A stretch of 33,493 bases of DNA from Coleofasciculus chthonoplastes F2-STO-03. Its GTDB lineage: Bacteria > Cyanobacteriota > Cyanobacteriia > Cyanobacteriales > Coleofasciculaceae. Below, one piece after another: positions 1 to 33,493 of the stretch. Position numbers and translations under genes: made by a program. The notes under the pieces were generated by a model. That model did not search any database. It was not told the origin of the DNA and saw only the letters and a list, made by a program, of their open reading frames with translations. Location: contig JAVJWO010000194.1 of assembly GCA_040222015.1 (NCBI GenBank), positions 1 to 33,493 on the forward strand. Reading direction: 5' to 3'. Each line of letters opens with the position of its first letter. Within the stretch, counting starts at the first letter, position 1.

Positions 1-1
1 G

Positions 2-2704
2 CAGAATCACGTAGAGAATGCTGAAGCGGTTTTAACTGAGGTCTTGGATTGGACAGGAGGACAACCGTTTCTGACTCAAAAATTATGTTCTCTCATTGTT
101 CAAGAATGGGATACAATGGGTCAGGAATTCTATCCCGACAATCCATCGGCGGCTAATGAGATTGAGCTGTTAGTGCAACAGTGTATTATCGAAAACTGGG
201 AAGCCTGGGATGAACCAGAGCATTTGAGAACAATCCGCGATCGCATTCTGGCAAATGAACAGCGTGCAGGTAGATTACTGGGACTCTATCAGCATATTTT
301 ACAGCAGGGACAAATCCCCACAGACGAGAGTCCGGAACAAGTCGAATTACGACTGACAGGGTTGGTGGTGAAACGGCAAGGAAATTTAAAGGTTTATAAT
401 CCCATTTATGCCGGGATTTTTAACCATCGTTGGGTGGAGCAAGAATTAGCCAATCTGCGACCCTATAGTCAGGGAATTACTGCCTGGGAGGAATCGAACT
501 GTCAAGATCAATCACGGCTGTTGCAGGGACAGGCATTGCAAGAAGCCTTGGCGTGGGCAACTAATAAAAGTTTAAGCGATCGCGATTATCACTTTTTAGC
601 GGCTAGCCAAGAATTGGATAAACGAATGGCTTTGGAGTTAGAGAGAAAGCAAAAGGAGGCAGTCGAACAGGCAAATCAGATATTGGTTGAGGCGACACAT
701 AAAGCCCAACGCACGATTCGCATGGGCTTGGGCATCCTGTTCGTCTCGTTATTTGGCGCAGGAGTTGCAGGAATCGTCGTCAACTTAGTCATTAGAGAAC
801 TAAAACAGACGATGGAAAGTACTCGACTCGAACGGGTCAGTTTTCAAGCTTTGCAACGGTTTGAAAGTAGGGGTGACGAAATCGAAGGGTTACTTTTTGC
901 CATGGAAGCAGGGCAAGCTTTGCAAAAGCAGGCGCAAGATAGTCGTCTCCTCCCAGAGGAACTTACCACCAGTCCCGTTGTCGCCCTACAACAAATTCTT
1001 GACAACATTCGAGAACGGAATCAAATCAAAGGGCATCAGCAAAGAATATGGCATGTCAGTTTTAGTCCGAATAGTAAGTACATGGCGACGGCTTCATCAG
1101 ATGGCACTGCCCGACTGTGGGACTTATCTGGCAATCAAAAAGCTGAATTAAAGGGACATCAGGGTTGGGTAACCCATGTCAGTTTTAGCCCCAACGGTGA
1201 ATACATCGCCACGGCTGGGGAGGATGGTACTGCCCGATTGTGGGACTTATCGGGGAAAGAGCTTGTTGAATTCCGGGGGCATCAAGGTCAAGTCTGGAGT
1301 GTCAGTTTTAGCCCCAATGGAGAATACATCGCCACGGCTGGGGAAGACGGTATTGCCCGATTGTGGGACTTATCGGGGAAACAGCTCGTTGAATTCCGGG
1401 GGCATCAAGGCAAAGTCTTGAGTGTCAGTTTTAGCCCCAATAGTGAATACATTGCCACGGCTTCGGCTGATGGTACTGCCCGATTGTGGGATTTGTCTGG
1501 GAAGCAACTCGTTGAATTTCAAGGGGGGGTTCAGGGTACAGTCTTGAGTGTCGATTTTAGCCCGAATGGTGAGTATATTGCCACTGCCCATGACGATAGC
1601 ACTACCCGGTTGTGGGACTTGTCTGGCAATCAAATCGCTGAGTTGAAAGGGCATCAGGGCTGGGTAACCAGTGTCAGTTTTAGTCCCCATGGTGAGTACC
1701 TTGCCACAGCGAGTGAGGGCGGCATTGTTCGGTTGTGGGACTTGTTTAGCCACCAAAAAGCCGAATTTAGGGGACACCAGGGCTGGCTAACCAGTGTTAG
1801 CTTTAGCCCCAATGGACAATACATGGCTACGGCTTCATCGGATGGCACTGCCCGACTGTGGGACTTGTCTGGTAATCAAAAGGCTGAATTTAAGGGACAT
1901 CAGGGTTGGGTAACCCGTATCAGTTTTAGCCCGAATGGAGAATACATTGCCACGGCTGGGGAAGACGGTACTGCCCGATTGTGGGATTTATCGGGCAAGC
2001 AAAAAGCCGAATTTAAAGGACATCAGGACTGGTTAACCGATGTTAGCTTTAGCCCAAATGGGCAATACATGGCTACGGCTTCATCAGATGGTACTGCCCG
2101 ACTGTGGGACTTATCGGGCAAGCAAAAAGCCGAATTCAAAGGGCATCAAGGCTGGGTAACCAGTGTCAGTTTTAGCCCGAATGAGCCGTATATCGCCACG
2201 GCTGGTGAGGATGGCACAGTTCGATTCTGGCACTTATCGGGGAACCCGCTAACGGGATTTAAAGGGCATCAAGACTGGATAACGAATGTCAGCTTTAGCC
2301 CCACTGGAGAATACATCGCCACGGCTAGTCATGATGGTACTGCCCGATTATGGGATTTATCTGGCAACCTGCTTGCGGAATTTAAGGGGCATCAGGGTTG
2401 GGTAAGGAGTGTGAGTTTTAGCCCCAATGAACTGTATATCGCCACGGCTGGTGAAGACGGTACTGCCCGGTTGTGGGATTTATGGGGTAACCCGCTAGCA
2501 GAATTTAAGGGGCATCAGCGTGCAGCAACTAGTGTTAGTTTTAGCCCCGACGGAAAGTACCTTGCCACTGCATCCCATGATGGTACGGCACGGATATGGC
2601 GGGTTGAAGAATTAAATGAAATGCTCTTGCGAGGCTGCAATTGGCTCAACTATTACTTTGTTACCCATCCGAAAGCCTTAGAAAAATTAGAGGTTTGCCA
2701 GTAG
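2..2704 (+). CDS. AAA_35-type ATPase (C-terminal part) + TM helix + 13 WD40 repeats; 5' end lies outside the window
   Basis: Frame is open from base 2 ([29 protein letters not shown]). [13 protein letters not shown] and [16 protein letters not shown] are shared with the ATPase at 3018. Hydrophobic segment MGLGILFVSLFGAGVAGIVVNLVI is followed by 13 GH...WD repeats of ~41 aa. Confidence 0.9.
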   Translation, partial: QNHVENAEAVLTEVLDWTGGQPFLTQKLCSLIVQEWDTMGQEFYPDNPSAANEIELLVQQCIIENWEAWDEPEHLRTIRDRILANEQRAGRLLGLYQHILQQGQIPTDESPEQVELRLTGLVVKRQGNLKVYNPIYAGIFNHRWVEQELANLRPYSQGITAWEESNCQDQSRLLQGQALQEALAWATNKSLSDRDYHFLAASQELDKRMALELERKQKEAVEQANQILVEATHKAQRTIRMGLGILFVSLFGAGVAGIVVNLVIRELKQTMESTRLERVSFQALQRFESRGDEIEGLLFAMEAGQALQKQAQDSRLLPEELTTSPVVALQQILDNIRERNQIKGHQQRIWHVSFSPNSKYMATASSDGTARLWDLSGNQKAELKGHQGWVTHVSFSPNGEYIATAGEDGTARLWDLSGKELVEFRGHQGQVWSVSFSPNGEYIATAGEDGIARLWDLSGKQLVEFRGHQGKVLSVSFSPNSEYIATASADGTARLWDLSGKQLVEFQGGVQGTVLSVDFSPNGEYIATAHDDSTTRLWDLSGNQIAELKGHQGWVTSVSFSPHGEYLATASEGGIVRLWDLFSHQKAEFRGHQGWLTSVSFSPNGQYMATASSDGTARLWDLSGNQKAEFKGHQGWVTRISFSPNGEYIATAGEDGTARLWDLSGKQKAEFKGHQDWLTDVSFSPNGQYMATASSDGTARLWDLSGKQKAEFKGHQGWVTSVSFSPNEPYIATAGEDGTVRFWHLSGNPLTGFKGHQDWITNVSFSPTGEYIATASHDGTARLWDLSGNLLAEFKGHQGWVRSVSFSPNELYIATAGEDGTARLWDLWGNPLAEFKGHQRAATSVSFSPDGKYLATASHDGTARIWRVEELNEMLLRGCNWLNYYFVTHPKALEKLEVCQ

Positions 2705-2786
2705 CCGTTCAACTTTGTTCGCCCCGTTCGATAAAACGAGCCACTTTCTCATTTATTGCCTAGGAAATTTAACTATAATTTATGTC

Positions 2787-2831
2787 ATGTCAGAGACGAA
2801 CTATTACAAGGTAGGAGGAAGTTTAGAATAC
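2787..2831 (+). pseudogene. Relic 5' end of an AAA_35-family gene (MSETNYYKVGGSLEY)
   Basis: ATG at 2787. YKVGGSL is identical to the N-terminus of the 3018 protein ([10 protein letters not shown]), and similarity is lost after ~15 codons. Confidence 0.6.
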
Positions 2832-3017
2832 AGGATGCCTACACAAACAAATCCCTTGGGAAACCATGCTTCAACAAAGTTATTATGGATTTATCGAGGA
2901 TTTACCAAAGAATACTCGAAGTTTGCTCCCCCAGCTTGCCATAGTGCCATGGCACGTCTGAAACATGCTTCCCCTGCATCCTACCCCACAACAAGACTTA
3001 TTCAGTAAACCTAAACC

Positions 3018-6000
3018 ATGTATGAATATAAAGTCGGTGGGAGTCTCCCAGCTGATGCTCCCACCTATGTCTGGCGACAAGCCGATCGCGCTCTCTATAC
3101 AGCCTTAAAAGCGGGACTCTTTTGTTATGTCCTGAATTCCCGACAGATGGGCAAATCCAGCTTGCGAGTCCAAACCATGACGCGACTCCAGTCGGAAGGA
3201 ATTGCCTGTGCTGCGATTGATTTAACCGAAATTATTAGTCCCGATATTACGCCGAGTGAATTTTATGGCAGTATTACCTATACTCTAGCTGATAGTTTTC
3301 ATCTCCTGGAGAAAATTGGCGACTTTGATAGCTGGTGGAGCAACTATGAAACCCTATCCAGTACCCAGGGATTAGTGCGATTTATTAAAGATGTCCTTCT
3401 CAAACATCAATCGCTTTTGGGAAAAAAATTAATTATCTTTGTCGATGAAGTAGACAGTGTTCTACGTTTACCTTTTTCCGTGAATGACTTTTTTGGTTTA
3501 ATTCGCGCTTGTCACAATAATCGCGCGGATCAACCGGAATATAACCGCCTCACCTTTGCGATTTTAGGCGTGGCGTCGCCAACGGATTTAATTCGTTCCC
3601 AAGCCTATACTCTTCCGTTCAACTGTGGAGAAGCGATTGAATTAACGGGTTTTCGCTTAGAGGAAGCTGAACCCATTACCACCGGGTTAACCGTTAAATC
3701 CGCCAATTCCCAGGAACTGATGAAAGCGTTACTCAGTTGGACACAGGGACAACCGTTCCTGACGCAGAAACTCTGCAAGCTGATTGTCGAAGCTGAGGAT
3801 GCACCGCCGCTGGGTCAAGAATCCCACTGGGTTGAGCAACTGGTGCGATCGCGCATTTTGGAAAACTGGGAAAGCCACGATGAACCCGAACATTTACGCA
3901 CCATTCGCGATCGCTTACTCCGAAATGAACAACGCAGTCGTTCCCTGTTAAAACTTTACCAAAAAATCCTATCTTCGTCTCATTCCTATGCCATTAATGG
4001 GATATCAGACTTTGGCACTTCCCCAAATCGATACGGAGAAATTATTGATGATGATAGTCCTGAACAAATGGAACTACGATTATCGGGATTAGTAGTCAAA
4101 CAAGGGAGTATTTTAAACGTTCACAATCGCATTTATCGGTCAGTTTTTAACCCCAGTTGGGTAAAAAAACATCTAGCCGCTTTAGAACCTGAACCTCAGT
4201 ATTCCCAATTTCAGAAAACTCTAGCTGAAATGGAGCGAAAACTGTTAGTCTCTCAACTAGCTTGTGTTGCTGATGGTAGAGATTCGGCGCAGGCGCTGTA
4301 TGAGGTGTTGCGAGACGTAACCTTACGCATTGGTGATTTACTCAGCGCTGATCGAGCGACCATCTTTTTACTCAATGAAGAGAAAACGGAACTTTGGTCA
4401 GTCGTGGCTGAGAATGAAGGGAGTGAATTTCTGGATATTCAGGTACGATTAGGGGAAGGAATTGCGGGTCAAGTGGCAAAAACTCGAAAATCCATTAATA
4501 TTCGCTCGAATGTTTACCAAGATGCGCGGTCTGAATTGGTTAAAGCCTATGACGAAAAATACAATTATTATACCTATAATGTCTTGGCGTTGCCAATTAC
4601 CAATGAAAATCAGCAAGTTATTGCTGTCATTCAATTACTCAACAAATTAAAGCGACCCAAAAACTCCGATAATCAGGGACATTGGTTAATCAATCGCCAC
4701 GGTTTTAGTCAACGTGATCAAAAGCAATTAGCAGAATTTGTTCCAGCAATTTGCCGAATTCTGGAAAGCTGTCAATCCTGTTATCGTGCCACAAAGAAAC
4801 TGCGAGCAACCGCTGCTTTAGCCGAAGCCACTCGTTCCCTAGATAAAAGTAGTTTAGACATTCAAGAAATCCTGCCACGAGTCATGGATGCGGCGAAGAA
4901 ACTGATGAATGCTGACCGCAGTACCTTATGGCTTTTGGATCGCGATCGCCGTGATTTGTGGACTAAAATTCCCCAAGCTGATGGTTCCTTAACCCAAATG
5001 CGAGTCCCTGTCGGTGTAGGATTTGTAGGTAAGGTGGCGAAAACGGGTCAACCTCTGAATATTCCTTTTGATCTGTATGATCATCCCGATGCGACGAATT
5101 CGCGCAAATTTGACCGCACCACGGGTTATCGCACCTGTAGCTTGCTCTGTATGCCTGTTTTTAACGCCGATGGTGAATTAATTGGCGTGACGCAATTGGT
5201 TAATAAACGCAAGTCGAGACCTTTCCCCGCTTATAAACCTGAAAATTGGCCCCAACCGCCTGAACAATTTAAAGCCAGTTTTGATGAGCATGACTGCCAG
5301 TCTATGCAAGTGTTTAATGAGCGAGTGGGTGTGATTTTGCAATATGCCAAGACTCATGAAACCTTAAAGCAGTTTACCCAAATTCAACCCAAAGAAGGGG
5401 TTCACAATACCCTGGTGATGCTAAATCAAGCCGTGGGCAATCGTAGTGATGAAGTGATGCATAACATGCTAAATTTTATTGCCAAATCAGTGACCAAGAC
5501 CCTGGATACTGAACAGACTACGATTTTTGTCTTGAATAGCGAAAACCAAGCGTTTTGGTCATTAATTGTTGATAATGAAACGGGGAAATTAAGAGAAGTT
5601 CAGCTTGCTGCTGATGGAAGCGAGTTAGCCTCTATCTCTAAACCAATGCGACATCGAATTAGTCAGAACCATCCCAGCCTCTCGACGTTAATTCAAACCG
5701 CTACTCCTCAGTTTAAGGATTATCTGATTCACAGTCATTTAGTCTATCCTATCGTCAATTCGCAGCAGACTGTAGTAGCACTGATTGAATTAATTAATAA
5801 ACTCAAACCTACTAGCGATCGCGGCGCACCATTATCTGAACGCATTGACCCTCAAGGGTTTAGGAAAGACGACGAAAAGCACCTGGCTCAATCTGTCCCT
5901 TCAATTCTGCCGATTCTGGAAGGCGTACAATCCTTTTATCGAGAAATGCGGATCATTCAGGGACGCCAAGCGATCGATGCATTATGGTTAGCAATTAGTT

Positions 6001-6563
6001 CAATTAGTCAAGGGAATTGGACCTCTCAGGAAATTCTGCAAAAAGTCATGGATGCAGCGCAAACGTTGACCAATGCTGATCGCAGTATCCTGTGGCTAGT
6101 TGATCGCCAACGAGGTGATTTATGGACTGAACTTCCCGGTGTTGGCGAAATTCGCTGTGAAATTGGTATGGGTTTTGCGGGTCAAGTGGCAGCATCTAGT
6201 AAGCTAATGATGATTCCCTATGACTTGTATGACCATGATGGCGCATTACACGCCAAACAAATGGATTTAGAAACCGGATATCGCACCTATAGTTTACTCT
6301 GTATGCCTGTTTTAAGTCGCGATGGGGAGTTATTGGGGGTGACACAGTTACTCAACAAGCGCAAACGGGGGACTTTTTCCCAGGATCAATCTGCTGATTG
6401 TCTGGAAGTTCCTGATTATTTTAAGACAAGTTTTAATGAACGCGATCGACGATATATGGAGATATTCAATAATCAAGTCGCTGTGATTGTTCAAAGCAAT
6501 CAACAGCAGGATGTATTAAAAAGTGAAATTTTGGGTAGGCTGTCTAAAGCGTCAGTCGAGTAA
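3018..6563 (+). CDS. AAA_35-type ATPase fused to four GAF domains (two CyaB2-like GAF-A/GAF-B pairs)
   Basis: Walker A-like NSRQMGKSS and Walker B IIFVDEVD. Four NK...F...D GAF motifs: LNKLK..GFSQRD, VNKRK..SFDEHD, INKLK..GFRKDD, LNKRK..SFNERD. Confidence 0.9.
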
Positions 6564-6681
6564 CAAAAGTTAGGGATTAATTAAATCCATTGTCTGGTTT
6601 CCCTTTAGATACGATAGGGGCTGGCTTTGGCACAATTGTATGTAGGGGCGGGTTTAGGGACTAAATTCCGCTATTTACCGA

Positions 6682-6810
6682 TAACGGAACAACAAAACCC
6701 GCCCTCCCCACCATTAACGGAACAACAAAACCCGCCCTCCCCACCATTAACGGAACAACAAAACCCGCCCTCCTCACCGATAATGGAACAACAAAACCCG
6801 CCCTAGCTCA
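6682..6810. repeat. 33-bp tandem repeat x4 (TAACGGAACAACAAAACCCGCCCTCCCCACCAT)
   Basis: Units start at 6682, 6715, 6748 and 6781. Each contains AAACCCGCCC, complementary to the GGGGCGGGTTT arm at 6645-6655. Confidence 0.9.
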
Positions 6811-6830
6811 CCGATAACCGAATGAGGACA

Positions 6831-6863
6831 AGATCCCCGACTTCTTCAAGAAGTCGGGGATCT
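6831..6863. repeat. Perfect palindrome AGATCCCCGACTTCTT-C-AAGAAGTCGGGGATCT; possible terminator between convergent genes
   Basis: 16-bp perfect inverted repeat read directly, lying between the 3018-6563 (+) and 6927-7067 (-) genes. Confidence 0.85.
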
Positions 6864-6926
6864 GAGCAAGGGATCTGAGCATCTAGCATTTCCCAACTTA
6901 AATAGGATGGCTAAATCACACCTAAT

Positions 6927-7067
6927 TTATCGCCGTTCCTTGGGGCGATCGCCTTCAAAGGGTTGAACACCTGTATCTGGATATTCATCATCGTTAGCGC
7001 CGAAAATCCGCTTGACACCTCCCCAAAGGTAGTCAAACATCTCCTGTACTCGTTCTACAATTGTCAT
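6927..7067 (-). CDS. atpT: 46-aa AtpTheta-like protein (cyanobacterial ATP synthase inhibitor, Norf1 family); absent from the ORF track
   Basis: MTIVERVQEMFDYLWGGVKRIFGANDDEYPDTGVQPFEGDRPKERR*, with GGAGG 6 nt before the ATG. An amphipathic N-terminal helix plus RIF..xDDxYPxxGVQPFxGD matches my recollection of AtpTheta. Confidence 0.72.
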   Translation of the reverse strand: MTIVERVQEMFDYLWGGVKRIFGANDDEYPDTGVQPFEGDRPKERR

Positions 7068-7402
7068 AGCTTTCCTCCACAGGTTATCGTCAAAACCGAT
7101 TTAAAATACGTTATTGATAAATTAGGGCAAATACCCATCCCCAATTTAGGATAAAAAAGACGTTGTGTCTAGTTCGCTTAACCGAATCCTAGTTTTCACG
7201 CTTGTTGACTTGAATCAGTATCTGCGTATTTATACTCAAAGCAAGTGATAACTTGAAAGTCAGTGATTCAGTTTAACCGGGGATGAGCTACTCTTGTGAC
7301 AACTGTACTTGAGAATATATGGCGCTAACCATCATCCTCTAAAAGTGGTACTCTGGCGACTCTTCAACTAAAGTCCAGGTGTCAATCAATACAGCGCTGT
7401 CC

Positions 7403-7768
7403 TTATTCCATCTCAAGTTCAGGTTCTCGTTGAGCAAAGTAGTTACTCAAGAAGGTATTAACCAGAGATAGGACAATCGGACCTAAAATAAACGCGGGTA
7501 AGCCCTGAACGGCAAATCCAGGTACAGCTACAGCAGCTAACCAAAAACACAATCCATTGACCACCAAAGAAAATAATCCGAGTGTCACGATATTCAATGG
7601 GAGAGATAGCACAGACAGAATTGGCTTAATAAATGAGTTCACCACGCCAATGGATGCAGCCCCTAATAAAGCCGCTATAAACGTGGCTAGGTCAACACCT
7701 GGAACAATTAGATCAACAACCAATAAGCTCAAGGCTGTAGCTAACAAGGTAAAAAAGAATGCCTTCAT
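7403..7768 (-). CDS. Phage holin family 4-TM membrane protein (YvlD/DUF360-like)
   Basis: Four hydrophobic segments and the IKPILSVLSLPLNIVTLGLFSLVVNG motif. ATG at 7768 is preferred over the TTG at 7795. Confidence 0.85.
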   Translation of the reverse strand: MKAFFFTLLATALSLLVVDLIVPGVDLATFIAALLGAASIGVVNSFIKPILSVLSLPLNIVTLGLFSLVVNGLCFWLAAVAVPGFAVQGLPAFILGPIVLSLVNTFLSNYFAQREPELEME

Positions 7769-7850
7769 AAATTTTTCCTCACTTGTAATGTTCAAATATC
7801 TGAAAAAACGATACTCCTCTTACTATCCATCTCTATGGGTCTGATCGTCA

Positions 7851-7866
7851 TCTCTACAGAGATAGA
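7851..7866 (-). promoter_or_regulatory. Putative operator (TCTATC-N4-GATAGA family) upstream of the holin-like gene
   Basis: Minus strand TCTATC-TCTG-TAGAGA; 23 nt further is GATAGT (7827-7822), a weak -10. Confidence 0.5.
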
Positions 7867-7905
7867 TTTTACAGCCTGTCAGATTAGCTTTCTATATAAA
7901 TTGAG

Positions 7906-7983
7906 GTAGGTTGGGTCGAGGAACGAGACCCAACACAAGCTGCCTTTAGCCTGAGGGGTTTCACGTCGTTTAACCCAACCTAC
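7906..7983. repeat. Paired REP-like element GTAGGTTGGGT...ACCCAACCTAC with internal hairpins
   Basis: Terminal 11-bp inverted repeat read directly. Confidence 0.75.
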
Positions 7984-8037
7984 CAAAGTAACACCAAGGA
8001 GTTGATTCACCTTACCTACGCCACAATTACGACAAAA

Positions 8038-8082
8038 TCATTCTCCAGATGGAGGTTAATAGCCTAGTTTAGCCGTTAAGCT
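8038..8082 (+). promoter_or_regulatory. Putative operator plus -10 box of yqaE
   Basis: TCATTC-TCCA-GATGGA (8038-8053), 23 nt, TAAGCT (8077-8082). Confidence 0.5.
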
Positions 8083-8119
8083 CTATAGAGTAACCGACAA
8101 ACTGAATTTATTAATCCTT

Positions 8120-8293
8120 ATGAAATTACTCCGAATAGTTTTGGGAATCCTGCTCCCACCTGTGGGCGTTTTTCTGACCACAGGAATTAGTTCAGCCTTT
8201 TTAATTAACATTTTGTTAACTTTACTGGGTTTGCTTCCGGGTTCCATTCACGCGGTTTGGGTTATTGTCAAACATGAAGAAAAATACGCTTAA
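8120..8293 (+). CDS. YqaE/Pmp3 (UPF0057) small membrane proteolipid, 57 aa; absent from the ORF track
   Basis: MKLLRIVLGILLPPVGVFLTTGISSAFLINILLTLLGLLPGSIHAVWVIVKHEEKYA*, with typical LPP.GV and INILLTLLG..PG.IHA.W motifs. Confidence 0.93.
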   Translation: MKLLRIVLGILLPPVGVFLTTGISSAFLINILLTLLGLLPGSIHAVWVIVKHEEKYA

Positions 8294-8307
8294 TACCGCC
8301 CCTTTGT

Positions 8308-8336
8308 AGAGACGTGCCGTGGCACGTCTCTTTTTT
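8308..8336 (+). terminator. REP-derived hairpin followed by a T-run, between convergent yqaE and lipid kinase genes
   Basis: AGAGACGTGCC-GT-GGCACGTCTCT then TTTTT. Partial copies of this palindrome occur at ~2944-2960 and ~19314-19333. Confidence 0.6.
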
Positions 8337-9237
8337 AGTTTGGCTGCATCGGCATAAAGACCGTTAAACCTCCAGGAATACAGTCCACATGAATTGGAGT
8401 TTCGCCAATAATTTCTCCATCCAAGACAATTTTCTGGGCAGGTTGCGTGGTCACTTTAACATAGCGAGTTCTGATATATTTAATATCCTCATGTTCTGCA
8501 CTTTCCCCCAAAATCGCCGATTGTAGAAGTTCATAAGAGGCGGCAATTACATTGGTTTGATCTTTGGGAGTGACGACGGTTAAATCCAGAAGTCCATCAT
8601 CATAAACAATACCAGCCGGTCCTTGAGCCAAAATAGATGTCGGCGGTGCGGCATTAGCTACCGTTACTGCCCCGGCTGCAATTGTAAAGGTATTCTCGTC
8701 TGTCTCAATCTTTGCCTCAAAGGACTCCAACTCACTGAGATTTTGTAGTCCTGATACGACATAAGCCAGCATACCAAAATTATTTTTTAGCTCTCGATCT
8801 GCCTCTTCAACAGTTTTAGCTTCAAAGCCAATTCCGGCTAGCAGTACCATCGGCTTGCCATTACATCGACCCACATCAATTTTCTTAGTTTTTCCGTCTA
8901 AAATCGTTTGACATGCTGCTTTAATCGTGTCATGAATTCCCAAAGCGGAGGCAATAGCGTTAGCCGTTCCCCGGGGAATAATACCCAAAGGAATACCTGT
9001 TTCCACCAGTGCGCCAGCCGCCGCCGACAGCGTCCCATCTCCTCCAGACGCAATGATAGTCTGAATACCTCGCTCAACGGCAGTTTTCGTCAGTTGAGCC
9101 GCATCCTTGTCTGGCGTGGTGCATTGAACATCGAGTTCAATTTCTGGCTCCAAAATATTAACGATTTTCTTTAAATCTTTGTCGGGGTCACTTTGACCCG
9201 CAACAGGATTAAAAATCAGGCACGCTGAACGAGTCAT
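8335..9237 (-). CDS. Diacylglycerol kinase-family lipid kinase (YegS/Rv2252/BmrU)
   Basis: IFNPVAG, GGDGT, IPRGTANA, GIGFEA and DDGLLD motifs. Confidence 0.93.
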   Translation of the reverse strand: MTRSACLIFNPVAGQSDPDKDLKKIVNILEPEIELDVQCTTPDKDAAQLTKTAVERGIQTIIASGGDGTLSAAAGALVETGIPLGIIPRGTANAIASALGIHDTIKAACQTILDGKTKKIDVGRCNGKPMVLLAGIGFEAKTVEEADRELKNNFGMLAYVVSGLQNLSELESFEAKIETDENTFTIAAGAVTVANAAPPTSILAQGPAGIVYDDGLLDLTVVTPKDQTNVIAASYELLQSAILGESAEHEDIKYIRTRYVKVTTQPAQKIVLDGEIIGETPIHVDCIPGGLTVFMPMQPN

Positions 9238-9386
9238 GACTATTAATTACTGTCTTAAGAGTTTTGATTAGGCTAGGGCAATGTAAAAAAATAATGCCGC
9301 TGCTTAGGGTTAAACTGGTGGTTTATTTTATTATAATAGCCAACCTAAACTATTGCTATCTATAATAATACCTATTTCTAAAGGTG

Positions 9387-9430
9387 TACGTCTTCAGATA
9401 GACGTATAAGTATACCGGATTCGATATAAT
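9387..9430 (+). promoter_or_regulatory. Putative operator plus -10 box of csbD
   Basis: TACGTC-TTCA-GATAGA (9387-9402), 22 nt, perfect TATAAT (9425-9430). Confidence 0.55.
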
Positions 9431-9462
9431 TTATGGTGTAGAAGTTAATTAAATATATCACT

Positions 9463-9645
9463 ATGAGTACTGAAGATCGAATGAAAGCCACAGCTAAGAA
9501 TATTGAAGGGAAAGCCCAGGAAGCTATCGGAGAAATTACGGGCGATCCAGAAGACAAGGCAGAAGGTAAAGCTAAACAAACTGAAGCTCAAGTACGACAT
9601 TCGGTGGAAAATGTAAAAGAGGATGTCAAGAAAAAAATTGACTGA
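9463..9645 (+). CDS. csbD: CsbD-family general stress protein
   Basis: 60 aa with the GKAQEAIGEITGD...KAEGKAKQ pattern. Confidence 0.92.
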   Translation: MSTEDRMKATAKNIEGKAQEAIGEITGDPEDKAEGKAKQTEAQVRHSVENVKEDVKKKID

Positions 9646-9688
9646 TCTGTCTGTTTAAATTTCCATATAAAGCTACATAAAGCTACCT

Positions 9689-9716
9689 GTAGGGGCAATT
9701 TACGAATTGCCCCTAC
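9689..9716. repeat. REP-like palindrome GTAGGGGCAATT-TACG-AATTGCCCCTAC between convergent csbD and trkH
   Basis: 12-bp perfect stem read directly. Confidence 0.85.
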
Positions 9717-9740
9717 GATTGTATACTTGCGTAAGTCTGG

Positions 9741-11255
9741 TTACATCCGACGGATTTTCCTGCCAATCATCTTGCCTACGCCACCTAGGGGCCAAGATAG
9801 CAACAGCAGTACGGGAATAATCTCTAAGCGTCCCATCCACATGAAAAGAATCAACGTCAACTTACCTAGCCACGGCAAATTAGGATGGGTAATGCCTGTA
9901 GACAAACCGACACTTCCCAGGGCAGAGGCGGCTTCAAAGATAATGTCACTTAAATTATATTGGGGTGTGACGATATGGAGTAAAACTACAACACCAAGGG
10001 CAATTGAACTGACCCAAAGTATTGCCAGAACAGCCGCCGACTCAATCCGACGATTCGCTTCATTTTCCTTAATGACTTTGCCATCTAGTTTATAGCGCAT
10101 CATCTGATGGGGTTTTAGAGTAATGCGTTGAAAGCGCCACAGAATCCCTTTGAACAGGGATACGACACGAGTCAGTTTCAACCCACCCACTGTAGAACCG
10201 GAAGCGCCACCGCAAATCATGCCAAAGGTTAATAAGAGTTTAGTGGTGGGACTCCACAATCGCAAGTTTGTCGTACTAAAACCACAAGTTCCGAAGGCTG
10301 AAGCCCACTGGAATATACTATCAATCCACCGAATTTGACCTCTAAACCAATAGTCTTCGAGAACCAGGATCACGACACCCCCAGCTAGCAATATCCACAG
10401 CGCCCGATGTTGAGTATCCTGCCATAATGCTGATAGCTTTCGCTGGCGAAGCAATTGATAGTGAATGGGAAAACTAATCGCCCCCGCAATCATAATCGGG
10501 ATGACGGCTAACTGGATTTGGGGACTATAGGAACCAATACTATTATCAGTTATGGCAAACCCCCCCGTTGAAATTCCAGTCATGCCATGATTCAGCGCAT
10601 CCCACCATGGCATTCCGACTAAGCGCAACCAGACGACACTTACCACCGTGTAGAGAAGATAAATCCACCAAATTTGACGTACTGTTTCTGTAATCGTTAA
10701 ACCAATTCGCTTCTGGCGTCCTTCAGCATAGTAAAGTTGATAAGCATCAGTACTGGGTTCTAAGACTGAAACCATCAACACAATCACACCCACGCCACCA
10801 ATCCATTCCATAAAGGAACGCCACCACTGGATACTACGTGGCAAATCACTCGATCGCAGCGCCATGCTTAGTCCTGTACTCGTAAACCCGGAAAACGCTT
10901 CAAATAAAGCATTCCAAGGTTCCTGAAAATTAAGCATAGTCATGGAAGGAAGAGTAACATTGGCTAAATGAGACGCAATTAAGACCAATGGGATCGCACC
11001 AAAAAAGGGAATTAGCCCCCAACTGAGGGCAACAGCCACCAACGCATGAGGTAGACGTGAGGCTTCTGCATGGCGAAACAGACGATAAAGTCCTTGTCCT
11101 GCCGCTAATGACGCTAATGCTGTCCCGAAGAAGGGCAATATTGCATAATATTCACCCAACAAAATGGCGATAGGTATAGACACTAATGCCATAGCTCCTG
11201 GGACATAAAGAAATAAACCCAGGTCACGTAAGATTGTTTTGATATGTCGATTCAC
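9741..11255 (-). CDS. trkH: TrkH-type potassium uptake membrane protein
   Basis: Four pore-loop motifs (SGFTSTG, GISTGG, AFGTCG, ALGSVG), GGASGSTVGGLK and the C-terminal MWMGRLEI motif. Confidence 0.93.
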   Translation of the reverse strand: MNRHIKTILRDLGLFLYVPGAMALVSIPIAILLGEYYAILPFFGTALASLAAGQGLYRLFRHAEASRLPHALVAVALSWGLIPFFGAIPLVLIASHLANVTLPSMTMLNFQEPWNALFEAFSGFTSTGLSMALRSSDLPRSIQWWRSFMEWIGGVGVIVLMVSVLEPSTDAYQLYYAEGRQKRIGLTITETVRQIWWIYLLYTVVSVVWLRLVGMPWWDALNHGMTGISTGGFAITDNSIGSYSPQIQLAVIPIMIAGAISFPIHYQLLRQRKLSALWQDTQHRALWILLAGGVVILVLEDYWFRGQIRWIDSIFQWASAFGTCGFSTTNLRLWSPTTKLLLTFGMICGGASGSTVGGLKLTRVVSLFKGILWRFQRITLKPHQMMRYKLDGKVIKENEANRRIESAAVLAILWVSSIALGVVVLLHIVTPQYNLSDIIFEAASALGSVGLSTGITHPNLPWLGKLTLILFMWMGRLEIIPVLLLLSWPLGGVGKMIGRKIRRM

Positions 11256-11468
11256 TATAATTTGAAAATAGGTTTAAGTTTTGACCAAACCCTAGGCTCA
11301 AGGGTATGATTTTGTGTAGATGTGGGTTTCACTATTATCGTTTCTTACCTCACCCAAATTTGACTAAACCCGCCCCGACCAAGGTTTGAGTTGCGGAGTG
11401 GGGCTAATTGGAATTTTTTACCATATCGGTCTAACGGATCAGTCTTAAAGTTCCCCATGGTTTAACTT

Positions 11469-11879
11469 TTATTCATTGTCAGAATCTTCCATCATCCCAT
11501 AGAGAGACTTGGCAATAATCATTTCTGGATTAGTGAGAACCTGTACTCCCAAACGTTCAAAAAGAGACTGATGATTGGATTGATTGACCATGCTAATCAG
11601 CGTCTTAATTTCGTACTCTTTGCCCAAAAACATCGCCATCAGATTAGCTGAATCATCACTCGTTGCGGCGATCAGGGCATCAGCCCGATCAGCGCTGGCT
11701 TCTTCCAGGAGATTACCCTTGGCAATATCCCCTTGAAATACATTAATATCGTGGCTTTTGAGAACCTTTCTGGCTCGTTCTACATCCTCTTCAATCAGGG
11801 CAACCTCATGACCATCTTTAAGGGCTAAGTCAATTAAGCTAGCCCCCTCCGGTCCTGCGCCTAAGACAATCAAGTACAT
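11469..11879 (-). CDS. trkA: TrkA-family regulator consisting of a single RCK_N (NAD-binding) domain
   Basis: IVLGAGPEG Rossmann loop, GDIA, ADALIAATSDDSANL; 136 aa, directly upstream of trkH. Confidence 0.88.
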   Translation of the reverse strand: MYLIVLGAGPEGASLIDLALKDGHEVALIEEDVERARKVLKSHDINVFQGDIAKGNLLEEASADRADALIAATSDDSANLMAMFLGKEYEIKTLISMVNQSNHQSLFERLGVQVLTNPEMIIAKSLYGMMEDSDNE

Positions 11880-11914
11880 GACAATGGTTCTCTAAAAAAA
11901 CAAGCAATCACAGA

Positions 11915-12044
11915 TAAGTAGGTGGGGACAATTAAAGTTAACGGTGGGGATTGTCATTTGTCATTTGTCATTTGTCATTTGTCAGGGTTTGAGGCTTGTT
12001 AACATAACTAAATAGGGTTGAGTTTATTTCCACCAACCTACTTA
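11915..12044. mobile_element. MITE-like element with TAAGTAGGT...ACCTACTTA ends, carrying (TTGTCAT)x4-5
   Basis: Terminal inverted repeats bounded by TA; heptamer run at 11951-11984; related short copy at 13076-13123. Confidence 0.7.
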
Positions 12045-12113
12045 GCAAATATCTTACCTGAAAATATTTTCATCGATGAATTCGACAATTTTAACTCTAA
12101 AATACTATTGAGT

Positions 12114-12929
12114 TTACGCCCGAATCCGCCGATATTCTGCCTGGACAAACATGTGAATTCCGTAGGCAATTAAACCAATGGCAACAATTCCCAATAACCA
12201 AGCTCCATAAGGTTGTCGAGTCAGTGTTTCTAACGCCCCATCGAGTCCTCTGACTTCACTCGAATCATACTGACGACCTGCCTGAATTGCAAAGAAACCA
12301 ATCATCACAAAGACTACACCACGCGCCGCTAAACCCAATCGTCCCGCACGAGTTGCCCAAGTTTCCTCAGTATCACTCATCTCGTACAACTTCAGCTTTT
12401 TGCGGAATTTAGCTTTGTAAGCTTTATAAAATTGGTAAAAGCCATAACCAATAATAATTGCCCCAATTATACCCACTAACCACTGACCAAAGGGTTGGGC
12501 AAGCAGGCGGGCTGTCCACGTTTGCTTTTTACTTCCATCGCTAGCACTCTGAGTCGCACTCACAATGATTTGAATCGCACTGAAGGCTAAACTTGCATAA
12601 ATCAAACCACTAATTCCGTAACCAATACGTCTGACAATATCGTCAGCATCATTACTTTTGCCTGTATGGTCAGGGTCTTGAATCGCTTGGACAAAACGCC
12701 AAACTACGTATCCAATCAAACCCAAGGCGACTACCGCTAACATGAACTGACCAAAGGGCTGGGCTGCAATTGTGCCTAAAGCACCTTTGGTATCTGTGGT
12801 TTTCCCACCGTTGCCTAATGCGGTTTGTACTGCTAATAAGCCGACAGTTGCATACACAATCCCTTTGGCGTTATACCCCAATCTAGCCAATTTGTCGATC
12901 CATGTACTTTTATTACTTGCTTGAGACAT
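12114..12929 (-). CDS. DUF1206-repeat membrane protein
   Basis: Repeated ARxG..A[KR]G.V helices and three QP[FY]GxxL motifs. Confidence 0.85.
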   Translation of the reverse strand: MSQASNKSTWIDKLARLGYNAKGIVYATVGLLAVQTALGNGGKTTDTKGALGTIAAQPFGQFMLAVVALGLIGYVVWRFVQAIQDPDHTGKSNDADDIVRRIGYGISGLIYASLAFSAIQIIVSATQSASDGSKKQTWTARLLAQPFGQWLVGIIGAIIIGYGFYQFYKAYKAKFRKKLKLYEMSDTEETWATRAGRLGLAARGVVFVMIGFFAIQAGRQYDSSEVRGLDGALETLTRQPYGAWLLGIVAIGLIAYGIHMFVQAEYRRIRA

Positions 12930-12949
12930 AACAATACTTTGCCCTCAAC

Positions 12950-12979
12950 TCTTCTTTCGGGGAATCTTCTTTCGGGGAA
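12950..12979. repeat. 15-bp tandem duplication TCTTCTTTCGGGGAA x2 in the DUF1206 leader
   Basis: Read directly. Confidence 0.85.
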
Positions 12980-12986
12980 TGTACAA

Positions 12987-13030
12987 AGATTACCGATTGG
13001 CAGGCAAAATTATATCTATCGTCGGGATGA
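12987..13030 (-). promoter_or_regulatory. Putative operator plus -10 box of the DUF1206(-trkA-trkH) unit
   Basis: Minus strand TCATCC-CGAC-GATAGA (13030-13015), 22 nt, TAATCT (12992-12987). Confidence 0.55.
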
Positions 13031-13075
13031 AATTTAAACCTCGGCTCTATATACCAAAATGATGAGAGTGTGTGG

Positions 13076-13123
13076 TAAGTAGGTGGAGACAATTCTAAAG
13101 TCGGGGTCTGTGTACCTCACTTA
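13076..13123. mobile_element. Internally deleted mini-copy of the 11915 MITE family
   Basis: TAAGTAGGTGGAGACAATT matches 11915-11933 at 18/19 positions; degenerate right end ACCTCACTTA. Confidence 0.55.
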
Positions 13124-13139
13124 TGCCTTCGATTCTCAA

Positions 13140-14903
13140 TTAACTATCTCTGCCAAACGTATTGGTAATCCACGCTGATTGGTAAGGCTGTAGCGTAAAC
13201 GTATCATGGATATCGGGAATAATTTTTCCACTAATCAAGTCACACCACTCATCCGTGGCAATTAAATTTAATTCCAATAACGGTAATGTTTGGGGCTTAT
13301 CGCTCAAATTATGGATCGAGAAAATACTCTGATCTCGCTTCATACTCTGTCGCCAAAATACCAACAGTGCCTGATTTGAGGGATGTAGTGTATATTGCGT
13401 TGCATTGGGATGAAATGCCTGCTGACGGCGACGAATTTGAATCAATCGAGATAGTTCCTGAAACACGATCGCGTGAGGGGAATTTACCTGTTTCAACTCT
13501 CCCTTCAGTTCCGCCATATCCCAGCGATGGCGGTTAATTGAGCGTTTTCTACCCGTCTGCTGCATCAGAGTGCGATCGCTACCCGTCCCTAGCAAACTGT
13601 GAAGGTAAAATGCGGGAATTCCTTCTAAGGACATCATAATGGTTTGTGAGCAGATAAAACGCTGAATTTGCCATTGATCTTCTCCCTTTACGGTTCCTTT
13701 CAGGGCATCAAATAAAGCAATATTAATTTCATAAGGAGTTTCCGTCCCATCGGGTTGACGGCGATAGCTAATTTCTCCGCCAAATTGAGTAACACATTCG
13801 ATTAACGTCTCATATTCGTCATCCGACAGCAAGCCCTCCGTCGGACGCAAACCGATGCCATCATGAGATGCGGTAAAATTCAAATAGGCGCAACCCATCG
13901 GTGCAGGGGGCATACTCATCATCCAGGTTTTTAGATGATCGGATTTTCCCTGAAGTAAAGCATTAAGCAACAGCGGCGGTAGACTAAAATTGTAAATAAT
14001 ATGCGCTTCATTTCCGTTGCCAAAATAACTCAAGTTTTCTCGGTTTGGTACATTGGTTTCTGTAATAATTACCACCGCTGGATCAACGAGTTGTAATAGT
14101 TCTCGCAGTAGCCGGATCAGGGCATGAGTTTCGGGTAAATGAATACAGGATGACCCGATGCGCTTCCACAAATATCCCACGGCATCCAGTCGGATATATT
14201 TAGCGCCAATATTGACCACATAAAATAATAGAATTTTGACATACTCCACTAACAGATCTGGATTGGCAAAATTGACATCAATTTGGTCGTCGCTAAACGT
14301 CGCCCAGACGTGTTTATCGCCGTTTACGGTATCCACTTTGACTAATAAAGGGCTACTCCGGGGACGCACCACTTGGGATAAATCAGTCGTTGGGTCAACT
14401 TCAATGAAATAATTACACCCCGGCTTTATCCCCTGTTTAAACTGTTCAAACCAGGCACTTTGACTAGAAACATGATTAAGGACTAAATCCAGCATCAAAT
14501 CAAAGGTTTGGGCAATGGATTGAATATCTTCCCAGGAAGCCAATTCTGGATTAACTTGCAGATAATCAATGATGGCAAATCCATCATCGGAACTGTAGGG
14601 ACAAACGGGTAAGATATGAACGCCGGTTATTGTGTCCTGAAGATAGTGTTCGAGAAACTGTTTCAGTGTCACCAAGGGTTTTTGATCACCCTGACGATAG
14701 ATGCTGTCGCCATAGGTAATCAGTAATATCTGCTGTTCATTCCACTTATCGGGATTTTTCGCTCCTGAATCGCAATAGTGGGGGTGCAGCAACTGCAATA
14801 AGTGAGCCGCTAGTTGCTCAATATCTGCCTCTGGATAGATGACTTCTAGTAGTGGCTTGATGCGTGACTCAAAAGATTTGACCAGTTGGCTTGACGGCGA
14901 CAT
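13140..14903 (-). CDS. GH13_18 sucrose-phosphorylase-family enzyme, probably glucosylglycerate phosphorylase (YcjM-like)
   Basis: SSDDGF, LNHVS, RLDAVGY (nucleophile), TETN (acid/base), ASHDGIG, PYEIN. ETN and YE are the glucosylglycerate-phosphorylase-type signature rather than E.H and YQ of true sucrose phosphorylases. Start at ATG 14903 is a guess; the ORF is open to 15014. Confidence 0.85.
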   Translation of the reverse strand: MSPSSQLVKSFESRIKPLLEVIYPEADIEQLAAHLLQLLHPHYCDSGAKNPDKWNEQQILLITYGDSIYRQGDQKPLVTLKQFLEHYLQDTITGVHILPVCPYSSDDGFAIIDYLQVNPELASWEDIQSIAQTFDLMLDLVLNHVSSQSAWFEQFKQGIKPGCNYFIEVDPTTDLSQVVRPRSSPLLVKVDTVNGDKHVWATFSDDQIDVNFANPDLLVEYVKILLFYVVNIGAKYIRLDAVGYLWKRIGSSCIHLPETHALIRLLRELLQLVDPAVVIITETNVPNRENLSYFGNGNEAHIIYNFSLPPLLLNALLQGKSDHLKTWMMSMPPAPMGCAYLNFTASHDGIGLRPTEGLLSDDEYETLIECVTQFGGEISYRRQPDGTETPYEINIALFDALKGTVKGEDQWQIQRFICSQTIMMSLEGIPAFYLHSLLGTGSDRTLMQQTGRKRSINRHRWDMAELKGELKQVNSPHAIVFQELSRLIQIRRRQQAFHPNATQYTLHPSNQALLVFWRQSMKRDQSIFSIHNLSDKPQTLPLLELNLIATDEWCDLISGKIIPDIHDTFTLQPYQSAWITNTFGRDS

Positions 14904-15080
14904 AACGTTCAAACAGATCATTGGGAAATAGTTTGTCGGGAGGATATCAGACTGAGTAAAGTTCAATTTTTCCCGACACCCGACACTCAGTAGTACCTTC
15001 AAGTTCCTTGTCACCCCCTCAGGTTTATGGCACTAAAGTGCCTACTACGAACCTACGAACCCTGTTCCCTGTTTCCAATT

Positions 15081-15123
15081 TGTATAGATTATCACAGCAT
15101 AATTTTCAAATTAATTGAATAAT
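15081..15123 (+). promoter_or_regulatory. Putative NtcA/CRP-type site and -10 box upstream of gpgS
   Basis: TGTA-TAGATTAT-CACA (GTA-N8-CAC, one mismatch to GTA-N8-TAC), then 22 nt, then AATAAT (15118-15123). Confidence 0.45.
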
Positions 15124-15154
15124 CAAACGGTTGTGCAGAGGTGTCATCAGTCTA

Positions 15155-16483
15155 ATGGACTATAAGCAAGAATTGATCACAACGATTCATGACTTTGGCT
15201 GTAATCTGGATGCTCTTGTAACCCGATTGACGCGCTTAAGTGAAGAATCGCCCACGGCGGTGCTAATTCCAGCGCTCTACGAGGAATTCGAAAGACCCGC
15301 GTTAACTAAAATTCGCGATCATCTGGCTGCTTGCGAGTTTGTCAAGACGGTTATCGTTTGTGTGAATGCACCAACGGTGACTGATTATGCCAAAACCTTA
15401 CAATTTTTTCAAACCCTACCGCAAACTACGCTAATTATTTGGGAAAATGGTCCACGAGTTACTCAGCTTTTAGCAGATGTGCGGGAGAGGGGGCTGGATT
15501 TACTGAAGTTTAAGGGAAAGGGGTTAGCGGTTTGGTTAGGCTTAGGCGTCGCGTCTCTGAGTGCTGATGCGATCGCACTCCATGATGCTGATATTATTAC
15601 CTATGACTGCTCCTATCCACTCAAACTGCTGTATCCCCTGCTGGATAAGGAATTTGGCATTGACTTTAATAAAGCCTACTATACCCGTTTAGGCAATTAT
15701 CCCCACAGTTTTCATGGGCGAGTGGTACGTTTGTTCGTGGCGCCGTTGCTCAATGTGTTAAAGGAGGTGTTCGGCGAAAAGAACTACTTACGCTACCTGA
15801 GTGCTTATCGTTACCCCCTAGCTGGTGAATTTGCCTTGACTAGCGATTTAGCCCTACACACGCGCATTCCGGCAAATTGGGGTTTAGAAATTGGCTTACT
15901 TGCCGAAGTCTATCGCAGTATGCCATCCAAACGCATTGCTCAAGTTGATTTAGGTATTTTTGACCACAAACATCAACCCTTGGGTGAAGATGTGAATTCG
16001 GGGTTGCAAAAAATGTGTCGCGATATTTTCCGTTCCATCCTGCGAACCTTAACCGAAACTGAACAGGTGGTGATTACAAGGGAGCATATCCATGCGCTGC
16101 GCGTCAAATTTCGCCGGGAAGCTCAAAGCTTCACCCGTAAGTATTTTATCGATGCTCGCTTCAATGATTTGTCCTATGATCGCCACCAAGAAGAAATCGC
16201 GATCGAATGTTTTGAACAGGTTATTTCGCACGCAGGTGAACAGTATTTTAATGATCCAGTAGGCGCTCAGATTCCGGATTGGACAAGAGCATTAGCGGTT
16301 ATGCCTGATCTGCGCGAACGACTTATCTATTGTGTTCAACAGGATGTTGCTCAAGTTACCGCCCAAGTTTTAGCGTCAACCCTGACACCGAAGATGGTAA
16401 ATCCCTTGCATCTTGAGTCGTCAGGATTACCAGCAGAAACCATAGGATTGAAAAACGAAGCTGGAATTTCTATATCTCGATAA
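15155..16483 (+). CDS. gpgS: Glucosyl-3-phosphoglycerate synthase (cyanobacterial type)
   Basis: MDYKQELITTIHD start, GKG.AVWLGLG, HDAD (DxD), KAYY.R, GRV.RLFV.PL, YRYPLAGEF, WGLEIG, DHKHQ; divergent from the GH13_18 gene. Confidence 0.82.
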   Translation: MDYKQELITTIHDFGCNLDALVTRLTRLSEESPTAVLIPALYEEFERPALTKIRDHLAACEFVKTVIVCVNAPTVTDYAKTLQFFQTLPQTTLIIWENGPRVTQLLADVRERGLDLLKFKGKGLAVWLGLGVASLSADAIALHDADIITYDCSYPLKLLYPLLDKEFGIDFNKAYYTRLGNYPHSFHGRVVRLFVAPLLNVLKEVFGEKNYLRYLSAYRYPLAGEFALTSDLALHTRIPANWGLEIGLLAEVYRSMPSKRIAQVDLGIFDHKHQPLGEDVNSGLQKMCRDIFRSILRTLTETEQVVITREHIHALRVKFRREAQSFTRKYFIDARFNDLSYDRHQEEIAIECFEQVISHAGEQYFNDPVGAQIPDWTRALAVMPDLRERLIYCVQQDVAQVTAQVLASTLTPKMVNPLHLESSGLPAETIGLKNEAGISISR

Positions 16484-16505
16484 TATAGATCTGTAGATAG
16501 TTTCA

Positions 16506-16955
16506 TTACTTCTTCTGCTTCTTCTGCTTCTTCTGCTTCTCCTCTTTCTGGTGTTGGACTTCGATGACGGTGTGTACATTCCCCCGTGGGGCAAAATCGC
16601 CTTTTATCGTTACCTCTAAAGGATCACAGGCTTCTACAAAGTCATCCAAAATCTGATTAACGGATTCTTCGTGAGAAATATAGCGATCGCGGAAACTATT
16701 GATATACAGTTTAATCGCTTTAAGTTCTACCACCCGCTCATTGGGAATGTAGCGGATATGAATGGTGGCAAAGTCAGGATAACCAGAAAATGGGCATTTA
16801 CAGGTAAACTCTGGCAACGTGATATCGATGTGGTAACGACGCCCAATTCGAGGGTTAGGGAACGTGATTAGCTGTCCTTCAGCAATGGCACGTTCACCAT
16901 ATTTCATCGGTTGTGCATCTGAGACAGCAGAGTTCTGAGTGGGTAGATGAGTCAT
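16506..16955 (-). CDS. queF: 7-cyano-7-deazaguanine (preQ0) reductase, unimodular QueF
   Basis: [16 protein letters not shown] (catalytic Cys/Asp), ELKAIKLY QueF motif, SHEE, PRG. Confidence 0.96.
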
Positions 16956-17050
16956 AAGCAGCGAAGAGGATTATTTTTGTACCCATAATCTAGTACAATG
17001 ACCTACGTTTCCCAGAGAGGTCAGACGTGGGAAACCTATCACCGGAATCG

Positions 17051-17461
17051 CTAAAACGGGTTAAAGTCATCATGCCTTGAAGGATTCGATTCCCAGTCTG
17101 GGCAATTCTCACCATCCCAACCATAGGGATGCATTCCACAGACTAATAAATTCCCCCCGTAGACTTGACCATGGTAATGACGACAACCGATACAAGCAGG
17201 ATGTCGTTCCGGCGTAGGATCTCCGGGATAGGTAAAACCCATGTCCGAATCAGTCGTCATATCTATCTCGTCATACTCTAAATAGATCTCAATAATGGGT
17301 TCAAAGATATCCTCTAAGCACTTATCTATTTCGGCACCAATGGTATTTTGCCACTCTTCAGCAAAGTCTTCGATGATGTCCGCGACTTCCACGACAACCT
17401 CATCGACTACATCTACCAATGATTCCAGGGATTCCAAAAAACTTTTAGACCACTCATCCAT
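17051..17461 (-). CDS. Conserved hypothetical protein: acidic N-terminus plus a C-terminal Cys/His putative metal-binding motif
   Basis: ACIGCRHYHGQVYGGNLLVCGMHPYGWDGENCPDW (CxxC...CxxH...C). Confidence 0.8.
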   Translation of the reverse strand: MDEWSKSFLESLESLVDVVDEVVVEVADIIEDFAEEWQNTIGAEIDKCLEDIFEPIIEIYLEYDEIDMTTDSDMGFTYPGDPTPERHPACIGCRHYHGQVYGGNLLVCGMHPYGWDGENCPDWESNPSRHDDFNPF

Positions 17462-17508
17462 AGGGGAACGGATAGTAAAAACTCCGAGTTGGGCAAATGC
17501 TCCCTTAG

Positions 17509-19029
17509 CTAGAGGTCAAGGTCATGGCTAAGGGGGTGTTTGTTTAGGTTGACATCTCCTCTCCTTAAAAGAGAGAGGATTCTGAGCTGATGTGAAGCGA
17601 CAGCTTGAAAGACTGTCGCTTCACATTTCTCACGATATGATCGTTTCAAATTAGTAAACAGGTCATATCGTTTTGGCAGTGTCAAACTGCCTCTACCCAC
17701 CTTGGCTAGGTTTACCCCTAGCTGTGTGGCTACTTTTCGGATTATGTTGGCTGCACCGTTGCAGTCAGCATTAATTAGCTGACCGTCAGATGTTCTATAC
17801 AACCCGCGTTTCACTCTTGTACCTGATGGTGTCCATCCTTCGGGTTTTTCACCGTATTTCGGTAATGAATCACCATCCAAGAATGATGCTTGACTTGTAT
17901 AAGCTTCCTCGGTCAAGGTCAATACAATCCCATATTCTCCTGCAAGCTGCTTGAGGCGTTCAATTAACCTCCCCGTGGGAATGGGCATGAAGTTTTGGTT
18001 CCCCCGTTTACCCATCTGGGGACTGTTTTTTTGTCCCTCATTCCAGCCAATAACCAGATTACCGATCCCGTCAGCCAAGCATCGGTTAACGATGAATCGT
18101 GCCGCTTTGTTAATGGCATCTCGCACCTTCTTATTTCGCTTGCATTGCACTCGGTCTAAATTGGTATCCCAGTAAAATTCGGACTTGCCATGCTTATACT
18201 TAGTAACCAAGCGGCAATACCCCTGATTCATTGACTTAAGCTTGCGCCCATCAACAATTAGACTTTTCCCTTGGGTTGATACTCCGGTTAACCAATTGGT
18301 GCCACCGTGGTCAAACCCCCAGGCTTGAGAGTAATCCAGATTGGGATTAAACTTAATGAGTTTCTTTCCATCATCTATTACCCAGTCAATCCAAAGTTCA
18401 CCAAGATAAGGGCGAATCGCCACTTCCTTTACCCAATCTGAATCAATGAACTCCGGCAATGGTAACTCAACACCTCGGCTCCGCTCGGTGTTGACGCTGA
18501 GCGGAGTCGAAGCGTCAATCTGAGTGATTAATTCAGGCTTGGATTCTTTACTAATGGATGGGCGAAAACATCCGTCTTTGTAAGTTAAAGCCTGCCTAGG
18601 AAAAGTCACCGCCGCCAAGCAACCTTTTTTTCTGTACTTAGGCAATGATGGACGATTAACATTTCCCTGATAATAGGCGTCAACCAAGCTGTTATAACTC
18701 TTAATTGATTCCCCTACAGACTTCAGCGTTTGCTGTGCAGATTGAGCGGCTAGCGCCTTATAATGTGGATTAAGCTTGAGCTGCCTGTCTAGCTCTGGGT
18801 AAGTCGTGCGACACCTGTAAAGCTTCCAGCCACACCGAAACTCATCGCCGAGCCAATAAAAAGCCAGAGCGTTGGGCTGTTTTTCCCTCCACTGATAATG
18901 ACTCTGCCTGGTGTGATAAATTGCACAATTAATTAGACTATTGGCATTTTGACATTGATCTATCCAGTACGCTTTTTCTTCATCCGTAAACTTAGCTTTA
19001 ATCGGGATAGTTCGATACAGTTTAATCAC
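17509..19029 (-). CDS. tnpB: TnpB RNA-guided endonuclease (IS200/IS605 family)
   Basis: AQSAQQTL, PKYRKKG, RuvC-I GFDHG, IGWNEG, EEAYTSQASFLD and RuvC-III NADCNGAANI. Confidence 0.92.
   Translation of the reverse strand: MIKLYRTIPIKAKFTDEEKAYWIDQCQNANSLINCAIYHTRQSHYQWREKQPNALAFYWLGDEFRCGWKLYRCRTTYPELDRQLKLNPHYKALAAQSAQQTLKSVGESIKSYNSLVDAYYQGNVNRPSLPKYRKKGCLAAVTFPRQALTYKDGCFRPSISKESKPELITQIDASTPLSVNTERSRGVELPLPEFIDSDWVKEVAIRPYLGELWIDWVIDDGKKLIKFNPNLDYSQAWGFDHGGTNWLTGVSTQGKSLIVDGRKLKSMNQGYCRLVTKYKHGKSEFYWDTNLDRVQCKRNKKVRDAINKAARFIVNRCLADGIGNLVIGWNEGQKNSPQMGKRGNQNFMPIPTGRLIERLKQLAGEYGIVLTLTEEAYTSQASFLDGDSLPKYGEKPEGWTPSGTRVKRGLYRTSDGQLINADCNGAANIIRKVATQLGVNLAKVGRGSLTLPKRYDLFTNLKRSYREKCEATVFQAVASHQLRILSLLRRGDVNLNKHPLSHDLDL
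17530..17720 (-). ncRNA. Putative TnpB omegaRNA (reRNA) scaffold plus flanking guide; 5' limit approximate
   Basis: Perfect 13-bp stem TGTGAAGCGACAG/CTGTCGCTTCACA (17591-17625) and the right-end hairpin. TnpB guide RNAs are known to derive from the right end plus the adjacent flank. Confidence 0.55.
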
Positions 19030-19145
19030 CTCCTTTATTGCTTTCTATTGTATATCATTTAGCCAAAAATAACACCCTAAAACGTCAGGTTAAAACCTGA
19101 GCCAAACTTTCATCACCTGGTTAAAACGCAGGGGTTCTCAGTTTC
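17549..19145 (-). mobile_element. tnpB-only (IS1341-like) IS200/IS605 element without tnpA
   Basis: Right end on minus strand GAATCCTCTCTCTTTTAAGGAGAGGAGATGTCAA (hairpin + TCAA, boundary ~17549). Left-end hairpins GAACCCCTGCGTTTTAACCAGGTGATG and TCAGGTTTTAACCTGA at ~19085-19140; left boundary approximate. Confidence 0.75.
18467..18518. repeat. Two back-to-back short hairpin repeats inserted in frame (48 nt) in tnpB
   Basis: TCAA-CACCTCGGCTCCGCTCGGTG-TTGA-CGCTGAGCGGAGTCGAAGCG-TCAA; a related core CTGAGCGAAGTCGAAG lies at 31946-31961. Confidence 0.85.
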
Positions 19146-19360
19146 ATCCATGATAGTACAACCATAGCTAATTATGAGGGATTGAGTCGAATCCTTTGTG
19201 CTGACTACAACAGTCAAGCACGTTATATTAAGTTGTCGTACATTAAATTTACACCTTTTCCCGTAGTAGACGCCGTTTACTCGGTGATTCTCTTGCTTCT
19301 CCTGCTCACCATAGCACCATGGCACGTCTCTACATAGCGTCTCCTGAATCGTAAGCTCTA

Positions 19361-19582
19361 GGGTCTGCTGAATAAGTTTTGTGGTGAGGGGAGGGAACAG
19401 GGAACAGGGAACAGGGAACAGGGAACAGTTTCAACCCCCTGATGGGGGACGATTCTGCTTAAGCATCCTCGAAAAATACCAGGATTTCCAGCTTATGGGT
19501 TTCTTTCGCCTTGCACTTGTTGGATAAAAAAATAGCTTGAAACCCTTATCTGCTCTATCTTCCACACTCATGCAGCAAGCCC
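19361..19582. mobile_element. 222-bp MITE-like element carrying (GGGAACA)x5
   Basis: Ends GGGTCTGCTGAATAAG / CTCATGCAGCAAGCCC (imperfect TIR), TA on both flanks, heptamer run at 19393-19427. Confidence 0.72.
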
Positions 19583-19601
19583 TATCTACTACTCTGAGCC
19601 A

Positions 19602-19976
19602 CTATTCCCGCTTGAGCCGACGTAGTTCCTCTTGCATCGCCTGAACCTGTTGGCGCATGGCGTCAATATCCTGCTCTTCGCCAGCGGTTTGCTCCTCGTC
19701 GTCGGAAATAATTTCAATCCGGCGGGGTTCAGTTCCCGTTTTCTCAGGTTGCGGAGGTTGAGCCGATTGCTGCTGTTGAGCTTGTTGCACCATATCATCA
19801 ACCATCTTGCGAGCTTCTTCAGTGGTCATTTCACCACGAGCAACCAGTTCATCCGCCAGTTTTTGAGCTTGAGTTCGCAGTTCCCCGATTGTTCCCCCAG
19901 CTCTCTCACTAGCATACGAGGCTAAACCAACGCCCAGATAAAACGCTTTTTGAAACAGATTTCCCAAGTCCGGCAT
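19602..19976 (-). CDS. Phasin-like protein
   Basis: KAFYLGVGLAS...ADELVARGEMTTEEARKMVDDM followed by a coiled-coil C-terminus. Confidence 0.75.
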   Translation of the reverse strand: MPDLGNLFQKAFYLGVGLASYASERAGGTIGELRTQAQKLADELVARGEMTTEEARKMVDDMVQQAQQQQSAQPPQPEKTGTEPRRIEIISDDEEQTAGEEQDIDAMRQQVQAMQEELRRLKRE

Positions 19977-20093
19977 AATAACTGATGCTCCTTTAAGTAC
20001 GCAAGAACTCTTTTCTAGGATACGAGTGACGCTGGCAAACTGCCTACTTCTATAGTGTATAGAGAAACATGGGGGGATGGGAAAGGATGCAGC

Positions 20094-20633
20094 TTACGCC
20101 AACAATTCATCCACAGACACAATAAAACCCTGTAAGGCTTTCTGTGTACTCACCTGTTGACCCGATGTAAACATCAACCCCTGATTTTCCGTCATCACCA
20201 TCACCCAGCGACTCTCCGGAAACACCAGCCACACTTCTTCACCCCCCGACTCTAAATACTCCTGGGCTTTGAGCAACACTGTTTCGGCTATATCTGTTGG
20301 CGAAACAATCTCAGCACACAAGGGAAAACTCTGAGGCAATGTAGCTACATTGCCAAACTGCGCCACCAGTTCCGGGGTTAGATATGCCACATCAGGAGAA
20401 CGTCCCTGTTTATTGGTGCGACAAGGCACATCAGTATAAACCTCTCCACCTTGACCACTGGACTTCTTAAAATCGTCCCAGTAGCGACCTAGCCTCAATT
20501 GAATTTTGCCATGTCTGAGTGTCATACCGTTTTTTTCCACCAGTTGACCATTCACCCACTCCATTTTCTCAGGTGGATTCACCATAAAGTCGTCCAGTGA
20601 GAACTTGTCTGGGATAAGAGTTGCTGTTCCCAT
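20094..20633 (-). CDS. Uma2 (DUF820) family PD-(D/E)xK-like protein
   Basis: EWVNGQL, RSPDVAY, LCAEIVSP, YLESGGEEVWLVFP. Confidence 0.9.
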   Translation of the reverse strand: MGTATLIPDKFSLDDFMVNPPEKMEWVNGQLVEKNGMTLRHGKIQLRLGRYWDDFKKSSGQGGEVYTDVPCRTNKQGRSPDVAYLTPELVAQFGNVATLPQSFPLCAEIVSPTDIAETVLLKAQEYLESGGEEVWLVFPESRWVMVMTENQGLMFTSGQQVSTQKALQGFIVSVDELLA

Positions 20634-20831
20634 TGTTATTTCCTCGTCCTGATCACGCTTTGGAGTATTCCCCTATTTTCTACTAATTTATCCAAAAATA
20701 ACAACTCTAATCTGAATAAAATGAGTCTTGAGCCGAGAACTAAAGTTCTGGCTTAAAGCTTCAACCTGTTTTAACGGGTTCAAAGGTTTATTTACTCAGT
20801 AAGCTACATTATTACTTGATAGTTCTAATTT

Positions 20832-22103
20832 CTACTTGGGTTCTCGAATGGAACCCATGAATAAAATTGTTCCCGTTTGATTATCGCGAATTGCACAGAA
20901 AAAGGGACGATCAACCACCATCTCGAAGGGGGTTTGGGGAATAGCCGCAGAGGTGAGAACCATGCCAATAGAAGTCGCTGCTGCGGCTTCTGTGCCTTCT
21001 TCATTCACTTCGACAAAGGTTTTATGTTTGACTTGATTAATTAAGACATCTTCTTCCGTCATATTAGAAAAATCAGCCCGATCATCAAAAGCAACGTCCA
21101 TTCCTAGAGCTTTTAGGGCTTTGTTGAGTTGAATCTCGTACTCCAATTTAAAGCGCGGTAGTACGATTGAGCCATCCCGTTTACCGAACCGATTCATCCA
21201 TTGTTGCCATTTTTCTGGAGTGAGTTGCTGCTCAAATGTATCTAGACTTATATTTTCACGGGGGAGGAAGATATAGAAACTTAGACGTCCTTTACCGTAA
21301 GGTAAGCTGATGGCTTGTACGCTGTCATCTTCATAATATTGATACTCTCCCAATTGAGACATCATCGGGTGTTTTTTCTGAGTCCCATCGACTAAATAAA
21401 AGGGACGCTCTACTGTTTTATCTTTGTCGAATTGCTCCATCCAGTTGCCTTTAAAATAGATGGCATTGATTAAAAAGAGAATATCATTGGGTTGGATTTC
21501 GCTAATAATTTGCGGTATTTTGCCGTTAGTATTTTCCTTAACCCAGTTATTGATGACACGTTTAGCTTCAGGGTTAGCAAAGTCTAGATTGGTTACTTGA
21601 GTATCATAGAATTCCTGATTGCGTCGCAGGAAATCGGGTTTAAATGAAATGTCTTGTTTTGCCCAAAGTGAGTTGGCGATGGAAAGCTGAATATCAGAGT
21701 CGGCGTTTTCTAAGGTAGTTTTTAAGGCTTCATTTGCCTGGTTAACCTCTGACAGACTCATCCCTTGAAGTTCTAGTGCATTTGCCATAGCCGCTTGGGT
21801 TTCACCGCTTGCACCATTGTACGTCATGGCTAGCGCGATCGCGATGCTGGTTGGGGAGATAAAAACGTTATTATTGCTATTTTCCTGAAGAATCTCAGAA
21901 AATAATTTAAATCCAAATTTGGTATTGGCTTCAACGAGTTTGGTATTCACAGACGGGTTGGGTTGCTGTTCGGTTAACTCTGGCTTTTGAGGGTTTGGGG
22001 AGTTTTGGGCATTGATTTTTTGGCTGATTAATCCTGCCATAAATCCGGCAAAAATGATACATGCGGCGATAATCCCAGTGCGACGGAGTGTCTTTTGATT
22101 CAT
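20832..22103 (-). CDS. Serpin with an N-terminal signal/anchor; predicted inhibitory
   Basis: NVFISPTSI, NAIYFKGNW, LPRFK, hinge EEGTEAAAAT, DRPFF and ILFMG. Confidence 0.96.
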   Translation of the reverse strand: MNQKTLRRTGIIAACIIFAGFMAGLISQKINAQNSPNPQKPELTEQQPNPSVNTKLVEANTKFGFKLFSEILQENSNNNVFISPTSIAIALAMTYNGASGETQAAMANALELQGMSLSEVNQANEALKTTLENADSDIQLSIANSLWAKQDISFKPDFLRRNQEFYDTQVTNLDFANPEAKRVINNWVKENTNGKIPQIISEIQPNDILFLINAIYFKGNWMEQFDKDKTVERPFYLVDGTQKKHPMMSQLGEYQYYEDDSVQAISLPYGKGRLSFYIFLPRENISLDTFEQQLTPEKWQQWMNRFGKRDGSIVLPRFKLEYEIQLNKALKALGMDVAFDDRADFSNMTEEDVLINQVKHKTFVEVNEEGTEAAAATSIGMVLTSAAIPQTPFEMVVDRPFFCAIRDNQTGTILFMGSIREPK

Positions 22104-22250
22104 TAGTATACCTCGATAACCCCTGTTCTGTTTAAGGATGACCGATTTGGGTTAGAGGTGTTCCACAGGTTACTGTTTTGGTAACGAATCAGCAGGTGAT
22201 CAGTATGTGTAGGGGCGACCCGCCTAGCAAAATTATACCAAATCTGTCTT

Positions 22251-22369
22251 TATTACCCCTTTTGAAGAGGCGATTGTATTATCCGTTTTTGAGGCGGCGA
22301 TTGTATTACCCCTTTTTGAGGCGGCGATTGAAATCGCTGCTACACAAACAAAGTCCGCCTGCGCGGACT
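22251..22369. repeat. ~27-bp tandem repeat x3 running into a palindromic dispersed repeat
   Basis: TATTACCCCTTTTTGAGGCGGCGATTG-like units at 22251, 22277 and 22304, then GCGATTGAAATCGC and AGTCCGCCTGCGCGGACT hairpins. Confidence 0.8.
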
Positions 22370-22461
22370 TGGTGATAACGGGGGTAGCTAACCCGGATTT
22401 AGTATTAACAATGGGAATCCGCTCAATTTGCTTGGACTGCTCTATATTCTCAACCCTAATG

Positions 22462-22521
22462 TCACAAAGCGATTGCATGGCTGATATTTTTATCCAAGTG
22501 GAACCGAATTGTTTACGCCAT
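22462..22521 (-). pseudogene. Remnant of a DUF5615 (PIN-like) toxin gene
   Basis: ATG GCG TAA ACA ATT CGG TTC CAC TTG GAT AAA AAT ATC... = MA*TIRFHLDKNISHAIAL*. It overlaps the DUF433 3' end and resembles the IRFHLDEN start of DUF5615 toxins. Confidence 0.7.
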
Positions 22522-22825
22522 TTCGATTCCTTAATTTCTGCTGAACTAAAGAAGATGTTTTTGCCTGTAATTGTTGAGCAAAAGCTTTATCCTCTCGAAT
22601 TTGCTGTCTAATTTCTTCTCGATGATCGTGATAATATGCTAAGGCAGCGTACACATCAGCTAAGGTGATAGTTGGATAGTGTGAGATGATTTCATCGGGT
22701 GAAATTCCAATTTGTTCATGCCAGATCACCACATCCTGCACTTTAATCCGATGTCCAGCAATGCGTGGTTTACCGCCACATACACCGGGAGTCATTTCTA
22801 TATGTTCTGATATTACTGATTCCAT
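22490..22825 (-). CDS. DUF433 antitoxin-like protein
   Basis: PGVCGGKPRIAGHRIKV...YPTITLADVYAALAYY; ATG at 22825. Confidence 0.92.
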   Translation of the reverse strand: MESVISEHIEMTPGVCGGKPRIAGHRIKVQDVVIWHEQIGISPDEIISHYPTITLADVYAALAYYHDHREEIRQQIREDKAFAQQLQAKTSSLVQQKLRNRNGVNNSVPLG

Positions 22826-22909
22826 CTGTATTTTCAGCAACAAACAAGGTGCATAGCTTCAAATCGTAGCAAAAACAGAGTCGAGCAGGAGAGTGCGATC
22901 GCGTGACAA

Positions 22910-25900
22910 TTATAACAACGGCTTCAGCGTTTCCGGGTCAGCGATACCGCGTAGGATAGCATTGATGATTGCAGCGTCTTCCCCACCTAACTTCTCACAC
23001 AGTATATTCTCATCTCGCTCACCATTAAATATCCGATTGATAGCAAACACTAAATTACCCCCACCGCGTCTCGCTATTTCTTCTAGCCCAGGTTTTAGTT
23101 CTTTGTTCACTTCCTCTTTATCCACTGTAGCAACTACCTCTGCAATTAACTGCCTATATTTCTCCAACAAATACTGCGTCTCTACTCTTGCTATCGCTTC
23201 CCGTGACAAGTGACGATATTCTTGTGCTTGAGTGGTTTCATTTTGTTTGTCGGCGATATTCGCTAAGATGGTGTATGTTTTCCAAACCTCAGCAGAAGCA
23301 GGGTCTAAAGTTTTGCTAATTGCTAATGCCTCTTCTGCTAATTGATGCGCCTCTTGAAGGCGGTTAGATTGATTTTGTAGTAAATCAGCAAGATTATTCA
23401 GGACAATAAATATATCTTTCTTGCTTCCTAATTTTCTGTAAGTATTAAGTGCCTTACGATACCAAGATTCTGCATTCTCAGTTTTCCCAGCATACTTATT
23501 GAGTATTGCTAGTTGATTCCAAGTATCTGCTGCACCTGCGATATCGCCTTGATTTTCTTTGATTTGTGCTGATTCACGATAAGCTTGTTCAGCTTCATCC
23601 CACTGGTTTAGTGTTTCATAAACTCTACCCAGTTGATGCCAAGCGGCAGCTTCCATTGCTGGTTCATTCAGTTGTCGAAAAGTTTTCACGGCTTGATGAC
23701 AGCGTTGTTCGGCTTCTGGTATTTTCCCTAATAGCAAGGCAACTGTGCGGAGTTGTGCTTCAACTATAGCTATCTGACGAGCATCTTTTTGCTCTTTGGC
23801 AACAGTTAATGCAACTTCATAAGCAATGTGTGCTTGATCGTAACGGTGTATCTGGTAAAAAGCATCTGCCAACTCAGACTGCAAAATCCCTATCTGTCGT
23901 TTTACACCTTCAGATTCTTCTAATTGGTTGGCTACTTCCAATCCTTGGTGATACAGTTTCACCCCTTTTGATGCTTTACCTTGATGCGTTAAGCATCGTC
24001 CCACACGACCTAGTGCTACACAAAGTTCATAGCTAGGATGATCGCCCAATCCTACCACTATCTCACTAAAAACTTGCTCGGCTTGTTGGTATTGACCTTT
24101 CCTATACAATTCTTCACCCAAGTTTATTTTTTTGGGAAGCCATGTTTGAGAACCTACTTGTTCTCCCATCTTTATCGCTACTTGACTTAATGCCTCTCGA
24201 TCACGGTTCAGTCCGAAATGATAGAGGAATTTATTTACACAATCAACAAATTCTGCTGCCCATTCTTCCCCTACATCCAATGCTCCCCGAACCGCATACA
24301 TCAAGTTAGGCAATTCTTTTTGAGTAAGGGTACGGATATGCTGGGGATTCCGTATATCTTTCTGATATAAATAGTCTGATACTTTATAATAACGCTGTCG
24401 ATGACGGGCAAGCAATTTAGCTTGTGCCACTGGTGAAAGTTGTGACCAAAGGGTTAGGCTTAAAGTGGGGTGAAACTTGAGATAAGGTACAGCAAAACCA
24501 GGCATAATTTCTGGCTGAATCAAGCCAGTAGCTTCCAATGCAGGACGTAGCTTTTGCCACTGTTCCTGGGAAAATTCAGCAATAATCACCAAATTAGATT
24601 CCAAAGCCCCACCCTGAAACACCCCCAACCGAGGTAACAACTGCTGCGCCTCATCATCCAACCGTTCCAGCGATAAATTTAACGACGCCAACAAAGGATT
24701 ATCTGGGGTTTGGGCAACCAACGCCTCCAACCGTTCCCCTAATTCTGCCGGACGACGCATTTTCAACTGCCTCGCCAACAACCCAATCGACAAGGGATGA
24801 AAATCGACTAACTTAAACAATCTTTCCAACACTTCCCGTTGCGGCAGGTCAAATTGGGGTGCTGGAGGAAACTCCATCAACTTCTGGAAATATGCCAGCG
24901 CATCTTCTTGTGCTAACCCACCCAATGGTAACGACCGATGTCTCAAACTCCCCTCAGTGGCATAATCAGGATGGTGAAAATCTAGCATCCGAGTCGTCAG
25001 TAACACCCGACAATCCCCCACCTCAGACCAGTCTTTCGCTACATCCAATAACTCTCGCAACGGCTGCGGCTGCAAGCTTTCCAAGTTATCCAAAATCACC
25101 AACGTCGGCGTTTCCTGCAATGCCTGATTTGCCGCCAACTTATCCACCAAACTCTTACCCAACACCGTCGCCAGGGTACTCACCGCCCACCCCACCGCAT
25201 CCACACCCTGAAATGCCGCATAATCGACAAAACACACCCTCTCAAACATTCCAGTGCGGTGCAACCAGCGCCCTGCTTCCTCAACTAAAAAGGTCTTCCC
25301 CTGTCCGCCAAAACCCGATATAGTAATGCGGCGCGTCCCCTGTACAAACCACCGTTCAATCTGCCACAATTCATGACTGCGACCAAAAAATCCCGCTTCC
25401 TGTAATGGGCGGATATTGCTCCAGATTGACCCCTGCCCCCTTCCGTCGCTCTTCAGAGGGGCTGGAGGAGTTAAGTCCCTCAAAAATGGTGTATCCTTCC
25501 CCGCCTGATACAGTGCGGGTAGAAACCAATCCTGTAATTTCAGTGTTATCCGCTTGTCTCCCCGTTGCCGTTCCCCTCGTTCTCGGTTTAAATACAAATC
25601 CCGCCGCGCATTATCCAACGCCTCGCCTATTCCTTCCCCCGATACCAGACGCCGATAAAATGTGGCAAACAACTGACGGGTAGTTCTCACCAATACCGAA
25701 TGCGTCATCGCCAAAACTGCTGGAATCCCCCCATGGGTTAACCTTGCCGCCACACACCCCATCGCATCGTCTTTATCCTCACCCCCCATCGCCGCTGACT
25801 GACAGGCAGATAGGACAATTAACCCTACCTTTTGACGATTGAGCATATCCGCCAAGGTTTCAGCACTAATCAGCGCTTGTTTTCCGTCTTTATCCTCAAA

Positions 25901-26716
25901 TAACAGATATCCCGTATTACTATCATCTCCATTCCCCCCTTTCGTCGGTGCGACTGAGTTATTCAATTTTGCCCGTTCTCGCCACCGCCCATCGGAGTCA
26001 AACACACCATGCCCATCAAAATGTACGATATCGATAGGCGGTTTATGTCGGTCTTCTAACCGTGCCACCAAATTATCTAAGGTTGCTGGACGCAGAAACT
26101 CCACCTCAACTCGTCCGGCTGCTTCTTGGTCAATCGCATCCAATACCGCCTGCGCTTCTCCGTATGGGTCAATGAATGCAGCATCGCTGGGACGACTCAC
26201 GATAAACAGCAAGCGCAATTTATCTTTTACCTGTACCTTAAACGGTTTCCGTCCACCCCCTGCACCTGCCAAACGGCGACGAATAGAAATCCGAGGATTG
26301 TCATGAACTAAATACGTGCCGTCGGGGTCGCGCAATAGTTCCCAAGGTAGGGATAAAATGGCGGGATGACTGGCAGTAATTGTTAGCAACCGTCCGGATT
26401 CATCCTCATCCTGGAACGCATTAAACAGTCGCTGGGCATGGCGGTTAACGAAAACAGCGTTAAATAAATCTGCGCCCCATTTGTGTAATTTTGCCTCAAT
26501 TCCCTTTGCCGTTTTATCATCCACGTCTGTGGTATATCGGCTGCCGTAGATTTCTAAATACCACTGGATGTCTTTTAGGTCTTCTTGACTCAGGGGTGAG
26601 ACAAAATCAAGTGTGTCAGTTTCGTTATCGTCAAATGTGACAATCACTTGATTAATTTTGGGAAAGCGCAGATTTAACTCCACTGTCACTGGGAATATCC
26701 TGAAGTTGGCGATCAA
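22910..26716 (-). CDS. CHAT (caspase-like) protease + STAND/NB-ARC-like NTPase + TPR protein; start may be GTG 26689
   Basis: LPWELL, VHFDGHG and VLSACQS (His/Cys dyad), Walker A GFGGQGKT, Walker B LVILDNLES, FHPLSI (GxP-like), and TPR units such as AAAWHQLGRVY and ADTWNQLAIL. Confidence 0.92.
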   Translation of the reverse strand: MIANFRIFPVTVELNLRFPKINQVIVTFDDNETDTLDFVSPLSQEDLKDIQWYLEIYGSRYTTDVDDKTAKGIEAKLHKWGADLFNAVFVNRHAQRLFNAFQDEDESGRLLTITASHPAILSLPWELLRDPDGTYLVHDNPRISIRRRLAGAGGGRKPFKVQVKDKLRLLFIVSRPSDAAFIDPYGEAQAVLDAIDQEAAGRVEVEFLRPATLDNLVARLEDRHKPPIDIVHFDGHGVFDSDGRWRERAKLNNSVAPTKGGNGDDSNTGYLLFEDKDGKQALISAETLADMLNRQKVGLIVLSACQSAAMGGEDKDDAMGCVAARLTHGGIPAVLAMTHSVLVRTTRQLFATFYRRLVSGEGIGEALDNARRDLYLNRERGERQRGDKRITLKLQDWFLPALYQAGKDTPFLRDLTPPAPLKSDGRGQGSIWSNIRPLQEAGFFGRSHELWQIERWFVQGTRRITISGFGGQGKTFLVEEAGRWLHRTGMFERVCFVDYAAFQGVDAVGWAVSTLATVLGKSLVDKLAANQALQETPTLVILDNLESLQPQPLRELLDVAKDWSEVGDCRVLLTTRMLDFHHPDYATEGSLRHRSLPLGGLAQEDALAYFQKLMEFPPAPQFDLPQREVLERLFKLVDFHPLSIGLLARQLKMRRPAELGERLEALVAQTPDNPLLASLNLSLERLDDEAQQLLPRLGVFQGGALESNLVIIAEFSQEQWQKLRPALEATGLIQPEIMPGFAVPYLKFHPTLSLTLWSQLSPVAQAKLLARHRQRYYKVSDYLYQKDIRNPQHIRTLTQKELPNLMYAVRGALDVGEEWAAEFVDCVNKFLYHFGLNRDREALSQVAIKMGEQVGSQTWLPKKINLGEELYRKGQYQQAEQVFSEIVVGLGDHPSYELCVALGRVGRCLTHQGKASKGVKLYHQGLEVANQLEESEGVKRQIGILQSELADAFYQIHRYDQAHIAYEVALTVAKEQKDARQIAIVEAQLRTVALLLGKIPEAEQRCHQAVKTFRQLNEPAMEAAAWHQLGRVYETLNQWDEAEQAYRESAQIKENQGDIAGAADTWNQLAILNKYAGKTENAESWYRKALNTYRKLGSKKDIFIVLNNLADLLQNQSNRLQEAHQLAEEALAISKTLDPASAEVWKTYTILANIADKQNETTQAQEYRHLSREAIARVETQYLLEKYRQLIAEVVATVDKEEVNKELKPGLEEIARRGGGNLVFAINRIFNGERDENILCEKLGGEDAAIINAILRGIADPETLKPLL

Positions 26717-26793
26717 TTTGATTGGATAGTTCCGCCGTTTTTTCGGGTGTAAAAATGGTAGTCATACTGGGTTTATTTCTCAATTGAAACCTT

Positions 26794-26854
26794 GGGGCGG
26801 GTTTATTCCCATCTGGGTGAGGGCATCAAAGATAGTCGTGAAACCCGCCCCTAC
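26794..26854. repeat. REP-like pair GGGGCGGGTTT...AAACCCGCCCCTAC
   Basis: 11-bp inverted repeat; same family at 6645-6706, ~11316-11379 and 29836-29891. Confidence 0.8.
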
Positions 26855-26895
26855 AGATACGCTATGCCTATCTAGCAATAGCGTTGGGCTAAAAT

Positions 26896-28500
26896 TTATC
26901 TGTCCGGTACTGTCCACCAGGCTAAGCCGTAGGGTTGGGATTCTTCATTTTCCTGTTGGCGATATTGAACCCGGATTTTATAGCGACCTGAAGCGGGAAC
27001 GGGACAGAATATATGTTCCACACTATCCACTTCACTTACAGAAGCGCAGGCACTTTTACGGGTATCATTTTCATCAAGAGGTATCAAATAAAGGTCGAGA
27101 TTATTCAAACCGCGATCGCGAAAATTTTCGCCGACATCATACACCTCATTTCCATTCTCATCTTTTAGCTCAACTAAGCGATCCCACGCTAGCGTCAACG
27201 CCACATAACTGTCTGCCTTTAAGGGTTTTTCTAAGACATAATCCTGAAACGATTTAGTCTTAACTGAACTATAATCCCAACCCACAGGCGGTACAGCCCC
27301 CGTTGAACTCCACTGACCGGGACTAAATTGTTGATAAGCCCGGAAAACATTCAGGTGTCCGGTTCCCGTTTGTATATCGAGGGGAATTTTGGCATCAAGA
27401 TAAGCATCCGATTCTAACCAGGTGTAATTATCTTTGCTCAACAGGGTGCGGTTCATTCCTAGATGCAACCCATCCCCCTCGTCTTGGATTTTGTCAGCGG
27501 AGTTAAGTAACACCGCTTTCATCACTTCATGGCGTCTAGCATCGGTAGTCCATTGGGGTTGATTGGCGTTGAGTTGGCGATCGCCAAATTCTTGAATTAG
27601 GGCGACTGAGGCGGTAATATGAGGCGCGGCGAAACTGGTCCCACTCACTTCGACAATTTTTCCATCCAGGTCGTAGACTAAAATACGACTTCCTGGTGCG
27701 ACTAAATTAATCGCACGGCGAGTTCCCTGGTTAATTTCCCGTTGAATTAAACGCCGACCAATTCCCTCTGGCAGATCACTCAAGTTGGCAAAGTCTACCT
27801 TGGCAAATTGTCCTTGCCTTTGGGTGGTATAGGCAGTGGTAATCCCGTTATAGTGATCGGTGGGAATGGGAATGCCACCTTTGCCTTGGTTGCCTGCAAT
27901 GACGTAGAGAACATCATGAGTCCGGGCTGACCAATCGATACATTTTGTTAACAGGGCATTGCCATCGAGCGCCGCTTGTGATCCTCTGGCATCTCGTTGC
28001 AGGGATTCACCAAAACTGAAGTTAATTGCCCGCACATCACCACTATTTTGCAGAGCAACATGCTGGGAGGACAGGCATTCTTCCGGCTGTCCACTGCGGA
28101 TTGGGGAACCGACAGCCGAAGCGTAGAGTCTGGCTCCTGGTGCGACTCCGGGTAAGGTTTTATCTTTACTCACCATAACCCCCGCCACCATTGCTGCATG
28201 GGTATCCACATCCGTATCGGCTTTCGCGGGTCGATCGCGATAAAAAACCCGCTCAAGTGCGATCGCGGGATTCCAAGATACGGCTTTATCAACGCCAAAT
28301 AAGCCCGGTCTACCGATTTCCACCTGACCAATGGCTATTTTATGCCCTCTCAAGTGGTAGGGGGAAGCATGGAGTCGCAACGCATCAATTCCGGCTTCTC
28401 CAATGGAAATTGGTGACGCTAAGATTGGGGTGGTCAGGGTAGAGAGTCCCACACCTCCAATCATCCATCCCAGTTTTTTGATCAGCGACCGCATAGCCAA
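26896..28500 (-). CDS. Secreted S8 subtilase, Glu-His-Ser type
   Basis: Signal-like N-terminus, IGQVEIG (Glu at the catalytic Asp position), DTHAAMVAG, AGN oxyanion motif, SGTSFAAPH. Confidence 0.88.
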   Translation of the reverse strand: MAMRSLIKKLGWMIGGVGLSTLTTPILASPISIGEAGIDALRLHASPYHLRGHKIAIGQVEIGRPGLFGVDKAVSWNPAIALERVFYRDRPAKADTDVDTHAAMVAGVMVSKDKTLPGVAPGARLYASAVGSPIRSGQPEECLSSQHVALQNSGDVRAINFSFGESLQRDARGSQAALDGNALLTKCIDWSARTHDVLYVIAGNQGKGGIPIPTDHYNGITTAYTTQRQGQFAKVDFANLSDLPEGIGRRLIQREINQGTRRAINLVAPGSRILVYDLDGKIVEVSGTSFAAPHITASVALIQEFGDRQLNANQPQWTTDARRHEVMKAVLLNSADKIQDEGDGLHLGMNRTLLSKDNYTWLESDAYLDAKIPLDIQTGTGHLNVFRAYQQFSPGQWSSTGAVPPVGWDYSSVKTKSFQDYVLEKPLKADSYVALTLAWDRLVELKDENGNEVYDVGENFRDRGLNNLDLYLIPLDENDTRKSACASVSEVDSVEHIFCPVPASGRYKIRVQYRQQENEESQPYGLAWWTVPDR

Positions 28501-28613
28501 GGCAGGTTCTCCTAACTTTAAAATAGTTGTGAGGGTATCGGGGTGGATTTAACCACTTCGTATTGCTACTAATGATAACGTTTCTACACGACCTGCCTTG
28601 CCGAGTTTTGAGT

Positions 28614-28676
28614 TGGGGCGTGGGGTGTGGGGTGTGGGGTTTGGGGTGTGGGGTGTGGGGTGTAGGGTGTAGGGTG
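28614..28676. repeat. Heptamer tandem repeat (TGGGGTG/TAGGGTG) x9, STRR type
   Basis: Read directly. Confidence 0.92.
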
Positions 28677-28865
28677 TAGTGCTTTCGAGAACCGCTATAA
28701 TACTCTGTCAAAGTGTCAAAGCTAGTTTGACAGTCAATTAAAGGTTGACAGACCACTAGATTTGTCGATTCAGTCAATTAGGTCACGTTTGGTTAGGGGA
28801 TTGTTAAAGACTTTGTTAGGATAAAACTTAACAAGAACAGAGGACTTAGGAGAGTATTGCCAGTT

Positions 28866-29573
28866 ATGACCCAAACGCAATCCCAAAAACCCATCGTCGT
28901 TGCCCCCTCCATTTTATCCGCCGATTTCAGCCGACTGGGGGAACAAGTGCAGGCAGTGGATGCTGCTGGTGCTGACTGGATTCACGTTGATGTGATGGAT
29001 GGGCGGTTTGTCCCCAATATCACCATCGGTCCTCTGATTGTCAAAGCGCTGCGTCCGGTTACTAAAAAGCCCCTGGATGTCCACTTGATGATTGTGGAAC
29101 CAGAAAAGTATGTCGAGGATTTTGCCGAAGCTGGGGCGGATATTATTTCGGTTCATGCCGAACATAACGCTTCCCCCCATTTGCACCGCACCCTGACTCA
29201 GATTCAAGAATTGGGTAAGCAAGCGGGTGTGGTTCTCAATCCCTCCACCCCGTTAGAGTTGATTGACTATGTGTTAGATGTCTGTGACTTGGTGTTGATT
29301 ATGAGTGTCAACCCTGGTTTTGGCGGTCAAAGCTTCATTCCTGGCGTACTTCCCAAAATTCGCAAGTTGCGTCAGATCTGCGATGAACGCGGACTCGATC
29401 CCTGGATTGAAGTGGATGGCGGACTCAAAGCCGACAACACCTGGCAAGTTTTGGAAGCAGGCGCTAACGCGATCGTTTCTGGTTCTGGTGTATTTAAGCA
29501 GGATGATTACGCCAAGGCGATTACCGGAATTCGCAATAGCAAGCGTCCCGAACCGGAATTAGCCACAGTTTAA
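28866..29573 (+). CDS. rpe: Ribulose-phosphate 3-epimerase
   Basis: [41 protein letters not shown]. Confidence 0.98.
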
Positions 29574-29638
29574 AAAGGAAAAGGTGGAATGGTAAAATTC
29601 CCCGCTTTGATGTCAACTTAAGCTGAAAGCCAGAAAAA

Positions 29639-29820
29639 CTCATATCTTGCACCAGTCTCACCAACCGCCTTGGGTTTTAACCCAAGGAACCCAAGCGAAA
29701 GTCAGAATCGAGCTGACTGGATAAGAATTGTAGTCGTCTTTAGACGACTTGTGCTTTTAGCCAAGAACTTGAGTTCTTGGCTAGTGTCAAGGCTTACCGA
29801 CTCTCGGTGCAAGATATCAG
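29639..29820. mobile_element. 182-bp MITE with a 15-bp TIR and AAAAA flanks
   Basis: CTCATATCTTGCACC / GGTGCAAGATATCAG (14/15 match), AAAAA at 29634-29638 and 29821-29825, four internal hairpins. Confidence 0.8.
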
Positions 29821-29931
29821 AAAAACCGATTTGTCGGGGCGGGTTTTACCGATAAGGTTTAGCAACAACCGATAACGTCACTAACCCGCCCTGGTTGGGT
29901 TCATTTCTTAAACGCTTTTTCCCGATCAGCC

Positions 29932-30531
29932 ATGGAAGCCATAACCTTGCATGTTCCCACCACGGTAACTCTAACCGATGAGCAATTCTATCAGTTGTGC
30001 ATGGCAAATGAAGAACATCGGATGGAACTAACGGCTGAAGGAGACTTGATTATTATGCCGCCAACGGGTGGAGAAAGTGGGATTAGAAATTCGGATTTAA
30101 ATGCTGATTTGGTAATCTGGAACCGCCAGACTCGACTCGGTTATGTCTTTGACTCCTCGACTATTTTTAAATTACCCAATGGTGCTAAAAGATCGCCTGA
30201 TGTTTCTTGGGTGATTCGAGAACGATGGGAAGCGTTATCTCCGGACGATAGACGCCGATTTCCACCCCTGTGTCCAGACTTTGTGATTGAGTTGCGTTCT
30301 GAAACCGATAGCCTACCCCCCCTGCAACGCAAAATGGAGGAGTATCTTGCTAATGGTTTACGGTTAGGTTGGTTACTTGATCCCCAAACTCCGTTAGCAG
30401 AAATTTACCGTCCTGATCGAGAGGTGGAAACGTTGAATTTCTCCACTCAACAAATTTCTCCCTGTTTATCCGGAGAATCGGTACTTCCCGAATTTATTCT
30501 TGATTTGACTTCTATTTTCAATTTTGAGTGA
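29932..30531 (+). CDS. Uma2 (DUF820) family protein
   Basis: MPPTGGESG, FDSST.FKLPNGA.RSPD, PDFVIELRS, GWLLDP. Confidence 0.93.
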   Translation: MEAITLHVPTTVTLTDEQFYQLCMANEEHRMELTAEGDLIIMPPTGGESGIRNSDLNADLVIWNRQTRLGYVFDSSTIFKLPNGAKRSPDVSWVIRERWEALSPDDRRRFPPLCPDFVIELRSETDSLPPLQRKMEEYLANGLRLGWLLDPQTPLAEIYRPDREVETLNFSTQQISPCLSGESVLPEFILDLTSIFNFE

Positions 30532-30557
30532 ACCGATTTGAGTAATCGTACCAAATC

Positions 30558-30584
30558 CAAATGACAAATGACAAATGACAAATG
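30558..30584. repeat. (CAAATGA)n heptamer run whose last unit supplies the ATG of the next gene
   Basis: CAAATGACAAATGACAAATGACAAATG; reverse complement of the heptamer at 11951-11984. Confidence 0.85.
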
Positions 30585-31868
30585 TACCAAGTTCCTTATG
30601 GAAAAACCGTTCTAGACTTTGATTTACCGCCAGGGATGCGGGGGACATTAGCGGTGTCTGAAGCCGTCCAACCCCTGAGGGATGTTGAGGGTGCGATCGC
30701 GCAAACTCTCTCAACCCCGATTAATTCCCCACCCTTAGACAAATTAGCACATCCAGGCGATCGCGTTTGTATTGTGTTTACAGATATCACCCGCGATAGT
30801 CCCGATCAGGTATTGATTCCACCGATATTACACCAGTTGGAAAAAGCAGGGGTACGTGACCAAGATATTACCCTATTGTGCGGGATTGGAATGCATCGCC
30901 CTAGCACCATGGCGGAAAAGGTGACGAAGTTAGGACAAGCGGTAGTTGATCGGTATCGGGTGATTGACCATGAACCGCAAAACCCGGATCAGTTAGTAGA
31001 CTTAGGCGTAATTAACGGTATTCCTTTATCGGTTAATAAAGTAGCTTATCATGCCGATATCCTCATCGCGACTGGCATTGTCGAACCTCATCAATATGCT
31101 GGCTATTCGGGTGGGTGTAAAACCGTTGCTGTGGGTGCGGCTGGAGAACCCTTAATTGCCTATAGTCATAGTCCTGAGTTTATTGATAATCCCAACTGTC
31201 GCCTGGGTAAACTGGAGGGAAATCCGTTTCAGCAGGCGGTGACAGAAGCAGCGATGCGGGCGGGATTGGGATTTATTATTAATGTGGTTCTTGATGATCA
31301 AAAACAGATTGTTTCAGTATTAGCAGGAGAACCCATAGAAACCCATAAACAACTGGTCGAACAAGCAAAAAACTTTAATCAAGTCTCGATTTCTCAGCAG
31401 TACGATGTGGTAATTGGCGGGGTTGGGTTTCCCAAAGATGCTAACCTCTATCAAGCCAGTCGTGCAGCGAGTTATCTGTTTTTTGCCCCGACTCCGGTTG
31501 TGCATCCAGGGGGTTATTTTATTATCCCCGCCCAATGTCCAGAAGGCGTAGGTGAAGGAGTAGGAGAACAGCGTTTTCTAGCAGCGATGCGAGATATTCC
31601 TTCTGTACAACAGATTTTACAGGAAGGGCGTAAACATGGGTATCCACCGGGTCAACAACGTGCGTTTGTTATGGCAAAGGTTTTAGAACAGAATTCGGTG
31701 ATTATTGTTGGAAGTGATTATCCAGAGGTTGTGGAGGCGTGTAAAATGATTCCAGCCGCGACGATGGATGAGGCGTTAGCGAGGGTAGCTGCTGATTTGG
31801 GCAAGGAGTTGGATGTGTTAGTTGTTCCTCATGCGTTGCTGACGTTACCTGTAATCAATCATCAGTGA
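30582..31868 (+). CDS. larA: LarA-family nickel-pincer-dependent racemase/epimerase
   Basis: DITR, GIGMHR, EPHQYAGYSGGCK, NLYQA, CPEGVG motifs; substrate unknown. Confidence 0.85.
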   Translation: MYQVPYGKTVLDFDLPPGMRGTLAVSEAVQPLRDVEGAIAQTLSTPINSPPLDKLAHPGDRVCIVFTDITRDSPDQVLIPPILHQLEKAGVRDQDITLLCGIGMHRPSTMAEKVTKLGQAVVDRYRVIDHEPQNPDQLVDLGVINGIPLSVNKVAYHADILIATGIVEPHQYAGYSGGCKTVAVGAAGEPLIAYSHSPEFIDNPNCRLGKLEGNPFQQAVTEAAMRAGLGFIINVVLDDQKQIVSVLAGEPIETHKQLVEQAKNFNQVSISQQYDVVIGGVGFPKDANLYQASRAASYLFFAPTPVVHPGGYFIIPAQCPEGVGEGVGEQRFLAAMRDIPSVQQILQEGRKHGYPPGQQRAFVMAKVLEQNSVIIVGSDYPEVVEACKMIPAATMDEALARVAADLGKELDVLVVPHALLTLPVINHQ

Positions 31869-31897
31869 TTTATCTTAATAGACTAAGACATAAATTG

Positions 31898-32070
31898 TAG
31901 TGGACTGACACAACTAAAATTGTGGGATAGATTTGACGTTAAACCCTGAGCGAAGTCGAAGGGTTAAACCGGGCGCACACCGTGCGCCCCTACAATGCTA
32001 ATCCACCCATTAAGGTGTGCCACGACAGTAGGTTTGGTTTCGACTTCACTCAACCCAACGGAATGTAGGG
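31898..32070. repeat. Cluster of nested dispersed repeats between convergent genes
   Basis: MITE-like ends TAGTGGACTGACACAACTAAA ... TTAAGGTGTGCCACGACAGTA (31898-32030) enclose AACCCTGAGCGAAGTCGAAGGGTT and GGGCGCACACCGTGCGCCCCTAC; GGTTTCGACTTCACTCAACC follows. Confidence 0.65.
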
Positions 32071-32092
32071 CTAAGGTTCCCTGACTACAAAC

Positions 32093-33493
32093 TCAAGGAC
32101 AAGGTAATCCATTGGGCGTGTCTAGGGTAATCGTCCCGGATTGGTTCGCATCAAGGATATTTTGGGTTTCACTCAAAATTTCAAATATACTTAATGGTTG
32201 TGGATTTTGTGAATTTTGTGGGTCTTGAATTAAAGTGAAACCAGTATTGCTAGTATTATCACTTAAGTTTAAACAAAATGCAGACTTATTATCAGTTGTC
32301 ACTTTGACGCCAATAGAGTCGTTAGGAGTAGTTAATGTGTTCTCTAAAATATTGGCGAAAACTTTTGTTTCATCAAATAGCTGAAACTCAATACCTTGTT
32401 GAGCATTATTTTCAATGGTATTATTTTGAATGATTGCTTCCTGGATTTCTGCCGTGGAATTGGCAAATAATGGAAGATTCAATGAGCCAAGGCGAATGTC
32501 GATTCCTTCATCACCATTATTTCTAATTGTATTTCCCGAAATTGTAATATTTTCTAAGATGGTATTACCTTCAATACCAATGCCAATGCCGTCACCGCGA
32601 GTTGGATTGCTGCTGCCATTATTTTCTATTGTATTCCCCTCAATTGTCAAATTAACTGTGGGATTTCCAGTAATTGGGGGATTGTCTATAGAAATACCTA
32701 AACCTATCAGAATTGCATCTTCAAAGTTGCCAGAAACTACATTATCTGAAAGGGTTATATCCGCAGAAGCCGTACTATTATTTATCAAAATACCTTGTCC
32801 GCTTGGCAATGTCTCAATAATTACTCCAGGTAATACTTCTTCTGTATCAGCAGCCAAACCATCTGTTCCAGTAATGTTGTTCGCTATGATCTCAACGGTT
32901 CCCATAACATTTTCAATCATAATTCCCCGACCTGTCGGAAAATCAAAATTAATGCTCGCGTCAGGGTTTGGAACAGGAATGGTATCAAGAATTGTGTTCT
33001 CCTCTATAGTTACTTGTCCATCGGTATCTGCTAGATAAATTCCTTCATTAGTTGCCCCTTCAATGCGGTTATTTGCCAGGGTAACATTACCAAGATTGCT
33101 TCCGGAAATGCCGCTATCATCAGTATTCCGAATGTCAAATCCAGAAATCGCGATCGCGCCTTCTGGAGAATCCAATAGTTTAATTCCCTGATTGGCTTGA
33201 GTAATCTCGCTTCCTGCATTCGCGGAAATTGTAGCGGTTCCCTGGATATTCGTGGCGAGGATACCGTTACTGGCGGGATTTTCAATCGTAATTGTACTGT
33301 CGCTGATGTCGAAATTTCCGCTAACGGTGTCTAAAGAAATCCCTTCGGTTGCGGAATTGGTACTGGTGAGAGTGGTATTCGCGATCGCGCCATTATTAAT
33401 ATTACTCACTTCGACAACAGCACCCTCTGTACTTGACACGGTTACACCGGATAAATTAATCTCACCTGTACTTTCAGTTAGAGAAATTCCGGC
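32093..33493 (-). CDS. Right-handed parallel beta-helix repeat protein, C-terminal part; 5' end lies outside the window
   Basis: Frame is open to the window edge (AGISLTESTGEINLSGVTV...); repeated I.xN.I.xN...GI.I units; acidic and Asn/Thr/Ile-rich. Confidence 0.85.
   Translation of the reverse strand, partial: AGISLTESTGEINLSGVTVSSTEGAVVEVSNINNGAIANTTLTSTNSATEGISLDTVSGNFDISDSTITIENPASNGILATNIQGTATISANAGSEITQANQGIKLLDSPEGAIAISGFDIRNTDDSGISGSNLGNVTLANNRIEGATNEGIYLADTDGQVTIEENTILDTIPVPNPDASINFDFPTGRGIMIENVMGTVEIIANNITGTDGLAADTEEVLPGVIIETLPSGQGILINNSTASADITLSDNVVSGNFEDAILIGLGISIDNPPITGNPTVNLTIEGNTIENNGSSNPTRGDGIGIGIEGNTILENITISGNTIRNNGDEGIDIRLGSLNLPLFANSTAEIQEAIIQNNTIENNAQQGIEFQLFDETKVFANILENTLTTPNDSIGVKVTTDNKSAFCLNLSDNTSNTGFTLIQDPQNSQNPQPLSIFEILSETQNILDANQSGTITLDTPNGLPCP

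Follow-up and report, generated by a model that had tools for sequence, protein, structure and literature searches.

The locus analysed here raises the question of what an ATPase that ends in four GAF domains resembling cAMP-binding ones acts upon. The gene, which encodes the protein P0001 (Table 1), lies in the window, the whole stretch of 33,493 nucleotides of Coleofasciculus chthonoplastes DNA that was analysed. A sequence-only reading had described it as a candidate cyclic-nucleotide-gated switch with no output domain. This holds for the polypeptide, in which PAS and class III catalytic domains are absent C-terminal to the GAFs, but not for the system: the gene neighbourhood, phylogeny, patterns of co-occurrence and a repeat in promoters point to a partner ATPase as the carrier of the outputs. 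On balance, we lean towards the view that the protein senses cAMP as one half of a MalT-like STAND switch split over two proteins, and that this pair drives transcription and cAMP synthesis.

Table 1. Coordinates of the sensor gene, its domains and related features (positions in the window unless a contig is named)
Feature	Position	Strand	Description
Upstream WD40 paralogue, cut by contig edge	2..2704	+	AAA_35 helical/winged-helix part, predicted TM helix, WD40 propeller
Remnant, start of another AAA_35 gene	2787..2831	+	84% nucleotide match to paralogue start on G000:C64
AAA_35-(GAF)4 gene (P0001), 'alpha' clade sensor subunit	3018..6563	+	1181 aa ORF
P-loop NTPase domain, residues 1-230	3018..3707	+	Pfam AAA_35
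Walker A	3132..3161	+	inside P-loop NTPase domain
Walker B	3432..3455	+	inside P-loop NTPase domain
Helical domain with GxP motif (3747-3755) and winged-helix domain, residues 231-392	3708..4193	+	structural alignment
Linker helix, winged helix to GAF1	4197..4274	+	helix 394-419 in predicted model
GAF1 (GAF-A type)	4287..4781	+	modified pocket; dN/dS 0.10
GAF2 (GAF-B type)	4851..5351	+	R634, T636, I651, D699, T702, T706, Q726; dN/dS 0.08
GAF3 (GAF-A type)	5445..5936	+	decayed pocket, scaffold retained; dN/dS 0.25
GAF4 (GAF-B type)	6015..6503	+	R1022, I1024, L1039, D1083, T1086, T1090, Q1110; dN/dS 0.14
Partner orthologue P0122, same genome, other contig	G000:C30:42433-44355		HTH + ATPase + adenylyl cyclase

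The N-terminal module proved to be an AAA_35-type, STAND-like ATPase with intact Walker motifs, as had been proposed. Pfam AAA_35 covered residues 8-259 with 97.9 bits (gathering cut-off 27), and an NCBIfam search returned no family above cut-off. Walker A reads RQMGKS (42-47), with Asn replacing the first glycine of the P-loop consensus as in most family members, and Walker B reads IFVDEVD (140-146). G45, K46, D143 and E144 showed no variation among 45 aligned homologues; Walker A GK[ST] was present, and the Walker B DE was kept in 36/36 alpha and 13/13 beta proteins. A helical domain with a GxP motif, followed by a winged helix, is a defining trait of STAND NTPases of the MNS clade. In P0001 the motif is GQP (244-246), and residues 2-379 of a predicted model (pTM 0.39, which does not fix the domain arrangement) matched the STAND ATPases 2QEN (Z 17.2, 310 aligned) and 2FNA (Z 16.7, 313 aligned) over the whole module, with an rmsd of 5.8 in both cases.

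The GAFs had also been said to occupy the sensor position that WD40 repeats fill in the upstream paralogue. The position holds, but the parallel is incomplete: the WD40 protein has a predicted TM helix (hydropathy 2.37) and is probably a membrane receptor, whereas P0001 has none (maximum 1.32) and is thus predicted to be a soluble sensor. Outside Coleofasciculus, the WD40 paralogue is not conserved as a neighbour of the sensor. Promoter and terminator scans around the sensor gene gave chance-level results only. Of four metatranscriptome runs (contigs), three showed flat cover with genes equal to intergenic DNA, and the fourth covered 7 of 30 bins.

The GAF motifs quoted in the sequence-only reading each occurred twice, at the domains to which they had been assigned, and the likeness to CyaB2 that it proposed was borne out. 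Residues 403-788 matched the CyaB2 tandem GAF structure 1YKD with E 3e-124, and the second tandem did so with E 1.9e-80. As a reference we used L085, a CyaB2 orthologue in which the published residues R291/T293/I308/D356/N359 carry the same numbers. Identities to its GAF-A were 45% for GAF1 and 31% for GAF3, and those to its GAF-B were 62% for GAF2 and 48% for GAF4; these domain-wise values uphold the proposed A-B-A'-B' order. The NKFDE motif keeps N, K, F and D in all four GAFs and its terminal E in GAF3 only.

For pocket comparison, the CyaB2 GAF-A contacts and pocket positions 363 and 383 are presumed from alignment. The pocket residues described for CyaB2 are R291, T293, I308, D356 and N359, and the T293A exchange did not lower cAMP affinity (PMC4411481). 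At the equivalent positions GAF2 has R/T/I/D/T and GAF4 has R/I/L/D/T; a Thr at position 359 is also what GAF-A has in 77% of 22 CyaB2 orthologues. The pocket residues named in that paper are invariant or nearly so in GAF2 and GAF4 of 45 homologues, and the case raised earlier, GAFs devoid of CyaB2 pocket residues, does not apply to these two domains. GAF1 retains R446, T448, V463, D512, T519 and Q539 and has Tyr515 in place of the CyaB2 Thr/Asn, a Tyr found in 86% of 36 alpha proteins. In GAF3 the G.G..G segment is missing, as had been noticed (the other three GAFs have it), and Q833, P897, K900, I904 and E924 occupy the pocket positions. About 4 of the 36 rows of the alpha alignment are misaligned (gaps) in GAF2/GAF3, and four suspected proteins do carry all four domains. 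P0001 thus appears, from its residues, to have two or three intact CyaB2-type pockets, with GAF2 the best candidate cAMP site and GAF4 the second; binding of cAMP to both is very likely.

The sensor is a conserved family and not a truncation. Orthologues of P0001 are 90-96% identical to it within Coleofasciculus and 54-66% identical outside the genus; the gene is intact in 9/9 Coleofasciculus genomes, and the family is under purifying selection (dN/dS 0.11), most strongly in the P-loop domain (0.05). The C-terminus of P0001 lies 29 residues past the last GAF motif, and family tails measure 9-33 residues (35/36 alpha proteins parsed). Other proteins with four GAFs bear varied N-termini. Our literature searches found no paper on an AAA_35-(GAF)4 sensor/partner pair and no characterised member of the large cyanobacterial AAA_35 family.

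The partner consists of an N-terminal HTH domain that resembles Pfam HTH_VMAP-M9 with an Atlas score of 0.92, a paralogous ATPase whose Walker B motif lacks its glutamate, a loss also seen in a few unrelated paralogues, and usually an intact adenylyl cyclase domain, missing in 5/19 partners. Class III cyclases use two Asp for metal, Lys/Asp for adenine, and Asn/Arg. All six catalytic residues are present in P0122 (D482, K521, D525, D578, N585 and R589), and its cyclase fold matched 3MR7 (Z 24.8, rmsd 2.0, 171 aligned).

Outside Coleofasciculus, the sensor gene lies downstream of the partner in 10 of 14 alpha loci; the partner is directly upstream in eight, one gene away in one and 4.8 kb away in one, and is not in the locus in four. 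Outside this genus, 11 of 12 partner loci have a CyaB2-like cyclase gene running divergently alongside, the twelfth having a 43-residue remnant; such a gene flanks all five loci with a cyclase-less partner. As reconstructed from these neighbourhoods, the ancestral arrangement was a single operon, the partner gene preceding that of the sensor, and a CyaB2-like cyclase gene transcribed divergently. In Coleofasciculus the operon is split and both halves are retained; no partner adjoins the sensor in the 8/8 loci examined, the window included. The source genome lacks the divergent cyclase, its best match being CyaB2 proper, which is intact elsewhere in the genome.

Sensors (21 rows, in a quick tree) and partners (14 rows, including P0122) each formed a clade with support 100, and the two ATPase types are fused in one polypeptide in 6 of 150 representatives. 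With 24 candidates scored per genome, a partner orthologue was found in 12/13 genomes with an alpha sensor and in 0/39 others; since nine of the 13 belong to one genus, these are not 13 independent cases. The exception is G266, which has the sensor and yielded no partner orthologue among its 24 candidates. A match in G258, whose sensor is of the beta type, was discarded, since it is another protein and falls outside the clade of partners. In the sister clade, the same sensor type accompanies an HTH-TIR-ATPase and a divergent phosphodiesterase-like gene without GAFs (9/11 loci examined), and 5/7 TIR domains retain a glutamate at the presumed catalytic position.

A further link between these genes came from the promoters. 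In 15/15 partner promoters, against 0/121 control upstream regions, a 9-bp direct repeat lies immediately next to an extended -10 element. The 7.7-Mb source genome has one triple repeat site, upstream of P0122; a matrix trained without Coleofasciculus ranked it first (34.7 bits, against 21.1 for the next locus), and no clear regulon beyond the partner promoter emerged in this genome. A blind repeat search of 301 genomes gave eight matches, against none in the reversed control; seven were at complete three-gene loci, and one lay in front of a gene that joins an HTH of this family to an unrelated ATPase. A CRP box was rejected as an element of the partner and sensor promoters, the 15 regions containing only two 8-of-10 matches, both overlapping the repeat.

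Because the partner ATPase bears a DNA-binding domain and an adenylyl cyclase, the pair is probably a cAMP-controlled gene switch, and sensor and partner are likely to assemble via their ATPase modules. Binding of cAMP would shift the helix between the winged helix and GAF1, so that the sensor exchanges or hydrolyses nucleotide differently and the assembly state of the partner changes in turn. The assembled partner would array its HTH domains on the repeat, bringing both the operon and the divergent cyclase gene under autoregulation, and would juxtapose its cyclase domains, closing a cAMP feedback loop.

If the GAF array instead served as a cAMP sink or buffer, with the ATPase a mere scaffold and the partner link historical, the two or three intact pockets per chain and the split operon of Coleofasciculus would be accommodated. 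The same is true of a P-loop-less derivative, nested in the alpha clade and alone in the five loci examined, whose prevalence (70 of the best 120 matches) implies that the GAF array is useful without the ATPase. A rule by which the sensor and this derivative have their long and short beta2-beta3 loops swapped between GAF2 and GAF4 was dropped, as loop type varies inside the alpha clade. The sink, which the sequence-only reading had offered as its alternative, is weakened by the constraint on the P-loop domain and by the partner being kept along with the sensor even when unlinked, and it leaves the HTH-linked promoter repeat unexplained; we consider it unlikely.

A conflict or immune module, in which an NLR-like pair responds to a cyclic nucleotide induced upon infection, perhaps one other than cAMP, by triggering TIR, cyclase or HTH effectors, is of similarly low probability. 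It would suit the conserved alteration of the GAF1 pocket, the VMAP-M9-like HTH, the TIR glutamates of the sister clade, the varied N-termini of other four-GAF proteins and the NLR resistosome folds that are the next structural neighbours (Z 14.8-17.7); MNS-clade STANDs are placed in counter-invader systems by PMC8195603. Against this, the gene is intact throughout the genus under purifying selection, its neighbours are signalling or housekeeping genes, the partner cyclase has the adenine-specifying Lys/Asp pair, and homeostatic signalling suits autoregulation together with a dedicated cAMP synthase or hydrolase. Among PADLOC 2023 defence profiles, the sensor had no match and the partner only weak PycC matches, in its cyclase domain.

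We also doubt that the GAF array is itself the output and tunes CyaB2 or the divergent CyaB2-like cyclase by heterodimerising with the enzyme's own GAF tandem, while the ATPase pair is in control. Sequence identity to the CyaB2 tandem is close to one half, the title of the latter's structure entry names ligand binding and dimerisation, and the divergent cyclase is a frequent neighbour of the partner, including every locus where the partner has no cyclase. However, the sister clade has a GAF-less gene at the position of that cyclase, the source genome keeps the sensor without it, and conservation covers the pockets, not the helices alone. Lastly, a truncated or decaying cyclase fusion is very improbable: AAA_35-GAF-GAF-PAS-cyclase fusions exist (P0127, and P0139 with one GAF), but they have one tandem, not two, and purifying selection, a conserved stop, the intact CyaB2 elsewhere and the lack of a cyclase after GAF4, as first noted from the sequence, in the best 120 matches, 22 loci and 150 representatives all speak against decay.

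Returning to the split STAND pair, its fullest form is a more tentative proposal of a split NLR-like circuit: cAMP, acting through a four-GAF STAND ATPase, may control assembly with a hydrolysis-dead, cAMP-making partner that binds a 9-bp tandem operator, carrying cAMP to transcription without CRP. Few STAND/NLR switches have a known small-molecule inducer, MalT being the model. If the proposal is true, a cAMP receptor would be added to the CRP-type ones in filamentous cyanobacteria, which would possess, through the TIR and phosphodiesterase-like sister clade, both a 'make' and a 'break' form of a single switch, and the HTH-AAA_35 paralogues would each come with a direct-repeat operator of their own. 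Because P0001 has a ligand that can be predicted, a partner that is named, two outputs open to assay and a candidate operator, it makes the function of the whole paired-AAA_35 family directly testable. Added cAMP promotes gliding and mat formation in Spirulina, according to PMC4284465; a role of the sensor in motility or mats is a guess.

Compared with known systems, the sensor resembles CyaB2 of Anabaena PCC 7120 (1YKD; PMC4411481) in having two copies of its GAF tandem, with the GAF-B pocket kept in GAF2/GAF4, and in its genetic linkage to class III cyclases. Unlike in CyaB2, the tandem is duplicated and C-terminal to a STAND ATPase, GAF3 is decayed and the GAF1 pocket altered, and the cyclase is not in cis with a PAS domain but on a partner protein. 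Like the MNS-clade STAND NTPases (AAA_35; archaeal PabY2304, 2QEN, and SSO1545, 2FNA), the sensor has a P-loop, a GxP helical domain and a winged helix, and sensor and partner form a two-gene pair of paralogous ATPases, as do WD40 and CHASE2 paralogues of the source genome. It differs from them in its input, a cytoplasmic second-messenger module rather than a propeller or CHASE2 behind a membrane helix, and in a partner that lacks the Walker B glutamate and bears HTH and cyclase domains. The cyanobacterial Npun2340/2341 family is presumably AAA_35. It is named in PMC8195603.

Bacterial TIR/Avs STANDs and paired or split NLRs, the latter with their sensor-helper logic, likewise couple a sensor ATPase to an executor ATPase, with TIR present in our sister clade, whereas the input predicted here is a nucleotide messenger and not a pathogen protein, and the sensor lacks a PADLOC match. 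According to PMC5760070, E. coli MalT and mycobacterial IniR are ligand-gated STAND transcription factors. With these the pair shares a small-molecule sensor, a STAND ATPase, a DNA-binding domain and a narrow target set, predicted here from sequence; it departs from them in splitting the functions over two proteins, in its predicted ligand, cAMP, in its added enzyme output, and in an HTH that is N-terminal and of the HTH_VMAP-M9 rather than the LuxR type.

The sensor encoded in the window carries an AAA_35 domain at residues 8–259 with the GAF domains C-terminal to it (Pfam), and its first and second GAF tandems matched 1YKD, the structure of the CyaB2 tandem, with E values of 3e-124 and 1.9e-80, respectively. 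Every motif quoted in the sequence-only reading was located. An AlphaFold model based on an alignment of 45 homologues (mean pLDDT 75.6, pTM 0.39) predicted four GAF folds with long helices between them, and its residues 2–379 matched the archaeal STAND ATPases 2QEN (Z 17.2) and 2FNA (Z 16.7), with NLR resistosomes ranking next, in agreement with the proposed STAND-like ATPase. By the features tested, the sensor, named 'GAF domain-containing protein' in databases, is an AAA_35 STAND, and identity as a CyaB2 cyclase is excluded. Coleofasciculus genomes encode proteins 90–96% identical to it.

Among 14 loci of the sensor clade (alpha) outside Coleofasciculus, collected by protein search, a paralogous AAA_35 gene lay immediately 5′ of the sensor on the same strand in eight, often with overlapping stop and start; in the remainder this partner was one gene away (1/14), 4.8 kb away (1/14) or absent from the locus (4/14). 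The partner combines an HTH with an ATPase and in most cases also has a class III cyclase. The two ATPase types are homologous along the entire module, and 6 of 150 cluster representatives carry both on one polypeptide. The Walker B glutamate was missing in 15/15 partners, and six cyclase residues were retained in 13/15, the other two having no cyclase. A CyaB2-like GAF-GAF-PAS-cyclase gene lay divergently upstream at 11 of 12 partner loci outside Coleofasciculus, with a remnant at the twelfth, and these cyclases formed a separate clade (support 100). In genomes G272 and G273, the sensor was relocated while partner and divergent cyclase remained together.

In G000, the genome of the same strain, the partner orthologue is P0122 (contig C30), with 61% full-length identity to two operon-linked partners and a position within their clade (14 rows, support 100; 44-row tree, with 3 unparsed and 10 duplicate sequences skipped). 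Its predicted structure matched class III cyclases (Z 24.8), 2QEN (Z 20.3) and 2FNA (Z 20.1), and its N-terminus resembled HTH_VMAP-M9, although the Pfam search itself gave no hit there. Full-length alpha sensors were found in 13 of 52 family genomes, nine of them from one genus; with 24 candidates scored per genome, a partner orthologue occurred in 12 of these 13 (exception G266) and in none of the other 39, which include one unpublished genome (G255). The earlier description of a protein with no output domain holds for the polypeptide but is misleading for the system, whose predicted outputs (HTH, usually cyclase) reside on the partner. Within the genus, AAA_35-WD40 paralogues and fragments form a variable array (window 1–3017; L020, L023, L025, L026, L117) that terminates in the sensor gene; the array is likely a recombination hot spot where the sensor arrived after the operon split.

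Upstream of the partner gene we found a candidate operator, two to five copies of a 9-bp repeat unit (AAAATTCA and one additional base), the array ending 33–53 bases ahead of the start, and a second, looser array farther upstream. An extended −10-like element abuts the repeat in 12 loci outside Coleofasciculus; in 3 loci within the genus, a −10-like hexamer lies a few bases 3′ of it. The repeat was present in 15/15 partner promoters compared with 0/121 other regions upstream of AAA_35 and neighbouring genes, and was absent upstream of the window sensor gene. In G000, the triple repeat occurred once, ahead of P0122 (Markov control, zero). When 301 genomes were searched with the repeat pattern, eight hits emerged (reversed control, 0): three known loci, four new complete three-gene loci, and one where the gene downstream couples an unrelated NB-ARC-like ATPase to an HTH from this family (38% identity over 60 residues), which indicates that the repeat tracks the HTH. 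Since the HTH was present in 19/19 partners and the cyclase in 14/19, transcription seems to be the core output. Distinct 10- or 11-base direct repeats also precede other HTH-AAA_35 paralogues, which suggests a private operator for each paralogue.

Passages of PMC4411481 list R291, T293, I308, D356 and N359 as the cAMP contacts of CyaB2 GAF-B, with I308A reducing cAMP affinity and T293A only cGMP affinity; the numbering agreed exactly with a CyaB2 orthologue (L085). In alignments, the corresponding residues were R634, T636, I651, D699 and T702 in GAF2, R1022, I1024, L1039, D1083 and T1086 in GAF4, and R446, T448, V463, D512 and Y515 in GAF1. The Arg and Asp of GAF2 and GAF4 did not vary over 45 homologues, bearing out the noted CyaB2 resemblance, whereas the contact set was gone from GAF3, consistent with its suggested role as a non-binder. 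On these alignments, GAF2 and GAF4 would bind cAMP, GAF1 may bind it in a different mode or take another ligand, and GAF3 is probably a spacer. The beta2-beta3 loops of GAF2 and GAF4 occur in long and short forms with an irregular distribution across homologues, a hint of gene conversion among the copies.

A quick-method tree of the ATPases (53 rows, without the unparsed L044, seven near-copies and four duplicates) placed the window sensor in the alpha clade (21 rows, support 100) and gave a sister clade, beta, of 7 rows (support 96). The pocket pattern of beta is the opposite: in 13 proteins GAF3 is intact and it is GAF1 that has decayed, so all four GAFs are retained even after a pocket is lost. 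At 9 of 11 beta loci examined, the sensor follows a gene for an HTH-TIR-ATPase with intact Walker B and faces a conserved phosphodiesterase-like gene (two of the seven scanned gave a weak class I match, at E ~0.007). Because both clades adjoin a cyclic-nucleotide turnover enzyme, the cAMP assignment gains support. The P-loop-less derivative, gamma, was placed inside alpha by its first GAF tandem (FastTree, 79 rows); the G000 gamma paralogue, a helical/winged-helix part with four GAFs, may be a decoy or an additional sensor serving the same partner. Four-GAF proteins occurred in about ten of 251 genomes sampled from the phylum (four candidates scored per genome), the remaining hits being mostly CyaB2-type cyclases; the family is therefore patchily distributed. 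L030 is labelled Actinomycetota, but its three genes group among cyanobacterial sequences; it is probably a mis-binned contig.

We consider it somewhat probable that a cAMP-gated sensor sets assembly with a hydrolysis-dead partner. cAMP would occupy GAF2 and GAF4, the helical spine would relay the signal to the winged helix, and the active sensor ATPase would govern hetero-oligomer assembly, which in turn would control HTH occupancy of the repeat and dimerisation of the cyclase domains. The architecture, partner, motifs and repeat were observed directly; from them we infer cAMP binding, sensor–partner pairing, gating and the sign of the effect. That the sensor acts as a cAMP sink is unlikely, and an immune role for the pair is equally so. 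MNS-clade STANDs, GAFs and cyclases come up as parts of conflict systems in passages of PMC8195603 and PMC7159879 that give no description of this pair. Heterodimerisation of the sensor GAFs with cyclases of the CyaB2 type seems marginally less probable still. A truncated cyclase fusion is very improbable: G000 also encodes intact CyaB2-like and CyaB1-like cyclases, no cyclase domain was present in the top 120 of 1749 homologues (48 AAA_35-(GAF)4 proteins, two fragments and 70 of the gamma type, the most numerous, with P-loop gone and helical and winged-helix part retained), 22/22 AAA_35-(GAF)4 ORFs among 44 loci stop after GAF4, and dN/dS over nine Coleofasciculus orthologues is 0.11 overall (P-loop domain 0.05, GAF3 0.25).

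Among the 150 representatives, a cyclase C-terminal to the GAFs occurred only in single-tandem proteins, AAA_35-GAF-GAF-PAS-cyclase fusions included. P0127, P0139, P0125, P0129 and P0142 join AAA_35 to CyaB2-like GAF-GAF-PAS(-cyclase), placing sensor, switch and enzyme on a single chain. The four-GAF module also stands behind unrelated N-termini in P0137, P0140, P0145, P0182, P0204 and P0214, judged by eye as helical adaptor-like, protease-like, HTH-like and phosphoesterase-like. A long-branched GAF-GAF-PAS-cyclase in G000 lacks the catalytic Lys and Arg, and two ~330-aa proteins that pair an HTH-like N-terminus with a single CyaB2 GAF-A domain are candidate one-component cAMP-responsive regulators. 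Elsewhere in the window, a 33-bp repeat sits inside a dispersed element (351 BLAST pieces across the genome), and a serpin, a CHAT-ATPase-TPR protein and a subtilase are clustered.

Coordinates of features in the window and at related loci
Feature	Position	Strand	Remark
Sensor ORF	window 3018-6563	+	1181 residues
GAF2 and GAF4 beta2-beta3 loops	window 4950-5010, 6120-6170		
33-bp tandem repeat	window 6682-6804		3.7 copies
IS200/IS605-type TnpB-like ORF	window 17509-19029		under Pfam cut-offs
Serpin/CHAT/subtilase cluster	window 20832-28500	-	
CHAT-ATPase-TPR protein	window 22910-26716	-	
Subtilase	window 26896-28500	-	
HTH-AAA_35 direct repeats	upstream of L015:8440, L016:8086, L012:4724; L037, L051, L052; L099/L102/L118 intergenic		
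Gamma paralogue	L001:5903-8764		G000, contig C26
GAF-GAF-PAS-cyclase	L003:4356-6713		G000, contig C101
HTH-like/GAF-A proteins	L005:1296-2294, L006:4088-5029		

The literature on AAA_35/STAND proteins with GAF domains in cyanobacteria, subscription journals being mostly outside coverage, yielded no account of this system. The sensor–partner system is real, conserved and uncharacterised, an arrangement that is new in its combination of known parts. It can be likened to MalT as described in passages of PMC5760070, but is split over two chains and bears a CyaB2 sensor.
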